Origin: Gammaproteobacteria bacterium | Lineage (GTDB): Bacteria; Pseudomonadota; Gammaproteobacteria; Eutrophobiales; Eutrophobiaceae | Assembly (NCBI GenBank): GCA_965238225.1 | Contig: OZ250183.1 | Location: 192,001 to 256,000 of the forward strand | Length of the DNA stretch: 64,000 bases | Direction: 5' to 3' | Shown: positions 1-64,000 of the stretch, in pieces | Layout of the letters: every line of letters begins with the position of its first letter | Numbering within the stretch: position 1 is the first letter of the stretch | Position numbers and translations under genes: made by a program | Notes under the pieces: model-generated | The model's input: only the letters and a program-made list of their open reading frames with translations | Database searches by the model: none | Told to the model about the DNA's origin: nothing

Positions 1-2601
1 GATGTAAAGATAACAGAAATAAATAATATCCATTTACTGCAACCAGTGATTAAACAAATGCAACTTACAGAAAAAGCCAAGGCCAAAACACAAGAAGCTT
101 TCTTACGCACATCAAACAGTCTAACTGAAACATTAGACCAAGCTCTAAAAATGCAAATGACTTTATTGCAGAACACACCTTTGCATTCAACACTGATTGA
201 ACCAACCCAATTTAAGAAAGCAACAACAGAAACCGTAGATAAAAACTGTTTATTTGACAGGGATCAATGTATGGAAATTGCTATTGGTTCCATCGGCAAG
301 GTTCTGGGCGTGGAATTTGCAGAAATAGATCAACACCCAAAACGCGTCCGGCTACCAAATGAGCCGCTCATGTTAGTGGACAGGATCATGGAAATAAATG
401 GTGTGCCCGCCTCGCTGGCTATAAACCCTTTAACTTCAGGCAGTATTATTACCGAGCATGATATCCTGACTGATGGTTGGTATCTGGATGGCGGGCGTAT
501 TCCAACCTGTATTGCCGTTGAAGCTGGACAGGCAGATCTATTCTTATCTGGGTATCTGGGTATAGATCACATCATCAAAGGACAAGCGGTTTACCGTTTG
601 CTTGATGCTAAAATCACTTTTCACGGGTCACTGCCCAGACCTAGCGAAGTAATTCGTTACGACATTCGTATCGACCAGTTTTTCAAACAAAATGAAACCT
701 ATTTGTTTCGTTTTAATTTTGAAGGCACGGTCAATGGACGACGATTACTAACTATGACAGAAGGTTGTGCGGGTTTCTTTACGCAAGCTGAGCTGGATGC
801 AGGCAAAGGCATTGTCAAAACCGAAATGGAAAAACGCCCGCAACGAGGACAAGTACCAGACAGTTGGCAACAGCTTGTACCTATGGCGACTGAGTCATAT
901 AACGATCAACAGTTAAACGCACTGCGTAAGGGTAATCTTGGCGAGTGCTTTGGTGAAAACTTTTTGAACTTACCTTTAAATCGTGCCGTTGGTCTTCCTG
1001 GCGGACGCATGACATTAGTCCATAGAATTCTAAAGCTTGATCCTGTTGCTGGTCGTTTTGGTATTGGTCAAATCACAGGTGAGGCAGACATCCACCCTGA
1101 TGATTGGTTTCTGACCTGTCATTTTTTAGATGACGAAGTGATGCCTGGCACCCTCATGTACGAATGTTGTTTACATACCTTGCGTGTTTATTTAATGCGC
1201 ATGGGTTGGGTTGGTGAACAAGATGAAGTTGTCTACGAGCCTATTATTGAAGAGACCAGCCAACTTAAGTGTCGTGGTCAAGTGATAGAATCGACAAAAA
1301 AAGTGCAGTATGAAATCACGCTAAAAGAAATTGGATATAAAGATAACAACGGAACGCCTTATGTTTTAGCAGATGCGTTGATGTCTGCAGACGGTAAGCC
1401 TATTGTACAAATAAATAATATGTCTATGCAATTAAGTGGGCTTAATAAACAAAAGATCGAAAATATCTGGCAAAGTAAATCTGCCTCTCAGGTGAAAAAT
1501 ACAAAAAATTACAGCAAGGGAAAAACTATTCTATTTGATTTTGATTCAATTTATGCCTTTGCCAATGGCAAACCTTCCGATGCCTTTGGTGATCGCTATA
1601 AAATATTTGACGAAAAACGAAAAATTGCGCGCCTGCCCAGACCGCCTTATCAGTTTATTGATCGAATTACATCTATTAAAAACTGCCAAGCATGGACATT
1701 AAAGGCAGGAGGTATCATTGATGCCGAATATGACGTGCCAGAAGATGAATGGTACTTTAAAGAAGACAGACAAGCTCGTATGCCTTTTGCAATATTGCTT
1801 GAAGTTGCTCTACAACCTTGTGGTTGGCTGGCAGCTTATTTAGGTTCAGCCCTTGCCAGTGATATCGATTTATCCTTCAGGAATTTGGGAGGCAATGGTA
1901 AGCAGCTACTTGCTGTGACTCCGACAACTGGCACTCTATCCACCCAAGTCAAGATTACCAATGTTTCAAAATCAGGAGGCATGATCATTCAAAATTACGA
2001 CATAAAAATACGCTGTGATGATAGCGTTGTTTATAAGGGTGATACCTATTTTGGGTTTTTCTCCAAGCAATCTCTGGCTGAACAAGTGGGCATCAGGGAA
2101 GCTCAACCCTATGAGCCTGATAGCGCTTCCTGTGCGCGAGGAATATCCTTCCCATACCCGAAGTCTGCTCCCTACCCAGACGCTATGATGCGCATGGTAA
2201 GTGATGTGACTTTGTTTGATCCGCAAGGTGGGCCAAATGGACTGGGCTTTATTCGCGGAATAACGCAGGTAAATCCAAACGCGTGGTTTTTTAAGGCGCA
2301 TTTTTATGAAGACCCTGTTTGGCCTGGTTCTTTAGGACTTGAATCTCTTATACAGCTTTTAAAAGTTGTCGCTGTAGAAAAATGGAATCTGGCAAAGTGC
2401 GATTTTGAAGTCATGGCACTAGGGGAAACCCACCGCTGGATATATCGTGGACAAATCATTCCGAAAGATGAGCAAGTAACGGTTGAGGCCGTAATCACTG
2501 AGGTAGATTCTAACAGAAGACTTGTCCGTGCTGATGGATTTTTGACTGTGGATGGCAGAATTATCTATCAAATGAACGACTTTGCGCTGCGAATCGCTTA
2601 G
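1..2601 (+). CDS. pfaC: PUFA synthase PfaC/PfaBC-like protein, C-terminal FabA-type dehydratase domains (5'-truncated by window edge)
   Basis: Frame open from base 1; FabA-like DH motifs HPDDWFLTCHFLDDEVMPGTLM and WFFKAHFYEDPVWPGSLGLE, plus LSGYLGID; tandem DH/pseudo-DH layout of PfaC. Confidence 0.85.
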   Translation, partial: DVKITEINNIHLLQPVIKQMQLTEKAKAKTQEAFLRTSNSLTETLDQALKMQMTLLQNTPLHSTLIEPTQFKKATTETVDKNCLFDRDQCMEIAIGSIGKVLGVEFAEIDQHPKRVRLPNEPLMLVDRIMEINGVPASLAINPLTSGSIITEHDILTDGWYLDGGRIPTCIAVEAGQADLFLSGYLGIDHIIKGQAVYRLLDAKITFHGSLPRPSEVIRYDIRIDQFFKQNETYLFRFNFEGTVNGRRLLTMTEGCAGFFTQAELDAGKGIVKTEMEKRPQRGQVPDSWQQLVPMATESYNDQQLNALRKGNLGECFGENFLNLPLNRAVGLPGGRMTLVHRILKLDPVAGRFGIGQITGEADIHPDDWFLTCHFLDDEVMPGTLMYECCLHTLRVYLMRMGWVGEQDEVVYEPIIEETSQLKCRGQVIESTKKVQYEITLKEIGYKDNNGTPYVLADALMSADGKPIVQINNMSMQLSGLNKQKIENIWQSKSASQVKNTKNYSKGKTILFDFDSIYAFANGKPSDAFGDRYKIFDEKRKIARLPRPPYQFIDRITSIKNCQAWTLKAGGIIDAEYDVPEDEWYFKEDRQARMPFAILLEVALQPCGWLAAYLGSALASDIDLSFRNLGGNGKQLLAVTPTTGTLSTQVKITNVSKSGGMIIQNYDIKIRCDDSVVYKGDTYFGFFSKQSLAEQVGIREAQPYEPDSASCARGISFPYPKSAPYPDAMMRMVSDVTLFDPQGGPNGLGFIRGITQVNPNAWFFKAHFYEDPVWPGSLGLESLIQLLKVVAVEKWNLAKCDFEVMALGETHRWIYRGQIIPKDEQVTVEAVITEVDSNRRLVRADGFLTVDGRIIYQMNDFALRIA

Positions 2602-2624
2602 AATGAGCCAAAAGGACTAACTTT

Positions 2625-3824
2625 ATGAGATATTCCCGTGTACATATGGAGTCTATCGGTTACGAATTGCCGCCTGTGGTGGTAACTTCTGACGATCTTG
2701 AATCCAAGCTTGCGCCCATGTATGACGCGTTACACATTGCCCCGGGTCAACTGGAGGCGCTCACTGGCATCACGGAAAGACGCTGGTGGGAAGAAGGCCA
2801 TAGACTGTCTGATGGTGCTGCCGTTGCTTCCCGTAAGGCTCTGGATCAATCCAATGTCAAGGCAGAGGATATAGAAACGCTGATTTACACTGGTGTTTGC
2901 AGGGAAAATTTTGAACCAGCCACAGCTTGTGCTGTAGCTGCACAGCTAGGCATTAAAGATGATGCCAATATTTACGATATTTCCAATGCCTGTCTTGGTG
3001 TGCTAAATGGCATTATTGATATCGCCAACCGTATTGAATTAAAGCAAATCCGTGCTGGCATGGTGGTTTCCTGTGAGACATCACGAGAAATCGTTGAAAT
3101 AATGATTGAACGTATGCTGCAAAATAAAACCATGGACATGTTCAGTCGATCTTTGGCTACATTGACAGGCGGCTCTGGCGCAGCAGCGGTGTTGCTCACT
3201 GATGGATCGTTCGATAATGATCAAACTCATAAATTACTGGGTGCTGCCAATCAGTCCGCACCGGAACATCATAAGCTTTGCCGCTGGGGCACAATGCTAT
3301 CTCCTGTTGCCTTGAGCGAATTCATATTTTCTCCGGATAAATTACTTTCTGCCATTGATCAAATCATGGAACCAGAAGTTTTACCGAGCGCAGTAAAGAA
3401 AATCATGAATAGTGACAAAATTCCACCATCACTTGCCAACATAATGCCTACCCAGAAATTACCCGATGCCCTTTCAGAGTTCATGTCCACGGACTCTGTT
3501 GCCGTGCTTACACATGGTGCCAAGCTTGGTGTAAAAACTTGGGGTTCGTTCCTAACGAAGATGGGCTGGGCAAAAAATCAGGTAGACAAGGTGATTTGTC
3601 ATCAGGTTGGTGAAGGTCACAGAGACACTATATTAAGAGAATTGGGCATTGATCCAGCAAAAGATTTTAGTACTTATAAATACCTCGGCAACATTGGCAC
3701 AGTGTCAGTACCGCTTACTGCTGCAATTGCAAAACAACGTCAATTTCTAAAACCTGATGATCGCGTCAGCTTCATGGGTATTGGTAGCGGCCTCAATTGT
3801 ATGATGCTTGGCTGGAAATGGTAG
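2625..3824 (+). CDS. oleA: OleA, thiolase/FabH-fold head-to-head acyl condensing enzyme
   Basis: LTGITERRWW, ENFEPATA (Glu), ISNACLG (Cys), ICHQVG (His), LGNIG (Asn), GIGSGLNC; first gene of oleABCD order. Confidence 0.9.
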   Translation: MRYSRVHMESIGYELPPVVVTSDDLESKLAPMYDALHIAPGQLEALTGITERRWWEEGHRLSDGAAVASRKALDQSNVKAEDIETLIYTGVCRENFEPATACAVAAQLGIKDDANIYDISNACLGVLNGIIDIANRIELKQIRAGMVVSCETSREIVEIMIERMLQNKTMDMFSRSLATLTGGSGAAAVLLTDGSFDNDQTHKLLGAANQSAPEHHKLCRWGTMLSPVALSEFIFSPDKLLSAIDQIMEPEVLPSAVKKIMNSDKIPPSLANIMPTQKLPDALSEFMSTDSVAVLTHGAKLGVKTWGSFLTKMGWAKNQVDKVICHQVGEGHRDTILRELGIDPAKDFSTYKYLGNIGTVSVPLTAAIAKQRQFLKPDDRVSFMGIGSGLNCMMLGWKW

Positions 3825-3884
3825 AATATTACCCGCGACACACACTCCGTTTCATCATTAAATCCGTATCGAACACTTTAGTAA

Positions 3885-4775
3885 ATGAATTACCCTGATT
3901 ATTCATTTGATCATCATTACCATTATATAAAAAATTTGCGTCTGCATTATCTGCATGAGGATCAAAATAACGAAAGTGCCGAGACAGTTGTCATGATACA
4001 TGGCAATCCGAGCTGGTCTTTCTTTTACAGAAAATTGGTGATCGCTTTACGGAATAATTACCGTTGCATCGTACCGGATCATATTGGCATGGGGCTGTCT
4101 GATAAACCGGATGATAAAACCTATGATTTCACACTGAATCAACGTGCTGATGATCTAGAATCATTATTGGATCATTTAAATATCACAAACAGCATCACGC
4201 TGGTGTTGCACGACTGGGGCGGTATGATCGGGATGGCATATGCCACACGTTATCCAGAAAGGATAAAGCGACTTATCATATTAAATACCTCGGCCTTTCA
4301 CCTGCCGAAAGATAAATCTGTCCCCTGGCAATTAAAACTCAGCCGTATTCCTATAATTGGAATCATCCTTAACCAAGGGTTTAATATTTTTGCGCGCAAT
4401 GCCGTTAAACAATGTGTCACACGCACAACCATGTCGCCTGAAGTTGCTGCGGCCTATCTTGCGCCCTACAATAATTGGTCACATAGACGTGCTATTCAAA
4501 AATTTATACTTGATATTCCGTTGCAACCAGGTAGCGCCACTTATGAAACAGTCGAGAGAATTGATAAAGCTACTGAAAAACTTTCAGAAATTCCTATGTT
4601 GATCTGCTGGGGAATGAAGGATTTTGTTTTCGATCATCATTTTCTCGAAGAATGGACAAAGCGTTTTCCCGATGCCGAGCTTTACCGCTTTGAAGATGCT
4701 GGACATTATATCCTTGAAGATGCCCCTGAGGATATTATTCATTTAATACAACAATTTCTTCGCGCGCACCCTTAA
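3885..4775 (+). CDS. oleB: OleB, haloalkane-dehalogenase-like alpha/beta hydrolase (beta-lactone decarboxylase)
   Basis: HGNPSW, PDHIGMGLSDKP, HDWGG, AGHYILED; lies between oleA and oleC. Confidence 0.9.
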   Translation: MNYPDYSFDHHYHYIKNLRLHYLHEDQNNESAETVVMIHGNPSWSFFYRKLVIALRNNYRCIVPDHIGMGLSDKPDDKTYDFTLNQRADDLESLLDHLNITNSITLVLHDWGGMIGMAYATRYPERIKRLIILNTSAFHLPKDKSVPWQLKLSRIPIIGIILNQGFNIFARNAVKQCVTRTTMSPEVAAAYLAPYNNWSHRRAIQKFILDIPLQPGSATYETVERIDKATEKLSEIPMLICWGMKDFVFDHHFLEEWTKRFPDAELYRFEDAGHYILEDAPEDIIHLIQQFLRAHP

Positions 4776-4781
4776 AAATAA

Positions 4782-6452
4782 ATGCATTCTGCGAATATTG
4801 CCTCGCACCTTCCTATCATTGCAAATCAGCAAGCTGATGCCTTGGCGATTGCTGAACAGAAAAGCGGACAACAATGCACTTATCGCCAACTTGATGATGC
4901 CAGCAATATTATTGCCAAAGGCTTAATGACCACAGGCATAGGTAAAGGTGTGCGTACAGTATTAATGGTGACACCCAGTATTGATTTTTTCGCATTGGTC
5001 TTTGGATTATTTAAAGTTGGCGCAGTCATGGTTGCTGTTGACCCCGGTATTGGCACAAAACAATTAGGAAAATGCCTAAATGAGGCAGAACCTGAGGCCT
5101 TTATTGGTGTCAAAAAGGCACACATTGCCAGACGAATCTTCGGATGGGCAAAAAAAACAATCAAAATTAATATTGTTGTTGATCCTAGCTTCATGCCAAA
5201 GGCTTTCTATGGTTGGCGCAGCTTAAGCCTTAAAGAACTAAAACAGGCAGGCGCTGGTAATCAAAATCCTATACCTGTATCAGTTAATACTCAAGAAAAT
5301 GATGTGGCAGCCATTTTATTTACCAGCGGCAGTACAGGCACCCCCAAAGGGGTTATCTATACGCATGCCAATTTTAATGCCCAAGTCTCTACATTAAAAA
5401 ACCTATATAACATTCAAGCAGGAGAAGTTGATTTATCCACCTTTCCTTTATTCGCCTTGTTTGGACTTGCCATGGGTACAAGCTCTATTATCCCTGATAT
5501 GGATTTCACGCGACCCGGCAGTGTCAATCCAGAAAAAATATTCTCCGCGATAGAACAATATAAAGTCACTACCATGTTTGGTTCCCCTGCCTTGCTAAAT
5601 TGTGTAGGTCTTTATGGCAAGCACAAGCAGAAAAAATTATCCAGTATGAAGCGGGTGCTTTCTGCTGGCGCGGAAGTCCCAACTAAAACCATGCAATGTT
5701 TTTCTGATATATTAAATGATGGCGTTCAGATATTCACGCCTTATGGCGCGACTGAATCATTACCTGTAAGTTCTATCGGTAGTGATGAGGTGTTGCAATC
5801 AACTTGTGAGGAAACAAAAAAAGGTAAGGGCGTTTGTGTTGGTTTGCCGCTTGAAAATATTGATCTGAAAATAATTAATATTATAGATGATGTGATCTCA
5901 AACTGGCAAGATGTTCTTATCCTTAAAGACAACGTCATTGGTGAAATCGCTGTCAAAGGACCTCAGGTAACAAAGGCTTATTATGGGCGTTCGCGCGCAA
6001 CAGAACTAGCAAAGATCATTGATCCGGCAGGCGGCTTTTATCATCGCATGGGAGATGCTGCTTATCTGGACAAACAGGGTCGCTTATGGTTTTGCGGTCG
6101 CTTGAGTCAACGCGTTATCACAAATAAAGAAACTTTATTTACTACTCCTTGTGAAGGCATCTTCAATACCCATATGAAAGTATTTCGTACTGCGCTAGTT
6201 GGTATCAATAATGATGGCAAAATCACCCCCGTAATCTGTGTTGAGCTACAACAGCTTGCTAAAAAAGCTGATAAAAAAATTATTGCGACTGAATTGTTAG
6301 AACTTGGCAGTAAGTTTGAACAAACAAAAACTATCAAACACATCTTGTTTCATCCCGCTTTCCCCGTCGATATCCGTCATAATGCAAAAATAGGTCGTGA
6401 AAAATTGTCTGTTTGGGCCAAACAAGAAATTACGAGAAAAAAGCTCATATGA
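4782..6452 (+). CDS. oleC: OleC, AMP-dependent ligase (beta-lactone synthetase)
   Basis: FTSGSTGTPKG, PYGATE, HRMGD, PVDIRHNAKIGRE. Confidence 0.9.
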   Translation: MHSANIASHLPIIANQQADALAIAEQKSGQQCTYRQLDDASNIIAKGLMTTGIGKGVRTVLMVTPSIDFFALVFGLFKVGAVMVAVDPGIGTKQLGKCLNEAEPEAFIGVKKAHIARRIFGWAKKTIKINIVVDPSFMPKAFYGWRSLSLKELKQAGAGNQNPIPVSVNTQENDVAAILFTSGSTGTPKGVIYTHANFNAQVSTLKNLYNIQAGEVDLSTFPLFALFGLAMGTSSIIPDMDFTRPGSVNPEKIFSAIEQYKVTTMFGSPALLNCVGLYGKHKQKKLSSMKRVLSAGAEVPTKTMQCFSDILNDGVQIFTPYGATESLPVSSIGSDEVLQSTCEETKKGKGVCVGLPLENIDLKIINIIDDVISNWQDVLILKDNVIGEIAVKGPQVTKAYYGRSRATELAKIIDPAGGFYHRMGDAAYLDKQGRLWFCGRLSQRVITNKETLFTTPCEGIFNTHMKVFRTALVGINNDGKITPVICVELQQLAKKADKKIIATELLELGSKFEQTKTIKHILFHPAFPVDIRHNAKIGREKLSVWAKQEITRKKLI

Positions 6453-7438
6453 AAAAAGTACTGCTTACAGGGGGCGGAGGCTTCCTAGGATCGAGCATTG
6501 CTAAATTGCTGCTTAATAAAGATGTGTCCATCTGTAGCCTGCAAAGAAGCGACTGTCTTTACCTGAAAAAACTGGGCATAGAAACTATACGCGGCGATTT
6601 AAGCGATGAAACCACTGTCATAAATGCTGCGAAAGACTGCGACACAATATTCCATGTTGCTGCCAAGACTGGTGTTTGGGGTAATTACAAAGATTATTAC
6701 CAATGCAATGTCACGGGAACAAAAAATATTATCGCCGCCTGCAGAATGCACAATATTCAGAAATTAATTTATACCAGTTCGCCCAGCATTGTTTTTACAG
6801 GAGATGATGAAGAAAATATTAATGAGTCCGTACCTTACCCCGATTATTTCCCCACAGCCTACCAAGAGACCAAAGCGCTGGCTGAACAAATGGTGCTTAA
6901 AGCAAACGATAAATCACTGGCGACAGTAGCGCTAAGACCTCATTTAATCTGGGGTCCAGGGGATCCGCATCTAGTCCCAAGAATTATAACCCGTGCCAAG
7001 GCTGGACATTTGTGCCTGATAGGCAAACAAAATAATCTGGTAGATTCTACTTATATTGATAACGCGGCATTAGCACATATCCTTGCAGCAGAAGCTTTAG
7101 CACCTGACTGTGTTTGTGCTGGAAAGGCTTATTTTATTAGTAATGGTGAACCACTGCCGATGGCAGAATTGATTAATAAAATATTGGCTGCGGCTAAACT
7201 ACCGCCAGTAACTAAAACTATCCCAACTCGATTAGCCTACACGCTTGGCATAATATTAGAGTTTATCTACAAGAACCTTAAGCTAAAAGGTGAGCCAATA
7301 ATGACCCGCTTTGTAGCCAAACAACTTTCCTGTGCACACTGGTATGACCTGAGTGCAGCAAAAAATGATTTTTCTTATCAGGCTAAAGTTAGCGTTAACC
7401 AAGGCATGGAAATATTAAAGACATCATTAGGAAAATAG
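6449..7438 (+). CDS. oleD: OleD, extended SDR / 3-beta-HSD-like 2-alkyl-3-oxoalkanoate reductase
   Basis: TGGGGFLG, YTSSPS, YQETK, LRPHLIWGPGD; ATG 6449 overlaps the oleC stop (ATGA). Confidence 0.9.
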   Translation: MKKVLLTGGGGFLGSSIAKLLLNKDVSICSLQRSDCLYLKKLGIETIRGDLSDETTVINAAKDCDTIFHVAAKTGVWGNYKDYYQCNVTGTKNIIAACRMHNIQKLIYTSSPSIVFTGDDEENINESVPYPDYFPTAYQETKALAEQMVLKANDKSLATVALRPHLIWGPGDPHLVPRIITRAKAGHLCLIGKQNNLVDSTYIDNAALAHILAAEALAPDCVCAGKAYFISNGEPLPMAELINKILAAAKLPPVTKTIPTRLAYTLGIILEFIYKNLKLKGEPIMTRFVAKQLSCAHWYDLSAAKNDFSYQAKVSVNQGMEILKTSLGK

Positions 7439-7475
7439 ATATGTCTGGTTTTTGTTTAATGAGAAATCTTTTTTC

Positions 7476-8213
7476 ATGAACAACGCTTGGCAAAATACTT
7501 GGCAAAAAACACCAGATACATTGAGCCTATACAAAGATTACGTTGATGTTTGGTTTTGCGATATAAAAAAATTATTAACTGATATTAATAATTTTTATTC
7601 CATACTTTCACAAGATGAACGTATGCGCGCAAATAAACTTAAACTTGAAGATAAAAAACAACAATACATTATTACCAGAGGATATTTACGACAACGACTT
7701 AGTTTGTTTACAAACACCAATCCAGAAGATTTTGTATTTGAATATCTCAAACATGGGAAGCCTGTTTTAATTAACCATACGCGATTTTCTGATATTACAT
7801 TCAATGTTTCTCATTCACATGATCTCGCGCTTATCGCAATTACTCAGAAACATAGCCTTGGCATCGACATAGAAAAAATTAACCATGAATCAGATCATTT
7901 GGCATTAACGACACGCTTTTTTTCACAAGCAGAGCAAAGTGAATTTAACACACTATCAGAAACGATCAGAGCAAAAGCATTTTGTGCATGTTGGACACGT
8001 AAAGAAGCGTTTATAAAAGCTATAGGTGATGGCATTTCTTATGGCTTAGATAAATTTGATGTCACTGTTTACCCGGAAATTCAGAATTCACGTATAAATC
8101 TACACAAACCAAGCTCAGAAACATGGTTTGCACAAAGCCTCCATGTCGGGGATAATTACACAGCTTGTCTGGTCAGTAACCGCAATGATATTAATATAAG
8201 ATATTGGCGTTAA
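7476..8213 (+). CDS. pfaE: Sfp/PfaE-type 4'-phosphopantetheinyl transferase
   Basis: HGKP, FNVSHS, LGIDIE, WTRKEAFIKAIG; ATG 7476 preferred over TTG 7452. Confidence 0.85.
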   Translation: MNNAWQNTWQKTPDTLSLYKDYVDVWFCDIKKLLTDINNFYSILSQDERMRANKLKLEDKKQQYIITRGYLRQRLSLFTNTNPEDFVFEYLKHGKPVLINHTRFSDITFNVSHSHDLALIAITQKHSLGIDIEKINHESDHLALTTRFFSQAEQSEFNTLSETIRAKAFCACWTRKEAFIKAIGDGISYGLDKFDVTVYPEIQNSRINLHKPSSETWFAQSLHVGDNYTACLVSNRNDINIRYWR

Positions 8214-8363
8214 TGAGATTTTATTAACCCATGGAATCAACTGTCATTTGATAGTGTGTCTGTAGCTTGTAAAATTTTAACAACTTCTTCCTCTTCTAAA
8301 GTCCAGTAAATTATGCATATTGATTCTTTATTGTATAAATACAGAAACTTAAGCTTTTTTAGT

Positions 8364-8392
8364 TTGACTAACAGAATCGAATCAGTTATAAA
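8364..8392 (+). promoter_or_regulatory. putative sigma70 promoter of comEA
   Basis: TTGACT-N17-TATAAA upstream of AGGAG RBS and ATG 8445. Confidence 0.5.
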
Positions 8393-8435
8393 ATTTGTGG
8401 TGATATAGGGCTTTATTTGTAATTAATAATTTAGG

Positions 8436-8500
8436 AGAATTCACATGAAAATATTAAAAAAGATACTGCTCGTTTCCTGTCTTTTAATCCCAGCACTGTT
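8436..8500 (+). repeat. 65-bp exact direct repeat, copy 1 (comEA start and signal peptide)
   Basis: AGAATTCACATGAAAATATTAAAAAAGATACTGCTCGTTTCCTGTCTTTTAATCCCAGCACTGTT, identical to 8897..8961. Confidence 0.95.
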
Positions 8501-8789
8501 GTTTGCTGAGACAGTTAATATCAATACTGCTGATAAAGAATCTTTGATGTTACTGAAAGGCGTTGGCGAAAAACGTGCGGAGGCAATCATTGCTTATCGC
8601 GAAAAAAATGGTCTCTTCAAATCTACAGAAGAACTCACAGAAGTGAGCGGTATAGGATCATCAGTCCTAGAAAAAAACCTAGAAATCCTAGAGAACCTAG
8701 AAATTACACATGATATATCTGAAGATATGCCTGAAGGTATACCTGAAGATATTATGAAAGATATTATGAAAGATATGAATGATGGGTGA
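8445..8789 (+). CDS. comEA: ComEA-family helix-hairpin-helix DNA-binding protein with signal peptide and acidic repetitive tail
   Basis: VNINTAD, LKGVGEKRAEAIIAYR, FKSTEELTEVSGIG. Confidence 0.85.
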   Translation: MKILKKILLVSCLLIPALLFAETVNINTADKESLMLLKGVGEKRAEAIIAYREKNGLFKSTEELTEVSGIGSSVLEKNLEILENLEITHDISEDMPEGIPEDIMKDIMKDMNDG

Positions 8790-8854
8790 TAATAAATAAG
8801 TTTTAGTATTTTATAGATTTTAATCTTAAAAAATTTAATCTTAATTTAAAGATG

Positions 8855-8880
8855 GCCTCCTCTAAACAGGGGGCTTTTTT
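8855..8880 (+). terminator. intrinsic terminator after comEA
   Basis: GCCTCCT-ctaaac-AGGGGGC followed by T6. Confidence 0.7.
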
Positions 8881-8896
8881 ATAATTATGATTTATA

Positions 8897-8961
8897 AGAA
8901 TTCACATGAAAATATTAAAAAAGATACTGCTCGTTTCCTGTCTTTTAATCCCAGCACTGTT
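8897..8961 (+). repeat. 65-bp exact direct repeat, copy 2
   Basis: Identical to 8436..8500. Confidence 0.95.
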
Positions 8962-9619
8962 ACATACACAAAATGCTTTTGCTCCGACTGCAGGGCTTTT
9001 TAATAATAGTGAAGAATTTTACTCTACTGATTATGATGTAGTAGAGTCCAATTTATTTAGTGATACCCGCCCCAGTAGTATAAGTCCAATCAGTCCAAGT
9101 AATGATGTAGCTACTGTTTTATTCAGTCCTGCTACTAATAAGGTGTTTGTTAATGGAGCTATGTTTGACAGGGATAATGCCAGTGCTGCTTTAGAATCAT
9201 TAGATAAACTATACAACCCTCCAAGTAGTCCAGAACCTATACCCACTGGAATAACTGATTGGCAATCGGTAACACCCGCTTCGTTTGGTAAATATATCAA
9301 AGGTATTAGAGAACCCGGAGGGTTAAAATTACTTGGTAAAGGATTTAAGGCTGGGGCTGAAGGATTAAAAACATTAGTAGGCAGTGGGTTACACTTTTTA
9401 GGTCGGGAAGAAACAGGGCAAGGCATAATAGACAGAGCCGTTGAGCGCATAAGAAAGGATGAGCCATACCATAGGAGGTTATCTAAGGTTGATGTTGGTA
9501 GTGATACTAATGGGGCAATAGATTGGCTTATCTATAATATTGGTCGTAAAGGCAATATATTTGATGCAATATTTTTCCGAGTGCTCAGATTTAAAAACAA
9601 AGGCATGGGCAAGATTTAG
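8906..9619 (+). CDS. hypothetical protein whose N-terminus is copied from comEA
   Basis: 237-aa ORF; first 19 residues identical to ComEA, remainder unrelated. Confidence 0.6.
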   Translation: MKILKKILLVSCLLIPALLHTQNAFAPTAGLFNNSEEFYSTDYDVVESNLFSDTRPSSISPISPSNDVATVLFSPATNKVFVNGAMFDRDNASAALESLDKLYNPPSSPEPIPTGITDWQSVTPASFGKYIKGIREPGGLKLLGKGFKAGAEGLKTLVGSGLHFLGREETGQGIIDRAVERIRKDEPYHRRLSKVDVGSDTNGAIDWLIYNIGRKGNIFDAIFFRVLRFKNKGMGKI

Positions 9620-9719
9620 CCAATATTCATTTGGGTATTCTCTAACGCTTACCTTGTTAGTACCATGTGCCCTACTGTATCCTTAGCGCTTTATAATAAG
9701 CCCAAGAATATTTTTACAC

Positions 9720-12287
9720 ATGGACCAGCATTACGATCCTGCAACTATAGAAACAGCCGCTCAGTTAAACTGGGAAAACACTCAGGCCTTTAAGGCTACA
9801 GAAGACGCTTCCAAAGAAAAATTCTATTGTCTGTCTATGTTTCCCTACCCCAGTGGCAAGCTGCATATGGGACATGTCAGAAATTACACCATCGGCGATG
9901 TCATCTCTCGTTATCAACGTATGCAAGGTAAAAATGTCATGCAGCCGATGGGATGGGATGCCTTTGGCTTACCCGCAGAAAATGCTGCGATTCAAAGTGG
10001 CATGCCCCCTGCTAAATGGACGCGTTTAAATATCGAATACATGAAAGCACAGTTACAACGCCTAGGTTTTGCCTATGACTGGGATCGTGAACTGGCCACC
10101 TGCGATCCGGATTATTATAAATGGGAACAATGGTTATTCACCCGCTTGGTGGATAAAGGTCTTGCTTATCGTAAACAAGCCACAGTGAACTGGGATCCTG
10201 TAGACCAAACTGTTCTGGCCAATGAACAAGTCATCAACGGCAAGGGTTGGCGCTCAGGGGCAATTGTAGAACAACGCAACATTGAACAATGGTTTCTTAG
10301 AATCACAGACTATGCACAGGAATTACTGGATGATCTGGATAAACTGCCGGGCTGGCCAGATCGTGTTCTGACACAACAGAGGAACTGGATTGGCCGTTCC
10401 GAAGGTGTACACATAGATTTTCAGCTTGAGGGTGCTACAGAAAAGATCGGTATCTATACCACGCGCCCTGATACATTAATGGGTGTCACCTATGTTGCTG
10501 TTGCAGCTGAACACCCGCTTAGCCTGCAAAAAGCCAAATCCGATGCAAAATTGGCAGCCTTCATAGAAGAATGCAAAAAGTGCGGTGTCACTGAGGCAGA
10601 AATGGAAACCATGGAAAAGAAAGGCCTTTCTCTGGATATCAATGTCATTCACCCAGTAAGCGGTGAATCTGTGCCGCTTTATGTCGCAAATTTCGTGCTC
10701 ATGAGCTATGGCACTGGTGCGGTGATGGCTGTTCCAGGTCATGATCAGCGTGATTGGGAATTCGCTGAAAAATATGGCATTAAGCGCAAACAAGTTATTT
10801 TTAGCATTGACGGCTCTGATTGTAGTATTGAAAAAGAGGCATACCTTGAAAAAGGTATACTAAAAAACTCTGAACCCTTTGATGGTCTAAGTTCAGAGGC
10901 AGCCTTTAATGCGGTAGCAGACTTGCTAAAAAAACAGGGTAAAGGCGAAAAACAAATTAACTACCGACTACGTGATTGGGGCGTTTCTAGGCAACGCTAT
11001 TGGGGCTGTCCCATTCCGATCATTATAGATGCACAGAATAATATAAAAACAGCTTCTGAATTTCCTATTCGTCTTCCTGAAGATATTGTTGTTAATGGTC
11101 AAGGTTCACCGCTTAAAAGAATACCGACGTTTTATAATCTTGATAATGGTGACACACGCGAAACAGATACCTTTGATACTTTTTTTGAATCTAGTTGGTA
11201 TTACGCTCGCTATTGCTGTCCTGATGCTACCGAGTCTATGCTTGATGAGCGAGCTAAATACTGGCTGCCCGTTGATCAATACATTGGCGGTATAGAACAC
11301 GCCATCTTACATTTACTTTATGCACGTTTTTTTAATAAGCTCATGAGGGACGAAGGGTTAATAGAAAATGACGAGCCTTTCAGCAAATTGCTGACACAAG
11401 GCATGGTAGTTGCTGAAACCTATTACCGCATTAATGACGATGGCTCTAAAGACTGGTTTAATCCGTCTGATGTAACGCTCAAACATGATGATAAAAGTGG
11501 CGCTACACGGGCGATATTACAGGCGGACGGGCATGAGGTATCCATTGGCAACATAGAAAAAATGTCCAAATCAAAAAATAACGGTATGGATCCACAGAGC
11601 CTTATCGATCGTTATGGTGCCGATACTGTTCGTCTTTACACTATGTTTGCCGCCCCGCCTGAACAGACGCTGGAATGGTCTGATGCCGGGGTTGAAGGCG
11701 CACACCGTTTTCTTAAAAGACTCTGGAAACTATCGCTTACGCACCTTCAGTCAAACAACATTCCTGAATTAAAAAAGGACGAATTGACAAATGCGCAACA
11801 AAAATTACGCCTTAAGATTCATACCACTATCAGCAAGGTAAATGATGATATTGGACGGCGCTATACATTTAATACCGCAATTGCTGCTGTCATGGAATTA
11901 AGCAATACCCTGTCTCAAGCAAAAGATAAATCTGATAATGACCGAGCTATCATGCATGAAGGCTTGGAAATATCTATTTTACTCTTATCTCCGATTGTTC
12001 CGCACATTACCGATGCCTTATGGCAAAAATTTGGACACACACAATCAGTGATAAATGCACCTTGGCCAAAGATTGACGCTGACGCACTTGTACAAAATGA
12101 ATTACAGCTTATAGTTCAGGTAAACGGTAAATTGCGGACAAAAATTACCGTTGCCACAGGAACGGACAATAAACAAATTGAAGAAACTGCCATTGCTGAT
12201 GAGAAGGTGCAAAGATTTATTGCTGGCAAAAAAATTCAAAAGGTTATTGTTGTGCCTAGACGGCTAGTGAATATTGTCGTTTCATAA
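9720..12287 (+). CDS. leuS: leucine--tRNA ligase
   Basis: [11 protein letters not shown] (HIGH-type), KMSKS, YTTRPDT editing domain. Confidence 0.98.
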
Positions 12288-12371
12288 TAAGCTATGTCTG
12301 TGCACAAATTACCCTGTGCACAAAATTATATAGAATGCAGCCTGCAAATTTCTTATAAGAAAACACCATTA

Positions 12372-12911
12372 ATGAAACCAGCAATAAAACCATTAAACAA
12401 GATTCTATTTGGGGGTGTATTTAGTAGAGTCGCTATCTTAAATCTTGTATTCCTATTGGCGTGGCTCAATGCCTGTGGTTTCCAACTCAAGGGTACGAAC
12501 CTGCAAGCACTACAAAACGCAAATATTTATGTTCAATCTTCAAATGCCAATATACTTGCTGCCGAGGTAAAACAGCAGTTATTAGGCACTGGTGTAAAAC
12601 TTATCAAAAATTCCTCAGGTGCAGATTATGTCGTCACCTTAAGCAATGAGTCTTTTGAAACAAGAGTTTTATCTGTCTCGGCAAGCTCTGGCAAGGCAAT
12701 AGAATACGAAATATCATATGCTGCCCAACTCAAAATTACCAAGCGAGATGATGAGAAAATAACTATACGTGCTCCTATTTCAGCATCACGTGATTTTTCA
12801 TTTCGTAATACTGTCTTGGGTAAAAACGAAGAAAAATCAATACTAAAAAAAGACATTGCCAAACAGGCAGCAGCAACTGTTCTGAGGCGGCTCAGGTTTG
12901 TCATTCAATAA
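12372..12911 (+). CDS. lptE: LPS assembly lipoprotein LptE
   Basis: Lipobox LNAC-GFQL; leuS-lptE-holA synteny; start uncertain (12294 or 12372). Confidence 0.85.
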   Translation: MKPAIKPLNKILFGGVFSRVAILNLVFLLAWLNACGFQLKGTNLQALQNANIYVQSSNANILAAEVKQQLLGTGVKLIKNSSGADYVVTLSNESFETRVLSVSASSGKAIEYEISYAAQLKITKRDDEKITIRAPISASRDFSFRNTVLGKNEEKSILKKDIAKQAAATVLRRLRFVIQ

Positions 12912-13942
12912 TGCAAGTGAGAATAGAACAATTACCTGACATAATTGACCGCAAAGGACTTTCCCCTGTTTACCTTATAAGCGGTGACGAGCCACTACAA
13001 CTCAACGAAGCCACGGATTTCATCCGCAGTAAAGCCAGAGAAGCAGGTATAGAAGAACGCATTGTTCTTGATGTCGCCGCCCACTTTGACTGGAACATAT
13101 TGATTGAAGAAAACGCAAAAATGTCGTTGTTTGCCAGTAGGCGGCTTATTGAATTACGCATGGGTGCAAACAAGCCAGGGCTCGGTGGCGCGAAGGTGCT
13201 TATTGAATACGCCGAACATCTGACAAACGAAAATGTTTTGTTAATCACCTGTAATAGTCTTAAAAAACAAGTTCAAAAAAGCAAGTGGTATAAATCTCTT
13301 GATAACATTGGTGTAACAGCGCAAGTATGGCCAATTGATGCAGAAAAATTACCAACATGGATTCAACAACGCATAAAAAAACTTGGCAAGAAAATTACGA
13401 CAGATGCAGCGCGGCTGATTGCTGATCATGTTGAAGGCAATATGCTCGCTGCCAATCAGGAAATTAACAAACTTTGTATACTTGTAGATAATAATGAAAT
13501 CACAATTGATGACGTTATCCCTGCTATCACTGATAGCGCGCGTTTTGATGTCTTCGGGCTTATTGAATGTGCTTATGCAAATGAACCAAAACGTATGTTT
13601 AGAATATTAGAAGGGCTTAAAAGTGAAGGCTTGGATCCGATGGCGATTTATGGTGCATTGATGTGGGATTATAGACGACTGTGCAGCATGGGCTATCATC
13701 TAAGCTGCGGTGTTATGCTGGATAAATTATTTGCCGAGTATAGAATTTGGGACAACAAACGCAAACAAGCCATTAAATCCATCTTACAAAGACATGACAT
13801 GAAAGAATTATATGCATTATTAAAGCAGGCGAATGCACTAGACAGAACAATAAAAAGCGCAGAAAAACATACGGCTTGGGATGCCATGTTGAGTTTATTG
13901 TTAGCTTTTTCAGGACATAATATAAATACTTTAAATGCGTAG
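12911..13942 (+). CDS. holA: DNA polymerase III delta subunit
   Basis: YLISGDEPL, MSLFASRRLIEL, EGNMLAANQEINKL. Confidence 0.95.
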   Translation: MQVRIEQLPDIIDRKGLSPVYLISGDEPLQLNEATDFIRSKAREAGIEERIVLDVAAHFDWNILIEENAKMSLFASRRLIELRMGANKPGLGGAKVLIEYAEHLTNENVLLITCNSLKKQVQKSKWYKSLDNIGVTAQVWPIDAEKLPTWIQQRIKKLGKKITTDAARLIADHVEGNMLAANQEINKLCILVDNNEITIDDVIPAITDSARFDVFGLIECAYANEPKRMFRILEGLKSEGLDPMAIYGALMWDYRRLCSMGYHLSCGVMLDKLFAEYRIWDNKRKQAIKSILQRHDMKELYALLKQANALDRTIKSAEKHTAWDAMLSLLLAFSGHNINTLNA

Positions 13943-13979
13943 CATAAAAATTAAACCTTCATAACCATACTTTAAGAGG

Positions 13980-15236
13980 ATGAATATTAAAGAATACATA
14001 CACGATGTAGGTAAACGAGCCAAAACAGCTTCTCGCATCATGGCGAAAACAGATACCGCTACAAAAAATAATGCGCTGGCAAAGATTGCCGACTTGATTA
14101 TTGAGTCGCAAACCGAACTGCTTGCAGCCAATGCGCTGGATATTGCAGCAGGCAAGGCCAATTGCTTGGATGATGCCCTGCTTGACCGACTGCAACTAAC
14201 CCAAGATCGGATAAAAGCCATGGCAGAAGGGCTGCGTCAGGTGGCTCAACTGCCTGATACTATTGGCAAGATTTCGCCCATGGAAGAAATGCCTTCTGGG
14301 ATAAAAGTCGGACGTATGCGCGTACCTCTGGGGGTTATCGGTATCATTTATGAATCACGCCCTAATGTCACTGTAGATGCTGCCGCGCTTTGTCTTAAAT
14401 CTGGTAATGCCACCATTTTACGCGGAGGCTCAGAAGCAGCCAATTCAAATCAGGCGATTGCTTCTGGCATCCAAAAAGGATTGCAAGCCTGTGGCTTACC
14501 TAAAGCGGCCGCACAGGTCATTGAAACAACGGATCGCGCTGCAGTCGGTGAGTTACTCAAGATGCCTGAATATATTGATGTCATTATCCCGCGCGGCGGC
14601 AAGGGTTTAATAGAACGCGTCAGCAAAGAGGCGCGTATGCCTGTAATTAAACATCTTGATGGTATCTGTCATGTCTATATTGATGATCATGCTGATATAG
14701 ACAAGGCAATAAAAATTGCTTACAACGCCAAAACCCAACGATATGGAACATGCAATACTATGGAATGTTTGCTGGTCGCAGAAGCTATTGCTGACCCTGT
14801 ATTAAAAAAACTTGCACCTATGTACAAAGAAGCTGGCGTGGAAATAAGAGGTTGTGACAAGTCAAAAAAAATCTTGCCTGAAATAAAACAAGCAACAGAT
14901 GAAGATTACCACACAGAATATCTAGCGCCTATTATGTCATTGCGTATTATTAGCGGACTGCAAGAAGCCATGGATCATATAGATAAATATGGATCGGATC
15001 ACACAGATGTAATTGTCACCGAAGATAAAAATAATGCAGACAGATTTCTCCGCGAGGTTGATTCTTCTTCGGTCATGGTGAACGCATCATCGCGCTTTGC
15101 AGATGGTTTCGAATATGGTCTAGGTGCTGAAATCGGCATCAGCACTGATAAATTTCATGCGCGCGGTCCTGTTGGCTTAGAAGGTTTAACCTCACAAAAA
15201 TATATAGTCCTTGGTGATGGTCATATTCGAGAATAA
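13980..15236 (+). CDS. proA: gamma-glutamyl phosphate reductase
   Basis: [40 protein letters not shown]. Confidence 0.97.
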
Positions 15237-15257
15237 GAATTTATTAATCGTTAAATC

Positions 15258-15911
15258 ATGACTCAGCCTATTGGTATTTTGGGCGGTAGTTTTGATCCAG
15301 TACACAATGGACACTTGCACTTAGCGACAACATTTCTTAAACAGCTAAATCTTGCCGAGCTTCGCTTTATTCCTGTAAACAAACCAGCACATCGCACTTT
15401 ACCACTAGCATCTTCCAAACAACGATTAAAAATGCTAAAACTTGCCACAAAACACCATGCGGCTTTGAAGGTTGATGATTGTGAGCTACAAAGGCATGAA
15501 ATTTCATATACTATTGATATCTTGAAACTGCTGCGAAAGCGCATCGGCAACACACCGCTTTGTATAATCATCGGCATGGATAATTTCAAAACATTAAATA
15601 ACTGGCATAAATGGCAATCCATAATAGACTATGCGCATATCGCTATCGCCAATCGCCTAGGCAGTAGTAATGAAATAGATAATATTGAGGTAAGAAAATT
15701 TATGGATAGCTTTATCACAGAGTCTGTAGCAGACCTGCATAGTAAAGACTCAGGATGCATTATCAAACCGGATATTCCCATGCTTGATATCTCATCAACA
15801 CAAATAAAAAATAATTTTCAAACCGAATCAAACTCAAACGCAAAATCATTACTGCCCGATAAAGTATTAGACTTTATTCACACCCACCATTTATATAATA
15901 AGAAAATATGA
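15258..15911 (+). CDS. nadD: nicotinate-nucleotide adenylyltransferase
   Basis: GGSFDPVHNGH, SYTID, IIGMD, ISSTQIK. Confidence 0.95.
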   Translation: MTQPIGILGGSFDPVHNGHLHLATTFLKQLNLAELRFIPVNKPAHRTLPLASSKQRLKMLKLATKHHAALKVDDCELQRHEISYTIDILKLLRKRIGNTPLCIIIGMDNFKTLNNWHKWQSIIDYAHIAIANRLGSSNEIDNIEVRKFMDSFITESVADLHSKDSGCIIKPDIPMLDISSTQIKNNFQTESNSNAKSLLPDKVLDFIHTHHLYNKKI

Positions 15912-16264
15912 AATTAGAAAAGCTCTCTGAATTAATTATAAAAACACTAAAAGACAACAAAGCCACGGATATTCATATGCTTGATATAAGAAACATCGCC
16001 TCGTTTGCTGATTTAATGATTATAGCCAGCGGCACTTCCAGAAAACAAGTCACGTCTATCGCTGAAAAACTCGTTGAAAAAACAAAAAAGAATAAGGTTC
16101 CGCCTTACGGCTTAGAAGGCAAGCAATACGGCGAATGGATATTGGTTGACCTTGGCGATATTATCGTACACATTATGCATCCAGAAACTCGCGCATATTA
16201 TAAGCTAGAAAAACTCTGGTCGTTCACAGATGATTCAAACACTACTAAAAAAGCTATTCATTAA
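15908..16264 (+). CDS. rsfS: ribosome silencing factor
   Basis: IASGTS, WILVDLGDIIVHIM, YKLEKLW. Confidence 0.95.
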   Translation: MKLEKLSELIIKTLKDNKATDIHMLDIRNIASFADLMIIASGTSRKQVTSIAEKLVEKTKKNKVPPYGLEGKQYGEWILVDLGDIIVHIMHPETRAYYKLEKLWSFTDDSNTTKKAIH

Positions 16265-16307
16265 TTCATTCACGGGAATTCATTAACAAGTTATCAGAGC
16301 GTTTGAT

Positions 16308-16901
16308 GTGAATACTTATAAAATAGAACCACACCACAGTCGGACTCGTGCGAGTCGCCTCGGCAGCATCCTTAATGCCACCGCTTGCCTTTTATCTTTG
16401 TCGTTTCTGGCTGGCTGTGCTCCGTCATGGGGCTGGACTAAAGATACCGTCTACATGCGCTGTGAAGATGGCGAGAAGCCCGCCATATTTGCCTACAGCG
16501 TCTCCGAGCAAGGCATTCAGTTCCCGGGGATGTCGGTCATGCTGCAACGCAACATCCCCAACTGGGTACAACAACTATGGGTGGCAGAAGATCAATTTTT
16601 GGTGATTTGGACTGGGCGGGCACTGCACTGTGATAATAGAGATGCAGATGGTCGTCTCAGCGCAGGATATTGCGAGGGTCATCGCGTGGTCACTGGATAC
16701 GAGATGATTAAATACGACCACGGACGCATGCGCCATTGGCATATGAAAGGCACTCGGCAGTTCACCGCCCAAGATATTAACTTCGAGCCAAACGAACAAG
16801 CGTACACCACCATAGCAGGGTGTGAACAACAATCTACCTTTACCCAACAGGCATTCGCCAACCTGCAATATTATTGGGCAGAGATACTACGACAATTTTA
16901 A
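16308..16901 (+). CDS. hypothetical cysteine-rich lipoprotein
   Basis: 197-aa ORF, hydrophobic stretch with lipobox FLAGC; about 53% GC in one sampled 60-mer, higher than the flanks; start uncertain. Confidence 0.6.
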   Translation: MNTYKIEPHHSRTRASRLGSILNATACLLSLSFLAGCAPSWGWTKDTVYMRCEDGEKPAIFAYSVSEQGIQFPGMSVMLQRNIPNWVQQLWVAEDQFLVIWTGRALHCDNRDADGRLSAGYCEGHRVVTGYEMIKYDHGRMRHWHMKGTRQFTAQDINFEPNEQAYTTIAGCEQQSTFTQQAFANLQYYWAEILRQF

Positions 16902-17011
16902 GCCAACAGTAATCATCAACCGCCGTATCCAAGTACACAACAAGGCTAGACTAAGGGTGTAGTGTTTGATGTGAATCTGATGAAATGGGCGTTATAATAA
17001 TAGACAACAAT

Positions 17012-17036
17012 AAAAAAGCCCCCGCTGGGAGGGCTT
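17012..17036 (-). terminator. tracrRNA intrinsic terminator
   Basis: Minus strand AAGCCCTC-CCAGC-GGGGGCTT-TTTT. Confidence 0.8.
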
Positions 17037-17120
17037 GGTCGCCTAAAGGCGTAGCCTACGAAATAACAATTTCATTGGTATGAAAAGCAAATCAATAAGC
17101 CTTAGTCGGTTACACTTAAG
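17012..17120 (-). ncRNA. tracrRNA
   Basis: 17095..17116 matches 21/22 nt of the repeat; pairing extends via TTTGC and TTCATACC with G-U pairs; followed on the minus strand by hairpin CGCCTTTAGGCG and a terminator. Confidence 0.85.
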
Positions 17121-17147
17121 GTACTGAGGTTACACTAAGGAACTGAT

Positions 17148-20100
17148 ATGAGCAAGAAAATTTTAGGTTTAGATTTAGGCAGCAATTCTTTAGGCTGGGC
17201 ATTGCTTGAAGAGACGAGCGGCGAAGCAAGCAAGATCATCGGCTTAGGCAGCCGTATATTTACCAAAGCGGTGCAGGATAAAACACCAACACCAAAAAAT
17301 GTAAAAAGAAGACAGAGCCGACTAGGCAGGCGCGTATTACAGCGGCGCGCCAGGCGTAAACAGCGGATGTTAAATTATTTAGTGCATTTAAATCTATTGC
17401 CTAATGAACTGCAAAGTCATACACAACCTGAGGTACTCTTAAATAAACTGGGCGACCCATACGAGCTTAGGGCTAAGGCCTTAGATTCAAAATTATCACC
17501 CCATGAATTTGGACGGGTGCTGTTACATTTTGTTGCACGACGTGGCTTTTTAAGCACCAAAAAACAATTAGCAGGTGATTTGGTAGACGACCCAGATACA
17601 ATTCCCTATTTAAACGAGTTAGATGACAAACCTGTAAAAGATAAAAAAGATAAAGAAGGCAAAGAAGAAGAATCATTCAAGGCGGATATAGCCAAGTTAA
17701 GAGAAGATATGATAAAGGCTAACGCAAGAACCCTAGGAGAATATTTATATCATCTTGCCAAAGGATCATGCAAAAGAAACCGCGGTCATGATGGCGGACA
17801 TCTTAGAACTGACAGGAAAATGTACCAAGACGAACTAGAGAAAATATGGCAGCAACAAAGCCAATATTTCTCACATCTGCCAGATGATTTCATGCCTGAA
17901 AAAGGCATTAAACAAGGCATTAAACAAATTATTTTTTACCAAAGACCACTGAAACTAAAAAAAGATAGAGTGGGGAAATGTTCCCTTGAACTAAAAAATA
18001 ACCGTGCAGCCATGGCAAGATTAGAAGCACAGCGTTTTCGTTATCTGCAAGATATAAATAATCTACAATATTTTGAAAGTGAAACAGAACAATGGATAAG
18101 TATAACTAAAGAAAATAAACAGAAGCTTATTCAATATTTTGAGCATAACGGAAAAATAAAACTAACTGAACTTAAAAAAATATTAGGCTTAAAAAGCAAA
18201 ACTAAATTTAATCTAGAAGCTAAAAACCTTAAAGGTAATATCACTGCCTGTGAGATTCGTACAATATTAGGCGAATCGTGGGATAATTTTTCTGATGAAC
18301 AACAAAAAGCACTGCTTGAAGATTTATTATCAATCAAGAAAAAATCAGCCCTTAAGAAAAGATTATGTACACACTGGAACCTTGATGTACACCAAGCGGT
18401 TCAATTATGTCTATTGGAATTTGAACCATCACACGCTAATCATTCGCTCAAAGCAATCAATAAACTATTACCTTACTTAGAACAGGGATTGATCTATAGT
18501 GATGCAAGAAAAAAAGCAGGCTATGATTATGAGGTAAAGGAAATTACCACACAAGAAAAACTAGGCGCACCTCCTGCAACATCCAATCCAATTGTTAATC
18601 GTGGATTACATGAATTAAAACGTGTTGTTAATGCTATTATAAAACAATACGGCAAGCCCGATACGATTCGTGTTGAAATGGCTAGAGACTTGGAGATGAA
18701 TACCAAGCGGTATAAAGAAAATGAAGCAAAACAAAATAAAAATAAAAAAGCCAATGAAAAGGCAGTAGATGCTTATAGAAGTTTGAACCTAGGTCAATAT
18801 CCAAGTCATGACGATAAAATAAAATATCGCCTATGGGAAGAACAAAGCCGCTTGTGTGCATACAGCACACAATCTATCTCGTTAAATGCTGTATTTACTG
18901 CTGAGGTTGAGATAGACCATATTCTTCCCTTTAAAATATCGCGCGATAATTCTTATATGAATAAGGTGCTGTGCTTTACAAAAGAAAATCGAAATAAAAA
19001 GGATAGAACACCTATAGATGCTTGGGGCGGTAACAAAGAAAAATGGAATCAAATAACTCATGCAATCAGTAAATGGAAAGGTCTAGACAGCAAAGTAAAA
19101 CGTTTTCGCCAAACCAAAGCAGACCTACAAAACCGTGATTTTACTTCATCGCAACTCAATGATACACGTTATATTGCCAGGCTTGCCTTGGAATATGTCA
19201 AGCAATTAGCTTGTGATGTTTCGGTAACCAAAGGCTATGTGGTTTCGCAAATTCGTCACCAATGGGGCTTAAATGACTTAATCGGTGAAACAGACAAGAA
19301 AGACCGTGCCGACCACAGACATCATGCCATAGATGCCGCTGTGATTGCTGCTACATCCAGAAGTCTGTATCAAAACGCAGTGGCGCAGATTCAGCGTGAC
19401 AAGCTCAAGATCACACCGCCATATCCTGATTTTAGAAATGAATTAGACGAACACATAAAACACCTGATTGTCTCTCATGCGCCACAACGTAAATTATCAG
19501 GCGGTCTTCATGAGGAAACAGGCGCAGACTTTATCCAAAAACATGGTGGTTTGGTATGCCGAGAAAATCTCTCACCTGAATTTACAAACACTAAAAAGAT
19601 TGTGGATGAAACAATAAAAGAATTGGTTCAAGCACACTTGGATGATTATGCAGGAGATCCGAAAAAGGCCTTTGCTGATGGCGTCACTGTGTATCACAAA
19701 GATGGCAAAACACCCATCAAACGAGTTCGAATATTACAATCTGAAGTTAAAGTCACCAAAAACAAAATAGCCGAAGATATTTTAAGCCAAAAGAAATTTG
19801 GGGTGAAAGATAAGTCTGGCAAGATATTCAGATGGATGTCGTATGGCAATACGCATCATGTTGAAATTATCAAGCATAAAGCAACAGGAAAATACAAAGG
19901 TGAATTTGTTACTATGATGGAAGCCCATAGACGTGCAATGACAGGCACAAAATCCGCAATAAAAAGAAGAATTATACGAGAAGATATTATTAAAATTGAC
20001 CATGGTGATGACTGGAAATTTATTATGGCTTTGCATATTAATGACTTGGTGAGTATTGAGAAAAATGACAACGAAAGAGAATTTTATAAAGTGCAAAAAC

Positions 20101-20283
20101 TAAAGAAAGATAACAATCAGAATACAGATTACACTGCATACAGATGCACATAAAGCAACAGAAATACCCAAGGACAAGAAGCTATTAAAATCTGTGACTA
20201 CACTAATGTCTGATCAGTATAAATTGAAAAAACATTGCATCAATGTCATAGGAATATTTACAGATGATCAAACGCATCATTGA
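17148..20283 (+). CDS. cas9: type II-C Cas9; ORF stops at 20153 owing to an apparent +1 frameshift near 20118, natural end 20283
   Basis: RuvC-I ILGLDLGSNSLGWA, Arg-rich bridge helix, RuvC-II IRVEMARD, HNH EIDHILP, RuvC-III HRHHAIDA; the +1 frame continues RIQITLHTDAH...KKHCINVIG to a TGA inside cas1. Confidence 0.93.
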
Positions 20284-21163
20284 TATTAGCGATGCTGCAT
20301 ACCTTCATTTAAAACACCAGCAATTATATATTGATAAGCAAAATGAAACGGTGGGACAAATCCCCATAGAAGACTTGGGCGTTTTAATATTACAGCACCC
20401 AGCGATTGTTTTTACACAACAGCTTATTATCGCCTGCCAAAAGAATAAGGTTGTTATAATTTTTTGTGATGAAAAACACTTACCTTACTCAGTCATTCTG
20501 CCTATTGCAGAATCCAATACCTTGCATAATAAAATTCTCAAACAACAATTGAACATCACCGAGCCTGTACGTAAAAGATTATGGAAACAAATTGTGCAAC
20601 AAAAAATTAAGCAACAAGCGATAACACTCTCATTACTGAATAAAAATGCAACGCGGTTAAATTATTTGATGAGACAAGTAAAAACGAATGATAACGGTAA
20701 CTGCGAAGCAGTTGCTGCACAAGCATATTGGAAATTATTATTTGGCAATAACTTCAGACGAAATATTAATATGGATGGAATCAACAGTCTGCTTAATTAT
20801 GGTTATTCTATTGTGCGCGCAATGATAGCCAGAAGCATATGCAGCGCTGGATTACATCCAACTTTAGGTTTGTTTCATAAAAATCAATACAACGCCTTGT
20901 GTTTGGCAGATGACCTAATGGAGCCATTTAGACCTTGGGTAGATTGGCATGTCTATCATATGGCTAAAAATCAGCAAACAGAAATTAATCAACAAAATAA
21001 ACAAACCCTGCTGGCATTATTAAATGCAACGGTTGTCTATGCTGATAAAAAAATGCCATTTACAGTGGCAACACATTATTTTATGGCTGATTTGAGGCGT
21101 TGTTATACAAAAGAGAAAAAAAGCTTGGTTTACCCCGAACTGGAAAAAAGAGCTTATATATGA
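20264..21163 (+). CDS. cas1: type II CRISPR-associated integrase Cas1
   Basis: IPIEDLG, EAVAAQAYW, NSLLNYGY, LADDLMEPFRP. Confidence 0.95.
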   Translation: MIKRIIDISDAAYLHLKHQQLYIDKQNETVGQIPIEDLGVLILQHPAIVFTQQLIIACQKNKVVIIFCDEKHLPYSVILPIAESNTLHNKILKQQLNITEPVRKRLWKQIVQQKIKQQAITLSLLNKNATRLNYLMRQVKTNDNGNCEAVAAQAYWKLLFGNNFRRNINMDGINSLLNYGYSIVRAMIARSICSAGLHPTLGLFHKNQYNALCLADDLMEPFRPWVDWHVYHMAKNQQTEINQQNKQTLLALLNATVVYADKKMPFTVATHYFMADLRRCYTKEKKSLVYPELEKRAYI

Positions 21164-21489
21164 CATTTGGTGGGCTGCAAACAATGTGGATCATCGTATT
21201 ATTTGATTTACCAACAGATACCAAAACAACTCGAAAAGAATATACTCGATTCAGAAAGTGTTTATTGCAAGATGGCTTTACAATGATGCAATATTCAGTA
21301 TATATGCGCCACAGCAGCAGCGATGAGAATGCACAGGTTCATGCAAACAGAGTAAAAGGACAGCTTCCTGATGATGGCGAAGTGCGTATCATCAAAATCA
21401 CCGACAAACAATTCGGAAAAATAGAGGTTTTTTATGGAAAAAAGCGCATACCAACAGAAACAGCACCCCTGCAACTTCAGTTTTTCTGA
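21160..21489 (+). CDS. cas2: Cas2
   Basis: MWIIVLFDLP, GFTMMQYSVY, ITDKQF; ATG overlaps the cas1 stop; no csn2 or cas4, so subtype II-C. Confidence 0.95.
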   Translation: MTFGGLQTMWIIVLFDLPTDTKTTRKEYTRFRKCLLQDGFTMMQYSVYMRHSSSDENAQVHANRVKGQLPDDGEVRIIKITDKQFGKIEVFYGKKRIPTETAPLQLQFF

Positions 21490-21538
21490 AGAAATAAACT
21501 TATATTTATGCCTTAAATCAACAACTTACTTGCAAGAT
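21490..21538. promoter_or_regulatory. AT-rich CRISPR leader with an IHF consensus site at 21516..21528
   Basis: AATCAA-CAAC-TTA matches WATCAANNNNTTR, ending 10 bp before the first repeat. Confidence 0.65.
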
Positions 21539-24173
21539 AGTGTAACCGACTAAGGTTTATCTGCAATCCACAACACCTGCTCCGCCAGCATAATAGGCGG
21601 ATAGTGTAACCGACTAAGGTTTATCTGCAATCCACAACGAGAGGTCTTCGGCGAGAAAGTGTAACCGACTAAGGTTTATCTGCAATCCACAACAACAAGT
21701 TGACATCGGTGCACTTTGAGTGTAACCGACTAAGGTTTATCTGCAATCCACAAAGTGTCTGATTTGCCAATCTCGGCGAGTTAGTGTAACCGACTAAGGT
21801 TTATCTGCAATCCACAACTCGACTATGATAATCGTTTTAACCGTGAGTGTAACCGACTAAGGTTTATCTGCAATCCACAAGCTAAATCTCAACATGCTTA
21901 ATATTTAAGTGTAACCGACTAAGGTTTATCTGCAATCCACAACTGGATTATCTCTATGCCTGAGTGTAACCGACTAAGGTTTATCTGCAATCCACAACCT
22001 ATAAATTGGTCATGTAATTGAAAAATTAAATAGTGTAACCGACTAAGGTTTATCTGCAATCCACAACTATAATGCAAAACCTATAATTTATTTTGTGATA
22101 GTGTAACCGACTAAGGTTTATCTGCAATCCACAACGATGCCCATCAAGGATTCAACGTTCACGTTGTAGTGTAACCGACTAAGGTTTATCTGCAATCCAC
22201 AACTGCTATGGCTCAAGAGGCGTAATGTTCATGGGCAAGTGTAACCGACTAAGGTTTATCTGCAATCCACAACTGTGTATACCCTATTGTTTTTAATGAG
22301 CCTACGCCAAGTGTAACCGACTAAGGTTTATCTGCAATCCACAACAGGCGTGGTATAACTAGTTTGCTACGTTCATAACGTAGTGTAACCGACTAAGGTT
22401 TATCTGCAATCCACAACAGGAATGGCGGCGAGCGTTAGCAACAGTGTAACCATTTAAATATATAGTGTAACCGACTAAGGTTTATCTGCAATCCACAACA
22501 GGCGTATGAGCTTGTTGATGTGCCTTGCTGAGTGTAACCGACTAAGGTTTATCTGCAATCCACAACAAGTTGTAGTTGATTGTAGTTGCGTAGTTGAGTG
22601 TAACCGACTAAGGTTTATCTGCAATCCACAACCTGTCACTCTGTGCCCAAAGCTCGTATTGGAGTGTAACCGACTAAGGTTTATCTGCAATCCACAACTG
22701 GAATAATGCATAAAAGTGTAACCGATAGGTTTATTTTGTAAATTATTCCAAGAGTGTAACCGACTAAGGTTTATCTGCAATCCACAACATCCCTGCGATT
22801 TTGACGGAATGCGATCTTAAGTGTAACCGACTAAGGTTTATCTGCAATCCACAACTTATATGCCTATTTTACATGAGCCTATGCCTGGAGTAGTGTAACC
22901 GACTAAGGTTTATCTGCAATCCACAACCTCACTTAGTATAGCCTTTATCGAGTCGATTAAGTGTAACCGACTAAGGTTTATCTGCAATCCACAACGGCAA
23001 ATGTCAGCGCTTGCACTATTAATAAGTGTAACCGACTAAGGTTTATCTGCAATCCACAACTTGTCTTACCTCGGGTTGAAAATAGTGTAACCGACTAAGG
23101 TTTATCTGCAATCCACAACTTATAATGCTATAACTTTTATAAGTCAAAGTGTAACCGACTAAGGTTTATCTGCAATCCACAACCACAATTTCCAGCATAT
23201 GTACGTCACACTTTAGTGTAACCGACTAAGGTTTATCTGCAATCCACAACGGTTTATTGTTTTTAAATAGATTAAGTGTAACCGACTAAGGTTTATCTGC
23301 AATCCACAACTGCATATAAGGCTGCGTGTTACAATCAGTGTAACCGACTAAGGTTTATCTGCAATCCACAACTAGCGGCTCTGTTAGCCATTAAAAGTAC
23401 CCTAAAAAGTGTAACCGACTAAGGTTTATCTGCAATCCACAACTAAGTCGTGCGAGTAGTGGATGTCTTGCAACTTATGAGGTTTAGTGTAACCGACTAA
23501 GGTTTATCTGCAATCCACAACATCCGTTGAGCATCGAATGTCGGCATAACTAGTGTAACCGACTAAGGTTTATCTGCAATCCACAACTAAGGTGCAACTT
23601 TGTAGGCAAGATATGGCGTTAGTGTAACCGACTAAGGTTTATCTGCAATCCACAACTTGTCAAACGAGGATATGATAACGCTTGTAATCGAGTGTAACCG
23701 ACTAAGGTTTATCTGCAATCCACAACCTTTATCGTAGTTATACGGCTGATCGTCATGATAAGTGTAACCGACTAAGGTTTATCTGCAATCCCACAACGGG
23801 GAACGGAGTAATTTGTTTGGCTTGAGTGTAACCGACTAAGGTTTATCTGCAATCCACAACAAGACCTGGGCAAAATGAGTGTAACCGACTAAGGTTTATC
23901 TGCAATCCACAACATATCAAGCCATTGAAATTCCTTTGATGAGTGTAACCGACTAAGGTTTATCTGCAATCCACAACTTGTGCTTTGGATTCAATTTCCG
24001 TTATAACAAGTGTAACCGACTAAGGTTTATCTGCAATCCACAACATGGAGCCGACTGTAGATATCAGTATCGCAGTGTAACCGACTAAGGTTTATCTGCA
24101 ATCCACAACGCTTTTAGAAATGAGTAAAAGCCTTGACAGTGTAACCGACTAAGGTTTATCTGCAATCCACAAC
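21539..24173 (-). CRISPR. type II-C CRISPR array: 40 repeats, 39 spacers, 2 embedded partial repeats
   Basis: 36-bp repeat GTTGTGGATTGCAGATAAACCTTAGTCGGTTACACT (minus strand); variants at 21719 and 21846 (terminal base) and 23761 (extra C); orientation inferred from the GTTG start and tracrRNA pairing. Confidence 0.98.
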
Positions 24174-24231
24174 CATCAGGCAAAACCCATGTTAAAATAA
24201 ACGCCTATTAAAACTTACCAAAATATAAAAA

Positions 24232-24786
24232 ATGAAAGTGAATCTCGCCTCAAGTTCGCCGCGCAGAAAACAACTCCTCGAACAGCTCAGCATTGAATTT
24301 AATGTAGTTGATATTGAAATAAATGAAACTTGGGACAATAAAGAGCCTGCTAAAATTTACGTTAAACGTATGGCCTTGGAAAAAGCGCGCGCTGGAAAAT
24401 CAAACATTCAAAATAAATTACCTGTGCTTGCAGCAGATACCTGCGTGGTGCTTGATGATGTAATTTTAGGCAAGGCCGAAACCAAAGAAGATGCAACGAA
24501 AATGCTTGGGCAATTATCAGGCAGAACACATCATGTTTATACTGCTGTTGCCCTAATTACAGAAACCGAACAAGTAAGGCTAAATGTCAGCCATGTGAAT
24601 TTTCGTCCATTAACTAAAACCGACATACAACAATATTGCACAACAAAAGAGCCTTTGGGTAAGGCCGGTGCCTATGCCATACAAGGTAAAGCAGCTGCTT
24701 TTATCCAACATTTACAAGGTAGTTATTCAGGGGTAATGGGTCTGCCACTTTATGAAGTAGCACAGATGCTAAACGCAATAAAATAA
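24232..24786 (+). CDS. maf: Maf/YhdE nucleoside triphosphate pyrophosphatase
   Basis: LASSSPRRKQLL, AADT, GKAGAYAIQG, SYSGVMGLP. Confidence 0.95.
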   Translation: MKVNLASSSPRRKQLLEQLSIEFNVVDIEINETWDNKEPAKIYVKRMALEKARAGKSNIQNKLPVLAADTCVVLDDVILGKAETKEDATKMLGQLSGRTHHVYTAVALITETEQVRLNVSHVNFRPLTKTDIQQYCTTKEPLGKAGAYAIQGKAAAFIQHLQGSYSGVMGLPLYEVAQMLNAIK

Positions 24787-25026
24787 TGCCCAAATATTCC
24801 AAGTCCTTCGGTAAAACTTGCAAGCCCTATAAACAGTAAATCTTCAATACAGAAATTTTGATAAATTGGTAAGACGTGTATATAGGCTGGCTTTACAGCA
24901 TAGACTTATCCCTGTATAAATCCTGAGCTTTGGTGCTAAAGATATCTTCATACTTGGAGGATACAACATCAGAAATTATGTATTTAATAAAATTATTAAC
25001 TTTCTATTGAAAGTAGGGGGTTTTAT

Positions 25027-27042
25027 ATGTTGTCTATTGTCCATCTGCCTATAGGCTTAGGTATTTTTGGTCTTGTTTGCGCTGTATTGGTCTTTTTAAA
25101 AGTCAAATCTGAGCCTGCTGGTGAGGGTAAGGTTGTTGAAATTGGCGACCAAATTCACCTTGGCGCTATGGTCTTTATGAAAAGCGAATATTCACGCTTG
25201 GCAATTTTTTGCATTATTTGTATTGTTGCTATTGCAAGCTCTGAGCTTGGCATCAATACTGCGGCAGCCTTCCTGCTTGGCGCAGTTTGTTCTGGCACTG
25301 CGGGTTACTTTGGTATGTATACCGCAACCTATGCAAATGTGAGAACAGCAGTTGCCGCAAATAATAAAGGTGCCGCTGCCGCATTACAGATCGCCTTCTT
25401 TGGTGGCTCCATCATGGGGCTTACTGTTGCTGCCATGGGTTTGTTTGGTATTGGTTTGCTTTATTATTTCTTTGCAGGTGATGCACACACCATTCACGCC
25501 ATTGAAGGATTTGCCATGGGCGCATCATCAGTCGCATTATTTTCCCGTGTAGGTGGTGGTATCTTCACTAAAAGCGCAGACATTGGTGCTGACTTGGTGG
25601 GCAAACTAGAAGCTGGCATCCCTGAAGATGATCCTAGAAACCCAGGGGTTATTGCTGATAATGTTGGTGATAATGTTGGTGATGTCGCTGGTATGGGCTC
25701 AGATATTTTTGAATCCTACTGCGGCGCTATGATTGCAAGCATTGCGCTTGCTGCTACTATGAGCGGTGCCACTGTTGCAGACCTTACCTCAGTGGGTCGC
25801 GATACATTAACATTCATGCCGTTGGCCTTGTCTTGTCTTGGTTTAGTTTGCTCCATGATAGGCATCTTTTCTGTCAAACTCTTTTCTGCAAAAAGCCCGG
25901 AGATTGCCCTGCGCTTTGGCACCATGGGCGCATCTGTCATATTTATCATCACCTCTTATATTCTGATTGCACAGATGAATGTCTCAAGCAACATCTGGGT
26001 AGCTGTGCTCTCTGGTGCGCTTGGCGGTATTGTCATTGGCCTAGTCACTGAGTATTTCACAGGCGGCGCACCAGTTCGCAAGATTGCAAAAGATGGAGAA
26101 ACAGGTTCGGCAACTGTAATCATTTCCGGGCTGGCAACGGGCATGTACTCCGTGACGATTCCCGTTTTAACTATCTGCGCCATCATACTGACCGCCAGCC
26201 ATTTCGCTGGGCTTTATGGTGTCGGCATTGCCGCTGTGGGCATGCTGGCAACCGTCGGCATCACCATGGCGATTGATGCCTACGGCCCTGTTGCTGATAA
26301 CGCCGGCGGCATTGCTGAAATGGCGCAGATGGGTGAATCTACACGCGAGATTACAGATTCACTGGACGAAGTAGGGAACACGACCGCGGCGATTGGCAAG
26401 GGTTTTGCAATTGGTGCGGCGGCTCTTGCTGCCTTGGCATTAATAAGTGCCTTTATAGAAAAAATCACGCTGTATGATCCTGATTTTATTCTTAAGATTA
26501 ATGACCCGATGGTACTTTGCGGTATGTTCCTTGGCGGTATTTTTCCATTCTTGGTAAGCGCCATGACCATGACTGCGGTGGGTGATGCAGCCTTTGATAT
26601 GATAAAAGAGATACGTCGTCAGTTTAAAGAGATACCAGGTTTGCTGGAAGGTACTGGCAAACCAGATACCGCACGTTGTATTGATATTGCAACCCGCGCA
26701 GCACTCAGAAAAATGATCATGCCGGGTGCGCTTGCGGTATTGGCTCCTGTGGTTGTTGGCTTTGGTTTGGGTGCACAAGCGCTTGGCGGGATGTTGGGCG
26801 GTGCACTAATTTGCTGCGTTATGATGGCATTATTTATGGCCAATGCTGGCGGCGCATGGGACAACGCCAAGAAGTATGTTGAAAAAGGAAACTTAGGCGG
26901 CAAGGGTTCTGATGTACACACAGCTGTTGTTGTTGGTGATACTGTGGGAGACCCGCTTAAGGATACTTCTGGTCCTTCTATGAATATCTTAATTAACGTT
27001 ATGGCGATTGTGAGTTTAGTTATCGCACCATTACTGACTTAG
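25027..27042 (+). CDS. hppA: membrane-integral K+-dependent, probably Na+-translocating, pyrophosphatase
   Basis: [56 protein letters not shown]. Confidence 0.93.
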
Positions 27043-27056
27043 TTTATGTACTTTAA

Positions 27057-27223
27057 GGATGTACGGTATGTCACCGGTGCATGAATACGCAGAAACAGCG
27101 ATGCACAGAATGCCTACACGGATGTAGCTGGTAGAGTAATGCAGGAGCAATTACCGAGTGGCGTAGTTCATTAAACTTAGAGTTGAGTTATTTTTCGTCA
27201 TGCCCGTGGAAATGAGAATACAG
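27057..27223. repeat. degenerate palindromic/REP-like intergenic elements
   Basis: CTACA-cgga-TGTAG; GTAATGC-agga-GCAATTAC; GTCATGCCCGTGGAAATGAGAATACAG resembling GTCATTCCCGCG..GCGGGAATCCAG-type repeats. Confidence 0.4.
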
Positions 27224-27315
27224 TGTTTTTATATTTAAGCTTGCCCCTATTTTTATTTCTCTTCTGCGTCCAAAAGCAAGATACCAAAAAATATGGCAGC
27301 CTGATATCTTGCCTT

Positions 27316-28995
27316 TCATTCTGAAATTACAACCGCCTTGCCCTCACCCCTGTGATCACTGGCCGCAAATAATTTATTTATTTTTTTATCCCATAAGATT
27401 GCCTGCATGTTTCCGTAACGACGATCCTTTTCTTTTAACACATGTCCGAGTTTTTTAAGGGCGCGCTGTTCTAAAAAAGTCAGGGCTTGTTTTTCAAATT
27501 GAACTTCATCTGGAAGATACTGATGATGATAACGTGGCACAGAAACCCATGAGTCTGGCAAATTACCATCAGCAAAATCAAGGATGCCGAGCAATACCAT
27601 GCTGATGATGCGGCTGCCTCCGGGCGTACCTAAAATACCGATCCTGTCATCCGTCTCTATAAATGTTGGCGACATACTTGAAAGCGGCCGCTTGCCTGCT
27701 TCGATGGCATTTGCCTTGCCTCCTGTCAAACCATAGGCATTTGAGACTTTTGCCTTAGCGGAAAAATCATCCATTTCGTTATTCAACAACACGCCTGTGC
27801 CTGGCACAACAAAGCCCGACCCAAAAGGCAGGTTAATGCTGAGTGTTGCCGCAACCCTGTTGCCTTCTTTATCGATCACCGAGAAGTGCGTTGTTTGTGT
27901 GCCAGTTTGTTCTAAAACAGAAACACTCCCAAGTGTTGTGCTTGGTGTCGCTGTATCCGCATCGATGGTCGCAGCAAGACCTTCGAGATAATCTTTGTCT
28001 AACAATCTTTGTTGGGAAATTTCAGTGTAATCCGGATCGCCAAGATATGCCGCACGATCTCGGTACGCACGGCGCATGGCCTCAATGATAATATGCTTCC
28101 TTGCAATATTTTTAGCCACGCCCAGATCAAACCCCTCAAGCATGGATAATATCTGAGCCAACGCAATTCCACCTGATGAAGGCGGAGGCGCTGAAATAAT
28201 ACGCAAATTTTTATAATGACCGATAATAGGTTCGCGCTCTATAACCCGATAACTTAATAAATCCTGCGCACTCCACAAACCCCCTTTGTCGCGAACATCC
28301 TGAACCATTCTTGAAGCCATAGCGCTTGCGTAAAAAGAGATCGCACCATGTGCTGCAATTTGTCTTAATGTCTGTGCCAAATCTTTTTGAATAATTTTAT
28401 AATCTAAGGTTGGTATCTGATTGTTTTCCAGAAAAATAGCAGCCGTTGATGGGAATGACTGCATCACTTGCAAACGATAATTAACCTGCCTTTGATATCT
28501 TTTTGTAACAGGAAACCCCTCTTCGGCATGTCTGATAGCTGGAGCCAATGTTTCTTTTAATGACAAACGACCATACTTTTCAGCAAGATATTCCAAGCCA
28601 GCAGGCACCCCTGGAATCCCGGCAGCCTTTGGTCCGTCGATTGATGCGCCTTTGATGATGTCACCATTTTTATCCAGATACATATTTTCGCTTGCAGATA
28701 ATGGTGCGGCTTCCCGTCCATCCAGCATGACTTGTTTGCCATCCTTTGCGCGATGTAATAACCAAAAACCACCGCCGCCTAAACCTGAACTATAAGGCTC
28801 AACGACAGCAAGAACGGCGGTGATTGCTACGGCTGCATCAAAAGCATTACCGCCTGCACGAAGAATTTCTACGGCTGCATCAGTAGCATAAGGGTGTGCT
28901 GTTGCAACAGCTAAAGCAGAAGGCTTTTGCGCATAGCTTGTGATGGTAACAAATAAGCATGATACAAAAACAAAAACTCGAGAAATGTTTTTCAT
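27316..28995 (-). CDS. ggt: gamma-glutamyltransferase
   Basis: GGNAFDAAVA, TTHFSV nucleophile, LNNEMDDF, PLSSMSP, GTPGGSRI. Confidence 0.96.
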   Translation of the reverse strand: MKNISRVFVFVSCLFVTITSYAQKPSALAVATAHPYATDAAVEILRAGGNAFDAAVAITAVLAVVEPYSSGLGGGGFWLLHRAKDGKQVMLDGREAAPLSASENMYLDKNGDIIKGASIDGPKAAGIPGVPAGLEYLAEKYGRLSLKETLAPAIRHAEEGFPVTKRYQRQVNYRLQVMQSFPSTAAIFLENNQIPTLDYKIIQKDLAQTLRQIAAHGAISFYASAMASRMVQDVRDKGGLWSAQDLLSYRVIEREPIIGHYKNLRIISAPPPSSGGIALAQILSMLEGFDLGVAKNIARKHIIIEAMRRAYRDRAAYLGDPDYTEISQQRLLDKDYLEGLAATIDADTATPSTTLGSVSVLEQTGTQTTHFSVIDKEGNRVAATLSINLPFGSGFVVPGTGVLLNNEMDDFSAKAKVSNAYGLTGGKANAIEAGKRPLSSMSPTFIETDDRIGILGTPGGSRIISMVLLGILDFADGNLPDSWVSVPRYHHQYLPDEVQFEKQALTFLEQRALKKLGHVLKEKDRRYGNMQAILWDKKINKLFAASDHRGEGKAVVISE

Positions 28996-29030
28996 TAAAT
29001 AGTTGTATCTACAAAATGTTTTTTGTTTTC

Positions 29031-29510
29031 TTATTGATGCTTTTTTTTCAGAGCCATCAAGACATCTTCGTTCACAAACTTACTAACATCTCCGCCCAAT
29101 GATGAAATTTCCCTGACTAAACTAGAAGAAATAAAACTCAGATGTTCGGAGGGTCTTAGGAATATTGTTTCAGCATCTTTAAATAAACTTCGGTTCATGC
29201 CAGCCATTTGAAATTCGTAATCAAAATCAGCAGCAGCACGAATACCTCGCACAATAACTTTTGCATTTAGATCGCGGGCAATATCTGTCGCCAGCTTATC
29301 AAAATGGCATACTTCGACATTTTCTAATGATGATAATGCAGTCTTTGCAAGATTGATTCTTTCTTCTGTTGAAAATAATATTGGCTTTTCGGTGTTTTCG
29401 GAAATAGCGAGAAATACTTTGTTAAAAATTTTGGAGGCACGCGTAATAATATCGATATGACCATGTGTGATAGGATCAAACGCACCCGGATATATAGCTG
29501 TTATTTTCAC
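29031..29510 (-). CDS. coaD: phosphopantetheine adenylyltransferase
   Basis: YPGAFDPITHGH, RGIR, DFDYE, ISSSLVRE. Confidence 0.96.
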   Translation of the reverse strand: MKITAIYPGAFDPITHGHIDIITRASKIFNKVFLAISENTEKPILFSTEERINLAKTALSSLENVEVCHFDKLATDIARDLNAKVIVRGIRAAADFDYEFQMAGMNRSLFKDAETIFLRPSEHLSFISSSLVREISSLGGDVSKFVNEDVLMALKKKHQ

Positions 29511-29514
29511 TGGA

Positions 29515-30069
29515 TCAGTTTATTAATGTTTTTAACAGCGTGCAGTGTACCTGACCTGCTTTCGTTTGTTTAATCACTTCGACATTTTTTTCTGCTTGCC
29601 ATGCGCTTTCACTCTCGATATAAACCAAAGTTTGTGCGCCGAGACACTCGGACTCAGCCAAAAGAGACAGACTTTGTTTAATCATGTTTTTACCGAAGGG
29701 TGGGTCTAAAAATATAATGTCGAAGGCATAATCTGCGGTTTTTATCCATTGTAGAGCGTCCGCTTGATACACAATAATTTTATTGGTATCCAATATCTTG
29801 AGTGATTCGCGCAGGGTTTCTGCGGTGTTTTTATCTTGTTCTATCAGCACCGAACTGGCAGCGCCACGAGACACAGCCTCTATCCCCAACGCCCCTGAGC
29901 CAGCAAACATATCCAAACAATTCGCGCCGCAAATGGTAGCTTGTAACCAGTTAAATAAAGTTTCTCTTGCCCGATTTGGGGTTGGCCGCAAACCCTGAGC
30001 GTCGTCCACAGGTATTTTTCGTCCGCGCCATGCGCCGCCGATAATGCGAACCTTACCCTCCTGTTTCAA
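29515..30069 (-). CDS. rsmD: 16S rRNA m2G966 methyltransferase
   Basis: RIIGGAWRGR, LRPT, FAGSGALG, FLDPPF. Confidence 0.95.
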   Translation of the reverse strand: MKQEGKVRIIGGAWRGRKIPVDDAQGLRPTPNRARETLFNWLQATICGANCLDMFAGSGALGIEAVSRGAASSVLIEQDKNTAETLRESLKILDTNKIIVYQADALQWIKTADYAFDIIFLDPPFGKNMIKQSLSLLAESECLGAQTLVYIESESAWQAEKNVEVIKQTKAGQVHCTLLKTLIN

Positions 30070-30138
30070 CTTGAGCCTCCGACTTCTTTTGATTTTTGCG
30101 TATGTTTAGTTGCTCTACTTTTCTCTAGGTTTGCTTTC

Positions 30139-31464
30139 TTATAAATCTGGTTCATCTGATCTTGACCCAACCATCACCGTAACAAATTTATCTGGTGATA
30201 AACGCCGCCTAAAAGCATCCTGAATTTGAGCAACAGTGACGGCATTAACATTAGCACTGAATGTTTCAAGATAATTATCTGGCAGACCATAAAACCCAAT
30301 CATACCAATATAAGAAATGATCTTACCATTGCTCGCTAATCTCAGTGGAAAGCCTCCGGTGATATTTTTCTTTGAGGCTGCAAGCTCTATCTCGGTCGGA
30401 CCATTGTCGATAAATGTTTTCAAGTGCGCTTGTAACACCGCAAGAGCTTTTTCTGTCTGATCTGTTCGAGTTTGCAGGCTGGCGATAAAAGTTCCATTTT
30501 CACGCATGGCAGAAAAATAACTATTTGCGCTATAGGAGAGTCCGCGTTTTTCGCGAATTTCTTTAAATAGCCTAGAGATCATACCGCCACCCCCCAACAC
30601 ATGATTACCCACATAGAGCGGGAAATAATCCGCGTCTCCCCGTTTGATTCCTGTCTGCCCAATAAGAATATGGGTTTGCGTTGATGGGTAATCTATCTTT
30701 ATCGTTACAGCTTTTTCCAAAGTCAACACTTTTGGAATTGCTTGTGGCTTTTCACCTGCAGGTAATTCTTTAAGCAAACTTTCAACCTTTGTCTTTGCTT
30801 CGGCTTTGGTTAAATCACCGACAATAGATATAGTTGCATTTTTTGCAACGTAATAATTTTTATGAAACTCAACTACGTTTTCGCGAGCCAAAACGCTGAT
30901 ACTTTCTTCGGTACCTGAACTTGGAGTGGCGTAAGGATGCCCCTTAAAGACTTCAGCAAAAAAAGCATCACTTGCCAGTGCGCTAGGAGATTGCTGTTTA
31001 CTGCGAATACCAATCAAAGCTCTATTCTTTTGTCTTGCCAATGCATCTTCTGGAAAATCAGGCTTTGCCAATACGCGCGCAAAATTTTCCAACGCAGCAT
31101 CCAGTATTGCGTGATCAGACAAACTGCGCAGATTGATGGAAGCGTGATCATAACCGGCACTACCACCATAGTTAGCCCCCAGCTTATCAAAGCCCTGACT
31201 AATTTGACCAGCGGTGAGTCCGTCAGCACCCTCGTCCAATAAACTATTCGTGAGTCCAGACAGTCCGGCTTTATCACCATCGCGTGCGCTGCCTGCATCA
31301 AAAGTAATCTGAATATCTACCATAGGCAGTTCTTTTGCTTCAACAAAATAAACATTGGCACCTTTTTCTGATTGCCAAGTTTGGATCAATGGTGCCGCCT
31401 GAACATAAGGCAACAACAGATAAGAAGATAACAATAAGGGCATGTATAAAATTTTATCTGCCAT
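30139..31464 (-). CDS. M16 family peptidase, non-catalytic subunit
   Basis: ELPMVD, FDAGS, no HxxEH, REKRGLSY; start uncertain. Confidence 0.85.
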   Translation of the reverse strand: MADKILYMPLLLSSYLLLPYVQAAPLIQTWQSEKGANVYFVEAKELPMVDIQITFDAGSARDGDKAGLSGLTNSLLDEGADGLTAGQISQGFDKLGANYGGSAGYDHASINLRSLSDHAILDAALENFARVLAKPDFPEDALARQKNRALIGIRSKQQSPSALASDAFFAEVFKGHPYATPSSGTEESISVLARENVVEFHKNYYVAKNATISIVGDLTKAEAKTKVESLLKELPAGEKPQAIPKVLTLEKAVTIKIDYPSTQTHILIGQTGIKRGDADYFPLYVGNHVLGGGGMISRLFKEIREKRGLSYSANSYFSAMRENGTFIASLQTRTDQTEKALAVLQAHLKTFIDNGPTEIELAASKKNITGGFPLRLASNGKIISYIGMIGFYGLPDNYLETFSANVNAVTVAQIQDAFRRRLSPDKFVTVMVGSRSDEPDL

Positions 31465-32872
31465 GGTTAAATCCTGCTGCTGTCTGTCTGTGTGCATCAT
31501 CCCGTAGCTGTGGATCAAGCACCGCCACGGTTAATCTATCTTTCTGTAAATATTTTTTTGCAACTGCCTGAATCTGTTTTGCAGTAACCGCCTGAATAGA
31601 TGCGACATATTTATCTGCTTCTTTCCAGGAAAGCCCAACGGTTTCAAGCGTGCCCAGTATCATTGCTTGATAAAAAACGGAATCACGCTCATAGACATCG
31701 CTGGAAACAACCTGAGCCTTAATGCGTTGCAGCTCACTGTCACCGACCAGACTACTTTTCAGCATTTCAATTTCTTCATTCACTGCGGCTTCAAGTTGAG
31801 CTACGGTATGATTTCCAGCAGGCGTTCCGCTGATTGTAAACAGGCGATCAAGTCGTGCAAAAAAATTGTATGATGCGCCCACTGAGCTTGCGATCTCTTT
31901 ACCACGAACCAAATTACTGGAGAACCGCGAGCTGTTGCTGCTGCTCAAAATGCCAGCCAATACTTCCAACGCATAAAGTTCCCATTTAGACACTGACTCA
32001 GGCTGATCGATCGCCGTTTTTAATACTGGAACTTTATAAGCCATCAATAAATAAGGTAATTCTGCGGGTCTTTTTACAATGACACGCTTCATCCCATTTT
32101 GAATGACTTCTGGACGGCGCGCTGCTGTAGGCGGTTTGCCAGCTGGCAATGACCCAAAATATTTTTTTGCTAACTGATAAACTTCTTCTGCGTTAATATC
32201 ACCAGACACCACCAGCGTTGCATTATTTGGCGTGTACCACTTTTGATACCAATCGCGAAGGTGCGCAACCGTCATATTATCCAGATCATGCATCCAACCG
32301 ATGATTGGGTGTCGGTAAGGGCTCGTTTGAAAGGCAGTGGATAGAGCAACTTCGTAAGTATATGACTGAGGATTATCCTCAGTTCGCCAACGCCTCTCTT
32401 CCTTGACCACTTCAATCTCCTTACGAAACTCTTCTTCCAAAATAATAAGATGGCGCATACGGTCTGCTTCCAATTCCATGCTGACAGATAAGCGAGAACT
32501 TTCCAGTGTTTGAAAATATGCCGTATAGTCTGCCCCGGTAAAGGCATTTTCACGCCCGCCATTTTCTGAAATGATGCGCGAGAATTCTCCCGCAGCATGT
32601 TTCTTAGTGCCTTTAAACATCATGTGTTCAAGCACATGGGATATACCTGTAATCCCCTCGCGCTCATAGCTCGAGCCGACCTTATACCAGACCTGAGACA
32701 CCACAACGGGCGCACGATGATCCTCCTTAACGAGAATTTTAAGCCCATTATCGAGTTCATATTCTGCGACATTGGCAAATACCGCAGATGTAAGCAAGGC
32801 TAAGAAAAAGCAAGCCTGCGTTCGTCTTGATAATTTATTAAATAAAAATCTATCTTGTAAAAATAACTTCAC
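31454..32872 (-). CDS. M16 family zinc peptidase, catalytic subunit
   Basis: LDNGL, WYKVGS, HVLEHMMFKGT (HxxEH), NAFT, EADRM. Confidence 0.92.
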   Translation of the reverse strand: MKLFLQDRFLFNKLSRRTQACFFLALLTSAVFANVAEYELDNGLKILVKEDHRAPVVVSQVWYKVGSSYEREGITGISHVLEHMMFKGTKKHAAGEFSRIISENGGRENAFTGADYTAYFQTLESSRLSVSMELEADRMRHLIILEEEFRKEIEVVKEERRWRTEDNPQSYTYEVALSTAFQTSPYRHPIIGWMHDLDNMTVAHLRDWYQKWYTPNNATLVVSGDINAEEVYQLAKKYFGSLPAGKPPTAARRPEVIQNGMKRVIVKRPAELPYLLMAYKVPVLKTAIDQPESVSKWELYALEVLAGILSSSNSSRFSSNLVRGKEIASSVGASYNFFARLDRLFTISGTPAGNHTVAQLEAAVNEEIEMLKSSLVGDSELQRIKAQVVSSDVYERDSVFYQAMILGTLETVGLSWKEADKYVASIQAVTAKQIQAVAKKYLQKDRLTVAVLDPQLRDDAHRQTAAGFNHGR

Positions 32873-35121
32873 ACACTCATTCCTCCATGAAAGATCATTC
32901 TTTTTTGTCTTTTCAAAATTAAGAGTTTATTGATTTTTATGCGGGCTTGGACTTTTTCTTTGGCATATGTATGCCCTATCATCATATCATAATGTTTTTC
33001 ATAATCAGACTTAACAAAAACCTCTTTAAAAGCATTTTTAAAAAGTGTAGCATCAATTTCCTTATAATCTTCAATGTTGACATAAGTCTTTATGAGATTC
33101 TCTGTCCATGAACCTTTTAAATGAATCAAATTGTATTACACATTTAGCCCAATAGCTTATTAAGTTTATTGTTTTCAATAAATCCAAAAAAATGTTCCAA
33201 TATATTACGCATACTATTGGCTAATAATCCATCACTAGCTTTGCCATTATTATGATCTTTAATCACTTGCCAATACTGGAATAAGCTTGATAATCATTTT
33301 TTATATCGTCTTTATCCATTTCGTCTATTTGAGTTCCTGTATTTGATTTCGTAAGTCTAAAAAGTTTTTATATTTTCTTTATTTCTAATTAATTCATGGA
33401 AAAAATACAAACTATGTGTTAATACAAAAACCTGTTTATTTTTATTAAAAAAATATTTTTTTATCAACATACTAATATTAAAAATATAAGTGTGAGATAA
33501 GCTGGATATTGGGTCATCAATCACTATGATTTTATCTTCTTTTGTCAAAACCTCTTGTTCGTTTTCTTTGCCTTTGCATAATTCCATAAAATAAAGAAAG
33601 CTGATAATCATTTTTTCACCTTCACTCAAGGTTACTAAAATTATCGTTTTCTTGTTCACTTCTAACAATCTTATAATAATTTATTTTCATATTTTTTTAT
33701 ACAAAAGCCTTCAATACCCAAGTCATTTAATCCAGTATTTATATTATCGATAGCCTCATCAATATTAATTGTTTTTTCTTGTTGTGCAGAAATATGCTCT
33801 TTTTGTGTGTCTATATCTTTAGAGCATTGTGTAATTTTATCTTCAATACTTTTAATATCACTCTCTAATCGTTTTTTATCTTCGAAGTACTGTTCAATTT
33901 TAGCGTCATAATCCAAGCGCATAATTTGCCAAAAATTAGTTTTTATATTTTCTTTTGTTCTTTCTTTGTTATCTATTTTTTTGTTGTATTCAGTAATTTT
34001 ATTATTAACGTCCGCAATAAAATTATTTAGACTGTTTATTGATTCTTTGGTATTTGATAATTTTATTATTTCACTAGGATTGTTTAATTTATTCTCTATT
34101 TCCCTCTTATTGTCTTTTATTATTTGCTTTGACTTATTGTATAAATTTATAAATTTATCAATATCCTTTTTCACAAAATCATTATTTTCATATTGTGTTA
34201 TTTCTGGTAATTGAATAATGTTATATAGTTCCTGCAACTCCTTAATCTGTTCAATTTTTCTATCATAAGTTTCATCAAAAAAATTTTTAATATTTGTTGC
34301 AATTTGCTGGGTAATGGTTTTTTCCTGACAGAATGGGCATTGTTCTGAATCACCTTTAGGCAAATATTCTAATCCCTTTTTAACCCAATCACTATTCTTA
34401 AGTTCGTTGATCAATGTAACAACTGGGCTACTTTGATCCCCAATGATTTTCTCTGAAAAGAGACTATTATTTTCAATATTATTTATGTCAATATTGACTT
34501 TAGGCAAATCTTTATTTTTTGAGCTTCATCACTAATAGTTTTTGCCTCTTCTTTTAAGCCCTCTATTGTTTTCTCGGGCTTGCTATTGGGTCTTGTAATA
34601 TTGATTATATATTCAAATAAATTATTTTTATCTCCCTTTAATCCCTCCAAACAAAACTCTAAAACCCTGTCGCCGCCTGTATATTGTTCTTTAATATCCC
34701 ATAGACTATTTTTTACTTTCAAAGATTCTTTTTGTAAGCTTTCTTCTTTTTGTGCTGAATTCTGCGTTTCTATTTCTTTTTGTTTTGTAAATTGTTCTAT
34801 TTTCTTGTGAGCTTCATCTATTGCCTGATTTGCTTGTTTATTTTCTTCAGATAGGGTAAAAACGCCTTTTACCTTATCATCGTCGTAAAACTCATCATGG
34901 ATAAAATCTTGGTTATAAACCAATAATTTTTCATTGTTAACTCCCTCTAATTCGCATTCAGAAAAATCTGAATTAGAATTATTATTTTTATATAAATAAT
35001 TAGATATAATTGTTTTGCCAGTGCCATTTAGGCCATAAATTAAATTAACTTCTTTGTCTGATTCAATAACAACAGGATTTTTATAACTGGCAACACCTTT
35101 CAAGGTTATTTTCATCATCAA
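32869..35121 (-). pseudogene. multiply frameshifted RloC-like (AAA_13) ABC-ATPase / zinc-hook / HEPN gene
   Basis: Consecutive fragments give Walker A IYGLNGTGKT, YNQDFI, CPFC hook, LSEGEK, IVIDDPISSL, VLTHS, NSMRNILEHFF, RFMDRESH (33092..33115) and a C-terminal YEKHYDMM; very low GC. Confidence 0.8.
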
Positions 35122-35257
35122 TTTAGCCTTAATTTTTTGCTCGTGTGAGGTAATAAGTTTTTTGTGTTCTATGATAGCTTTTTAGTGATTCAACTATAGT
35201 TAATGATAGAATAAATCAGTTGATGACAGGATTATACACAATATAATATTTAAATTA

Positions 35258-36229
35258 ATGTTTGGATTTAAGAAATCAAAAGCACCAAAACAACAAGCTG
35301 CCTGCCGCCCAAATTTCTTGGGCAAACTAAAGGCAAGCTTAAGCAAGACGCAGTCAAATATATTCGGCGGGTTTGAAGATTTACTGCAAGGCAAAAAAAA
35401 TATTGATGCCCACTTTTTAGATGATTTAGAAGAAAGATTGCTTGTTGCAGATCTGGGCATTCGTGCAAGTACGGAGATTATTGATACACTGCATGCTGCG
35501 GTCAAACATAATAAAATTAACAACCACGATGAGTTAAAACAACAATTAAGTGTTGTTATGAATAACATCCTTGAGCCTGCGCAAAAACCATTAACCATCC
35601 CTATTAATAAACCGAAGCCATTTGTGATTCTTCTAACTGGCGTAAACGGCGCAGGCAAAACTACCACAGCCGGCAAACTTACCAAACATTTTATCAATCA
35701 AGATCATAGTGTCATGCTTGCAGCAGCCGACACCTTTCGAGCAGCAGCAATTGAGCAGCTACAAATCTGGGGGGAAAGGAATAATGTCTCGGTGGTAGCG
35801 CAACATAAAGGAGCAGATTCTGCTGCGGTTATTTTTGATGCCTTGCAGTCGGCCAAGGCAAAAAATATCGATATACTAATTGCTGATACTGCGGGCAGAC
35901 TTCACACTCAAGGCAATCTAATGGACGAGCTTAAAAAAATTCATCGTGCTATTGGCAAGTTTAATGATGGTTTGATGGTTGAAAATATTCTTGTATTAGA
36001 TGCCGCGACTGGTCAAAATGCACTCTCCCAAACAAAACTTTTTAACGAAGCTATCGGTATTAATGGAATTATTTTGACGAAACTTGATGGCACAGCAAAA
36101 GGCGGTGTAATCTTCGCTCTGGCTCTTGATACCGAAATCCCTATTCGCTTCATCGGCGTTGGTGAACAAATAGATGACTTGAATATTTTTAACAGCACTG
36201 CCTTTGTTAAGGCTTTACTTGAATATTAA
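35258..36229 (+). CDS. ftsY: SRP receptor FtsY (short, no acidic domain)
   Basis: GVNGAGKTTT, DTFRAAA, DTAGR, TKLDGTAKGG. Confidence 0.97.
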   Translation: MFGFKKSKAPKQQAACRPNFLGKLKASLSKTQSNIFGGFEDLLQGKKNIDAHFLDDLEERLLVADLGIRASTEIIDTLHAAVKHNKINNHDELKQQLSVVMNNILEPAQKPLTIPINKPKPFVILLTGVNGAGKTTTAGKLTKHFINQDHSVMLAAADTFRAAAIEQLQIWGERNNVSVVAQHKGADSAAVIFDALQSAKAKNIDILIADTAGRLHTQGNLMDELKKIHRAIGKFNDGLMVENILVLDAATGQNALSQTKLFNEAIGINGIILTKLDGTAKGGVIFALALDTEIPIRFIGVGEQIDDLNIFNSTAFVKALLEY

Positions 36230-36231
36230 CA

Positions 36232-36921
36232 ATGATTCGCTTTAACAAAGTTCATATGCAATATCAGACCGGACAACTGGCGCTGAAGAATATTAATATG
36301 CACATTGAACAAGGTACGATGACTTTTGTTGTGGGCAGATCTGGTGCAGGCAAAAGCTCGCTTTTAAGGCTAATCGCTTTAATAGAAAGGCATAGCCATG
36401 GTCAAATTGTGATAAACGGTCAAAACCTTGAGCGTGTTAGAAACAATCGCATCCCTTACTACAGACGAAACATCGGTTTTGTTTTTCAAGATCATCATCT
36501 ACTAAATGATCGCAGCGTTTTTGATAATGTTGCTTTACCTCTCATCATTGCCGGACATAAACACAAAGAAATACGCAAACGTGTCAGCGCTGCTTTAGAC
36601 AAAGTTGGTTTGCTTAAAAAATACAATGTAAACCCAATGACCTTATCAGGGGGGGAAAAACAAAGAGTAGGTATTGCTCGTGCGGTTGTACACCGACCGT
36701 TACTACTTCTTGCTGATGAACCGACAGGCAATCTGGATCCGGCGTTATCTCTGGATACGATGAAGCTCTTTGAACAATTTAACCAGATTGGGACGACGGT
36801 ACTTATCGCCAGCCATGATATGGAGATGGTCAAAAAAATGCACAAAAGAATTATCACTTTGCGTGAAGGCAGAATCCCCACTAATTTTAATAAGGGTTCA
36901 GTTAATCAAAATGCGAACTAG
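36232..36921 (+). CDS. ftsE: cell division ATP-binding protein FtsE
   Basis: GRSGAGKS, VFQD, LSGGEKQRV, ADEPTGNLD; ftsYEX synteny. Confidence 0.96.
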   Translation: MIRFNKVHMQYQTGQLALKNINMHIEQGTMTFVVGRSGAGKSSLLRLIALIERHSHGQIVINGQNLERVRNNRIPYYRRNIGFVFQDHHLLNDRSVFDNVALPLIIAGHKHKEIRKRVSAALDKVGLLKKYNVNPMTLSGGEKQRVGIARAVVHRPLLLLADEPTGNLDPALSLDTMKLFEQFNQIGTTVLIASHDMEMVKKMHKRIITLREGRIPTNFNKGSVNQNAN

Positions 36922-36941
36922 CCAATGATGCAACATCTGCA

Positions 36942-37889
36942 ATGAGAGCCAAACCTAAAAACAAACCAAGCGACTTATTTAAGGCATGGCTACTGTCGCA
37001 TGCACAGTCCTTTATATACAGCTTGGGGCAGTATTACAAAAATCTGCCCAGCAATATATTAACGACAGCCGTGATAGGTGCATCGTTAGCCTTGCCTAGT
37101 GGTTTTTATTTAATATTGGAAAACGTACAAAAAGTCACTGCGAATTGGGACGAAGCGATCCAAATAACCGCTTTTTTAAAGCCTGATATTGATGCCAGTG
37201 CAGCACAAAAGCTTGCTACTCGTCTTTTGGATAACCCAAACATTGAAACGGCTAAATTAATTAACCGCGATAAAGCTCTGGCTGAATACAAAGAATTATT
37301 CAGCTTTACTGAAGCTATCGATCTTCTTGATGAAAACCCGCTGCCCTATATCATCATTATATTTCCGAAGACTGATGCGCTTGCTGAAGGAGCGGATCGT
37401 CGCATTGTTCAATTTATATCCGATCAAGCTGAGGTTGATGTTGCACAATATGATCAGCAATGGGTCAAACGCCTGTACAGCATCATTGAAATTATTCAAC
37501 GCTTTATTATTATTTTTTCAGTATTTATTGGTTTCGGTGTTTTACTCATTATTGGCAATACTATTCGCATGGCGATTTACTATCATCGCGATGAAATTGA
37601 AATCACCAAGCTTTTTGGTGCAACAAATGCCTTTATTCAAAGGCCTTTTCTATATACAGGCTTCTGGCACGGACTAAGCGGCGGGATTGCTGCATGGCTT
37701 TTACTGACCCTTACCCTACAACTCCTCAAAGAGCCAACAAGGCAGCTTGCCGAGTTATATGCCAGCGAATTTAGCTTGGGCAATTTGGCGCTTATAGAGG
37801 TTCTAATTATGCTCTCCTGTGGCATCTTTCTGGGTATTTTTGGGTCATGGGTTTCGGTTCAACGTCATCTAAAAACCATAGAGCCATAA
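36942..37889 (+). CDS. ftsX: cell division permease FtsX
   Basis: ENPLP, IIGNTIR, EIEITKLFGAT..FIQRPFLY. Confidence 0.95.
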   Translation: MRAKPKNKPSDLFKAWLLSHAQSFIYSLGQYYKNLPSNILTTAVIGASLALPSGFYLILENVQKVTANWDEAIQITAFLKPDIDASAAQKLATRLLDNPNIETAKLINRDKALAEYKELFSFTEAIDLLDENPLPYIIIIFPKTDALAEGADRRIVQFISDQAEVDVAQYDQQWVKRLYSIIEIIQRFIIIFSVFIGFGVLLIIGNTIRMAIYYHRDEIEITKLFGATNAFIQRPFLYTGFWHGLSGGIAAWLLLTLTLQLLKEPTRQLAELYASEFSLGNLALIEVLIMLSCGIFLGIFGSWVSVQRHLKTIEP

Positions 37890-37963
37890 TAATATATCTT
37901 ATAAATCAATAAATTAAATAAACTCTGCTTGGTTTTTACGTAAACTTAGGAACTTTTATACCA

Positions 37964-37990
37964 TTAGCACTCTCATATTTAGAGTGCTAA
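37964..37990. promoter_or_regulatory. CIRCE element (HrcA operator) upstream of rpoH
   Basis: Perfect TTAGCACTC-N9-GAGTGCTAA. Confidence 0.9.
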
Positions 37991-38029
37991 AATGAACTTG
38001 TAACAATATTAGAGAGGGTTAGTCATACG

Positions 38030-38878
38030 ATGAACAATACCATGGTCATGCCAATGACATTGGCAACTGGATCGCTGAAAAGCTATTTTCAGGGCATAAA
38101 AAAAATCCCGATACTCAGCGCAGAGGAAGAACGCTTATTAGCAAAACGCTACAGAGAGGAGGGCGATCTTGATGCTGCGCGCCAACTAGTTATGTCTCAT
38201 CTCCGTTTTGTGGTAAAAGTCGCAAGAGGCTACAGTGGTTATGGCTTACCACAGGCCGATCTTGTTCAAGAAGGTAGCGTTGGCTTAATGAAAGCCGTTA
38301 GGCGTTTTGATCCAAATGTTGGCGTTCGTCTTATTTCATTTGCAGTCTACTGGATTCGTTCCGAGATGCATGAATACATTTTACGCAACTGGAGGATTGT
38401 CAAGATCGCAACAACAAAAGCGCAAAGAAAACTTTTCTTTAACTTGCGCTCATCTAAAAAACGATTGGCATGGTTAAACAAAGAAGAGGTTGATTCCGTG
38501 GCAAAAGATCTTGGTGTCAAACCACAAGAAGTTATCAAAATGGAAGAAAGATTAAGCAATTACGATACATCCTTTGATGCACCCATTGCAGATAATGCTG
38601 CTACATCACTTAGCCCCGCATCTTATCTCGAAGATAAAAGACAAAATCCGGAAAAAGAGCTTGAAGCAACACAGACAGAACAACTTAAGCTTGAAGCATT
38701 AAACGAAGCCATGGATAAACTTGATGAACGCAGCAAAGATATTGTCAATAAACGTTGGTTAAACGGAAAGAAAGAAACGCTGCACAAACTGGCTGACACG
38801 TATGGAGTTTCAGCAGAAAGAATAAGACAGCTTGAGAAATCGGCATTTAACAAAATTGCTGAGTTTATGGTCACATAA
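38030..38878 (+). CDS. rpoH: heat-shock sigma factor sigma32
   Basis: RpoH box QRKLFFNLR; ftsX-rpoH synteny. Confidence 0.97.
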   Translation: MNNTMVMPMTLATGSLKSYFQGIKKIPILSAEEERLLAKRYREEGDLDAARQLVMSHLRFVVKVARGYSGYGLPQADLVQEGSVGLMKAVRRFDPNVGVRLISFAVYWIRSEMHEYILRNWRIVKIATTKAQRKLFFNLRSSKKRLAWLNKEEVDSVAKDLGVKPQEVIKMEERLSNYDTSFDAPIADNAATSLSPASYLEDKRQNPEKELEATQTEQLKLEALNEAMDKLDERSKDIVNKRWLNGKKETLHKLADTYGVSAERIRQLEKSAFNKIAEFMVT

Positions 38879-39003
38879 GCCAAGCTTTCTATTTTCTTTA
38901 TTTAAAAGTATATACATTACAGACAGCGCTTTGAAATAAACTTAATTTATTGCTCCATAATTTATTCTTTCACAATTAACTTTTTTCCCAAAGTTAAACT
39001 GAT

Positions 39004-39621
39004 TTAATTAATGATCTTTATATAATCAGACGCTATCTGATTAATATCGTGCGGGGAAGAAAACAACGCTTTAAGTCTGGCCTTTGAATCTATTAATAAT
39101 ATCCTTGCGCTATGGAAGACCTCGTCATTATTACGCCCATCACCCTCTTTACCGAAAGCAATCCCCAAAGGCATGGTTAAGTTCTGTAACTGCTGCAAAC
39201 TTCCTCTTACACCAACAAATTCAGAATTAAAATAGGTCACATAATTAGCCAGCAGTTCTTTAGTATCTCTTTCTGGATCAACGGAAATGAAAATTATTTT
39301 TGGCAAGGCTACGTCTGGTGTTTTCTTTAATATCTCATCGACTTCATTAAGCAAAACTAATGTTGTCGGACAAATATCAGGACAATGCGTATAGCCGAAA
39401 AAAACAAAAGACCATTGGCCAAACAAGCTTTCATTGGTAAACGCTTTGCCGAGATGATCTTCCAATGCAAACTGAGGCAAAGATTTAGCCTCAGATAAAA
39501 CGGTGGCGTGAACATTCTCAAGAATATCTTGTTTCTCGTTAATGTATATAGAAAATATAAGCCCAAGCGACAGCGGGACGATAACAAATAAAGCCCATGG
39601 TAGGATTTTCTTGATATTCAT
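39004..39621 (-). CDS. SCO1/SenC copper chaperone
   Basis: FFGYTHCPDICP, SVDPERD, HSA. Confidence 0.92.
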   Translation of the reverse strand: MNIKKILPWALFVIVPLSLGLIFSIYINEKQDILENVHATVLSEAKSLPQFALEDHLGKAFTNESLFGQWSFVFFGYTHCPDICPTTLVLLNEVDEILKKTPDVALPKIIFISVDPERDTKELLANYVTYFNSEFVGVRGSLQQLQNLTMPLGIAFGKEGDGRNNDEVFHSARILLIDSKARLKALFSSPHDINQIASDYIKIIN

Positions 39622-39630
39622 TACGATAAA

Positions 39631-40539
39631 TTAAAGGAAGAAGTGCCGGATAAAAATACGAGCATAATGATCAAGCAGCAAGAAACCAAACAGTACGCTT
39701 AAATAGAAAATAGAAAACCCGAAAGTTTTCATTGCATGATCGTCTGTTTCTGATTGATATAAAATAAGCGCCTGCCATATGAAGCCCAAGCCAAGCGCGA
39801 TGGCACCAGCTAAGTAAATGATTCCACTCATGCGGGTAATAAATGGCAACAAACTAACCGCTAAAAGCAATAATGTGTACAGAAGAATTTGGAGTTTGGT
39901 AAAAGAAACGCCATGCGTCACAGGCAGCATCGGAACACCTGCGCTGGCATATTCTTCGCGCCGATAAATTGCCAAAGCCCAAAAATGTGGTGGTGTCCAG
40001 ATAAATATTATCAAAAATAACAGCAGGGCATCTGAGCTCACTTCCCCGGTCATCGCAACCCAACCAAGCAAAGGTGGCGCAGCACCTGCGGCGCCCCCCA
40101 ATACAATATTCTGAGGTGTTGCAGGTTTAAGAAACATGGTGTAAATAACGGCATAACCAATCAAGGAAATAAATGTCAACAAAGCGGTTAACATATTTAC
40201 TTTATAAACCAGAATTACCATGGAAATGACACACAAAGCTAAGGCAAATATAAAAGCATTCTTTGTATTCAAATCGCCCTGAGGTAAAGGTCGGTTTCTG
40301 GTTCGCGCCATAATGGCATCTATACGCTGCTCCACTAACTGGTTGATAACAGCGCCTGATGCAGCAGCGAGGCCGATGCCAAATATTGCAAAAATTACCT
40401 TGTTAAGTGGCAGTACGCCAGGGACGGCAAGCAACATACCAACAATAGCAGTAAATATAATCAGCATAAGCACCTTGGGCTTGCAAAGTACGTAATACTC
40501 GCGCCATTTTGGTGCTTGTTTAATAATTTCTGCTAACAT
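39631..40539 (-). CDS. ctaB: protoheme IX farnesyltransferase (heme O synthase)
   Basis: DAIMARTRNRPL, TPQNIVLGG, WTPPHFWAL. Confidence 0.95.
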   Translation of the reverse strand: MLAEIIKQAPKWREYYVLCKPKVLMLIIFTAIVGMLLAVPGVLPLNKVIFAIFGIGLAAASGAVINQLVEQRIDAIMARTRNRPLPQGDLNTKNAFIFALALCVISMVILVYKVNMLTALLTFISLIGYAVIYTMFLKPATPQNIVLGGAAGAAPPLLGWVAMTGEVSSDALLLFLIIFIWTPPHFWALAIYRREEYASAGVPMLPVTHGVSFTKLQILLYTLLLLAVSLLPFITRMSGIIYLAGAIALGLGFIWQALILYQSETDDHAMKTFGFSIFYLSVLFGFLLLDHYARIFIRHFFL

Positions 40540-40596
40540 TTGACCAGTATATTTCTACAGCGGATATTAATGTTTTTCAGTCATTTTCTTGAAAAA

Positions 40597-41208
40597 TCAG
40601 CCTGATATTCTCAATAAGCGTGACAGATCATGAATAATTCCTGCTGGATCAGTATCACCTGAATAGCGCATCATCAAAAAGCCTCTGGCATCAATCAAAA
40701 ATATCGCAGACTTATCCTGTAAACCTAATTCTTGAAATTGGCGTAGAAAATATTTGTCAAGGGAGACCTTTGAAGCATAAAGCTGACCAGGGAATTTTTT
40801 ACTAAAGCTATCGTAAATCCCAAGCTCTTTGTCCTTATCAATAATGGCGACGCGCTGTATTCGCTGCATTTGTCTGCCTGTTGCTAACCTTATCTGCCGC
40901 AGACGATAGAGATTCTCTTCACACGCTACTGCACAAAATCCGTCGACAAAAAACAACATAGACCACTTTCCATGCAAAGAAACCTGTTCGGTTGAATGTT
41001 CGTTCACACGCAGTAATGAGATGTTTTCAAGCTGTCTGGGTGGGTCAATTAAAAATCCATGCTCGGCACCGCCGCCAGAACGAGCATAGTCTGTAAAGAA
41101 AACCAGATACCATGAAAAAGCAACGGGCAAAAAGAACATCAGAACAAGAAGAATTAACTTAGTCCTACTTCTGCCTTTAGCTATTGGGCGATTTATTGAG
41201 TCCGACAT
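40597..41208 (-). CDS. cox-cluster membrane-anchored SCO-like hypothetical protein
   Basis: N-terminal TM, C-x3-C (CAVAC), LIDARGFLMMRY, DLSRLL; usual position after SURF1. Confidence 0.75.
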   Translation of the reverse strand: MSDSINRPIAKGRSRTKLILLVLMFFLPVAFSWYLVFFTDYARSGGGAEHGFLIDPPRQLENISLLRVNEHSTEQVSLHGKWSMLFFVDGFCAVACEENLYRLRQIRLATGRQMQRIQRVAIIDKDKELGIYDSFSKKFPGQLYASKVSLDKYFLRQFQELGLQDKSAIFLIDARGFLMMRYSGDTDPAGIIHDLSRLLRISG

Positions 41209-41543
41209 AAAAAACTAGAGGCTATCCTAGATAAAAAGTGTTTGATAAGTTTATATTGTTTAAGCCTGCTTAACCTGCTCTATTACTATCTTGTCCTCAA
41301 GGATGCATTTTAGGCATTATCTGGGATAGTCCTAAGCTTATTTTTTTGCTTATTTTTTTTGATTTCATTTCTTGTTTGCTTTTCTTGAGTATCTCTATTG
41401 CCTTACTAAATCTGCTACCTGTTCTATTTGAGAAACAGTTATGTCCCTAGCAATATGGGTTCTATACTCTTTTCCGACTGCAAAATCATTCGCCCCTGCA
41501 ATATTGAAAAATATATGTGCCATAACCAAACAATAAATATAAA

Positions 41544-42278
41544 CTATTTTACCCGCTTAACATTAAGAATCAGATAAATCACAAATATTGCCACTGCCAT
41601 GCCAAACCACTGAAAGGCATAGCCTAAGTGTTTTTCTTCTCCGTATCCTGGCGCTTTCCATTGCCGCTCAAACCCTGCTGGCGATTTGTGATCCAGCCTT
41701 ACGATATATGGCAAAAGCTTAAGGCTTGACAGCTCCTCTATGGCCTCTAGTTCCAGTTTTTGCACACGGATTATTCCCTCGCCGAGGTGCTGCATAATAT
41801 TTTCTGCTAACAGTATCCCTGTTTTTGGTGGTGATTTAACACTACCTGTGATTTGCAATACACCTTCTTTTGCTTTTGTATCAGGAGAATTGTCACGGCT
41901 ATTGCCAAGCGGCAGCCAACCTCGGTTTATCAACACCCACACATCCAGCTCTTTTAACTTAAATGGTGTATAAATAAAATAGCCTGCCACACCACGCTTT
42001 ACCTGATTGTCTAATAAAATGTTAATTTCTCTGGAAAACACCCCGTCAATAATAACCTTACGCCAATGTAATTCATCGAAATTATTCCGCAAAGCGTTTT
42101 CCTTGTTCAAATTAATTTCGTGCGCGCTTTGACTCGCTTCAAATTTATGATACAAGGTGCGCTTTTGTTCTGCCCTGTCCAACTGCCAAAACCCCAAATA
42201 GAAGAATAGAGGCGACACTAGGAAAACAGCTAATGTTGGCCACAAGCTCGGATTGAACTGCCAAGATACAATGCGCAT
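41544..42278 (-). CDS. SURF1 family protein
   Basis: LGFWQLDRA, LINRGW, HLGYAFQWF. Confidence 0.92.
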   Translation of the reverse strand: MRIVSWQFNPSLWPTLAVFLVSPLFFYLGFWQLDRAEQKRTLYHKFEASQSAHEINLNKENALRNNFDELHWRKVIIDGVFSREINILLDNQVKRGVAGYFIYTPFKLKELDVWVLINRGWLPLGNSRDNSPDTKAKEGVLQITGSVKSPPKTGILLAENIMQHLGEGIIRVQKLELEAIEELSSLKLLPYIVRLDHKSPAGFERQWKAPGYGEEKHLGYAFQWFGMAVAIFVIYLILNVKRVK

Positions 42279-42367
42279 TTAGACGTAGCCCCTGAGTAAT
42301 GTTGGTGTATGAATCGTAACACTAGGAAAGGTATACTCTCGCTTCACAAACAAGTTATATAATAAAA

Positions 42368-42622
42368 ATGACCAGCGCCCTCATTTTCAAAATTATTGTC
42401 GTGCTGTTACTGCTTGCAGTGCTTGTCAGTCTTGCTTCGGCTATGTTTTTTCTTGTTCACGACAAGGACAAACAAGTCCGCACTGTAAAATCACTCACCA
42501 TAAGAATCGCTCTATCAATTACACTGTTTTTGATGTTGATCGTCGGTTACTGCACAGGATTGATACAACCACATGGAATTAATCCCGAACCCCCTAAAAC
42601 AGAAAAGATACCAACAAAGTAG
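42368..42622 (+). CDS. twin-transmembrane small protein (DUF2909-like)
   Basis: Two TM helices, LTIRIALS, GLIQPH; opposite strand within the cox cluster, as typical. Confidence 0.8.
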   Translation: MTSALIFKIIVVLLLLAVLVSLASAMFFLVHDKDKQVRTVKSLTIRIALSITLFLMLIVGYCTGLIQPHGINPEPPKTEKIPTK

Positions 42623-42698
42623 CGTCTTTTTATTCATTGCTTTTGTATTTTATTAAGGATTATTCATAAAGAGGTCTATTAAAAATCAGGCCTGCTGC

Positions 42699-43580
42699 TT
42701 ACAACCAATAAACAAACACAAAAAGCACCAGCCAGACAACATCGACAAAGTGCCAATACCAAGCAACCGCTTCAAAGGCAAAGTGATTGTGCTCTGTAAA
42801 ATGACCTTTCATTGAGCGGATTAATATGACCGTCAACATGGTCGCACCCATGGTAACGTGGAAACCATGAAACCCCGTCAGCATATAAAAGGTTGATCCA
42901 TAAATCCCTGAGCCCAGCTTCAAGTTAAGCTCAGTATAGGCGTGATGGTATTCGCCTGCCTGAAAATAGACAAAGGTAAAGCCAAGCAAAACAGTTGCAA
43001 ACAACCACCAGCAAAGCGCCCTATTATCGTTCTTCTTCAATGCCCAATGTGCGAAAGTAACAGTCGCGCCACTGGATAGTAATATGGCAGTGTTCAGAGC
43101 AGGTATGCCCCATGCGGGGATGGTTTCATAAAACAGAGAGTCAATAAAAGCACTTTTATCCGGGATGGTTAGAATCGGCCAATCCATTACAAAGTCAGGC
43201 CATAAAAATACATGTGTTGCCAGCTTAGCGCCTTCACCAGACAACCAAGGTACAGATAATTGACGCGCATAAAACAAGGCGCCGAAAAAGACAGCGAAAA
43301 ACATCACTTCTGAAAAGATAAACCAGCTCATGCCCCAACGAAAACTGACATCGACCTGTTTGTTGTAGCGACCCTGTAAACTCTCCCTAATAACCTCAGC
43401 GAACCAGCCTGCAAACATATAAGCAACTACAGCGATGCCAATACCTAAAATAAAAGTGCCAAACCCTGAGCCATTCAACATGATGGCTCCACCAACGAAT
43501 GACAAAAACAATGCGATTGAACCAACCAAAGGCCAGCGGCTTGGGTCAGGTATGAAGTAAGTGTTGCTCGAATCGGACAT
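42699..43580 (-). CDS. coxC: cytochrome c oxidase subunit III
   Basis: WFIFSEVMFF, TGFHGFHV, WYWHFVDVVW. Confidence 0.96.
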   Translation of the reverse strand: MSDSSNTYFIPDPSRWPLVGSIALFLSFVGGAIMLNGSGFGTFILGIGIAVVAYMFAGWFAEVIRESLQGRYNKQVDVSFRWGMSWFIFSEVMFFAVFFGALFYARQLSVPWLSGEGAKLATHVFLWPDFVMDWPILTIPDKSAFIDSLFYETIPAWGIPALNTAILLSSGATVTFAHWALKKNDNRALCWWLFATVLLGFTFVYFQAGEYHHAYTELNLKLGSGIYGSTFYMLTGFHGFHVTMGATMLTVILIRSMKGHFTEHNHFAFEAVAWYWHFVDVVWLVLFVFVYWL

Positions 43581-43627
43581 AACTTCTTTTTCTCGTTTAT
43601 TATCTAATGCTTAAATTTAAAATTATT

Positions 43628-44200
43628 TCAAATAGCGGTTTCTAAAACAGCAAATGAAGATGTTCGGGCAGTATGTTTGAGTTCCTGTTCCTGTGCGGCA
43701 AAAAATGTATACGATAAAGTGAGCGTTGAAATCTTTTTCGGCAAATCTGTTGCCACAACAAAACGGACAAGCATTTCTTTTTGCTCGTTGGCAGCCAATG
43801 TTTGTCGGCTAAAGCAAAAGCATTCTGTCTTATTAAAAAACAGAGAGGCCTGTGCTGGCGCTACGCTTGGTACTGCCTGGCCTGTCACCGCAACAGCAGA
43901 GGTGTTGACCGCAATAAACACTGCCTCTGTAAGCTCCCCAGGGTGTACTAGCAATTTTTTATCCACGGCCTCAAACTTCCACGGCAATTCGCTGTTTACA
44001 TTAGTATCAAGCTGAACTGTAACCGTACGATCACGGTCAATCACCAGCTCATTAACAACCTCGACCGTTATCTCTCCGGTTTTGCCGTTTAACCCGGTAA
44101 CTTCGCAAAACACATCATAAAGCGGCACCAAGGCATAACCAAAACCAAACATGGCGACCGCAAAAACCGCTAGTTTTGCGCTTATGTTGCTACCTATCAT
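43628..44200 (-). CDS. ctaG: cytochrome c oxidase assembly protein CtaG/Cox11
   Basis: VPLYDVFC, KTECFCF, TLSYTFF. Confidence 0.95.
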   Translation of the reverse strand: MIGSNISAKLAVFAVAMFGFGYALVPLYDVFCEVTGLNGKTGEITVEVVNELVIDRDRTVTVQLDTNVNSELPWKFEAVDKKLLVHPGELTEAVFIAVNTSAVAVTGQAVPSVAPAQASLFFNKTECFCFSRQTLAANEQKEMLVRFVVATDLPKKISTLTLSYTFFAAQEQELKHTARTSSFAVLETAI

Positions 44201-44322
44201 TTGAAGTAATACCAGATAAACCCAGCGTAAACGCCTAAAGCCACCAAGCTTAAAAAAACAGCCAGCTTGATATTAGCGGCAGCTCTAGCTTTTACTAATT
44301 TGTCTTCGTTTTTCTCAACCAT
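44197..44322 (-). CDS. 41-aa single-TM protein of the cox cluster (not in ORF track)
   Basis: MVEKNEDKLVKARAAANIKLAVFLSLVALGVYAGFIWYYFK; stop overlaps the ctaG ATG. Confidence 0.6.
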   Translation of the reverse strand: MVEKNEDKLVKARAAANIKLAVFLSLVALGVYAGFIWYYFK

Positions 44323-44352
44323 AATTACCCTTAAGCCTCAATACACAAGCTC

Positions 44353-45945
44353 CTAAGAATGAGCCGTTGCTTCTGTCACTTGAGGAGGTGTTGTAAATGA
44401 ATGAAACGGAGGAGGCGATGGCAAAGTCCATTCCAGACCTTGCGCCCCTTCCCACACTTGAGACGTCACCTTTTCTCCGCCACGGATACACTGAACGACG
44501 ACGACGACAAATAGCAACTGCGACAGTCCGAACACAAAACCGCCGATACTGGAAACCATATTCCAGTCAGCAAACTGCACACTGTAATCCGGGATTCGAC
44601 GCGGCATACCAGCAAGCCCTAAAAAGTGCTGCGGAAAAAATAGAACATTCACAGAAACAGCAGACAGCCAAAAATGCCATTTACCCAAGGTCTCATTGTA
44701 CATATGCCCAGTCCATTTTGGTAACCAGTAATAAGCGGCGGCGAGCAGAGCAAAAACTGCGCCCGGCACCAGCACATAATGGAAATGCGCAACAATGAAG
44801 TAAGTGTCATGGTATTGAAAATCAACCGGGGTTACGCCCATCATAAGACCAGTAAAGCCACCTATAGTAAAAAGGACAATAAAAGCCAGCGAGAATAACA
44901 TTGGTGTCTCGAAGGTCATGGAACCCCTCCATAGGGTCGCTATCCAGTTAAATATCTTAACACCCGTAGGCACTGCAATAGACATGGTGGCATACATAAA
45001 GTAAAGCTCACCAGCGAGCGGCATGCCAACAGTAAACATGTGGTGCGCCCAAACAAAAAAGGACAAAAATGCGATTGCTGCCGTTGCGTAAACCATTGAT
45101 ACGTAGCCAAAAAGTGGTTTTCGGGCAAAGGTAGGCAATACCTGCGAGACAATGCCAAAGGCGGGCAAAATTAGAATATAAACTTCAGGATGGCCAAAAA
45201 ACCAAAACACGTGCTGGAACATCACCGGGTCGCCACCGCCTGCCGCACTAAAGAAGCTGGTGGCAAAGAATTTATCTGTCAGTAACATAGTCACCGCGCC
45301 AGCAAAAACAGGCATGGCGGCAATCAATAGAAATGCGGTGATGATCCATGTCCAGACAAACAAGGGCAGTCTCATAAACGTCATGCCCGGTGCACGCATA
45401 TTAAACACTGTCGCGATAATATTGATGGCACCCATGATAGATGAGATGCCGAGGAAATGAACAGTAAAGATCAGAAAAGGAAAACCATCGCCTAGCTGTA
45501 AAACAAGCGGGGGATACATAGTCCAACCACCGGCAGGTGCACCACCTTCCATAAACAGGGTAGACAACAACAAGGCAAAGGCAAACGGCAATATCCAGAA
45601 ACTCATATTATTCATACGCGGGAGCGCCATATCCGGTGCGCCTATCATCATGGGAATTAACCAGTTAGCTAAACCCACGCCTGCAGGCATCACCGCACCA
45701 AATATCATAACCAAGGCGTGTACTGTGGTCATTTGATTGAAAAAATGCGGATTAACAAATTGTAGCCCAGGCTGAAAAAGCTCAGCACGTATTACCAAAG
45801 CCATGGCTCCACCGATAAAAAACATTATCAAGGCAAACACTAGATACATGGTGCCAATATCCTTATGGCTGGTAGAAAACAACCAACGGCCTATGCCTGT
45901 TGGTTTGTGATCGTGATGATCACCGTAGACAGTTGTTTCGCTCAT
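44353..45945 (-). CDS. coxA: cytochrome c oxidase subunit I (A1 type)
   Basis: WFFGHPEVY, WAHH, AHFHYV, GMPRR. Confidence 0.98.
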   Translation of the reverse strand: MSETTVYGDHHDHKPTGIGRWLFSTSHKDIGTMYLVFALIMFFIGGAMALVIRAELFQPGLQFVNPHFFNQMTTVHALVMIFGAVMPAGVGLANWLIPMMIGAPDMALPRMNNMSFWILPFAFALLLSTLFMEGGAPAGGWTMYPPLVLQLGDGFPFLIFTVHFLGISSIMGAINIIATVFNMRAPGMTFMRLPLFVWTWIITAFLLIAAMPVFAGAVTMLLTDKFFATSFFSAAGGGDPVMFQHVFWFFGHPEVYILILPAFGIVSQVLPTFARKPLFGYVSMVYATAAIAFLSFFVWAHHMFTVGMPLAGELYFMYATMSIAVPTGVKIFNWIATLWRGSMTFETPMLFSLAFIVLFTIGGFTGLMMGVTPVDFQYHDTYFIVAHFHYVLVPGAVFALLAAAYYWLPKWTGHMYNETLGKWHFWLSAVSVNVLFFPQHFLGLAGMPRRIPDYSVQFADWNMVSSIGGFVFGLSQLLFVVVVVQCIRGGEKVTSQVWEGAQGLEWTLPSPPPFHSFTTPPQVTEATAHS

Positions 45946-46024
45946 GTATCTATCCTCTAGATATGCTCTCTTTTAAGATATTATGATTCTTAATATTAAT
46001 TAAATTTATTGGCGTGCCTTTTCG

Positions 46025-47158
46025 CTAACGTGCAGCTTTAACATCAGCTGGCTGCACAACATCGGCTGTTGCATTCCCCCAAGCGTTCCTCTCATAGGTA
46101 ATAGCCGCTGCAATATCTGCATCAGACAATTGGGAAGCAAATACTGGCATCAGATTTTTACCAGTAAGTACCAACTTAACATGATCTGTCGCTGGCCCTT
46201 GCACAATAACGCTGCTATCTAACGGTGGAAACGGACCGGTGCCTTTACCATCAACCATGTGACAGGCTGCACAGTTAGCGTCATAGACCTCTTTTCCATG
46301 CACCATTAATTCATCCTTTGTCCATTCTCTGTCCGAGCTAGCAAGGGCATCTATTTGTGCCTGCTTGGTATCAGCAAGCCAAATACGATAATCTTCCTGT
46401 GACACTGCCTCTATAACAATCGGCATAAAGCCATGGTCTTTGCCGCACAGCTCAGCGCACTGGCCACGATATGTGCCTGTTTTTTCAATGTTGATCCAGT
46501 TGTCATTGATAAACCCAGGGATAGCATCGCGTTTCCAACCTAGATCAGGCACCCACCAAGCATGGATAACGTCATTGGCGGTGGTCAAAATCCGGATTTT
46601 TGTGTTTATTGGCAAAACCACAGGTCTGTCGACCTCCAATAGATAGTTATCAACGCTGGCAGGATCAATGCCAGAGTTCTTTTGCCTAGCCTCGTTACTG
46701 GATTTTGCTAGGTTGCTAAAGAAACTTAGGTTGTCTTCAATGTAGTCATATTTCCATTTCCACTGATAACCAGTAACTTTTAATGTCATCTCCGCATCAC
46801 CTGTTTGCTCCATGCGCACCAAAGTCTTGGTCGCAGGAACTGCGATAGCAACCAAAATCAAAATAGGGATAATCGTCCAAGTGATTTCGACAAAAGTGCT
46901 GTGGTGAAATTGTGCGGCAACCGCACCCTTTGATTTTCTATGATGGAAAATAGACCAAGCCATAACACCAAACACGATAATTCCTATAACCGTGACGATC
47001 CAAAGGATTATCATGTGCAGGTCATACACCTCGTGGCTAATTGGTGTCACACCCTCTCTCAGATTCAACGTCCAATCAGATGAGGCTGCCATTGGCAACA
47101 GAAACAATGTTGCGGCAAACACGCTCATTATAATTTTTCTTATACTTTTAAAATGCAT
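46025..47158 (-). CDS. coxB: cytochrome c oxidase subunit II with fused cytochrome c domain
   Basis: DVIHAW, CAELCGKDHGFM (CuA), CAACH; start uncertain. Confidence 0.95.
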   Translation of the reverse strand: MHFKSIRKIIMSVFAATLFLLPMAASSDWTLNLREGVTPISHEVYDLHMIILWIVTVIGIIVFGVMAWSIFHHRKSKGAVAAQFHHSTFVEITWTIIPILILVAIAVPATKTLVRMEQTGDAEMTLKVTGYQWKWKYDYIEDNLSFFSNLAKSSNEARQKNSGIDPASVDNYLLEVDRPVVLPINTKIRILTTANDVIHAWWVPDLGWKRDAIPGFINDNWINIEKTGTYRGQCAELCGKDHGFMPIVIEAVSQEDYRIWLADTKQAQIDALASSDREWTKDELMVHGKEVYDANCAACHMVDGKGTGPFPPLDSSVIVQGPATDHVKLVLTGKNLMPVFASQLSDADIAAAITYERNAWGNATADVVQPADVKAAR

Positions 47159-47378
47159 GAGGCGTTCTCTAAGCACAATGTATATGAACAATATAAATTT
47201 CTAACTTAATTTCCTTCAGCTTTTAATGCTTCTGGTTTTTTGCTGCGCTTAGGCTCGCCTAGTCGCGCTCAAACCAATCAACAATACGCCCTATTTCAGG
47301 ATCTTCTGGCAAATCTTTATGGGCGATCACCCTAAACCACCGACTCTACCTCGTTGTGTGTTTTTGCGCAAGACGGAT

Positions 47379-48053
47379 CTATATCAAAGACTGGCTGACA
47401 AGCTGAGCGGCAGCATGGTCTATATTAAAGCGGTTCATATAAGGCAAACGGCCTAAAAGCGGTGCACCAACTCGTGCCTCCAACGTAGCTATGGTCTCAT
47501 CAACACAAATATAATCTGGATCAAGTTGGTTGCTTATCCAACCGTGAAGTTTGGTCGATGTCGCCCCAATTGCCTTCGCTGTAGACAATGCATGGTTAAT
47601 ACAACCCAAACGCAAGCCGACCACGAGTATCACTTTCAGATCTAAGCGCGCAACAATATCTGCCAACATGGTGTGTGCTGCCAAAGGAACGCTCCAGCCT
47701 CCAACACCTTCTACCACAACACTGTCAACGTTTTTTTTCAATGTGTAGAATTCACGCGCTATCTTTTCGATATCAATCACTACCCCCGCCATTGCAGCTG
47801 CAATATGTGGTGCGATTGCTTGTTCAAATGCGTAAGGGTTAACGGTTTTATAATTCAAGATCTGACTTGACTGTTTAAGAATTCTAACAGCATCGTCATT
47901 ACGCAGTCCTTTGGTGGTTTTCTGGCAACCGCTTGACACAGGCTTCATGCCAACAATGACCCTCCCCTTGTTTTGCATTGACCGCATCAACGCCAACGCT
48001 GCCCAAGTTTTGCCTACGCCTGTATCTGTTCCGGTAATAAAACAATCTGACAT
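47379..48053 (-). CDS. bioD: dethiobiotin synthase
   Basis: TGTDTGVGKT, KPVSSG, VEGVGG, LGCINH. Confidence 0.96.
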   Translation of the reverse strand: MSDCFITGTDTGVGKTWAALALMRSMQNKGRVIVGMKPVSSGCQKTTKGLRNDDAVRILKQSSQILNYKTVNPYAFEQAIAPHIAAAMAGVVIDIEKIAREFYTLKKNVDSVVVEGVGGWSVPLAAHTMLADIVARLDLKVILVVGLRLGCINHALSTAKAIGATSTKLHGWISNQLDPDYICVDETIATLEARVGAPLLGRLPYMNRFNIDHAAAQLVSQSLI

Positions 48054-48055
48054 TT

Positions 48056-48919
48056 CTAATTTTTAATCTTCAGCGAAGAGACCGGGAAATAAGATTCATT
48101 AGGCAAGCTATCAGACTGGGTTTCTTGCAGTGGTACCCATGCATGGCCATAAACAACTTCATAAGTTGCGGGCAATCGTCCTTTGATACGATATTTTTCA
48201 TAAGCGGATTCCAAGCTTTTGATTTTTTTTTTACCAGTCAACCCCTTTAATCGATCATTGTCAACATTGCTTGCGCCTAGAGTTTTTAAATGTTTCATAA
48301 GAGAAAAACAATCTTCGTGCGTCAAGGTGATGTGCTCTACATCCACCACCGGCTCAACAAAACCCGCCCGCATTAAGGCATCACCAATGTCGTGCATATC
48401 AATGAATGTATTCACATGAACATCATCATCTACCACAGCCCAGCTAGAGCGTAGCTCTTTTAAGGTGTCAGGACCCAGAGTCGAGAATAGAAAAAGGCCT
48501 TGTTTTTTTAATGCGCTTTTAATGTGCATGAAAACTGCATCAAGATCATTACACCATTGCAACATCAGGCTTGAAAAAATTAATTCCGCAGAATTTTTTT
48601 TTAGCGGCAAGTTTTCGGCGTCACCACAAACATAATATTGCTTTGAAAAAAAGCGTGAGGCGTTATACCTAGACTGACTCAACATTTCCAAAGACAAATC
48701 AAGCTGCAGAACCTGTGCGCCTTTATACTTCTTCGCTAACTGCCTCGCAGCACCCCCTAACCCTGACCCAACATCAAAAATTATTTTTGGTGATATGTTT
48801 ACAAGCCCCAGTCTTTCTATCAATCGCTCGGCAACTGTCCTTTGCAACAGCGCATGATCTGCATAATGCTGCGCAGACTTACTAAAATTCACAAGCACTT
48901 TATTTTTATTAATAATCAT
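48056..48919 (-). CDS. bioC: malonyl-ACP O-methyltransferase
   Basis: DVGSGLG, SSLMLQW, GPDTLKEL, DMHDIGD, PATYEV. Confidence 0.93.
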   Translation of the reverse strand: MIINKNKVLVNFSKSAQHYADHALLQRTVAERLIERLGLVNISPKIIFDVGSGLGGAARQLAKKYKGAQVLQLDLSLEMLSQSRYNASRFFSKQYYVCGDAENLPLKKNSAELIFSSLMLQWCNDLDAVFMHIKSALKKQGLFLFSTLGPDTLKELRSSWAVVDDDVHVNTFIDMHDIGDALMRAGFVEPVVDVEHITLTHEDCFSLMKHLKTLGASNVDNDRLKGLTGKKKIKSLESAYEKYRIKGRLPATYEVVYGHAWVPLQETQSDSLPNESYFPVSSLKIKN

Positions 48920-48940
48920 TGGTGTAAGAGAACACGAGAC

Positions 48941-49738
48941 TTATAAAAACCCAGCCGTGAGTTTCAGCAGGGCGGCGGCTGTTTCCCGAGGACGCGACAA
49001 AAATGGAGTGTGCCCAACTCCAGAAATCTCGACTGTGTCAATATCTGGTCGTAATTCTTGAATTGCGCTAGCGCTTTCGCGTTTAACCAAAATATCGTTT
49101 TCGCCAAAGATTATACCCACGGGGCAACCCAGCTTTATCAGGGTTTGGCGCAAATCTTCATCTCTTAATATTTCCAGACCGGACAGGAGTGTTTTTTGTT
49201 CTGGCACGTTGCTTACAAGGCATTCGTTGAGTTTGTTTATTGTCTGCTTAGGGTGTGCTTCGCCCATGGCGGCAAGGACAGTGAACATTTGCAACGTTTT
49301 AATTTTATCTTTACCAAGCTGGTTAAACAGTTTGTTGAAATTTGACGGCGCAATACCGTGCTGCCAATCTTTTTTATTCAAAAAACACGGGCTGCTTGCA
49401 AGCAATACCAACGCCTTAAGATCGTCTCTCCTGCATACTAGCTTCATTGCCACCATTCCTCCCAATGACCACGCGAGAATGATGGCATTTTTAGGTACGT
49501 TTAAAGTGATGCTATTCGCTGCCTTATCGATATTTGTTTTATTGATGTCCGCTTGCTCGATCCGTCTGGCTTTATTAAAGATCGACTCATCTTTAATTGC
49601 AGGGCTTCCATAACCAGGCAAATCAATACACGTCACTCTCCATTGAGCTTCGAGGTATGGAATAAAATTTTTCCAAACTCGACTACCGAACCCCCAGCCA
49701 TGTATCAATACCAAATCCCTAATTTCTTTTTGTATCAC
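48941..49738 (-). CDS. bioH: pimeloyl-ACP methyl ester carboxylesterase
   Basis: HGWG, DLPGYG, WSLGG, SSPCF, GHTPFLS. Confidence 0.92.
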   Translation of the reverse strand: MIQKEIRDLVLIHGWGFGSRVWKNFIPYLEAQWRVTCIDLPGYGSPAIKDESIFNKARRIEQADINKTNIDKAANSITLNVPKNAIILAWSLGGMVAMKLVCRRDDLKALVLLASSPCFLNKKDWQHGIAPSNFNKLFNQLGKDKIKTLQMFTVLAAMGEAHPKQTINKLNECLVSNVPEQKTLLSGLEILRDEDLRQTLIKLGCPVGIIFGENDILVKRESASAIQELRPDIDTVEISGVGHTPFLSRPRETAAALLKLTAGFL

Positions 49739-50967
49739 GACAGCCTGCTCAATGTTTCCAACAGACGGTCAATTTGCGCTTCCGTGTGTTCGGCTGTTAA
49801 TGTGATTCTTAACCGTGCGCTGCCTTCTGGTACTGTGGGCGGTCTAATTGCAGTGACAAAAAACCCTGCGTCAAATAATTTATCACTGATACATACCGCT
49901 TTTTTTGAATCCCCAACCATAAATGGCTGAATAGCTGTCACAGAAGGAAGGAAGTGCAACCCCAAAACTTCAACCCTAGCACAAAAATATTCTATTAATG
50001 TGTTCAAGGTCTCTCTGCGCCATGATTCATGCTCAAGCACTTTAAGGGCTGTGATCGTTGCACCAGCTATTACAGGCGCTAATGCCGTTGTGTAAATATA
50101 GGTTTTGGCAAACTGTTTCAATGTTTCAATAAATATTTTATCTGCGGCAATAAACGCGCCTGCTGTGCCTAACGCCTTACTAAATGTTGCTACAAGAATG
50201 GGCACGTCCGTTGCTTGCATGTTTTTCTCTTCCAAAAGACCGCCGCCGCTTTTTCCAAGCACACCAAAACCATGTGCATCATCAACCGCAAGCACCGCGT
50301 CATTTTGCTTGCACACTTTAGCTAATTTTTCTATTGGGGCTTTGTCGCCATCCATGCTGAACACAGCGTCAGTAAGGACTAACTTATCTTTAAGGGGCGA
50401 GCTCCTTAGGGCAAAACCCAAAGCGTCGCAATCTGTATGTTTATATCTATGTAGTTTGGCCGCCGATAAGCGCGCTGCATCGATAAGAGAAGTATGCGCC
50501 AGACGATCAAGAAATACGCCATCTGCTCTTTCTGTAAACGTTGTCGCCACAGCCAAGTTAGCCATATATCCGCTTGGAAAAACTAAAGCGGCTTCTCTTC
50601 CGGTTTTCTCAGCAAGTGTTTCTTCAAGCTGCTGGTGCAAATGACTTCTACCACAAACCAATGGCGAGGCACTACTGCCAACACCGAATTTATCTGCGGC
50701 TTCCTTGAGCGCAAAGATAACAGCTTTATGTTTAGACAAACCAAGATAATCATTGCTGCAAAAATTTATTAGAAGATGACTGTCGATCTTAAACAATGAT
50801 CCGGATCGTGAAACAACTGTGTAAGGTCTACGAAAAAGATTTTGTTGTTTGTGGCGTTTAAGTTTTTTCTCTAACTTATGTCTGAAATTATTTTTTTCAG
50901 AATTATTTTTTTTAAGGTTATCCTTTTGGGAATCGTCTTTCTTAAAACTATCAGCATGAACGCTCAT
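49735..50967 (-). CDS. bioF: 8-amino-7-oxononanoate synthase
   Basis: NFCSNDYLGL, FSMDGD, DDAHG, TFSKA, IRPPTVP. Confidence 0.95.
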   Translation of the reverse strand: MSVHADSFKKDDSQKDNLKKNNSEKNNFRHKLEKKLKRHKQQNLFRRPYTVVSRSGSLFKIDSHLLINFCSNDYLGLSKHKAVIFALKEAADKFGVGSSASPLVCGRSHLHQQLEETLAEKTGREAALVFPSGYMANLAVATTFTERADGVFLDRLAHTSLIDAARLSAAKLHRYKHTDCDALGFALRSSPLKDKLVLTDAVFSMDGDKAPIEKLAKVCKQNDAVLAVDDAHGFGVLGKSGGGLLEEKNMQATDVPILVATFSKALGTAGAFIAADKIFIETLKQFAKTYIYTTALAPVIAGATITALKVLEHESWRRETLNTLIEYFCARVEVLGLHFLPSVTAIQPFMVGDSKKAVCISDKLFDAGFFVTAIRPPTVPEGSARLRITLTAEHTEAQIDRLLETLSRLS

Positions 50968-51031
50968 TTAAAAATCATTTTCTAAGAGAAGCAGCTCTTA
51001 AAAAAATTGCCCGCCAAAATTGCCCGTATTA

Positions 51032-52006
51032 CTAAGATACATTAATACCCAAACGATTAAATAATTGACGATCTTTTTCAAGCGCCGGATTGTCTGTTGT
51101 TAAAAGTTCTTCACCGTAAAAAATTGAGTTAGCCCCTGCCAAATAACAAAGCGCTTGGTGCTCGTCATTCATTTCCGACCGCCCGGCAGACAAGCGCACC
51201 ATTGCAGACGGCATCATAATCCTTGCCGCAGCTATCATGCGCACCACATCAAAAGGGCTCAGATCTTCTTCATCAGCTAATGGCGTACCTTTAACTTTTA
51301 CCAGTAGATTAATGGGTACGCTCTCTGGATGCTTTTCTAAATTCGCCAAAGTGCACAACATCTCTGCGCGATCGAGCCTGCCTTCGCCCATACCAATGAT
51401 GCCGCCCGAACAAACATTAATACCTGCATCGCGCACCCTTGCCAATGTTTGTAAACGATCTTTGTAGTCTCTGGTGCTAATAATGGTTTCATAAAACGAC
51501 TCTGAGGAATCAAGATTATGATTGTAATAATCAAGCCCTGCCTGTTGTAGTCTTAGCGCTTGATCGTCATCTAACATACCCATGGTAACACAGGTCTCCA
51601 AACCTAAAGACTTAACCGCCTTAACCATATCTAACACCACCTTGAAGTCTTTTTCCCTTGGGCTACGCCATGCTGCGCCCATACAAAACCTGCTCGCCCC
51701 CCTCTGTTTTGCTTGTTCTGCAGCGTCCACCACTTTGTCTAATGACAGCATTGCCTCAGCAGTTACTTCCGTTTGATAACGAACGCTTTGCGGGCAATAA
51801 GCGCAATCCTCAGGACAGCCGCCTTGCTTTATATTTAATAAGGTGCTTAGCTGCACAGTGTTGGCATTAAAATATTGCCGATGAATGGTTTGTGCTTGAA
51901 ACACTAGGTCGTTTAATGGTTGGTGCAACAACAATAAGGCTTCTTCAACCAGCCAATTATGGCGTGCTTCATTGTTTTTCTTTAATGTTTGGGTGTGCTT
52001 AGACAC
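51032..52006 (-). CDS. bioB: biotin synthase
   Basis: [26 protein letters not shown]; GTG start. Confidence 0.97.
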
Positions 52007-52053
52007 AAACGTAGTTTTGTCAGTCTTTTGATCAGCTTCCTAGCTGGCCTGTT

Positions 52054-52821
52054 ATGTATGGAATTAAATGTCGATCACAACTCTTAAAGAATCATATGCA
52101 CAAAAACTACGCTGTCAACCTAAAAGACTATATTGAGGTTAACAGCGCACCCACAGACCTCTTCTCAGGCAGCCGCTGTTTTTTATGTTTTGGCCACTGT
52201 AACCGAGAGACGGTTTGTGGCGCTTGCTTGGGTGATCTGGCGTTTAACACCAAAGCCTGTCCAGCTTGCGCCAAACCTGACACCTCAGCAAAACTGTGTG
52301 CCGACTGCCTAAGCCAACGAGGCGTTTATATAAATAATACTTGGGCGTTGTTTCGGTATCACTACCCTGTTAACCATTTGATTCAGCATATGAAGTTTAA
52401 ACAAGGCATTGATATAGCGAAGCACTTAGGGGGGTTGTTAGGCAAATTGTTGTCTGGCAAAAATACTGTGCTGCCCGATTGCATTATGCCTGTCCCGCTG
52501 CATTCTGGCAGACTAATTGCTAGGGGCTACAACCAATCCGTAGAGCTTGCTCGACCCTTATCTAAACAAATCGGGGTCAACTTGGACACATATTCCTGCA
52601 AACGCGTCCGCGCAACCGCACCCCAAACTGACCTGCCTGCCAAAAAACGCAAAGGTAATGTCCGTAATGCCTTTTCTATAACAAAGACAATAAATTACAA
52701 CCATGTTTTGCTTGTTGACGACGTTATCACAACTGGTAGCACTGTAAACGAGCTCGCGCGCATACTTAGTCTTACAGGGGTTGATCGGATAGATGTCTTG
52801 GCTGTTTCTAGGGCTGGCTAG
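52054..52821 (+). CDS. comF: ComF family protein (double zinc ribbon plus phosphoribosyltransferase)
   Basis: Four CxxC pairs, PVPLH, RGYNQS, LLVDDVITTGST; start uncertain. Confidence 0.9.
   Translation: MYGIKCRSQLLKNHMHKNYAVNLKDYIEVNSAPTDLFSGSRCFLCFGHCNRETVCGACLGDLAFNTKACPACAKPDTSAKLCADCLSQRGVYINNTWALFRYHYPVNHLIQHMKFKQGIDIAKHLGGLLGKLLSGKNTVLPDCIMPVPLHSGRLIARGYNQSVELARPLSKQIGVNLDTYSCKRVRATAPQTDLPAKKRKGNVRNAFSITKTINYNHVLLVDDVITTGSTVNELARILSLTGVDRIDVLAVSRAG
52112..52145. promoter_or_regulatory. BirA operator (bioO)
   Basis: cTGTCAACC-N16-GGTTAACAg inverted repeat upstream of bioB, matching the TGTAAACC-N16-GGTTTACA type. Confidence 0.8.
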
Positions 52822-52842
52822 CCCCAAACAAGGTTACAAGGA

Positions 52843-55305
<2,463 letters not shown>

Positions 55306-55326
55306 CTAACACTTTTTATGCGGTTT

Positions 55327-55342
55327 TGTTCCACGTGGAACA
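55327..55342. promoter_or_regulatory. parS centromere site
   Basis: Perfect palindrome TGTTCCACGTGGAACA near dnaA. Confidence 0.9.
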
Positions 55343-55420
55343 TCGCTTATTCTGCGTATTTTTCCCGTTTTTGGGGTTTTATGGGGTTACAGGCTCGTTA
55401 GGAATCTTTTTTGTTTTGGT

Positions 55421-56521
55421 TTATAACCTCATTGGCATAACAACGTATTTACAGTCTGTATCATCATCAGGTAGGATTAGACAGCTGCTGTTTGGGTCTG
55501 AGATATTTAAAATAACGTTTTCTGTTTTTATGGCTGAAAGCGCATCTAACAGGTAGGTAACGTTAAAGCCTATTTCAATATTACCTCCTTTATAATCAAT
55601 TTCTATCTCCTCTTCGGCTTTCTCTTGTTCTGAATTATGCGCGAAGGTGTTTAATCGATCTTTTTTTAACACAAGCCTGATGCCCTTATATTTCTCATTC
55701 GAAAGAATTGATGTTCTTATTAAACTTTGTTTTAAGGTGTCTTTATGGGTTTTAATGGGGTGTGTCCCTTCTTTTGGCATTACCCGTTGATAGTCTGGAA
55801 ACTTCCCGTTGATAAGTTTGCTGATAAATTTACAGTTATCTTTGTTGATTCTGATGTGGTCTTTGCTGACCTCGATGTTAATATTTTCATCTTTATCATC
55901 CAAAAGTCTGATGAGTTCAGACACTCCTTTTCTGGGGATAATAATTTGTTGAGTGTCTTCGTTTTCTGTTTGTGTTTTTATTTCTTTAAGCGCGAGTCTG
56001 TGGCCATCCGTTGCAACAGCACGTAAATTGTTTTTGTTTAGCTCAAGCAAGAGTCCGTTTAAATAATAACGCGCGTCTTGTTGCGCTATGGAAAATGCTG
56101 TGTCTTCCAATAAGGTTTTGAGTTCTTTTTGGGTTAGTAAGATTTTACTGCTGTTTTTTGGGGTTTCTATATTAGGGTATTCGTTTGCTGGTAATGTCGC
56201 TAAGGTAAATTCACTTTTTCCCGATTTAACTATTATCTGGTTTTTATTAAGGCTCAGGTTTATTTTGGAGTCGTCAGGGAGTGCTTTGCAGACATCCAAC
56301 AGCTTTCTTGCAGGAACAGTTGTTTCTCCAGGGGTATCTGGGCGATGACTTATCGTTGCCACTATTTCAATTTCCATATCAGTCCCAGTAAAAGTGATTT
56401 TATCTTTCCCGGCAACTATGAGTAAATTACTTAGTATTGGTAATGTTTGTCTCCTATCAACGGCGCCGTAAACTATTCGTAATGAAGGTAAAATTTCATT
56501 TCTGTTTATATTGAATTTCAT
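55421..56521 (-). CDS. dnaN: DNA polymerase III beta clamp
   Basis: TLPILSN, ATDGHRL, FPDYQRV, YVVMPMRL. Confidence 0.97.
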   Translation of the reverse strand: MKFNINRNEILPSLRIVYGAVDRRQTLPILSNLLIVAGKDKITFTGTDMEIEIVATISHRPDTPGETTVPARKLLDVCKALPDDSKINLSLNKNQIIVKSGKSEFTLATLPANEYPNIETPKNSSKILLTQKELKTLLEDTAFSIAQQDARYYLNGLLLELNKNNLRAVATDGHRLALKEIKTQTENEDTQQIIIPRKGVSELIRLLDDKDENINIEVSKDHIRINKDNCKFISKLINGKFPDYQRVMPKEGTHPIKTHKDTLKQSLIRTSILSNEKYKGIRLVLKKDRLNTFAHNSEQEKAEEEIEIDYKGGNIEIGFNVTYLLDALSAIKTENVILNISDPNSSCLILPDDDTDCKYVVMPMRL

Positions 56522-56701
56522 TAATATTTAAAACCTATTATTATTAGCTTAATGGTTTATTGTGGATAACTATAATTTTATGTTTAAAAACAATATGTTA
56601 CATGTTTATTTTTTGTGCAAAGCCTTTATAAGAACCCTTTTTAATCTTGTGTGGTTTTTGTGAGTAACTATTGGTTTTTTTTAAACCACAATTTATTCAC
56701 A
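56522..56701. other. AT-rich dnaA-dnaN spacer with DnaA boxes; candidate oriC part
   Basis: TGTGGATAA 56561..56569, TTATTCACA 56693..56701, degenerate TGTGAGTAA 56659..56667. Confidence 0.55.
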
Positions 56702-58033
56702 TCATATTGTAAGGATTCTTCTTAAACTATTATAATCTTCATTTGTTTTTACTTCTGTTGCCTTTAATTCAGAGATTTTTCGACAAGCGTGCAAAACGGT
56801 CGTATGATCTCTTCCTCCAAAGGCATTGCCTATCTCAGGTAGACTGTGGTTGGTTAGGTCTTTGGACAGCGTCATTGCCATTTGTCTTGGTCTTACAATT
56901 GACCTAGTTCTTCGTTTTGACAAGAGGTCTGTAATCCTGATTTTATAATATTCGGCTGTTGTTTTTTGAATGTTTTCAATAGTAACTAATTTATCTTGCA
57001 GCAAAAGCAAGTCCCGCAAAACCTCTTTAGTAGTATCTGTGTTAATGGGGTTTCCTGTGAGGCTGGAGCTTGCGATGATCCTGTTAAGCGCCCCCTCTAA
57101 TTCCCTGATATTAGAATGGAAATGCTTCGCGATGAAAAACAATACCTCATCAGGTATAGCCTTATTTACAGAGGCCGCCTTGCTTTTTATAATAGCGACC
57201 CTTGTTTCTAAGTCGGGAGGCTCTATTGCAACAGGAAGCCCACAACCAAAGCGAGACTTTAAGCGCTCTTCTAAGCCAGAGACTTCTTTTGGGTAGCGGT
57301 CACAGGTGAGAATAATCTGGTGTTGCCCCTCTAACAAGGCGTTAAAAGTATGAAAAAACTCCTCTTGAGAGTGTTCTTTTTTTGCAAAGAACTGAATATC
57401 ATCAATTAACAAAGCATCAACCGATCGATAGTAGCGCTTAAATCTATCAATAGCGTTATGTTGTAGCGCTCTCACCATATCAGCAACAAAGCGTTCAGAA
57501 TGCAAATAAACAACGTTATATTTATTTTTTTTCTGCATGATGGCGTGACCAACAGCCTGCATTAAGTGGGTTTTCCCGAGCCCCACTCCGCCGTAAATAA
57601 AAAGAGGGTTATAGGCTTCTCCCGGCCTTTCAGCAACTTGGGTCGCTGCCGCCTTAGCGAGCTGGTTTGATTTTCCTTCAATAAAAGAGCTGAAGGTAAA
57701 CTCGGGGTTAAGGTTGGCAGAAACCTGGTTTTTTTTGGCGTCCGCTAAAGGTTCTTTGGTTTGTTGTTGTTTGGGGTCTGTGGGTTTGTCTTGGCACCCC
57801 ACTTTAAAAGAGAGCGAGTACTTGCTGTAGCTGTCTTTTTTAGATAAGATGGCACTAATCTTTTCAGAATATTGATCTTGCACCCAGTCTTTTACAAACC
57901 TGTTAGGGGCGAGAAGCGTTATAGTTAAGCCCTGCTCTTCTGCCTGTAAAGGGCGTACCCAAGTGTTAAATTGTTGTGGTGACAGTTCCCCCTCTAGGCA
58001 CTCAAGACAGTAGTTCCACGGCGCACTTTGCAA
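56702..58033 (-). CDS. dnaA: chromosomal replication initiator DnaA
   Basis: [34 protein letters not shown]; TTG start. Confidence 0.98.
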
Positions 58034-58153
58034 TTTTAACAGATCTCCTTAATGTAACGGTTTTTCTCGTTACGAACTTTTCGTAACAGCGGTTTAGCGC
58101 GCCTTGTCGGGCAGACACCTAATATTGAAACAGTCTAGCCCCAATCCTAAAAC

Positions 58154-58162
58154 TTATCCACA
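58154..58162. promoter_or_regulatory. DnaA box in the dnaA promoter region
   Basis: Perfect TTATCCACA. Confidence 0.8.
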
Positions 58163-58225
58163 GCCACAATCAAAACAGTTAAATAAAAAACAACGCTTAT
58201 TACAAAACCAAATCGAAAAGTCCAA

Positions 58226-58255
58226 TTGACAAAGAAGGCACGAAAAACGTACCAT
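58226..58255 (+). promoter_or_regulatory. putative sigma70 promoter of rpmH
   Basis: TTGACA-N18-TACCAT followed by GC-rich discriminator ACCGCGCCC. Confidence 0.6.
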
Positions 58256-58312
58256 ACCGCGCCCTACTGTTAGCTTACATAACGACAACAAACCAGCAGA
58301 AATACAATACTG

Positions 58313-58447
58313 ATGAAGAGAACATTTCAGCCCAGCAAACTAAAAAGAAAACGACGGCACGGTTTCCGCGCAAGAATGAGCACCAAGGCGGGGCGCAACG
58401 TTATCAAAGCGCGTCGAGAAAAGGGTCGAAAGAAGCTTTCAGCCTAA
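58313..58447 (+). CDS. rpmH: 50S ribosomal protein L34 (not in ORF track)
   Basis: [44 protein letters not shown]. Confidence 0.97.
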
Positions 58448-58470
58448 AGCCTTAAGGTTGGGCTAATATT

Positions 58471-58833
58471 ATGTCCACAAAAACCGGCAATTTTGCAAAA
58501 CTAAACAGGATTAATGCTCCAAAAGACTATCAGCAGGTTTTTAAGTCTCCCTGTCGTTCGGCAGGGAAAGAGTTTCTTGTGCTCGCACGCGAAAACAACT
58601 TGAAACAGGCTAGACTCGGGCTTGTGGTTGCAAAGAAAAACGTCAACAGAGCTGTTTGTAGAAACCAGATAAAGAGAGCAATACGTGAAAGTTTTCGCCA
58701 GCACAAAAATATTTTGAAGGGCTTGGATGTGGTGGTGGTTTTTCGCAAAAAACAAACAACCATTAACAACAAAACTATCACCGAGTCAATAAACGCTCAC
58801 TGGAAAACCATTTTACAATGCGGAAAATATTAA
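58471..58833 (+). CDS. rnpA: ribonuclease P protein component
   Basis: RLGLVVAKK, AVCRNQIKRAIRESFR. Confidence 0.95.
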   Translation: MSTKTGNFAKLNRINAPKDYQQVFKSPCRSAGKEFLVLARENNLKQARLGLVVAKKNVNRAVCRNQIKRAIRESFRQHKNILKGLDVVVVFRKKQTTINNKTITESINAHWKTILQCGKY

Positions 58834-59048
58834 TTTTTGGCATCAAGGCTTATCAATATATATTGAGCCCCTGTTTTAATCCAAGCTGCCGTTATATCCC
58901 CAACTGTTCGCAATATACCTTGGAAGCAATTGCCAAATATGGCGTCTTAAAAGGTGCAACCCTAGGCCTTCGGCGCATCTGTCGGTGTCACCCTTTTCAT
59001 AAAGGTGGCTATGATCCGGTTTCTGGTGAACAACATAAACATGGATAA
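58818..59048 (+). CDS. yidD: membrane protein insertion efficiency factor
   Basis: CRYIPNCSQY, RICRCHPFHKGGYDPV. Confidence 0.93.
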   Translation: MRKILIFGIKAYQYILSPCFNPSCRYIPNCSQYTLEAIAKYGVLKGATLGLRRICRCHPFHKGGYDPVSGEQHKHG

Positions 59049-60720
59049 TTTTCGCTTTATTCTGGTCGCTTCTTTGATCCTAGTGCTGTTTTTGCTTTGG
59101 CAAGCATGGGAACAAGACTATAGCTCGATCACAACGTCGGAGCCTGCGACTGGTTTAGAAAATACAAAGCAACAAGCAACAAACATCCCCGCAGTTCCTG
59201 CGCTTTTTAAAACACAAATGGAGTCGCCTTTAAATATAAAAACAGATTCTGTTGTTGACACAACAGACGAAGAAAATATAGAGGTTAAAACGGACGTATA
59301 CAATATAAGTATAGGCAAAAAAGGCGGCAGTATTAATAAGCTCGCGCTGCTTAAGTTTCCTGTTGAGCTGGAAACACCAGACACACCGACACTTCTACTT
59401 AATAACAATGCATTATTTTTTAACAACGAAGAGCTGCCTTCGTTTTACATTGTTCAAGGAGGGCTTTTAAGTGAGACCGATACACCAACACACGAGGCAA
59501 TGTTTGTTGCCGCAGCCAAGCGCTATGTTCTAAGTGACACAGATGATAGGCTTGTTGTGCCGCTCGTTTGGGAGTCTGAAAACGGCCTGAAGGTTATCAA
59601 GACCTATGAGTTTAGCCGTGGCAGTTATTTAGTAAACGTCAAGTATAAAATCGAAAATCGAAGCACCAACCCTTGGGTGGGTCACGCATACATTCAATTA
59701 CAAAGAAGCGATCCTGGAAGAGAATCTAATATTCTTTACACTTACACAGGTGCGGTAATCTCGAGCCCAAAACAGCGTTATAAAAAGCTTGATTTTGACG
59801 ACATGAAAGATGAAAAGCTTAACGTAGACATTAAAAACGGATGGGCCGCAATGTTGCAACATTATTTTGTCAGCGCGCTTATCCCTGCGAGTCGCGAGGA
59901 ACAAAACCATTACTATACGCTCACACCAGACAACAACCGTTATGTCATTGGTGCAATCACTCCCATTGTTACAGTTCAAGCGAACACGACAGGCGTTATA
60001 GAACAAAAACTTTATATGGGGGCAAAGACTCAGAGTGTGCTCAGGGAAATTGCGCCAGGCTTAGAGCTAGCGGTTGATTACGGTGTTTTGTGGTTTTTGG
60101 CAAAACCGTTATTTTGGTGTCTGGAGAAATTTTATGGGATAACAGGCAATTGGGGTTGGGCAATTGTTCTCATTACCTTAATGTTGAAACTAATATTTTT
60201 CAAGCTGTCTGCAGCGGGTTATAAGTCGATGGCCAATATGCGTCGCGTGCAACCAAGGTTGGTGGCGCTCAAAGAGCGTTACAAAGATGATCGCACCCGC
60301 CTCAATCAAGCGATGATGGACATCTATAAAAAAGAAAAAATAAATCCATTGGGTGGTTGCTTTCCAATCCTCATACAGATACCTGTTTTCATTGCGCTGT
60401 ATTGGACATTGCTTGAAAGTGTTGAGCTAAGACAGGTTGGGTTTATGTTTTGGTTGACAGATTTATCTGCACCAGATCGATTTTATGTGTTGCCTTTGTT
60501 AATGGGCGCAACAATGCTGATACAGCAAAAACTAAATCCTGCGCCTATAGACCCTATACAACAAAAAGTCATGTCAATATTGCCCATTGTCTTCACTGTG
60601 TTCTTTGCCTTTTTCCCGTCAGGTCTGGTGTTGTATTGGGTGGTGAATAACACACTGTCTATTGCCCAACAATGGGCAATCATCAGAAGCATCGAACGTA
60701 CAACAACGCAGCAGAACTAA
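59041..60720 (+). CDS. yidC: membrane protein insertase YidC
   Basis: VDYG, GNWGWAI, NPLGGCFP, PSGLVLYW. Confidence 0.97.
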   Translation: MDNFRFILVASLILVLFLLWQAWEQDYSSITTSEPATGLENTKQQATNIPAVPALFKTQMESPLNIKTDSVVDTTDEENIEVKTDVYNISIGKKGGSINKLALLKFPVELETPDTPTLLLNNNALFFNNEELPSFYIVQGGLLSETDTPTHEAMFVAAAKRYVLSDTDDRLVVPLVWESENGLKVIKTYEFSRGSYLVNVKYKIENRSTNPWVGHAYIQLQRSDPGRESNILYTYTGAVISSPKQRYKKLDFDDMKDEKLNVDIKNGWAAMLQHYFVSALIPASREEQNHYYTLTPDNNRYVIGAITPIVTVQANTTGVIEQKLYMGAKTQSVLREIAPGLELAVDYGVLWFLAKPLFWCLEKFYGITGNWGWAIVLITLMLKLIFFKLSAAGYKSMANMRRVQPRLVALKERYKDDRTRLNQAMMDIYKKEKINPLGGCFPILIQIPVFIALYWTLLESVELRQVGFMFWLTDLSAPDRFYVLPLLMGATMLIQQKLNPAPIDPIQQKVMSILPIVFTVFFAFFPSGLVLYWVVNNTLSIAQQWAIIRSIERTTTQQN

Positions 60721-60736
60721 GAACCGCAAGTTAAAA

Positions 60737-62113
60737 ATGGTTGTGATTAAAGACACCATCACAGCAATCGTAACGCCGCCTGGACGAGGTGGTATCGGAA
60801 TTGTGCGTTTGTCTGGTGCTGGTGCCGTAAAAATCGCAAAACAACTTTTAGGGCAAAAATTGCATACTCACTGCTCAGATCTAGGGATTAGGGAGGCAAA
60901 AATTTGTTCTTTTCTAGGTAAAGACGGAGAGCTTATCGATAGTGGCATTCTTATTTATTTCCCACAACCTGCTTCCTATACAGGAGAGCACGTTGTTGAG
61001 CTTCAAGGACATGGTGGCAGGGTGGTAATGTCCATGTTGCTTGATCGTGTTATTGCGCTTGGCGCCAGACAGGCGCGACCTGGAGAGTTTACCGAGCGCG
61101 CGTTTATTAATAATAAGATTGACCTAGTGCAGGCGGAAGCCGTGGCCAGTTTAATTGACAGTGCTTCGTCTCAAGCAGCCAGAAGCGCGCTGCGATCCTT
61201 GGAAGGAGTGTTTTCACACAACATAAACAGGCTGTTGCAAAGACTGGTTGATTTGCGTGTGTTTGTAGAGGGCGCGCTGGATTTTCCGGAAGAAGAAATT
61301 GATTTTATTCGAGATTCCAAAATAAAAGAAAAGCTAGTCGCTTGTGTCGAAGATCTCGATAAGATTTTTAAAGACGCAAAGCAAGGAGCAATGCTAGGCG
61401 AAGGTCTGCGACTGGCAATTGTCGGGCGCCCGAACGTCGGCAAATCAAGTTTGTTAAATCTCCTTGTAAGCAGAGAAGCCGCAATTGTCAGCGAAATTCC
61501 AGGAACAACGAGAGATATTGTTGAAGAAACTATTCTTATAGAGGGCGCCCCCCTTAGTATATTAGATACGGCGGGGATTAGAGAAAGTAAAAATGATGTT
61601 GAAGAGGAAGGAATCAGGCGAGCATTAAATGCAGCAAATCATGCTGATATTATTTTGTTGCTGGTAGAGCGCGGCAAAGATATTGGCACAGAAGAACAAA
61701 GAATTTTAAATGCGTGTTCTGACAATGTAAAAAAAATAATAGTAAGAAATAAAATAGATCTAGCTGCCAATAAAAAAGAGTTGCTTGATAAAAATAAGGG
61801 TGCAACAGAAGTGTTTCTATCAGCTAAAACGGGAGAGGGGGCTGACCATCTAATCCAACGCCTGAAAACGATCATGGGGCTGAGCAATGTAGCCGAAGAT
61901 GTGTGTATGGCTAGAAAACGCCACCTCAATGCGCTTTCTGAAGCGAGAAAATTTTTAATCAATGGGCTACAACACTTGGAAAATAAAACTGCCCCAGAGT
62001 TGTTGGCTGAAGATATGCGCCTAGCCCAAGAATCTTTAAGTGTAATCACCGGAGGTTTTGTTGCAGATGATCTTTTAGATGAAATTTTCTCACAATTTTG
62101 TATCGGAAAATAA
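60737..62113 (+). CDS. mnmE: tRNA modification GTPase MnmE
   Basis: SYTGE, GEFTERAF, GRPNVGKSS, GTTRD, DTAG, FCIGK. Confidence 0.97.
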   Translation: MVVIKDTITAIVTPPGRGGIGIVRLSGAGAVKIAKQLLGQKLHTHCSDLGIREAKICSFLGKDGELIDSGILIYFPQPASYTGEHVVELQGHGGRVVMSMLLDRVIALGARQARPGEFTERAFINNKIDLVQAEAVASLIDSASSQAARSALRSLEGVFSHNINRLLQRLVDLRVFVEGALDFPEEEIDFIRDSKIKEKLVACVEDLDKIFKDAKQGAMLGEGLRLAIVGRPNVGKSSLLNLLVSREAAIVSEIPGTTRDIVEETILIEGAPLSILDTAGIRESKNDVEEEGIRRALNAANHADIILLLVERGKDIGTEEQRILNACSDNVKKIIVRNKIDLAANKKELLDKNKGATEVFLSAKTGEGADHLIQRLKTIMGLSNVAEDVCMARKRHLNALSEARKFLINGLQHLENKTAPELLAEDMRLAQESLSVITGGFVADDLLDEIFSQFCIGK

Positions 62114-62153
62114 AAAACAAGATCATAAAAATAATCGAAAAAAAGTGAAAGAT

Positions 62154-63050
62154 ATGATTAATAAAATATTATTTGTAACTTTAAGTAATATTGGTGATGC
62201 AATAATGACAACGCCTGTTCTTCAGGCTTTGCACGAGCTGTATCCAGAGGCAGTCATTGATATTGTTGGTGATCAGCGTTCTAGTGAGATCTTTAAGTAT
62301 TGCCCTTATCGGGGCAGGATATTACATAAACAGAAAAATAGTTTAAGGTGCGTACTTGCGCTGGTTGTAGACTTATGGGTGCAGTCTTATGACCTGATTA
62401 TAGATCTTCGCACCGATGGCCTTGCCTATTTGTTGCCCGCAGGAAAAAGGTATACGAAACTAAATAAAATAAAAAATAGCGCACATGAAGCGCAGCGGCA
62501 TATGAGTATCATCTCCAAGATTTATCATAAGAGTTCACCACAATGTCATGTCTGGATTAGCGACGCAGAAAGAAAATTTGCTAAAGAGGCGCTTAGGGGT
62601 TATTACGGTAAAAAATTGTTAGGGGTAGGAGTGGGGGCGGCAAGTTCAGATAAAATTTGGTCTAAAGAGAACTATCTGTCTTTGGTAGAAAAAACCAGCA
62701 ATGATTTCGACGCCATTGTTTTTCTGGGCAATAGCCAAGACAAAAAATATTCAGACTATATATCTTCGAAAACGAAAGGTCAGTGTGTTAATTTGTGTGG
62801 CATGACCAGCCTTCTTGAGGCTGCTGCTGTCTTGCAATGCCTGACTTTGTTTGTTGGGAATGACTCTGGTCTTGGACATATAGCAGGCGCTGTTGATATT
62901 TTGACGATAACTTTGTTTGGGAAAGAGAGTAGTCCTCTTCGTTATCGACCTTGGGGTAGAAAATCTGTGTGGTTACAAGGACGAGATAGTAAAATGGAGA
63001 GTATCAAGCCCGCAGATGTTTTGTGTAAATTGAAAAATCTGACTATATAA
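62154..63050 (+). CDS. glycosyltransferase family 9 (heptosyltransferase-like)
   Basis: IGDAIMTTP, YDLIIDL, GNDSGLGHIA, TLFG. Confidence 0.88.
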   Translation: MINKILFVTLSNIGDAIMTTPVLQALHELYPEAVIDIVGDQRSSEIFKYCPYRGRILHKQKNSLRCVLALVVDLWVQSYDLIIDLRTDGLAYLLPAGKRYTKLNKIKNSAHEAQRHMSIISKIYHKSSPQCHVWISDAERKFAKEALRGYYGKKLLGVGVGAASSDKIWSKENYLSLVEKTSNDFDAIVFLGNSQDKKYSDYISSKTKGQCVNLCGMTSLLEAAAVLQCLTLFVGNDSGLGHIAGAVDILTITLFGKESSPLRYRPWGRKSVWLQGRDSKMESIKPADVLCKLKNLTI

Positions 63051-63128
63051 AAAATATAATTAATTTTGTTTAAAATGGTTCGACGAAATACGGGGTAGAA
63101 TCTACTTAGAGCCAGATCTTATTTAAAG

Positions 63129-64000
63129 ATGACGACATATATTGATAAAATAAAAATATGTTTTGTAAGGACTGTGCAGATATACAGATCAACAATCATT
63201 TCTTTTCTTGTGCTGCTGTTTTTTAAAAAGAAAAATAAACCACTAAACATACTAATTCACAGACCAGGTGCTTTTGGTGATTCTATCGTTGCGCTACCAG
63301 CCTTAAGTATGATTCGACATACTTATCCAGAATCTACAATAGATCTGGCATCAACCAGCATTTCAGGAATCACTATCGCCGATATTTTAAAAAAGGATAG
63401 TTTAGTTGATCAGATTTATCTTGTTAAAAATGAAGATAGATCCAAGGTTTTTAGAGAATTAAAAAATAAAAGATATGATTTGTATATTGAGCTACCTCAA
63501 AACTACAACCTGTATAAATCAATTAGAAATATTTTTATTGTTAGATTTTATCTTGATATTCATTCAGCTTTTGGGTGGGATTATGGGCGCATTAAAAGCT
63601 TCATGGCCGCGCAAAAGAAATATCTAGAAGTGCCAAATGAAACTCATCGATTTATAAAAACATTAAATAAACATGGAATTGCCGGGTCGCTAGACTTTCC
63701 TGTATTGAAAAAGCCCGTTTACGGTAAAGATGTTAATGTATTATTAAAAAATAAAGATGCAATAGCATTTTTAGTTGGCGGCAAGCTTCAGCCAAAAAAA
63801 TGGCCGTTAGATTACTGGATCAGGCTCGCAGACCTGATAGGTAACAGCATAAAAATATTGGTGTTGGGAGGAGAAAATGATAAGGAAGATGCTGCATATA
63901 TTTGCGCATATGCGGAGAACATAGAAAATTTATGCGGGAAGTTCAGCATAGCAGAATTAGCGTATGTGTTGTCGAATATCAAAATTGCTGTTGCGCTTGA
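63129..64000 (+). CDS. second GT9 glycosyltransferase, 3'-truncated by window edge
   Basis: ILIHRPGAFGDSIVALPAL, YDLYIEL, KKWP, NLCGK; frame appears open to the end of the window. Confidence 0.8.
   Translation, partial: MTTYIDKIKICFVRTVQIYRSTIISFLVLLFFKKKNKPLNILIHRPGAFGDSIVALPALSMIRHTYPESTIDLASTSISGITIADILKKDSLVDQIYLVKNEDRSKVFRELKNKRYDLYIELPQNYNLYKSIRNIFIVRFYLDIHSAFGWDYGRIKSFMAAQKKYLEVPNETHRFIKTLNKHGIAGSLDFPVLKKPVYGKDVNVLLKNKDAIAFLVGGKLQPKKWPLDYWIRLADLIGNSIKILVLGGENDKEDAAYICAYAENIENLCGKFSIAELAYVLSNIKIAVAL

Follow-up and report, generated by a model that had tools for sequence, protein, structure and literature searches.

In type II-C CRISPR-Cas systems the spacers usually vary little in length and measure about 30 nt, a regularity that lies outside the formal definition of the type. 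In the type II-C system of Riemerella anatipestifer, 23 of 24 newly acquired spacers were reported to be 30 bp long and one to be 31 bp (PMC6008519). Work on the type I-B system of Haloarcula hispanica indicates that spacer size is not wholly fixed by the integrase (PMC5416893), and a review locates promoters of the II-C arrays of Neisseria and Campylobacter within the repeats themselves (PMC5965381). Concerning the sequences themselves, assemblies from communities are described as typically recovering CRISPR loci poorly (PMC3664793); strain heterogeneity together with repeats is reported to complicate assembly, and the cross-mapping of reads within repeats to be able to distort a polished sequence (PMC3664793, PMC6593500). 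Here, we describe a computational analysis of a type II-C locus in which the spacers are of very irregular length, an irregularity that is most likely not new biology.

The locus lies in a window of 64,000 nucleotides (the whole stretch of DNA that was analysed), taken from a genome that consists of a single contig of 1,722,049 bases with 40% G+C. It is a complete, intact and ordinary type II-C system made up of tracrRNA, cas9, cas1, cas2 and array. The cas9 gene (17148..20153, plus strand) encodes a protein of 1001 aa with HNH_4, RuvC_III and Cas9_a domains. Its best solved relatives are Cas9 entries of 1082-1092 aa (9ar4, 8ja0, 6kc8, 6jdq and others; E ~1e-73), which we take to be type II-C enzymes of the Neisseria/Geobacillus kind, and its HNH and RuvC motifs align with those of the solved Cas9 structures. 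On the same strand stand cas1 (20264..21163, 299 aa; Cas_Cas1, E = 2e-33) and cas2 (21160..21489; CRISPR_Cas2, E = 6e-20), the latter giving 109 aa from the ATG at 21160 in a reading frame that is open from 21100. Cas1 is present in a single copy genome-wide, a search of the whole genome for Cas4 family matches gave none, and no ORF remains at the locus for csn2. The sequence-only reading had classed the locus as type II-C, and this assignment is right, with an HNH and RuvC Cas9, cas1, cas2 and an anti-repeat, and with neither cas4 nor csn2. The neighbours are a nucleotidyltransferase gene, rsfS and an ORF without family upstream, and maf and an H+-pyrophosphatase (H+-PPase) gene downstream. 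An ORF of 197 aa at 16308-16901, between rsfS and the tracrRNA, has no Pfam family, and its N-terminus resembles a lipoprotein signal.

A candidate tracrRNA was placed upstream of cas9, at 17008..17118 on the minus strand, its presumed ends enclosing an anti-repeat at 17095-17116, in which 21 of 22 bases agree with repeat positions 15-36 read as the reverse complement. The anti-repeat is followed on the minus strand by a stem-loop and T run resembling an intrinsic terminator (17036-17016), and the duplex of the minus-strand repeat with the anti-repeat was calculated at -40.7 kcal/mol, with nearly the whole repeat paired. From the orientation of anti-repeat, terminator and duplex, we infer that the tracrRNA and the crRNAs are both minus-strand transcripts, whereas the cas genes lie on the plus strand. 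The anti-repeat that belongs to a type II-C system is thus present in the sequence. At its 3' end on the minus strand, the window repeat has a hexamer that agrees with the -10 consensus at 4/6 bases, and the repeats of some relatives reach 5/6; a simple consensus promoter scan called one minus-strand site with that hexamer and not each repeat.

The adjacent array of identical ~36-nt repeats typical of type II-C is also present. It extends over 21539..24173, with the minus strand as the presumed crRNA strand judging by the tracrRNA orientation, and consists of 40 copies of a single 36-nt repeat, 37 of them perfect, separated by 39 spacers of 17-54 nt. Repeat 4 (start 21719) has its last base changed or absent, as has repeat 6 (start 21846), and repeat 34 (23761-23797) contains a single additional C. 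In array order, spacers 1-20 measure 28, 19, 25, 29, 27, 27, 19, 33, 32, 32, 34, 36, 36, 46, 31, 30, 30, 54, 31 and 36 nt, and spacers 21-39 measure 32, 29, 23, 28, 31, 24, 26, 35, 42, 30, 33, 34, 34, 27, 17, 28, 31, 29 and 28 nt. The mean length is 30.7 nt and the median 30 nt (SD 6.7, range 17-54 nt, n = 39); three spacers are exactly 30 nt and 17 fall within 28-32 nt, so that spacers of nearly uniform ~30 nt are not a feature of this array. We know of no comparable spread of spacer sizes in a type II system. The lengths listed by the sequence-only reading were borne out with 1-nt differences at spacers 4 and 6 only, which depend on how the deviant final base of repeat 4 and of repeat 6 is assigned, and its counts of 30-nt spacers (3/39) and perfect repeats (37/40) were the same when recounted. 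No further copies of the repeat were found elsewhere in the window, and this CRISPR array is the only one in the genome. Spacer 16 (22567-22596, 30 nt) is mostly three copies of one 7-nt word. The array ends in a full terminal repeat, 58 nt ahead of the maf start codon (flank 24174-24231).

For comparison, 16 loci were used in which Cas9 is 28-74% identical over the best-matching segment, most of them in metagenome-assembled genomes with labels from several orders. Arrays with repeats of the same family were present in 10 of the 16, and others were added from genomes that share the window's family or class. Across 18 related or same-host-family arrays with 36-nt repeats, 562 of 568 intervals measured 28-32 nt and 468 exactly 30 nt, the remaining six being gaps of 72-4607 nt that contain a mutated repeat or an insertion. 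A nineteenth related array has four spacers, each of 30 nt, and regular arrays of 127, 46, 42, 38 and 32 repeats occur in single-contig relatives. The array of the window is the sole irregular one among those compared; its 17-54 nt irregularity, first noted from the letters, is real in the sequence and far exceeds anything in the related arrays. Interrupted arrays were seen in L001, L034 and L037, with intervals of 578, 227 and 4607 nt, possibly representing inserted elements. At the cas-distal end of the arrays in L004, L006, L007 and L014, a 30-nt spacer is followed by a repeat truncated to ~14-24 nt.

The sequence from the cas2 stop to the first repeat (21490..21538, plus strand) is the presumed leader-side flank. 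It contains a conserved motif of ~27 nt that is found at the same place in L001, L004, L005, L007 and L011, and is thus common to relatives whose proteins are just 60-75% identical; the motif is a candidate leader-anchoring sequence. Its conservation there, on the same flank as described in the R. anatipestifer study (PMC6008519), points to the cas2 side as the leader end. The closest relatives of Cas9 and Cas1 (62-74% identity; among L001-L016 and L023-L031) are in genomes labelled as other orders and phyla, and Cas1 proteins in genomes of the window's own family reach 26-48% identity at most. By these protein comparisons, the CRISPR locus was apparently acquired horizontally.

In our judgement, the irregular spacers are probably a consensus artefact that arose over heterogeneous or mis-registered reads. 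The array would differ between cells of the sequenced population, or the reads would have been aligned out of register. Consensus building or polishing would then keep the repeats, where all reads agree, and yield patchwork spacers of arbitrary length, and two half-deleted repeats would remain where reads differ in the number of units. The ragged lengths would, in that event, most likely be absent from the DNA of any single cell. We favour an artefact because the irregularity is unique to this array while its Cas1 and Cas2 are normal, because 23 of 24 new spacers were reported at 30 bp when a type II-C system was followed by experiment (PMC6008519), and because poor assembly is reported to be typical of CRISPR loci in communities (PMC3664793). 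The sequence-only reading had set a consensus over differing reads beside ruler-free acquisition or remodelling after integration; the former is favoured by the length blocks, the coding signal and the toy simulation set out below, and the latter gain no support from the comparison with relatives.

The order of the lengths within the array is one of the internal clues. Spacers 1-7 measure 19-29 nt, spacers 8-21 30-54 nt, spacers 22-27 23-31 nt, spacers 28-33 30-42 nt and spacers 34-39 17-31 nt. A runs test on the 36 spacer lengths other than 30 gave 9 runs (permutation p = 0.0005), and the lag-1 correlation of spacer-length ranks was 0.49 (p = 0.00015). Such blocks of short and long spacers should not arise from independent acquisitions. 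Lengths centred on 30 are what noise about a true value of 30 nt would produce, and the spread runs both ways from that value, whereas failed trimming would lengthen spacers and decay would shorten them. The two longest spacers hold pieces of repeat, recognised by eye: spacer 14 (22418..22463, 46 nt, no strand assigned) has at 22443-22451 the 9 nt with which the repeat begins, and spacer 18 (22699..22752, 54 nt, no strand assigned) contains a decayed repeat copy from 22715. The diverged copy in spacer 18 stands oddly amid 37 perfect repeats. The blocks, the centring on 30 and the repeat fragments in spacers 14 and 18 all argue for the artefact. The ends of spacer 18 form a perfect 9-bp inverted repeat that flanks the decayed copy.

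The coding signal of the spacers was taken as the best-frame codon log-odds, trained on the long ORFs of the genome that contains the window, minus the mean of each spacer's shuffles. For the 39 window spacers the mean excess was 0.0097 +/- 0.0063. The corresponding value was 0.0243 for 480 spacers of relatives (bootstrap p = 0.03); for a reference pool of 199 spacers from relatives, similar to the window's in their low G+C and picked after the data had been seen, it was 0.0327 (p = 0.001; rank test p = 0.002). Expressed as z, random pieces of this genome gave 4.5 +/- 1.2 and 33 window spacers 0.7. Simulated chimeras of real spacers gave 0.0171 +/- 0.0076, a range within which the window value falls. 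Spacers 12 and 20 are related and separated by indels whose lengths are not divisible by three; this and the weak coding signal also favour the artefact. Shared 8-mers among the spacers numbered 25, compared with 12.1 +/- 5.2 in random genome pieces (2.4% of the samples reach 25), which is weak evidence because the arrays of relatives likewise exceed their shuffles, owing to duplicated spacers. A smear of one unit between neighbouring spacers was tried and rejected, the registered identity of spacer ends being equal to that of shuffles; the lack of registered similarity between neighbours thus argues against a simple one-unit smear, and counts among the points against an artefact.

A toy model of consensus building was run with a partial-order aligner and heaviest-path consensus, scored for match/mismatch/gap at 3/-5/-4 and at 5/-4/-8, on simulated arrays composed of the window repeat and random 30-nt spacers. 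With clonal or 60%-dominant input, all consensus spacers were 30 nt (14/14 and 42/42, with each scoring). Five equal strains or 20 different strains gave repeats that were all perfect and spacers of 23-42 nt, with 5-13 of 41-42 at exactly 30. When no strain was in the majority and the number of units varied by one or two, the recognisable repeats were perfect (176/176) and the spacers spread over 13-159 nt, of which 8/166 were exactly 30 nt and 45/166 lay within 28-32 nt; a piece of repeat was found inside 10 of 20 long spacers. The toy shows that a partial-order consensus over mixed arrays is sufficient for the main features of the pattern, which favours the artefact further.

Several observations count against it. 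In the toy consensus the block pattern failed to appear (mean lag-1 correlation -0.04, with 5 of 10 runs positive), and the spacers were too long (mean 34.8, median 33). A coding signal below that of the window occurs in 2 of 13 relatives' arrays, both with a spacer G+C of ~0.53. With no spike at 30 nt, the artefact would have to affect essentially every spacer, including the presumed old end. The assembly outside the array looks accurate. The window holds 56 tidily packed ORFs; candidate frameshifts, counted on both strands, occur at 23 of 4180 homopolymers (0.55%) versus 96 of 20900 control sites (0.46%); and coding tandem repeats elsewhere in the genome keep to periods that are multiples of 27. 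General long-read indel noise as the cause was rejected, since there is no excess of frameshifts at homopolymers. An artefact of this kind would also not be systematic, since the arrays of other relatives assembled as a single contig are clean. Searching metagenome contigs and genome contigs for the exact repeat returned 0 matches, so that a second assembly of the array is absent from those collections. A 20-nt word was found 57 times at G000:C1 ~797,000-812,000, 1,174,000-1,176,000 and 1,648,000-1,654,000, the distances between copies being mostly multiples of 27 nt, and probably marks genes for very large repeat-domain proteins.

The alternative that survives best is real imprecise acquisition, in which Cas1-Cas2 or a host prespacer-trimming step no longer measures 30 nt and pieces of ~17-46 nt are integrated; we consider it unlikely. 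It takes the sequence as given, which does show irregular lengths in an assembly that otherwise looks accurate, and a loose ruler would be expected to produce such broad lengths with no spike at 30 nt. At 1.72 Mb the genome is small, it lacks Cas4, and its Cas1 has the change G142N, close to a conserved glutamate, in a position that does not vary among 11 relatives. If crRNAs start inside the spacers, as in the Neisseria type, the shortest guides would be too short to cut. Improbable too, in our estimate, is the corresponding statement about the system as a whole, namely that this is a natural II-C locus whose otherwise ordinary Cas1-Cas2 integrates ~17-46 nt and whose array mixes cutting guides with guides that are too short and perhaps only bind.

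The adaptation proteins do not bear out such a loss of measurement. Against the 11 closest relatives, Cas1 is 48-74% and Cas2 59-85% identical, both over their full length. Singleton changes in otherwise invariant columns were counted in an alignment of 12 sequences (the window and 11 relatives): the window Cas1 has three (G142N, M267T, K278R) against 0-12 in the relatives, and the window Cas2 has none in that alignment. At residue 142, Cas1 has Asn in the window and Gly in 11/11 relatives, six residues ahead of a conserved glutamate. A broken or odd integrase was rejected as the cause, for neither Cas1 nor Cas2 is truncated, poorly conserved or unusually rich in changes at invariant sites; an additional Cas1 or a Cas4 was likewise rejected, the genome-wide search having found neither. 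It therefore speaks against imprecise acquisition that Cas1 and Cas2 show the same degree of conservation as their counterparts in relatives with strict 29-31 nt arrays. The length blocks are unexpected from independent events, the coding signal of the spacers is weak, and the long spacers hold repeat fragments. Among the papers judged by title and abstract, none offers a type II array of such spread. Ruler-free acquisition or remodelling, as put forward from the sequence alone, thus finds no support in the comparison, in which Cas1 and Cas2 proved conserved and complete and the related arrays were all regular.

A further point against imprecise acquisition is that a protospacer was found for none of the spacers, with 460 related genomes among the sequences searched. 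The whole array had no match in phage records or in plasmid records, and a search of the spacers against their own genome gave nothing beyond the tracrRNA anti-repeat. A degenerate pattern made from the two related spacers had 0 matches in viral and metagenome contigs, and three 22-nt pieces of spacers had 0 matches in viral contigs. Against 61 and 401 related genomes, the array found related repeats only, together with chance-level matches of 20-27 nt, the best of which lies in AT-rich intergenic DNA and ends after 25 nt. Chance matches of 9-14 nt only were obtained with 567 spacers of relatives. The comparison of spacers with viral databases that had been proposed earlier was thus run; it returned no full-length match for any spacer and decides neither for an artefact nor for real irregularity.

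Post-integration remodelling, in which spacers of 30 nt were later altered by small indels or recombination while selection or gene conversion held the repeats identical, finds some likeness in the partial repeats of two long spacers, which resemble deletion scars, but is very unlikely because it would have had to alter 36 of 39 spacers and just 3 of 40 repeats, the indels sparing 37 of 40 repeats, which account for over half of the array's length; longer spacers are moreover as frequent as shorter ones although decay is expected to delete, and the cas genes are intact.

Either outcome would matter. If the lengths are real, they violate the rule that type II spacers are measured by the Cas1-Cas2 integrase; the locus would represent the first case of a Cas9 system that lacks a functioning spacer ruler, and a natural array that mixes cleaving with merely binding guides. 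If they are an artefact, as we favour, a closed and otherwise accurate genome can hold perfect repeats with fictional spacers, and spacers mined from such arrays would mislead the linking of hosts to viruses. Irregular, block-wise spacer length that is missing in relatives would then be a cheap flag for faulty arrays.

Among the described cases, the papers on assembly from mixed populations do not describe ragged spacer lengths in the parts drawn on here (PMC3664793, PMC6593500), and the link to them rests on the toy simulation. The H. hispanica I-B system, where spacer size was reported not to depend wholly on the integrase, is of another CRISPR type and has Cas4 (PMC5416893). The promoters reported within Neisseria-type repeats (PMC5965381) have at most a possible counterpart in the window repeat, where the -10 match is just 4/6. 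R. anatipestifer has the same gene set as the window, and differs in that its new spacers were reported at 30 bp, a length found in 3 of 39 spacers here (PMC6008519). Type II-C systems of the Neisseria meningitidis kind are likewise close: in them, as at this locus, a three-gene cas9-cas1-cas2 operon lacking csn2 and cas4 goes with 36-nt repeats and with a tracrRNA whose anti-repeat is long; the difference lies in the spacers, which are ~30 nt there and 17-54 nt in the window.
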